A DNA stretch of 64,000 bases from the sequence record MZ422438.1; one strand, written 5' to 3'. Below the pieces are notes generated by a model that was not told the origin of the DNA, ran no database searches, and saw only the letters and a program-made list of their open reading frames with translations. The number at the start of each line of letters is the position of its first letter. Within the stretch, counting starts at the first letter, position 1. Made by a program: the position numbers and the translations under genes. This document shows, piece after piece, positions 1 through 64,000 of the stretch.

Positions 1-41200: not shown

Positions 41201-41624
41201 TAACAATCCTTAATTGATTTACTAATTCATACTCATATGGAGAAGTATTAGTTATTTTATTTATAGTTCCTGAGATATTATACATTCCAGTAGTTGTATT
41301 TCTACTAAAAGATACATAACTGATACCATTCTTATGAAACATATATATCTTATTATCGATAACTGTAAAATCGATTACTTCCTCATTAATATCAAATGAA
41401 CCTACTTTTTCTCCAGTACCAAAGTCTTTTATAATATCAATTCGATTCTTAATAGAACCGGTAGGATATTTATATAATCTGAATAGTTCTTCTAAATATA
41501 TACACATTGCAGGCATATATCCTGAATTAGCATATGATATAGAATGAAATAAGTCTAACCTATTACGTTTTTGATATTTATCTAATATATTCCCATTCAA
41601 TGTTATAGTCAATACTTTCACCAT
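38226..41624 (-). CDS. Large virion (baseplate/tail) protein (1132 aa)
   Basis: Beta-propeller-like N-terminus; INIDGLTLYPGIDYTI and VYVNNLRI tail-type motifs. Confidence 0.6.
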   Translation of the reverse strand: MVKVLTITLNGNILDKYQKRNRLDLFHSISYANSGYMPAMCIYLEELFRLYKYPTGSIKNRIDIIKDFGTGEKVGSFDINEEVIDFTVIDNKIYMFHKNGISYVSFSRNTTTGMYNISGTINKITNTSPYEYELVNQLRIVNDFIYYSTYQHIILVNTITNTTKVLYTASYFISGFEIIPESNNIDFTIFIGLELKDSFNINIIKSVDNSIVEKVSLSQTDYNDKILSTNNFMIYDSDKSTLYVSSYSGNIYSFKYANNNLTNKTWLANVRNNIDKVVLVKNYIILMDSMNQLVLINTKRNIIENIQLDNYPENIVATNLFVIVNNSSRDTTFYKLEYLPDLSIDYTWIEKRSFNNSTNSKFFLNVHVNLMHSLDIVDKSNYNVSLNYRSNSISRIFPEANQSANMYIPFDDKETVLSELMLPLGNDMIRYTVLNEDLDVRYSNKNIQATPEDIIYKILYKNAYYLNGSIYFRLRYLLSSEYIMTITIDGKTIIINNFKRIEDYYKLTVKIKNMIFSSSESNDDVSSYLINIIGNDNYQRVYYKPDDLPELEEKYYRLQIDELNFTPNKDITFSIFNTNSEQLIETKTFQMDIDPRNVTDILYKNTDNDIRMIEKSLVNELEQGNKTLFIETMGHNSFETKLDNSKIKVTKDPFINNFINDESQYGYIDFTSEYGSYEKKQNSLISDIFINGKHIFRKSIKQQDSLDGKIYAYMPSRFIKEYIDVNDANDVLDGNSSLQDKYEVIVSGNKRKIVESEKTIKTHIIDNTFEDQTNMLGTTGILLTDVALPTGITPSQLRVFIKKKTWNFFRRINPYNYYIKIEPEYNTVRLIVYGSSYMDEGTEIHLLTSGTNSGSLYYNQLDLNEYDIDCLPFATLDDDSNIFTNINSNPEDIDINIDGLTLYPGIDYTIIDPDFESIPSLIVFKSIVPKTSTIEINLLNENSNYIRTFSKPAEGTTDVFSLDDDSVIFIKGTFTVYVNNLRIDSSKVKILNGKSIQIIDYADPLINVMIRFSYDDHTQLKLILDWYKYDKMNLNDNYYHSYYNVRQTSNFDILTGITNDNSRGSIRKLILMDYMRQRGKTIINCNNNDLLSWDISLDSEEINNKYISQNIILDMNPQKIYDPEADIIDPII

Positions 41625-41679
41625 CTTTCTTTTACAATTATAAGGAATCGAGAATAAAATATCCCGATTCCCAATTTAT

Positions 41680-42603
41680 TTAAATAAGACTTGAAAAACT
41701 TGTAAATGTTTTTAGAGAGAATTTACCTAATGTATTTTCGATAATTGCTTCTCGATTAAGGTTAGCGCTTATAGATGATGACATTACCATATGCATAAAT
41801 GCAGGAAGGTAATCAATAGCTAATACAGTAGAGTCTCCATACATTCTTACATAATTCTCTAAATAAGAGCGTACTTGTAATTTCTCTAAACCTTTTATTT
41901 TCTTGAGGTTATCAAAAAGTGTAAAGATGTCTTTATATAGTTCCTTCTCGCTTAGATTAAATCCTTCTTCCATTTCTTTAATTAAAGATAATGAAGAACC
42001 ATTAAAGCAAGCTTTATAGGCAATATCGTCTATTGTATTATTATAATTCTTTTTAGCCATTGCTAATAGATAAAACTTTGATAGAATAAAGGATACAAAG
42101 TCTGATTTAAAATCATTTAGGTTTAATGAAAACATTTTATCAAATATCTTTGAACCTAGTCTAGAATATGCAATAGATGAATTTTTCATTAATTCAGTAT
42201 TACTTGTAAATCGATTCCAATTTCCATTTAATTCATAAGTAATCATTGCTTGTTGCATTAGTCCGAATAATGTTTTTGGTTGGATTTCTCCACCTGCATT
42301 AGTGTATCGTGAAACATCAACTAATACGTCACGTTGATTGTTATATCTTCTTTCAAATACAATCAAGTATGATGGAAATTTATTTGATTTATTTGATATA
42401 GGAATGATTTTTCCAGAGTTATATAACCCAACAACTTTATTTTTAGTAGGATAATTAATTCGTCTATTAATAATATTTATATTTTGATCTAATACATCTT
42501 TAGATAAAACATCTTTACTAGTGTTTATTTTATTAAGTTTTATTTTAAGATCATGCTGAAAATTAGATGTATTGAAAATGGCGGAATCACTTAATTGTAC
42601 CAT
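41680..42603 (-). CDS. Hypothetical, probably virion protein (307 aa)
   Basis: Late-like motif AACA-AATTAA-TA at 42636-42647. Confidence 0.65.
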   Translation of the reverse strand: MVQLSDSAIFNTSNFQHDLKIKLNKINTSKDVLSKDVLDQNINIINRRINYPTKNKVVGLYNSGKIIPISNKSNKFPSYLIVFERRYNNQRDVLVDVSRYTNAGGEIQPKTLFGLMQQAMITYELNGNWNRFTSNTELMKNSSIAYSRLGSKIFDKMFSLNLNDFKSDFVSFILSKFYLLAMAKKNYNNTIDDIAYKACFNGSSLSLIKEMEEGFNLSEKELYKDIFTLFDNLKKIKGLEKLQVRSYLENYVRMYGDSTVLAIDYLPAFMHMVMSSSISANLNREAIIENTLGKFSLKTFTSFSSLI

Positions 42604-42671
42604 TATTTCACTTTCCCTTCAATTAATTTATATGATATTAATTTGTTCAATATATTAACATTTTTTACATT

Positions 42672-42690
42672 TATATATTATAAATTCGTA
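42672..42690 (+). promoter_or_regulatory. Early-promoter-like 19-mer TATATATTATAAATTCGTA
   Basis: Identical to 51262-51280; heads the nuclease/helicase operon. Confidence 0.6.
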
Positions 42691-42753
42691 TAATGGAAAT
42701 ATAATAAAATTTTCAGTTTATCGGTTAAAATATTATTATATTATAAAATAAAT

Positions 42754-43293
42754 GTGATAAGGATGGATTATATTATGAGTGATAAAAAAATGCTTAAAGT
42801 AGGATTTCTTAGCCCAAATGATGATAGGATTCGTTTTAAAGAAGTAGATTTTTCGAATAGTGAATCTTATGATAAAGAAATTGTGAGTGTTATTAGTCCT
42901 ACCGGAAATATTGATGCAGGAATCATGAATCTTAATGAAGATTTAGAAATTCATAACTTCTTAATTTTATTTGATAATGAAATGTCAACAAATAAAGGAG
43001 AATATAATTTTACACATTCAATTAGTCCTCTTTTTGGTGAAGTTGCTTTTGTAAAATTCGGTTATACTGGGGATAATATGGAACCAGTAAGCATGTTAGA
43101 TGATGAAGCTGAGGTTCTCAGTGATATTATTTATCAAGAAAAAACTTCTGATCGAGCAATTGAATTTAAAGAAAAAATTCTTGAAGAAGTAAGAATTTAC
43201 GGTAAAGATGGATTTTTACGTAAATATAATGAAAGTATTGAAGAGGCGCAAAAAATGTATGAAGATAATTTTTCAGAAGAAGAAGAAAAATAA
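42754..43293 (+). CDS. Hypothetical protein (179 aa)
   Basis: ORF track; acidic C-terminus. Confidence 0.7.
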   Translation: MIRMDYIMSDKKMLKVGFLSPNDDRIRFKEVDFSNSESYDKEIVSVISPTGNIDAGIMNLNEDLEIHNFLILFDNEMSTNKGEYNFTHSISPLFGEVAFVKFGYTGDNMEPVSMLDDEAEVLSDIIYQEKTSDRAIEFKEKILEEVRIYGKDGFLRKYNESIEEAQKMYEDNFSEEEEK

Positions 43294-43317
43294 TTAAGAA
43301 TGGATGGTGGATTATAA

Positions 43318-44482
43318 TTGTCTAATATAAACGTAGTTAGTATTGCAGATTTACATTTTGGCTAAGAAAGATGATAGTCGACTAATGAATGAATTAACAA
43401 CAATATTTATTCCACAGATTAAGAATATTCATGAATCTGATAAAATTGATTTGATTGTTATTGCTGGAGATCTATTTGACCGTATTCTTAAGTTTGATGA
43501 AGTTGGTGGAAAATTAGTATTGAATTTTATGCAAGAACTTATTGAATGGACAAATAAAAATAATATTTATTTTCGAATTATTCAGGGAACTAAAACTCAT
43601 GACTATAATCAATTAGCTGTGTTTAGAAAAGCAGAAGTTGATAATTATAATTTTAAAATTTATGAAACGGTATATAATGAAAAATTGACTATCAATGAAA
43701 AAGAATTTAATATTTTATATTTACCTGAAGAATATCCTGAAGATATGAATGATTATTATAAAGAATTCTTTGATGTTCAAGAAAATACGTATGATATGAT
43801 TTTCGGTCATGGAATGATCGATTTTGTAGCTTTCACTGGTTATGAAGATGATACTGAAAAAATTGTAAAGAAAGCACCAGTATTTGTTGCGGATGACTTA
43901 ATTAAAATTACAAAAGGACCAATATGTTTTGGACATATTCACGACTATCATGAATATAAAAAACAAATATATTATTCAGGTTCATTCTCCAGATATTCTC
44001 ATGGCGATACTATGGATAAAGGATATTTATATATTAAGTTAAACAGTGAAGATACTTCTGAATATGAAATTAGTTTCTATGTTAATGAATTAGCTCCAAC
44101 ATATGCCACTATTGATTTAGATAAAATCAAATATGATAATATGGAAGATTTAGCATCATTAATTAATGATAGTCGTGAAGAATATGACTTCATTCGAATT
44201 AAATCAACAAATAATAATGATAGTTCTATTGTAAGAAAAGTTATTGAAAATAGTCCTAATATTAAAGTTACTTTAAAGAATAAGAATAACGAAGAACAAC
44301 AAGTTGATTCTAAATGGAACTTCATTCTTGATAGAGAGCTTGATACTGACGACTCTATAAAGAAATTTATTAAAATTAAATATGATAAAGATATCGATAT
44401 TAGTAAGATTAAAGCAATTCTTAATCCAGAGATTGAAGATATTGATGATATTATTAAGAATATTTATGATAAGAAAAAATAA
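43318..44482 (+). CDS. sbcD: SbcD/Mre11-like metallophosphoesterase nuclease (frameshift near 43360)
   Basis: TTG at 43318 gives SIADLHFG in a frame adjacent to the 43343 ORF; then IAGDLFD, GTKTHD, FGHG, GHIH and YSGSF. Confidence 0.85.
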
Positions 44483-44528
44483 TTAATAATCTTTATTAAG
44501 AAGTGAATTATGAAAGGAATGTTTCATT

Positions 44529-46301
44529 GTGCCATTTATGGATAATAGCGAACGTACAAGAGTCTTTAGATCTAGAATGGATGAATCTTCTCAACAAGAA
44601 TTTCCATTAAAGATTTCCGTATCATACTTATTTAGTTTAGCAAGATATGTGGTATATCCAAGTAAACTTATCACTAGAACTAATTTACGGAATTTAGATA
44701 CATTATTATCAGCAGTCGATATTGATAGATCTTATTTAGAAAATGAAGTAATGGAAAAGAATGCATTTATATTCTTAAGAGAAATTAACCGTGTATTATT
44801 ACATCAACAATCAACAATAGAAACATTGTTTGATTATATTGATGATGAATTAAAAGATAGAGAAATCTCTGAAGATGCTCTTCAAGAATGTGTAAACAAT
44901 ATTGCAATGGTGTTTGATGATAATTTCATTCTTGATGATAGTGAAATATTAAGCTTAACAAACTATGTAGAATCCAGATTAAAGATTATGGCACTATATC
45001 GTCAACGTGATAGAATGGAAGGTATTTTAGAATTAATCAAAATGAATAAATCTCCAAACGAAATTAATACTGAATTTAAAGATTTTGTTACGCAGAATGC
45101 ATTACAATTAAGAAAGATTGAAACGAATAATCGAAGTTCAATGGACGATATTATGTTTAGCAGAGATAATGATCGATCAGTAGATTCACTAGACTCTACT
45201 ATTAGACAATTAAGAAGTCCTAGTAATAAATTATTAACAGGATATAGTAAGTTTAATGAAATGATTAATGGTGGTTTAGAGGATGGTCGACTTTATTTAC
45301 TCTTCGGCGTTCCTAAATCATTTAAGTCTGGTGTTATGTTAAATATTGGAATGTCAGTATGTCATAATAACGCAGGATTTAAGACAAAAGATCCTAATAA
45401 AGAACCAACCGTTGTTTATTTATCTCAAGAAAATACAATTATAGAAACAGTAGAACGATTATATGAATATATTACTGGTACTAGTATTAATGAATCACAA
45501 GCTACTACGCAAGATGTTTTAGAATTAATCATGCAATATACGTATGATTGTACTGGTATTTATTTAAAAATTATGTATAGACCAAATAAAAGTATTGATA
45601 CAAGTTATCTATATAATATTTATGATGAGCTTAATGAAGAAGGTAAAGAATGCATCTTTATGATTCAAGATTATACTCGAAGAATTAGACCTTCTGAAGG
45701 GCAAAATCAAGATATTCGGATACAACTCGGTAATATATCTGATGAGTTCTGTACGTTTGCTAAGGAAAAAGGTATCCCTGTAATGTCGGCGGGACAATTA
45801 AACCGTAATGCAAATGAAATTGTAGAGGATGCTCTTGTTAAGAATCGTTCAGACTTTATTAATAAGTTAGGTCGCCATCATATTGCAGAGTCTGCAATGT
45901 TACTTGAAAATGCTGATTATGGAATTATCATTGGTCGACAAGATTATCTTCCAGAGGGTGAAGACGAAATTAATCGCAAAAGTTATATGTCATTTAAACT
46001 TATTGCTTCTCGTGGGAAAAATAAGGATAAAGATAGCAATATGTTCTCTCAACCTTTTGAAAATGGATTTAAAATTGCAGAAGATATTAATCTAGCTGAA
46101 CCATTAGCAAAATTAAGAATTAATGAACAACAGTCTCAACAAGATATGGAAAATAGTGCTGACGAAGTAATTACTTCAAGAACTCCTAGATATAACAGTA
46201 CTAGTAAATCTAGTAGTATAGTTCCGGGAATCAATACTGGTAAGAGACGAACAAATCTTTCATCAACAGCATTATTACAAGAAGATGATATTCCGTTCTA
46301 A
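44529..46301 (+). CDS. dnaB: DnaB-like replicative helicase
   Basis: LLTGYSKFNEMINGGL, variant Walker A GVPKSFKS, YLSQEN, IQDY, SAGQLNR, IASR. Confidence 0.8.
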   Translation: MPFMDNSERTRVFRSRMDESSQQEFPLKISVSYLFSLARYVVYPSKLITRTNLRNLDTLLSAVDIDRSYLENEVMEKNAFIFLREINRVLLHQQSTIETLFDYIDDELKDREISEDALQECVNNIAMVFDDNFILDDSEILSLTNYVESRLKIMALYRQRDRMEGILELIKMNKSPNEINTEFKDFVTQNALQLRKIETNNRSSMDDIMFSRDNDRSVDSLDSTIRQLRSPSNKLLTGYSKFNEMINGGLEDGRLYLLFGVPKSFKSGVMLNIGMSVCHNNAGFKTKDPNKEPTVVYLSQENTIIETVERLYEYITGTSINESQATTQDVLELIMQYTYDCTGIYLKIMYRPNKSIDTSYLYNIYDELNEEGKECIFMIQDYTRRIRPSEGQNQDIRIQLGNISDEFCTFAKEKGIPVMSAGQLNRNANEIVEDALVKNRSDFINKLGRHHIAESAMLLENADYGIIIGRQDYLPEGEDEINRKSYMSFKLIASRGKNKDKDSNMFSQPFENGFKIAEDINLAEPLAKLRINEQQSQQDMENSADEVITSRTPRYNSTSKSSSIVPGINTGKRRTNLSSTALLQEDDIPF

Positions 46302-46311
46302 ATAATATTAA

Positions 46312-46360
46312 TAACCTAACATCCTTTTTTATAGGGATGTTAGGTTAATTTTTTTTTTTT
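46312..46360. terminator. Bidirectional terminator
   Basis: 13-bp stem taacctaacatcc / ggatgttaggtta plus a T run, between convergent genes. Confidence 0.75.
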
Positions 46361-47189
46361 AGATAGATTCGGCTTTTTGACGTAATTTACTAAAATCGAT
46401 ATTAAACATTTTAAGTGTATTCATACTTTCTAGTATAGTATAAGATATAATAGATTCTACAATTGTCATTTCTGCAATATCTTCTTTTTTAGATTCTGAT
46501 AGATCCATATTTTCCATTACGTATGATAAGCGTTCTTCACTAATTTTCATATATAATGATTTTTCATCTTTAACTTCTACATTATTTTCATTGCATTTAT
46601 CAACAAAGTTTTTGTATTTCTTCTCATAATCAATTACATTGATAACTTTATCTTCAATTACGTTTACTGCAGATTCAATTAATGATTTCTCCTCATCATG
46701 GATAGAAGATACAATATCTCCAACTTGGTCAAATGATAATTTCTCTTCATTTACATAATGACTGACTTTTGTCTTAACAAGACTTAATAAGTCACCAAAG
46801 GCACCATGCTCTTGAATATTGATTGATTTATTTTCTACAATAGTATTAAAAGCATTAATACATTCATTATAAATATAATCAACATTCCCTTGTTTTTGAA
46901 CTTCATCAATAGGAATAGCTCGGTATACAATACTTCCAAATAATGTTGGAGCTACTTCTTCAGCATGTTCATTAATTCGATTTTCCTTTTGAACCATCTT
47001 TTCACGTTCTTCAGCTTCACGCTGAACCGTAATAGACGTTGTTCGTAGTAATTTACTCTTGTTTTCCATATCTAAATTTTCTTGTAATGCTTTTTCTTCT
47101 TCTTTCTTTTTACGGAAATATTCAGTACGTGCATTATTTTCTTCTCTAAGATTTCTTGAACTTTCACCAAAGATACTAAGTCTTGACAT
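46359..47189 (-). CDS. Hypothetical, probably virion protein (276 aa)
   Basis: ORF track; charged helical protein. Confidence 0.65.
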   Translation of the reverse strand: MSRLSIFGESSRNLREENNARTEYFRKKKEEEKALQENLDMENKSKLLRTTSITVQREAEEREKMVQKENRINEHAEEVAPTLFGSIVYRAIPIDEVQKQGNVDYIYNECINAFNTIVENKSINIQEHGAFGDLLSLVKTKVSHYVNEEKLSFDQVGDIVSSIHDEEKSLIESAVNVIEDKVINVIDYEKKYKNFVDKCNENNVEVKDEKSLYMKISEERLSYVMENMDLSESKKEDIAEMTIVESIISYTILESMNTLKMFNIDFSKLRQKAESI

Positions 47190-47220
47190 TAATTTTCACT
47201 CTCCTATAATTTTTGCTATA

Positions 47221-50160
47221 TTAATTTGTTTGATAAGTTATATTAGCTACATGCTCATATTTTTTACCTAGATTGATAGTAGTGACTTTACCATTACTAT
47301 CTGTCGTTTCTACAATATTATCAGAAAGTGTTTTCTTAATATTGATATATTCAGGAACATATTCAATGATTTCTTGTTTTGAGAGATCATTAATATTTCT
47401 TGCATTGTTAAGGATTTTTTGATATTTATTAGATATCTTTTCATCATAATTACCACTTAAACCGTTATATTCAATATAGCTAATGATCGCAAATTCTTCT
47501 TCTAACAATCTTAATAGATTAGATATAGGTACGATTCCATCAGTATTACAGGCTTCAATAAAGTCGGAAATAAATTTCTTAATTGATAAGTCATCATTAT
47601 CATTAACGGCTTCATATGTGTGAATAGTTAAATCAATTAGCATGTCAATGCGAGTAATAAGATCATACTTAACACTATCTCCATCCACTTCAGTATTTAA
47701 GTAATAATATTTAGATGGTTCCCAACTATTATAAAATTTCATATCAATTGTAGTATTATTTTCCAGTTTAGGAATAACATTGCTTAATATAGTGATATAC
47801 GATTCAATTAATGTATATAAATAACTATATTCATATATAAAATATTGTAAACTAATGAGCGGTATCATTTCAACTTTAAAATCCTTATTTGCGTCACTAA
47901 CGTTTGAAGCACCTACTCTAGTTACTGTACTTGTCATAATACTAGAAAGATTACGATATAACTTTACGGTAGAATTAGTAGTTACTGATAATGCCAATAC
48001 ATAATTATCAATATTTCTATTAGCATCTGGAAACTCATCATCAAACAATTCAATTTCATTATTATTCTTTGTACCAACAGTCTTATATGAATTATCTTTA
48101 TAAAGAATTCCGATCTTAATATATAGATCTTCATCAATAAATACATTATCTAGAACATCACCATTTTCATCATATAGCGAGTTTGATAATGATAATAATC
48201 CTTTATTAAATTTACGATTAGTTGATAATTTTGCAGTATAAGTAGACTCTGCTTGTTCTGGATTTTCACGTTCAAATTCAAAGTAACCATACTTCTTATT
48301 AGAGTTTTTTGACATTAAGATACCTCGTACGCAAATACGTTTATCTAAGTCGCCTATCGTTTCATTACTGTTTAGATCAAACTTAATAGTATAAGTATCG
48401 GAATCCAAAGTAGATTCAAAATCATGAATTTTTGTTATATTAAGTTTATTGATAATCATTGTTGTAGGAATTAAGTTATTAAGATAACTGTATGATGTAT
48501 CGAATGTTTCATCAATATCCAGTTTATAATATTTAGCACTTAATACAGGATCAATATCTATTTTAACTAAGAATGGATTAGTATATACAAGCGTATTTTT
48601 ATCATTAATAGATTTTTTAATATCATCAGTATATCCATCGGGAAGATGTTTATATTTTTTATCAATATAATCATACTGAATTAATGAATGTTCCGGAATT
48701 ACATATCCATTAATATCGTCACCTAACAGTTGATCTGTAAAATATTTCTTAGAGAAAGTTACACTACTTGCAGTATTTGTAGGAATAACCTTTTTATCAT
48801 TATCACGTAATAATAAAAATGCATTATATAAACGCTGAAGAACATCATTTCGCTTTTTCATAAAGTTTATTGATGAGTCATTTAAGCTTGATGCTCGATC
48901 AATATTTCGGAAATAGATATCTAAGTCAGTATCCATAATTAAATTATCTCTACCGAGAGCAGTTTCAATAATTTTGTCTTTCATACCGCTAGTACTTAGT
49001 TTATCATTACCTCCTGAAGCAGAGGTAATAGGAACTACTGTTGTGAGCATCTTTGAAAAGTTATTACTTGCTGAATTAGTAAAGTTAAATAATACTTCTC
49101 CATCAAAAGTAAAGTTTCCTTCAGAACCTTTTGTAGTTAATATCTCAATGGTTATCTTACTATTATATCTAGGTCTAAAGTTATTAACTAATGAAGAAAA
49201 AGATATCTGTAATTTATTATCATCAACAAACGTATAATAACAGAATTTCTCATCAGGATTAGAAGGATTAAAGGTATTATTAAAGTATGCGTTTAATTTT
49301 ACTTTTTCGCCCATATACGTATAATATATATTGAATCCTGCCAATTGATCGTCAAACTCTGCAGTATAGAATAAATTATCACTAATATCTTCAGACAATA
49401 TATCAAAGTCAAAAGAACTACTTTGAACTTGGTAAATATCTAAATTTAGATACATATACTTTTCACCATCAAAGATAGATTGATAAACTTTTATCTCAGG
49501 AATACTAAGTTCAATATATGGGAATGTACTTACTTCATCAATAAGATATCTAGCTGTAATCGTATAATCATTATTCTGATTTTGTTTCATTAATATTTGT
49601 ACGTCATAAGGTAACTGGAATTTAAATTTACCCACAGAAAATTCAAATTCTCGATCTAATATGATCTGATAAGTTTTAAGAGCTTTAACTTTGATATATT
49701 GATCTTCGATAATTTCTTCCCTTAATGGAGAATTTATTAAATCCTCTTTACGTATAACCATATTAACTAACATATGAGAAGGGTTTGATAGTACTAATGG
49801 TACGTTATATAATTTTGCATAATTGAAGATACTATCTGGGAATGATGCACTATTTAAGAAGTGTTCATCATACAGTACATTACGATTATATACCGAGTTT
49901 TTAACCTCATGGGCTGCAATTTCATTAAAGTATCCAAAGAAACCAGTTTTTAATAAGTTTAATGCAGCATTATTTCCTTCAGAACCAGTAGCAATATTTG
50001 TATCATCAATATTAAAATATGTGCTTGCCATTTTAAGCCAATGTTCATGTACGTCATATGACGTTTGATTTACTTTAACTACTGAACTTGTATCTTCTTT
50101 AGCATTCTTCATAAAAGAAGGTACATCTGTTATATCGTTTGGATTATTTTTATTTGCCAT
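47221..50160 (-). CDS. Baseplate wedge-like protein (979 aa)
   Basis: ITSASGGNDK motif and LTTKGSEGNF, typical of baseplate wedge/J-like proteins. Confidence 0.6.
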   Translation of the reverse strand: MANKNNPNDITDVPSFMKNAKEDTSSVVKVNQTSYDVHEHWLKMASTYFNIDDTNIATGSEGNNAALNLLKTGFFGYFNEIAAHEVKNSVYNRNVLYDEHFLNSASFPDSIFNYAKLYNVPLVLSNPSHMLVNMVIRKEDLINSPLREEIIEDQYIKVKALKTYQIILDREFEFSVGKFKFQLPYDVQILMKQNQNNDYTITARYLIDEVSTFPYIELSIPEIKVYQSIFDGEKYMYLNLDIYQVQSSSFDFDILSEDISDNLFYTAEFDDQLAGFNIYYTYMGEKVKLNAYFNNTFNPSNPDEKFCYYTFVDDNKLQISFSSLVNNFRPRYNSKITIEILTTKGSEGNFTFDGEVLFNFTNSASNNFSKMLTTVVPITSASGGNDKLSTSGMKDKIIETALGRDNLIMDTDLDIYFRNIDRASSLNDSSINFMKKRNDVLQRLYNAFLLLRDNDKKVIPTNTASSVTFSKKYFTDQLLGDDINGYVIPEHSLIQYDYIDKKYKHLPDGYTDDIKKSINDKNTLVYTNPFLVKIDIDPVLSAKYYKLDIDETFDTSYSYLNNLIPTTMIINKLNITKIHDFESTLDSDTYTIKFDLNSNETIGDLDKRICVRGILMSKNSNKKYGYFEFERENPEQAESTYTAKLSTNRKFNKGLLSLSNSLYDENGDVLDNVFIDEDLYIKIGILYKDNSYKTVGTKNNNEIELFDDEFPDANRNIDNYVLALSVTTNSTVKLYRNLSSIMTSTVTRVGASNVSDANKDFKVEMIPLISLQYFIYEYSYLYTLIESYITILSNVIPKLENNTTIDMKFYNSWEPSKYYYLNTEVDGDSVKYDLITRIDMLIDLTIHTYEAVNDNDDLSIKKFISDFIEACNTDGIVPISNLLRLLEEEFAIISYIEYNGLSGNYDEKISNKYQKILNNARNINDLSKQEIIEYVPEYINIKKTLSDNIVETTDSNGKVTTINLGKKYEHVANITYQTN

Positions 50161-50183
50161 TTATTCTCACGCCCAATCACTAT

Positions 50184-51194
50184 TTAATTATCCAATACAA
50201 ATTTGAGTTTATATTTTTTCTTTTCATTATCACCATAGTTTTCAAGAACTACTGCAGGTCTATCTAATTTTGTTAGGTCTAAGTCTGTAAAAAAGTCATT
50301 ATATTTCTTAGCAGATCCTGGAGAAGTACTATATATAATACTTTCTGAATCTTTACTAGACGCTAATACTGGAGAGTCTAATGATACTGAATTAAAGTCC
50401 ATTAATATTGCGGGATCCATATCTTCTTTATATGAATAAGCATAGTTAAAACTTAACTGAGCGATATCTTTTGAAGCTCCAATATCACTATTCATTACGT
50501 CATATGGAACATTTGTTGGTGAACATCCAGTGTATTTAGTATAGTATAATATCGTTTCCATAACAAAATCTAATAAAAAGTAATATATGGAACTTGTATA
50601 ATCAATATATCGATTCATAAATACTTGTGGATTAGGTTTCATTTGTCCTCTAGATACTGCTTCAATATAGTCAGTCCATAATTTATGAATCTGTAGTATT
50701 GTACTATTTTTATCTTCTTCAAAAGTAACGCTAGTTTCATCAGCTACTACACTATTAATAAATGGTCCAGGAAGTAATTGCTTGTGACCATAAAACGTTT
50801 CATTAACTTCTTTAGTAATAGTAGATATTCCTTTAAGTGACATGTTAATAAATCTATTAGTTAACGGTTTTATGAAAGAACTATTTGAACCATATATAGA
50901 TCCTCCGCCAGTCTTACTGGTTGCGTTCCCACCATAATTAAGCATATTTAATATTTCAGGGCGATTATCCCTCATATATTGAAAAAAAGAATTCACATTT
51001 ATATTTTAATCCGTTAAGTTAAGTTTTGGAGTAGTAACAAATACCATAGGGAATGCTTTAACCATCGGTTCATTTCTTAAGCTATTTTCCAATCTATATG
51101 GATTAAAATATTTATTCTCATTTATATTATAATTCCCTATAATCTTTTTTCTAATTTTCGTCTGACTTTGACAAAAGTTTTCACCAACTTTCAT
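50184..51194 (-). CDS. Tail tube/baseplate-fold protein (336 codons with an internal TAA at 51006-51008)
   Basis: ORFs 51006..51194 and 50184..50996 are in frame: NLTD*NINVNSFF. YTGCSPTNVP is tube-like. Confidence 0.55.
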
Positions 51195-51261
51195 ATTAAG
51201 ATCCTAGTATGTTATAAATTATTGTTAATGTATGCATGAAAATATTAATTTATATTTTATT

Positions 51262-51280
51262 TATATATTATAAATTCGTA
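51262..51280 (+). promoter_or_regulatory. Early-promoter-like 19-mer
   Basis: TATATATTATAAATTCGTA, identical to 42672; no substantial ORF downstream before the terminator. Confidence 0.55.
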
Positions 51281-51673
51281 ATAGATATAGTGATCATCCT
51301 TATAGAGTAAGTTTAATAATTAATATTAAGAAAAATGATTTATATTACTGTCCATATTAAATAAAATATGACCTCACACCAGTAATATAAATTCTGTAAA
51401 ATTATTTGGCTTAACTCTATCAGCGCTATATAAATTGAAATCATGCATATCGGAGAATATTAAATAATTCTTAGGGTTAGTCGATACAGTGAGAAACTAT
51501 ATCTATTAAAAAATATTATTGTCTTACATGGGGGCGTTCTTATGTGCTATATGATTGAATAAAAAGAAAAAATATGATTTAGAAAAAACAGTAATAATAC
51601 TTCTTAGTATTATTAATAAGATCCTATACTGAATAAAATTGAGGTATATGAAAGCGCTCATAGGATTATTTAT

Positions 51674-51750
51674 TAAAGATTATTAGAGTCACATTTCAAT
51701 TAATTGATCTGTGACTCTAATAATCTTTATTTAATTTTTTTTTTTTATAA
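51674..51750 (+). terminator. Strong intrinsic terminator
   Basis: 20-bp perfect stem 51674-51693/51710-51729 followed by a T run. Confidence 0.8.
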
Positions 51751-51825
51751 CGCTTCCTATGATAAAACAATAAAATATAAAGTAATATTAATTAGGTCAT
51801 CTAAATTGAAAAGGAGAGAGCGTAA

Positions 51826-53076
51826 ATGTCAAAAAGCGTATTGCTAAATTTGACTTCACTCTTTGGTGAAGTAGTTCTTAGTAAAAAAGGACAATCTGAA
51901 TTAGATAAAAGTTATAAAGAATTAGTTAAAAATAAATCTGCTAGTAATAGTTATCTAAATACAATTAAAGGAAAAGCAGAATCTGCTATTATGCAATTTC
52001 CTTTAGTAATTTCTAATAATATATCTATCGGAGTTTTAGATGGTATTCGTAGAAATATTGAAATTGAACGTGCTACGGAGTTCAGATTAGTATTGTCTAA
52101 CGAACCAGTACAAAATGTTACAACTAATGCGGAATTCATGAATAAATATCACACTAACTTTAGTCTTGGAGAAGATATTTCTTCAGCACATAATGAATTC
52201 AATCAAGAGTCTAAATATATGGAAGAAAAATTAGAAATGCGTTCACTTAATGATTTTACAAGATCTCGTCAATATCTTAGAGAAGAAGGCGAACAAGATT
52301 TTGTTAATGCTAAGATTGATAAGGATAAAGAAGAAATGAGTAGAGTTGAAAGAAGAATTCAGAATTCTCGTATAGTTTCTGATCGAAATGCAATCTCTCC
52401 ATTAATTGTAAACAGTCCTATTACTTATAGTATTTCTAAAGTCTTTAATAATGATGGAAAAGAAATTAAGGTTGATCCTCCAAAAATTATTGAAGGTCAA
52501 ATTCGTTTTGGAATTAAAGCGGTATCTCATTTAGTTAATAGCGAAGATATTGTATTTTATCTTGGCGATGCCGCTAGACGTAGTAATTTCTTAGCAAAAG
52601 TAGTTCGGTTTACTTCTGGCGAGCTTAAGTTTGGTAAGGATTTAATTCTAGCAAGTGAACGTAATAAACGTTTAGTACATGACCGTAAAGGTTCTGGTGC
52701 TATTTGGAGAAACATGAATTATATTTCTGAACTGAATAATATTCGTGCCAATGTAGGCAATGTAAATAAAATGCAAGTACCTACTATTACTTTAGCAATT
52801 AGTAAAGAAGAAGTAGATTCTATTGCAGAAAAGACAGGAATCAATTTTATCGATAATCCTAACGCTACAGAACGTTTGTTTAAAGAATTTTACTTATTAG
52901 ACTTCATGATCATTGATGAACTAAATGAAGTAGCATACAAATTTAATCGTACTGGAAAAACATATGACCGTTTTAGCCTACGTTCTTTAGAGATTTCAGG
53001 ATCTACTGAAAGTCAGTTAAAGAAACCTATGGAATTCAGTCAATTAAATAAAATGATTAACTCTATGAGAAAATAA
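51826..53076 (+). CDS. Probable virion structural protein (416 aa)
   Basis: AAAAGGAGAG RBS; late-like motif at 51766-51777. Confidence 0.7.
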   Translation: MSKSVLLNLTSLFGEVVLSKKGQSELDKSYKELVKNKSASNSYLNTIKGKAESAIMQFPLVISNNISIGVLDGIRRNIEIERATEFRLVLSNEPVQNVTTNAEFMNKYHTNFSLGEDISSAHNEFNQESKYMEEKLEMRSLNDFTRSRQYLREEGEQDFVNAKIDKDKEEMSRVERRIQNSRIVSDRNAISPLIVNSPITYSISKVFNNDGKEIKVDPPKIIEGQIRFGIKAVSHLVNSEDIVFYLGDAARRSNFLAKVVRFTSGELKFGKDLILASERNKRLVHDRKGSGAIWRNMNYISELNNIRANVGNVNKMQVPTITLAISKEEVDSIAEKTGINFIDNPNATERLFKEFYLLDFMIIDELNEVAYKFNRTGKTYDRFSLRSLEISGSTESQLKKPMEFSQLNKMINSMRK

Positions 53077-53086
53077 GAAAGGATAG

Positions 53087-54286
53087 GTGAATAATTCAAT
53101 GCGTGGATTTAATAATCGTTTAAAAAATAAACCAACATCTTCTAAAGATGCCTTACAACAGTTATTAGTTGAGAGTGGCGGATTAGAAATGAATAAATAT
53201 AAATTACTTTCTGAAGAAGGTAAAATTGGTATTAGTGACCGAGTGTTAATTACTCTTATGAAATCAATTAAACCAAAATTAGAAAAACCGGTATTTAAGG
53301 ATATTACTAAGTCTAAAGGTGATATTACTAAATATAAAGCTTATGATGATCTAGAAAAAGTATTAAATAAAGTTCGTTCCGTTATTTCAAACAGTTCTAA
53401 ACCTGTAGATAAAGACGTTAAAGAAAATATGTCAAGCTTAGATACTGTTTATGATTTTGTTATTCGTGAAAAAGATGCATTTATGCGTGGATTTAGTAAT
53501 AAAGATTCTTTAGTAATGTCATTATATGTATCTTGTGTTTCGGTTATTGCAGAAGGATCATTAGTAATGTTTACAGATGCTTTAGAACCTACTTCCGATA
53601 ACTTTGGAAATATTACAATTAATGTTAAAGATCGTCCGAAATCAATGAATAAGAGTTTATTTATTGGACTAAGACAATTTTCTGATATGGTTAATGCTAA
53701 AAAATTAAAAGATATTATTAAAGGTGGACAAATTAACTTAGAAGAAGAACTAGGTGAAAGCTTTGTTGGATCTCTTTCAGTATTGGGTAAATTCTTTAAT
53801 AAAGTAGCAGATAGTATGGATGATGCTAAAGAAAAAGCCCATGATGATGCAGATTCTCCAAAAGGTGAAGATAGTGCAATGATTCGATTCTTCAAATCAA
53901 ATAAATTTGATAAAGCATCGGACGTTACTCGTAAGATTGGTAATCGAGTAATTCTACCGATTGTTGCATTATTATTAGTATGTATGTTTATTCGCCTTGT
54001 AGTATTTATTATTTATCGTACTCGTGTAAACGTTGCAGACAATCTTCGTAGTGCTGCTGAAGTTATTGATGAGAACTCTATTCGAATTCAAGATAAAAAT
54101 GTACGTGAACGACAAGAAAAGTCTGCTAAACTATTCCGTAAACTAGCGGATAAAGTAGATGTAGACTTTAATGTGGCAGACTCTGGTGCTGATAAGGATA
54201 TTCGTCAACAAGATGAATTAATGGCTAAAGGTGCAGATGATATGATTAGTTCATATCAAAATAATGCTAACGAGTTTGGTATCTAA
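53087..54286 (+). CDS. Probable virion protein with a hydrophobic segment (399 aa)
   Basis: VILPIVALLLVCMFIRLVVFII; co-transcribed with 51826. Confidence 0.7.
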   Translation: MNNSMRGFNNRLKNKPTSSKDALQQLLVESGGLEMNKYKLLSEEGKIGISDRVLITLMKSIKPKLEKPVFKDITKSKGDITKYKAYDDLEKVLNKVRSVISNSSKPVDKDVKENMSSLDTVYDFVIREKDAFMRGFSNKDSLVMSLYVSCVSVIAEGSLVMFTDALEPTSDNFGNITINVKDRPKSMNKSLFIGLRQFSDMVNAKKLKDIIKGGQINLEEELGESFVGSLSVLGKFFNKVADSMDDAKEKAHDDADSPKGEDSAMIRFFKSNKFDKASDVTRKIGNRVILPIVALLLVCMFIRLVVFIIYRTRVNVADNLRSAAEVIDENSIRIQDKNVRERQEKSAKLFRKLADKVDVDFNVADSGADKDIRQQDELMAKGADDMISSYQNNANEFGI

Positions 54287-54293
54287 AAAAAAA

Positions 54294-54332
54294 ATATCCC
54301 TATACATTCTAAAATTGAATGTATAGGGATAT
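54294..54332. terminator. Bidirectional terminator hairpin
   Basis: 16-bp perfect stem between convergent genes. Confidence 0.75.
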
Positions 54333-54335
54333 ATA

Positions 54336-55568
54336 TTATGAAATTTTACGTAATATAATTTGACCACCATTATCAGTAGTATTATTACTTTTAGTTGAAA
54401 ATATTTCCGTCATTTTAAGAACCTGATAATCACCATTATATTTATTATAATATTCAGAATCAAACGTTATAGTGAATTTTTTAAAACAGTCATCGATATT
54501 TATATCCATATTATTAAAACTAAATCTTAGTATGGTATTATTTTCAGTTATTTGTTTAGTATATTCCTGTAGATTTTTATTATCATATTTATTTTCATAT
54601 ACAATTGTTTTATTAATAGTACCATTTCTATCCTTAATACTATCTATTTGATAACTGTCTTTTTCTAAACCTATCATGTCACGATTAAAAATAATATTAT
54701 TTGTACCATATAATTCTGCATACAACTCAGTCTGATCCATAATAACAACACTATTAATCTTAGTATTAATATACTTATCAGTTATTCCATTTAATTGATT
54801 AGTTTCACTATAAGTACCCATGATATTCTGGTCTTCAGGATTAGCATTAACTGGTATTTTAACGTCTATACGTATATTTCCAGACTCAACTATTTCCATA
54901 GAAGACATTGGAGTAATTACTAATTTATTATATGACATAAACACTTTTAGACTATCATTATATATTCCGTAAGCATTATTAATGTGGCTAATATTAGTTA
55001 GAATATTTCCGGGTATTAAGGCTAATTGATCGTATATTTTTTGATTGTCTGGAGAAGATAGATATGTTCTTACTGGAAGAAGAGTTAATAATCTAGTAAT
55101 GACTTCAGTAACATTAGTATTTGAATATATACCGCTAGTATTATATTTATTAATAGATAGACATATTTCAGGGACGCATAAACATTCAAATTCTTCATAC
55201 TGGTAATTTGTATCTGTTGTATCTTGGGTTAATCTATCACTAATATTAATCGCCCTCTTATCAATAATAAGCGGCTTTAGAATAATATCTCCGAGAAATA
55301 TATCATTAATATATGAGTTGGCAGTATCCGCATCAATGGATGAAGCTCCTAAACTTACTACAAATTTCTCAGAATCTTCTTGTAAACTTACCATAACAGA
55401 TACTGGTAATTTATAGACTAATGATATCAGTGGCATTTTATAATTTTGAAAATCAATATCGATTTTAGTTAATCGAATATATTCAGAAGCATCAAACATA
55501 TTTCCATCTGAGAATAAGAACTTACTACGTAGATTAAAAGTTTTTTTAGTTATACGAGAATAATCCAT
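54336..55568 (-). CDS. Probable structural (baseplate hub-like) protein (410 aa)
   Basis: Late-like motif at 55604-55615; the fold assignment is a guess. Confidence 0.5.
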   Translation of the reverse strand: MDYSRITKKTFNLRSKFLFSDGNMFDASEYIRLTKIDIDFQNYKMPLISLVYKLPVSVMVSLQEDSEKFVVSLGASSIDADTANSYINDIFLGDIILKPLIIDKRAINISDRLTQDTTDTNYQYEEFECLCVPEICLSINKYNTSGIYSNTNVTEVITRLLTLLPVRTYLSSPDNQKIYDQLALIPGNILTNISHINNAYGIYNDSLKVFMSYNKLVITPMSSMEIVESGNIRIDVKIPVNANPEDQNIMGTYSETNQLNGITDKYINTKINSVVIMDQTELYAELYGTNNIIFNRDMIGLEKDSYQIDSIKDRNGTINKTIVYENKYDNKNLQEYTKQITENNTILRFSFNNMDINIDDCFKKFTITFDSEYYNKYNGDYQVLKMTEIFSTKSNNTTDNGGQIILRKIS

Positions 55569-55685
55569 TTATTATTTTTCACATCCATTTCATTCATTCA
55601 ATATAGTAATATGTTTATTTATTAAAATAAATTTATAAGAATATATTATAATAATAGATTATAATATATTTAGGGAGTTGTTTAT

Positions 55686-56834
55686 ATGGATTACGGAAAT
55701 TATTTTGGCTATGATACAGAAAATATCGAAAAGATTATGAACTCAAAGAAAGTTAAATATACAAAACTCATGTCAATGGTAAAGAATTATGTAACGAGGG
55801 AATCTATTGGCAAGAATGTAAATATCTATATTGATATGAATACTATTTTAAAGCAGATATATAATAAGGATAATATTGAAATCTTTAATCATTTAAAGAG
55901 TGATAAACGTTTATTTATTACTGCTGAAATTATAAATATTATTGGTCACTATAGACATTTCTTTTCTTCAAGATTGAAAATGTATACTACGTTTTATTTA
56001 TTTACTTCTTTTGAAAAATCATCATATCATACAAATATATATCCTGATTATCGTAAAGAATATTACGAAAAAAGATTGGGTGATAGAGATTTTGTTTTTT
56101 CAAATATTAATAAGATTATTAAGGATAATATGAATATCGTTAAGAAGATTTTAAAGTATGTACCAAACGCATATTTGATTAATACAAAAGATAATGATCC
56201 TTCATTAGTACCTACTTATTTATTAAATGATAATCGTTTTACTTTAGATACCGACTTGAATATTATTATTAGCAATGATAAACTTTTCAGACAAGATTTA
56301 TTATATAGGGATAATACGCTTATCTTAGAAATTAAAGGAAAAGATAATAAACGACTTATCGCTTATGAGGACGTTATCAATACTATTGTAGATAGTACTA
56401 AAGGTAAAAGGGTTTATTCAGACTATAACTTATTAACAGAATCCATTACACTTCTGGATCCTCTTGTAAAGAATAAAGAATATAATATTAATTCAATTAA
56501 ACGAACTAGTGAAATGAAAGCACTAGACATTATTGAAAAAGGTATTAATGATAATATTATTTCTTCACAAAGCTATTATGACGTAGATGAAGCATATAAT
56601 GATTTAGCTTTTTATCTTGGTGAAAATAATGAGGATGAATTTAAAAGAAATATGTCAATCGTTAATCATAAAATTGCAATGTCACATACTTTTAAAGATT
56701 TAGAACACGTTATACTTTCCCAAATAATTGATCTAGAGGATGATAGAGGATTAATGGAATTGAATGATAAGTTCTTTTCAAAATATCCTATTGTTATGGA
56801 CTATCTTGGTGAAAGTTTCTATGATCCGAGATAA
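55686..56834 (+). CDS. 5'-3' exonuclease/RNase H (PIN/FEN-like) protein
   Basis: NIYIDMNTIL and IIISNDKLFRQ resemble FEN/T4 RNase H acidic motifs. Confidence 0.5.
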   Translation: MDYGNYFGYDTENIEKIMNSKKVKYTKLMSMVKNYVTRESIGKNVNIYIDMNTILKQIYNKDNIEIFNHLKSDKRLFITAEIINIIGHYRHFFSSRLKMYTTFYLFTSFEKSSYHTNIYPDYRKEYYEKRLGDRDFVFSNINKIIKDNMNIVKKILKYVPNAYLINTKDNDPSLVPTYLLNDNRFTLDTDLNIIISNDKLFRQDLLYRDNTLILEIKGKDNKRLIAYEDVINTIVDSTKGKRVYSDYNLLTESITLLDPLVKNKEYNINSIKRTSEMKALDIIEKGINDNIISSQSYYDVDEAYNDLAFYLGENNEDEFKRNMSIVNHKIAMSHTFKDLEHVILSQIIDLEDDRGLMELNDKFFSKYPIVMDYLGESFYDPR

Positions 56835-56846
56835 AAAAAAAAAATA

Positions 56847-56878
56847 TCCCTAATGCTAATATTACTTAGCATTAGGGA
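56847..56878. terminator. Bidirectional terminator hairpin
   Basis: 13-bp stem tccctaatgctaa / ttagcattaggga. Confidence 0.7.
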
Positions 56879-56903
56879 CTTATTATATACTTATTTTTTT
56901 TTT

Positions 56904-58526
56904 TTAGACTGATTTAATAAATTCAATAATTTCCATTGACATTAAAACTTTATCCATATCTTCGATAAATACTTCATTATCATTTTCATCAATATACATA
57001 AAATCATAATTATATGAGGTTGATAATGACATGATAAAGTTTTCACGTTGAACTAGATCAATAATACTGTCATACTCAGTAAGAACTTCTCCATAGCTTT
57101 CTGATGTTACGATCTTATTATTAATCTTATTACTAATGCGATTTCTTTTTCCAGAAGGAATAGTTTTACTTAGTAGAACTTTGGGTAAAAGTTTATAGTT
57201 ATTCTTTTCAAGTTCTCTAATCATCGCAACTAGTAATACTAGTACTCTGGGTTCACGGAAGTTCTTAATGGCAAATCTTTTTGCAAAGTACATATTCATA
57301 AGTGAAATTTGGAATTCGTTTAAATGTTTAACATTACTACTTAAACGTACAATTTCTTCATTAGTAATATTATATTTTTAGATAGAGTCTCTCACATACT
57401 TATCGATAGATGCATCATTAATAACGCTTGACATTTCATTATGTTTATGGTACTGAATTAAAGAAAATTTATCATTCTCATCTAGATCGTCATCTGAACT
57501 AGAAATCTTGATTACTTTGAATTGTAGTGCATAATTAGAACGGAAAGCATATTCAATCTTTCTTTTAATAACTACGTCTAAATACGATATTGATGATTTA
57601 TTAATAGAAAGTTTGCATATAATTGTACGTATAATTTCATCGGTAATTTTTTGGTTTAATATGTCTTCATCTACAGATATATTTTGCAAGAAGTACCAGA
57701 TAACTTTATCTTTGTATAACGTCTTTTTAATACGTGGTTCAACAATTTTGCTAATCTTAGTAAGAATATTAATCCCTTTTTTATTACTAAAATAGCGATT
57801 AATTAATTTAAAAGTCTTTAAGAATAGTTGTTCATTGTAAGGCTTATTTTTAGCATTACCTGAAGTAATAAGATATTCACATATAGTAGGAATTAACAAA
57901 CGTTGCATGATTGCAGAACGGATTAGTACTTTATTTGATTCATCAGTTACTTGTAGTTCAGGAACAATTTTATCAGAGTTAGTTCTACTATAATCATCTA
58001 ATGAAATCGTATATGTAGAATCAACTACTGCATCAATAGCTTGTAATAACTTATCAAATTTAATAAAATCTTCGAAATCTTCAATAAATTTACTTTCAGT
58101 ATAATCTTCATCCATAAACATGTTTACTTTAAAATTTAATAGTTTATAGGCAATTTCAGGAACTTCATTTAAAAAGTAGTTTAAATCATTGTAAATAATA
58201 TGATAGATATTTGAATAAATTGCTTGATGAATATTATATTCAAATAACTTTTCTTTACCCTCTAAATTAGCATTCTCTAAAATAGAAGCAAAGTCTACAA
58301 CTATCTTTTTGGGATGAGCATAGTTATCTTCTGTAATATAAGTTGTAATGTCTTTACGATGTTCAACTTTTTCAATAGTTACCATTTCGTTTGGATCATT
58401 CTCACTTTTAGGTAAAGATACAGTTACTTCTTTTAATCCTTCAATAGATATATACTTATTTTTTAACTTAAACTCTTCCTTCACACTATTACCCCTAACT
58501 TTTGTGTTATCAGACGTTATTGTCAC
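56904..58526 (-). CDS. Probable sigma-like promoter-specificity subunit of non-virion RNAP (AR9 gp226-like), 540 codons with an internal TAA at 57378-57380
   Basis: ORFs 57378..58526 and 56904..57299 are in frame (RDSI*KYNITNEE...SLMNMYF). Size and position two genes from the chaperonin match AR9 gp226/gp228 as recalled. Early-like motif at 58636-58654. Confidence 0.5.
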
Positions 58527-58666
58527 TCAAAAACACCAACCATTCTCTTTTTATTTTTATTAATAATATAATTGGGATGAGATTAATTTTTCATCATATA
58601 CATATCAACCTTTCTTATTTATATATACTATACCACACTTATATATAATATATAATTGAAAAGTTA

Positions 58667-59412
58667 TTAACGTTTATTAATAGATGTTCTACGAGATTTA
58701 GATTTTTTATTACGATCAAAGATACTTTGTTTCTTAGGTTTATCGATATTTTTATTTTTAGGTTTTCCTTTACTTCTAATATCTTTTATCTTCTTGTTAT
58801 GAAGTCTTCTATTCTTATAACGCTCAATTTCAACAAGCTTTCTTTCTGAAGCGGGTATATTTCTAGATACTTGTATTTTGTCAATAGGTTTTAATCTTTC
58901 TAATGAGGGAAATGTTAATAGATTATTCTTTTCTAGATATATAAGGGCAAAATAAACACTTTTTTCAAATCCATAAATTTGGTTTGGGTTTCTTACTTTA
59001 GGTTCATCTACTAAAGATTTAATACTCATTTTATTCTTAAGCCAATCAATAATCAAACCATCTCGATTATAAATATATCCATACGTAAACATAAAGTTAG
59101 GATTATTACTATAGAAACTGATATGCGAGTTTAGAATAGAAACGTTTGTATTATTTTTGTCTATTTTAATTACTACGTCATAAACCATTTTTTCTNNNNT
59201 ANACGTNNCANANNNNNTTNTANANNNATANTNCNAACTTTATNTTTACNTNTNNANATANTTNTANNCNANATGGTTTNANTNTTGATTNGCTTNNNNA
59301 TANAATGAGTATTAAATCGGTCATACATATTGGCGATAATCATATCCCGCCTAGCTAATCCTGCAGAACCTTTTCCTGAAGGGTTTTGCATAAACTGTTT
59401 TACAGTGATCAT
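58667..59412 (-). CDS. Conserved hypothetical protein broken by a low-quality N-run
   Basis: ORFs 59173..59412 and 58667..59188 flank Ns at 59196-59303; late-like motif at 59448-59459. Confidence 0.6.
59196..59303. other. Low-quality sequence (ambiguous bases)
   Basis: Many n characters. Confidence 1.
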
Positions 59413-59499
59413 TTCTAATATACACCCCCTATTTATTAATTATAACATAATTTTTTGTTAAATTTAAAATAAACTTTTTTATTTTAAAAAATTATTAAC

Positions 59500-59531
59500 C
59501 CCTAACGTGAATGATAACTATCACGTTAGGG
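59500..59531. terminator. Terminator hairpin after the chaperonin gene
   Basis: ccctaacgtga / tcacgttaggg. Confidence 0.65.
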
Positions 59532-59540
59532 TCAACTTTA

Positions 59541-61289
59541 TTATAAGCTAATTCGAATATATTGATTACTTGTAACCAGTAATCCAATTACTGAAAATGA
59601 TGCTCTCATAATCTGAATATCCGTCATTACCGAGTTGATAATCTTTGTTTCAGAGTCAGGAACATATTTCTTTTCTTTAAGATCATAAATCATTTTATTG
59701 TTAATACAACTCTCAACAGTTTCATATACTTCTTCATCGCTAAATAATTGAGAGTTCTTTAATACAATTGCATATGTTTCTTTAAATGCAGAATATACTA
59801 GTTGTAACAATACTTTATCTACTTCAGTTAAACTTTCTTCATTATCAATAATATCTTTAATTACTTTTGGAATTGAAATATTTCCTCCCGGAATATAACC
59901 GTAATCTAAAGCAGATCTACATGCAAAGATAGAATCTTCCAAGAGATATTTACGAGTATCACGTTCCAATTCAGATTTACCACCAATAAATAACGTAGCT
60001 ACTTTAGAAAGTAATCTAGCTTTACGATTCTCTAATTTAAAGATTTCAGAATCTACACCTTTTTGATATACGTCTAAATTCTTTAAATCTTGAATATTAA
60101 GGTCAATTAATTCAATTCGAGCATCTAATTCTTCTTGATGATACTCTCCCTTAATAAATTGAGTTGATCCACCAGTCATCGTTACTGTTTCACAACGACC
60201 AATATGTTCACCATAAAATTGAGCGTTATTTGTTTTACTTAAGATAAATAAGTCTTCAAAACCTTCTTTACCTTTTTTAGTATTAATCTGAGTTCCTAAG
60301 TATATTGCTAAGTCTTCGAATTCTTCTTTACGAGTTCTAGCGGGAAAGTCTGTAGCTGCAATTTCTAGGGATACTCTGGTATTATTGATCTTTTGAATCT
60401 TCATAAAGTCAATAAATTCCGTTCTATATTCCTTCGCAACAATAACTAGACTTTTACCATTACCGCATACCTGACCAATAAGATGGGCAAAGAAATCAAT
60501 ATCCGTCTTATCTAAACATGAATCAGTAATAAATACATAAGGTTCTTTGAACATTGCTTCAATCTTATTTGGTTTATTTGCAAAGATAGGGTCAACATAC
60601 CCACGACTAGTTTCAATACCATTTACAATTTCAAATGTATCCTCTTCAGAAGTAGATTTATCTAAATAAATAAATCCTCGTTTACCAATTTGTTTATAGA
60701 TATTATAAATAATATTTCCGTCTTTTTCATCATTGTTGTTAGATACGGTTGCAATATTACGGAGAATCTCAAAGTTATCTTCATTAATAGGAATTGATTT
60801 TTCTTTTAATTTCTTTTCAATCAGTTCACCAACATTATTTAATGAATTAATGATTTCTTTCTTAGGAAGCTTACCTAAGAATTGTGAACGATCATTAACC
60901 ATTGGTTCTAATTGATTATATAATTCATTACTAACCACTACTGAAGAAGTTGATCCATCACCAACCTCTTGCACTAATGATCTTGAAATAGTCTTAATAT
61001 TATTCAGAAAAGTAGTACTAATAGTATTGTTAAAACGAATCTTGTCTAAAATTGTGAATCCATCTTTAGAGATCTTAGAACCATATAAATTATCTTCTAG
61101 AATAGTTGTAGATCCATAATATCCTAAGGATTTAGAAAGAATATCACTAATACTATTAAGTGTTTCTTTAGCAATTTTTTGATATACTTCATCAGAAATT
61201 ACATTGCTTTCTACAATATCAATTTTTTCCTTAGGTTCAAGAATTCTTGAAATTTGATCTTTAATAATATTGCTCATACACTTTTCCAC
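59541..61289 (-). CDS. groEL: GroEL-like phage chaperonin
   Basis: SKDGFTIL, VGDGSTSSVV, IATVSNN, GIETSRGY, LFIGG, GYIPGG. Confidence 0.92.
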   Translation of the reverse strand: MEKCMSNIIKDQISRILEPKEKIDIVESNVISDEVYQKIAKETLNSISDILSKSLGYYGSTTILEDNLYGSKISKDGFTILDKIRFNNTISTTFLNNIKTISRSLVQEVGDGSTSSVVVSNELYNQLEPMVNDRSQFLGKLPKKEIINSLNNVGELIEKKLKEKSIPINEDNFEILRNIATVSNNNDEKDGNIIYNIYKQIGKRGFIYLDKSTSEEDTFEIVNGIETSRGYVDPIFANKPNKIEAMFKEPYVFITDSCLDKTDIDFFAHLIGQVCGNGKSLVIVAKEYRTEFIDFMKIQKINNTRVSLEIAATDFPARTRKEEFEDLAIYLGTQINTKKGKEGFEDLFILSKTNNAQFYGEHIGRCETVTMTGGSTQFIKGEYHQEELDARIELIDLNIQDLKNLDVYQKGVDSEIFKLENRKARLLSKVATLFIGGKSELERDTRKYLLEDSIFACRSALDYGYIPGGNISIPKVIKDIIDNEESLTEVDKVLLQLVYSAFKETYAIVLKNSQLFSDEEVYETVESCINNKMIYDLKEKKYVPDSETKIINSVMTDIQIMRASFSVIGLLVTSNQYIRISL

Positions 61290-61413
61290 GCTGCTATATA
61301 AATTAGTGAATTTAATTTAATTCACAAGAATTTAATCAACTTCGTCAACAAGTTTCTTATAAATTCACAAAAAGTGAAAATACAGAGGAAAACTCTCTTA
61401 AGTTATAATGGGT

Positions 61414-62514
61414 TTAGCCAACCCTTTCTGCATATATTTTTAAATTACATGCAGAATTATAATCTCTATCCATCACTTCATTACATTGATCACATGTATA
61501 TAATCTATCCGAAAGTTTCATTTTTTTATCATTTTCTTTTTTATATCAACAACAACTACAAATTTGAGTTGATGGAAACCATCTATCTGCAATAATTAAG
61601 GTATTTCCATATAAAATACTTTTATATTGTAATTGAACTTTAAAACGATAAAATAAAGACCGTGATATAGATTTAGATATTTTTCGGTTAGATAACATTC
61701 CTTTAACATTTAAATCTTCTATACATATAGTGTGATAATTTTTAATAACGTAAGAAGTAAACTTATGCAGCCAATCATCTTGTATATTTTGTATTTTCAA
61801 ATAAATATTTTGAAGTTTGATTTTCACTTTATTATATTTATTCGAATTATTGACTTTTCTAGACAAGATTTTTTGGTATAAAGAAATTTTCTTATATAAT
61901 GGAATTAAATTTTTTAAAGGACTATTAAATCGGTGATTTTCTTCACTTATATCAAAATGACCAATATTTGCATCAATTCCAACTGTCGGAAGATTTTGAT
62001 TTGAATGATACATACTATCATCAGTATCAATACAGAAAGAAGCAAAATACTGATTTGCTCTTTTTGTAATTGTACATATTTTAATATCACCATTAAATCG
62101 TATCGATTCAGACATTTTTACACCATATTTAAATTTAGGTAAAAATAATCGATTATTAATAATCCTTATTGTACTTTCGGCTTTTCGATTAATCGTAAAT
62201 GAACTTTTTGCTTTTCGTTTATTTTTGAATTTAGGTTTACCTGAATTAGATGTAAAAAATCTCTTCCAACCATATGCCATATTTTTACAAGTATTATCAA
62301 AAATATTTGGGGGAAAATTATCCCATTCAGGTTTCAATTTCCTTTTATATTCGTCTCGCACTTTTCGTTCATTAGGTTTATTGCCGTTAATGTACATTTC
62401 ATTCCATATATTCAAAGACACATTATATGAATATCTTGAATAATTGAAAAAATCTTTAAATTGTAACTGCATTGTTTTGTTAGGATAGATTCTGATTTTT
62501 TGACTTATTATCAT
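61414..62514 (-). pseudogene. tnpB: TnpB RNA-guided nuclease with a premature TGA (61546-61548) in the zinc finger
   Basis: HTH KIRIYPN, RuvC-I VGIDAN, RuvC-II IEDLNVKGM. The frame continues CSCC*YKK...YTCDQC...DRDYNSACN to TAA at 61414. Confidence 0.85.
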
Positions 62515-63109
62515 CTAAATCATCCCTTAAAGTTTTTTTATATTTTCGTAATCCGTATAATCGGCTAGAAAATACATGAATAATTGTCATAAGATCATCA
62601 ACTAGTTCTTTTTCAGGAGAAGAACTTTCTAAATTAATTACAGTTAGTGTTGTTCCATTAACTTTACATCTTTCTTCAATAAGTTCAAAACCAAAACGAG
62701 TTAGTCGATCTTTATATGTTATAATAAGTTCTGATACTTCTTTGTTTTCTATCATGTCAATTAATTTTAAAAAATTCTTTCGTTTAAAATTAATTCCGGA
62801 TGCAATATCTGAAAGATAAATATTAACAGGTTTTCCACTATTAACTGAAAATGTTTCAATAGATTGTCGTTGGTTTTCAAGTTCTTTCTTTTGGTTACTA
62901 GTTGAAACTCGATAATATGCTACAATTTTTCTTTTTTCTTCAGGTTTGATATTATTAGTTAGTTCAAAATAATCATCAACCATTTCGTCAGTATAATACT
63001 TTAGGCGTCCTTTTCGAATAGGTTTAATTATTTTTTCCTTTTCTAATGTTTCTAGTTTTTTCTTTGATATACGTAATTTCATTCTAAATTCATCAGAACG
63101 CATAACCAT
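62480..63109 (-). CDS. tnpA: IS607 TnpA serine recombinase/transposase
   Basis: N-terminal HTH, YYRVST catalytic Ser, DRLTRFG, ELVDDLMTIIHVFSSRLYG. Confidence 0.95.
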   Translation of the reverse strand: MVMRSDEFRMKLRISKKKLETLEKEKIIKPIRKGRLKYYTDEMVDDYFELTNNIKPEEKRKIVAYYRVSTSNQKKELENQRQSIETFSVNSGKPVNIYLSDIASGINFKRKNFLKLIDMIENKEVSELIITYKDRLTRFGFELIEERCKVNGTTLTVINLESSSPEKELVDDLMTIIHVFSSRLYGLRKYKKTLRDDLDDNKSKNQNLS

Positions 63110-63199
63110 TTAAAACACACTCCTTTTTAATTTATATTATATTGTTACATTAAAATATAAATTAAAGTGAAAAAGAGTGAAACTAGATGATATTCATAA

Positions 63200-63722
63200 T
63201 AAGTCGGCTAAATTAAATTCTTATTATAATTCCCAATTTTGTGTTTCCACATTGGTTAAATAGCAGGACTATATCATAACCTATAATATTATAGGTCCCT
63301 CGTACTTCCCTTTCGGTACTCTACTTGCTTCGTATAGATATCTCAATCTATCTTATTCACCATATAGGTGTTACATTTATTATTTGCTTTCGATAGTCTC
63401 TGAACGTTCACCCATCAAGTGGGAGCTTCGCTGCTAGATTTTCCATTAGTCCACCCTTAGCACTACGTTTTCTAAGGTTCACATTATTACTTCACTTAGA
63501 CACTGATAGGTTTTATTTCAGCTTAGGTAATCTTAAAGAGTTTTTTCTGTCTTTCGACTGCATTCACGCTTACCGTTACCAGTTACGTTGTAGCCCTTTA
63601 AGCTTTAGGAGTTTACAAGCAATTCACAAGGTTTCGCATACATCTTTACAGATATATGGGAGTTTTGAATACAGGTTAATTTAATTTATATTTTAAACTA
63701 AACTCATTTAAAATCAATTAAA
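63200..63722 (-). ncRNA. Group I intron ribozyme core
   Basis: P AATTGCTTGTAAACTCC (63608-63624), Q AATCTAGCAG (63431-63440), R GTTCAGAGACTA (63394-63405), S ATGATATAGTCC (63266-63277); P7 pairs GACTA/TAGTC. Confidence 0.9.
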
Positions 63723-63749
63723 CCATTACTGCTTCTTTTCTCCACTTTT

Positions 63750-64000
63750 TTATTTTATTATAATTGAAAGTACATTGTCATTTTCAATAATACAATCGAA
63801 TTCTTCGATAAAGGTATACATCTTAATATAATCTTTACATGAATCAAGATCAATATAATTATTAAATTTTAAGGATACTTTTTTAAATTGTCTAATTTCT
63901 TCATCTTTGGAAGTATTGTTAAATCCTTTGATGATATTAAATGAAAATTTCTCTTCAAGATCATATAGTAGTAAATTAAGCTTTAATCCGAATTCAGAAT
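63750..64000 (-). CDS. Hypothetical protein, 3' end (partial)
   Basis: Open frame SEFGLKLNLL...NVLSIIIK* ending in TAA at 63750-63752. Confidence 0.6.
   Translation of the reverse strand, partial: SEFGLKLNLLLYDLEEKFSFNIIKGFNNTSKDEEIRQFKKVSLKFNNYIDLDSCKDYIKMYTFIEEFDCIIENDNVLSIIIK

Follow-up and report, generated by a model that had tools for sequence, protein, structure and literature searches.

The window, a stretch of 64,000 nucleotides, matches without any difference the final 64 kb of MZ422438.1, the genome record of Listeria phage LPJP1. This phage infects Listeria grayi, has a genome of 224 kb and carries DNA that is apparently modified and may contain uracil. On the minus strand, a group I ribozyme, the genes tnpA and tnpB and a conserved right end follow one another in this order, and a chaperonin gene lies directly downstream. 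Group I boxes and matches to the NF033518 and guided_TnpB profiles support the identification of this unit, first proposed in an initial annotation of the sequence, as an IS607-type IStron in a jumbo phage. A single copy is present in the LPJP1 genome. In the GenBank record, tnpB is labelled "IS607 family transposase", tnpA is hypothetical and no intron is shown; the element is absent from both this annotation and the text of the LPJP1 paper. LPJP1 carries its own RNA polymerase genes. A scan for sigma-70 promoters and terminators was uninformative at 26% G+C.

The open reading frame upstream of the IStron spans the two ends of the linear GenBank record, and translation across the joined ends gave one open frame ending in ...SIIIK* at a TAA stop codon (63751-63753, minus strand). 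Because the insertion site is located 11 nt downstream of this stop codon, it is intergenic. The right flank, or 3' exon, holds the Cpn60/GroEL-like chaperonin gene (59541-61290, minus strand; Pfam Cpn60_TCP1, E = 3.7e-26), whose coding sequence is uninterrupted by the element. Start candidates are a GTG at 61289 and an ATG at 61277, and GenBank groL begins at the ATG. The N-termini of homologues, in which the conserved part begins about 25 residues in, varied too much to settle which start codon is used. Spacing statistics between GGAG and start were likewise too noisy to pick between the two, the 13-nt GGAG-to-ATG spacing falling at the long end of the range in the LPJP1 genome.

The intact tnpA gene (62480-63109, minus strand) encodes an IS607-family serine transposase of 209 aa with a Pfam Resolvase domain and the catalytic-serine motif YYRVSTSNQ. 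It matched NCBIfam NF033518 ('IS607 family transposase') with 178.4 bits (cut-off 110) over profile positions 3-186 of 187, and its nearest relatives, 66-74% identical, came mostly from 160-490 kb metagenome contigs. The RNA-guided nuclease gene tnpB (61414-62514, minus strand) overlaps tnpA by 35 nt and matched guided_TnpB with 194.6 bits (cut-off 100) as well as Pfam OrfB_IS605 and Cas12f1-like_TNB. One in-frame TGA (61548-61546) replaces a Gly codon (CxxCG) that is invariant in eight relatives. Stop-codon reassignment was considered and rejected, and the TGA was read as a lesion, since the standard code already fills the window with open reading frames. This TGA precedes the last zinc-finger cysteines and the third RuvC residue, so RNA-guided homing has, judging from the sequence, probably been lost in the LPJP1 copy. 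The 43 codons past the TGA are still in frame, with the second CxxC and the RuvC-III DRD motif retained; the lesion is therefore either recent or an artefact of sequencing amplified DNA. In 160 loci drawn from viral and genome collections by way of distant TnpB relatives (27-47% identity), no matching ribozyme boxes were found beside tnpB.

Related elements were found in three copies in the Staphylococcus jumbo phage LY01, and others on 140-250 kb metagenome contigs (among them L172, L173 and L181; L182 is a plain IS607 relative). Upstream of tnpA in LPJP1, the minus strand contains a structured stretch with a G+C of up to 0.40, compared to about 0.25, and the full set of classical group I boxes claimed in the initial annotation was located there on one strand: the P box (P4 5' strand) at 63622-63616, the Q box (P4 3' strand) at 63437-63431, the R box with the P7 5' strand GACTAT at 63405-63393, and the S box with the P7 3' strand ATAGTC at 63276-63267. 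The catalytic core (63233-63631) comprises P3-P9, with an extended P5 with GNRA loops, P6, P7.1 and P7.2; P3 is formed by 63631-63625 and 63304-63298, P7 by 63398-63393 and 63272-63267, P8 by 63297-63290 and 63285-63278, and P9 by 63255-63233. A P2 hairpin of 9 bp with a GUAA loop (63637-63658) has compensatory versions in LY01, L172 and plain introns. All ribozyme helices of LPJP1 are intact. In a helix table of six introns, P2, P3, P6 and P8 covary and P4 and P7 are conserved; LPJP1 and LY01 alone differ by nine compensatory pairs, and L172 and L181 contribute compensatory versions of P7.1, P7.2, P2 and P3. The LPJP1 core was 75-85% identical to the IStron cores of L172 and L181, and further blastn matches fell in split nrd and recA genes of Enterococcus, Brochothrix and Staphylococcus phages, including the phage 812 recombinase, a gene annotated in two pieces with an intron-encoded endonuclease.

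Assignment to subgroup IA was based on the two hairpins (P7.1, P7.2) after the P7 5' strand, which show compensatory changes in LY01, L172 and L181, and on a guanosine as last intron base (G at 61291 in LPJP1); the published IStrons all belong to IA2. Rfam returned no group I match in the window, either at the gathering threshold or at E<=10, nor in the sibling loci. Group II introns and tRNAs were detected by Rfam, and LPJP1's other group I-like introns and the LY01 IStron were also missed; because of these further misses, the blank was taken as a blind spot of the library and not as counter-evidence. An A+U-rich stem enclosing the open reading frames, the helix expected to draw the intron 3' end to the core, reached -28.7 kcal/mol in LY01 (-11.3 +/- 2.8 in shuffles) and -15.5 in LPJP1 (-13.2 +/- 3.3; 58 of 300 shuffles as good). 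P10 pairing was plausible in one LY01 copy, and none was convincing in LPJP1.

The left end of the element (63663-63739, minus strand) consists of a P1 internal loop (AAAA/AAAA) and a long A+U-rich P1-extension hairpin, and the same architecture is reached in LPJP1 and LY01 from differing sequences (z = -3.8 and -6.0, with 0 of 200 shuffles as stable). Immediately before it lies the flank GTGGAG (63740-63745), the last four bases of which are the P1 5' strand and also resemble a Shine-Dalgarno sequence. This GGAG is paired with an internal guide sequence CUCC (P1 3' strand, 63659-63662) in the minimum-energy folds of both LPJP1 and LY01, and guide and target covary in the LY01 terL copy (guide CUCU, flank AGAG). 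In place of the 5'-exon terminal U (U-G in P1) of group I introns in general, the exon ends in a G that pairs with C. This is a known peculiarity of group B IStrons, in which G is the last exon base and P1 then has an internal loop (PMC4227781).

In order to place the ends, relatives with empty sites or exon fusions were compared. The left end and junctions of the LY01 polB copy were read against empty sites in phages Madawaska and PALS_2, and comparison of the LY01 terL copy with Madawaska gave a predicted exon joint that restores ...KKSRDLML.... The predicted joint in L172 fuses both flanking open reading frames in frame, and L182, aligned to eight empty sibling contigs, has the empty site AAAGG[AGAAGTC]ATGG between a Shine-Dalgarno sequence and an ATG. 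Precise removal thus restores the interrupted sequence in each of the four. Taken together, the three empty sites and the in-frame fusion in L172 put the left junction after (T/A)(G/A)GAG, the individual flanks being GTGGAG (LY01 polB copy), CTAGAG (LY01 terL copy), ATGGAG (L172) and AAGGAG (L182). In LY01, which is an isolated phage, such elements split the genes for the DNA polymerase catalytic subunit and the large terminase, whose pieces are annotated as "hypothetical proteins"; these sibling IStrons must splice in vivo.

An alignment of eight right ends showed conserved blocks and the common terminus ...TATATAGCAG; seven elements end in ...CAG (...TAGCAG in five of those) and are followed by unrelated DNA, and L173, the eighth, is ambiguous. 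The matching LPJP1 position is 61291. The LPJP1 right end (61291-61413, minus strand), likely an omega-RNA scaffold and intron 3' end with the terminal G at 61291 as predicted omega-G, was 87% identical to that of L181 over 125 nt and 85-88% identical to the LY01 copies over the last 57-60 nt. The two ends share the direct repeat TAAATTAAATT(A/C)AC, at 63688-63675 on the left and 61319-61306 on the right. When viral contigs were scanned for exact matches to right-end and core motifs, 0 were found, and global alignment of the plain IS607 left end with the LPJP1 left end gave scattered blocks only. A chaperonin search of viral contigs found no relative that could provide an empty site for LPJP1 itself, and the best chaperonin protein match was only 50% identical.

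Since both ends are homologous to those of elements with known empty sites or exon fusions, we infer that the LPJP1 IStron extends from 63739 to 61291 on the minus strand (2449 bp), with the left junction between 63740 and 63739, directly after a GGAG. The AG at 63741-63740 is likely the crossover dinucleotide. AG occurs at both junctions (in LPJP1 by homology; also in LY01 and L182) instead of the classical IS607 GG crossover, so that LPJP1 and its relatives represent an AG/CAG variant of IStron ends, as opposed to the commoner GG/CGG. The flank ...GTGGAG and the end ...TAGCAG agree with the site rule of group B IStrons (G-ending target, CGG/CAG 3' end, G as last exon base).

These ends differ from those first proposed, which placed the element at 63722-61286 within the start codon of the chaperonin gene, bounded on each side by a TGG/GG core and spliced so as to recreate ATG GAA AAG TGT ATG. 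TGG is indeed present at 63725-63723 and 61288-61286, the joint would be in frame, that ATG has a GGAG 13 nt ahead of it, and most published group B IStrons have GG-ending targets and start with U (PMC4227781). However, the trinucleotide is a weak junction mark, and the relatives' ends correspond to 63739 and 61291. Bases 63739-63723 are a gapless homologue of the first bases of the LY01 element, proven there to be internal, and form the base of the conserved P1-extension hairpin; the ATG (63727-63725) of the supposed ATG/G junction at 63722 is therefore inside a hairpin folded alike in LPJP1 and LY01. Homology on the right stops at ...CAG in seven relatives (...TAGCAG in five), not five bases later at 61286, and the unspliced RNA would read only ATG GTT TAA from that ATG. 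Insertion within the start codon is thus very improbable. The initial annotation had itself counted a junction at aaaagTGG (63743) or elsewhere against its reading, and the predicted junction is essentially such a case. Its substitute GTG (61289) is in frame with the chaperonin open reading frame, but lies in the right flank, not in the element, when the end is set by homology.

TGG also occurs at 63744-63742, and a GG-core junction elsewhere is thus conceivable: the left junction would follow AAAAAGTGG (63742), the right end would be 61286, and the empty site would be AAAAAGTGG joined to AAAAGTG, in or next to the GTG start. Such boundaries, set against the AG-core junction ...TAGC[AG]AAAAGAAG..., have TGG, and even GTGGA...AAAAG, at both places and fit the classical IS607 GG core. 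Yet the right end would exceed those of the relatives by five bases, and LY01 right junctions lack GG although the LY01 ends are near-identical to those of LPJP1. We regard this placement as unlikely, if slightly less so than the start-codon insertion.

The preferred reading, to which we assign a probability of roughly 0.8, is a group B (IS607-type) IStron with AG/CAG ends at 63739-61291 of the minus strand, for which we infer transposition, splicing and guide function as follows. As a serine transposase, TnpA would mobilise the whole unit, in excision as in insertion, by AG crossover between the flank ...GTGG[AG] and the right end ...TAGC[AG]. The transcript would fold into a group I ribozyme, with P1 formed by the flank GGAG and CUCC at 63662-63659 and the 3' splice site after the G at 61291. 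Splicing would then join ...AAAAAGUGGAG to CGUGGAAAAGUGUAUG..., shortening the 5' leader of the chaperonin transcript by 2449 nt and placing GGAG 13 nt ahead of the annotated AUG again. The guide-RNA scaffold of TnpB would, by analogy, be encoded in the right end, with the first bases of the chaperonin leader as guide.

From the element end at 61291, the distance is 1 nt to the GTG (61289) and 13 nt to the annotated ATG (61277). Since the chaperonin frame is uninterrupted, splicing would restore the leader or ribosome-binding region rather than the protein; it may gate chaperonin expression, because the insertion parts GGAG from the start codon. A stronger version, in which a jumbo-phage IS607/IStron lineage targets Shine-Dalgarno-like (T/A)GGAG and chaperonin translation depends on intron activity, appears doubtful. 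Under that version, insertions may land between ribosome-binding site and start codon, ribozyme splicing would be needed to return GGAG ahead of the LPJP1 chaperonin start, and translation could hinge on binding of TnpB to the 3' end, by analogy with CboIStron. Somewhat more plausible, though still short of an even chance, is that the element is an IStron by descent that now persists as a silent or decaying passenger, with its mobility in the course of being lost and the chaperonin translated from its own ATG, spliced or not. Consistent with this are the premature TGA in tnpB, the untouched coding sequence, the 13 nt ahead of the ATG that are identical with or without the element, the weak ORF-enclosing stem in LPJP1, the presence of one genomic copy only, and the persistence elsewhere of a plain, intron-free IS607 relative between a Shine-Dalgarno sequence and an ATG. 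Decay is, however, countered by a full-length tnpA well above the family cut-off, by ribozyme helices that are all intact, and by conservation of the tnpB frame past a TGA that is recent or artefactual.

The initial annotation knew of few or no phage examples, but the IStrons CbISt3 and CbISt4 were described in two Clostridium botulinum phages in 2014 (Tourasse et al., PMC4227781). The phage location of an IS607-type IStron is therefore not new in itself, and LPJP1 is a further case; CbISt3 and CbISt4, considered here from the literature, are likewise phage-borne and of IS607 type, but their phages infect Clostridia, whereas LPJP1 infects Listeria grayi. CsISt1 of Clostridium sporogenes (group B) combines a subgroup IA2 intron with an IS607-class element; it lies behind an AG, its last bases are CAG (PMC4227781), and by this published description it has the same end pattern as LPJP1 and its relatives. 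CsISt1 is chromosomal and carries ORF B only (PMC4227781), whereas the LPJP1 copy has an intact tnpA, a jumbo phage host and the flank (T/A)(G/A)GAG. The mechanism of IS607 IStrons was worked out in 2023 (bioRxiv 10.1101/2023.11.20.567912). CboIStron of Clostridium botulinum resembles the LPJP1 element in its ribozyme, serine TnpA, TnpB and right-end guide-RNA scaffold, and in transposon ends that are also the splice sites, with G as last exon base (bioRxiv 10.1101/2023.11.20.567912). Its target/TAM is TGGG, its core GG and its scaffold end UCGG, compared to the flank GAG, core AG and end GCAG in LPJP1, where tnpB moreover contains a stop codon.

Group I introns of Firmicute phages (phage 812 recA, Brochothrix A9 and Enterococcus nrd; Twort-type IA2) have the core and P3-P8 in common with LPJP1 (71-80% identity over 90-142 nt), but carry a homing endonuclease gene or no open reading frame and lack the long P1 extension, tnpA, tnpB and conserved right end. 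The intron-less IS607 relatives L182-L185, on metagenome contigs of roughly 200-250 kb, share TnpA (73-74% identical), TnpB (56%), DNA at 68% identity over 1.9 kb, the ...TATATAGCAG terminus and a left flank GGAG with the LPJP1 element, but have no ribozyme core; they are inserted ahead of a large gene (called at 642-1441 aa), with its Shine-Dalgarno sequence on one side and its ATG on the other. IStrons occur beyond Clostridial and Bacillus chromosomes and the two Clostridial phages: the set related to LPJP1, with an AG core and GGAG-type flank, spans large Listeria and Staphylococcus phages and 140-250 kb contigs resembling uncultured phage genomes. Within it, LPJP1 is the only copy found here with ribozyme, tnpA and tnpB in a cultivable, already engineered phage, and it could serve for studying the interplay of transposition, RNA-guided homing and splicing in lytic infection.

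The final part of the window (59541-64000) matched the end of MZ422438.1 at 100% identity. This 223,580-bp record is the genome of LPJP1, a Listeria phage that infects Listeria grayi, and the window as a whole runs in the same orientation from record position 159581 to 223580. The element on its minus strand is a genuine IStron, in which a group I ribozyme, the transposon genes tnpA and tnpB and a conserved right end form one unit, as correctly recognized in the initial annotation. Read along the minus strand, the upstream gene ends at a TAA (63753-63751) and is followed by approximately 630 nt without a long ORF, where G+C rises to 0.40 against about 0.25 around it. The tnpA gene (63109-62480, minus, 209 aa) is intact and scored 178 bits over nearly the whole of the NCBIfam profile for IS607 family transposases (NF033518; cut-off 110). 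It is overlapped by tnpB (62514-61414, minus; guided_TnpB and Pfam TnpB domain matches), and a 123-nt tail separates tnpB from the chaperonin ORF (minus, Cpn60_TCP1). In GenBank, tnpB is labeled "IS607 family transposase" and tnpA "hypothetical protein", groL starts at the ATG at window 61277, and the intron is not annotated. Introns, transposases, and the chaperonin all go unmentioned in the LPJP1 paper, which presents evidence for modified bases, possibly uracil, in the phage DNA (PMC8460666). LPJP1 has been engineered before, by its own authors.

Because the ORF of the upstream gene runs on across both ends of the linear record, the record was taken to be a permuted circle. This gene (window 63741-64000 plus positions 1-1600 of L003, another stretch of the record) is split by the record ends and unannotated; no CDS is annotated anywhere in the record's first 1574 bp. 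Additionally, 42 N characters of masked sequence are scattered at 59196-59270, within a small ORF (59173-59412).

A group I intron was not found in the non-coding stretch by using Rfam, even at E ≤ 10. Since Rfam also gave nothing for the remaining intron-like gaps in LPJP1 or for the sibling element in Staphylococcus jumbo phage LY01 (OR836606.1), the structure was tested directly by homology, helices, pairwise covariation, and peripheral hairpins. Over 90-142 nt, the core shared 71-80% identity with stretches inside split genes of other Firmicute phages, namely the recombinase gene of phage 812, which is annotated in two pieces with an endonuclease encoded in the intron, and the genes for ribonucleotide reductase in Brochothrix phage A9 and Enterococcus phage phiEF17H. 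Canonical helices were then placed by anchors in six introns, where P4 (TTGCT.../...AGCAG) and P7 (GACTAT/ATAGTC) were conserved and pairing in P2, P3, P6, and P8 was maintained by differing sequences. The P3 strands, for instance, were CCTTGTG/TACGAGG in LPJP1, CCTCGTG/TGCGAGG in LY01, ACCTTTG/TGGAGGT in A9, and, in two plain introns of LPJP1, AATTCTATT/AATAGAATT and AAAATTTCTTT/AAAGAAATTTT. Nine pairs had changed on both sides between LPJP1 and LY01 alone, and the two hairpins between P7 and P3' (P7.1 and P7.2) were compensatory in LY01 and in the metagenome contigs L172 and L181. The core is complete, and the P, Q, R, and S boxes of the initial annotation are real.

Three more cores related to the IStron ribozyme were observed in LPJP1, in L005 (825-1314 and 18904-19287) and L006 (9050-9449, minus), which are other stretches of the record. 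These group I-type cores (record positions of about 100.8, 118.9, and 159.1-159.4 kb) fill gaps between adjacent same-strand ORFs, one of them in a polymerase-like gene (99715-102220) and one directly before rpoB; all are unannotated and were missed by Rfam. LY01 has a group I-like core, very small in size (AATTGCTGG ... GTTCAACGACTA ... GATATAGTC), beside a gyrase B-like gene (L180, approximately 1640-1780). A group II intron lies on the minus strand of the window at 4274-4359 and 4688-4832 (Rfam Intron_gpII, 64.7 bits; group-II-D1D4-5, 38.2 bits), and two further ones were seen in L005 at 20247-20890 (plus) and 37009-39484 (minus); four group II introns have already been reported in LPJP1 (PMC12350094).

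Phage LY01 carries three tnpB copies (L002, approximately 2878-4786; L179, approximately 1900-3829; L180, 2501-3820), with two paralogues each 86% identical to the copy in polB; the ribozyme is present in two copies and absent from one. Both ribozyme-bearing copies lack tnpA; one interrupts the gene for the catalytic subunit of DNA polymerase and the other that for the large terminase, and the resulting gene pieces carry hypothetical-protein annotations. At least one LY01 copy encodes an intact TnpB. Ribozyme and tnpB also occur together on L172 and L181, and six other loci (L173-L178) have tnpB and no core. The left part of these tnpB-only elements begins GTGGAAACAC...AATCAAG, approximately 120 nt upstream of tnpB. 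This stretch corresponds to part of P9 of the ribozyme, its loop and 3' strand, with the rest of the core missing, and the elements may be IStron derivatives that have lost the ribozyme. On L182-L185, an intron-less tnpA-tnpB element shared 68% identity with LPJP1 across 1.9 kb (TnpA 73-74%; TnpB of L182 56%). This element is bordered by a 7-bp identity, AGAAGTC. It is inserted ahead of a large gene, whose called length ranges from 642 to 1441 aa between contigs, and separates the Shine-Dalgarno sequence AAAGGAG from the ATG; L182-L193 are contigs of about 200-250 kb from ENA metagenomes.

Right ends were aligned for eight elements (LPJP1, the three LY01 copies, L182, L181, L172, and L173). 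Seven of the eight end in ...CAG followed by unrelated sequence, as ...TAGCAG in LPJP1, the LY01 copies, and L182, ...AATAGCAG in L181, and ...TATGACAG in L172; the right end of L173 is ambiguous, with two possible CAG positions. The alignment places the LPJP1 terminus at 61291, five bases ahead of the 61286 proposed initially. The left junction was placed by four independent comparisons in the relatives. The LY01 polB copy sits between the polymerase motifs KILANSYYG and DTDS, where the empty site of phages Madawaska and PALS_2 reads ...TATAGTGG[TG]TTGATATTG... and the occupied site ...TATAGTGG[AG]-element-...TAGC[AG]TTGATATTG.... At the LY01 terL copy, the predicted joint ...TCTAGAG + ATCTAATG... 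encodes ...KKSRDLML..., the same as the Madawaska terminase. The flanking ORFs of L172 are fused in frame by the predicted joint GGAG/...CAG/ (boundaries as slashes), and in eight sibling contigs of L182 (L186-L193) the empty site is AAAGG[AGAAGTC]ATGG, between Shine-Dalgarno sequence and ATG. Left flanks were GTGGAG, CTAGAG, ATGGAG, and AAGGAG, and AAAAAGTGGAG then AAAAGAAGCAG... in LPJP1 aligned with GTGGAG then AAAAGAAACTA... of the LY01 polB copy. Given this gap-free left alignment and the ...CAG ends of its relatives, the LPJP1 element most likely spans 63739-61291 with AG at both junctions. The junctions given initially, with TGG at both ends and the insertion inside the chaperonin start codon, were probably misplaced.

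The LY01 sites (L002 and L179) differ synonymously from the IStron-free L007, L008, and L194 exactly at the junction (GGT vs GGA, CGT G vs AGA G), so that empty alleles carry GTG and occupied ones GAG. This difference could mean that the donor core dinucleotide was installed, or that these are alleles escaping RNA-guided cleavage.

The LPJP1 insertion point is intergenic: the upstream stop is 11 nt away on one side, and on the other GTG 61289 follows after 1 nt and ATG 61277 after 13 nt. The element leaves the chaperonin ORF uninterrupted. Because homologues vary at the N-terminus and are conserved only from about 25 residues in, an upstream exon is unnecessary; the same comparison gives no choice between GTG 61289 and ATG 61277 as the start. 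After splicing, GGAG would sit 13 nt from the ATG, a distance at the long end of spacings in the LPJP1 genome. Such insertions can apparently be tolerated, to judge from the intron-less relative between Shine-Dalgarno sequence and ATG, which persists in many contigs.

The 5' ends (the first 111 nt in LPJP1 and 145 nt in LY01) were folded alone and gave the same predicted architecture (z-scores of -3.8 and -6.0, respectively), with a 4x4 A loop beyond P1, a long A+U-rich hairpin, and then P2. In the predicted P1, the flank GGAG pairs with CUCC (63662-63659), and the LY01 terL copy has a compensatory change (flank AGAG, guide CUCU). The ATG G at 63727-63723, previously read as the start codon, falls within the predicted hairpin stem, and unspliced RNA reads ATG GTT TAA. 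Splicing would remove 2449 nt to leave the joint GUGGAG/CGUGGAAAAG, where the initial annotation had AUGG/AAAAG, and an excised circle with an AG core would carry the junction ...TATATAGC[AG]AAAAGAAGCAG.... LY01 is an isolated phage and its ribozyme-bearing copies sit in two essential genes, so ribozymes of this family must splice in vivo. The stem expected to place the 3' end next to the core is clear in LY01, whereas in LPJP1 it was no better than shuffled controls.

A single in-frame TGA (61548-61546) interrupts tnpB where eight aligned relatives have the invariant Gly of the zinc-finger motif CxxCG. The 43 codons beyond it are still in frame, with both the second CxxC and the DRD motif of RuvC-III preserved. 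Given this conserved downstream frame and the standard code used across the window as a whole, the TGA was considered to be either a recent nonsense change or an amplified-DNA sequencing artefact; the product predicted from the sequence as written lacks one catalytic residue. By analogy with CboIStron, the IS607-family IStron of Clostridium botulinum, TnpA would move the unit via a circular intermediate, the transcript would splice at the transposon ends, and the right end would supply the TnpB guide scaffold, with the guide taken from the start of the right flank. The conserved right end shares 87% identity with that of L181 over 125 nt and has blocks common to all eight elements, and the repeat TAAATTAAATT(A/C)AC is present in both element ends. 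Full function in LPJP1 is doubtful, given the TGA and the weak stem.

The IS607-IStron mechanism was reconstituted in 2023 (bioRxiv 10.1101/2023.11.20.567912), and in one searchable library no paper was found tying IStrons or TnpB to LPJP1, LY01, or this jumbo-phage group. A phage location is not new, since the 2014 IStron survey lists group B (IS607-type) elements in two Clostridium botulinum phages (PMC4227781); the initial statement of few or no phage examples overstated their rarity. New here are the host, a large Listeria phage whose DNA is apparently modified; ends of the AG/GAG type; and the family setting, with IStrons in the LY01 polymerase and terminase genes and plain and ribozyme-bearing copies on 140-250 kb metagenome contigs. 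In group B IStrons the last exon base is G and P1 is followed by an internal loop, and CsISt1 of Clostridium sporogenes has an AG target and a CAG end (Tourasse et al. 2014, PMC4227781). The AG junctions and CAG end proposed for the LPJP1 element follow the same pattern as CsISt1.
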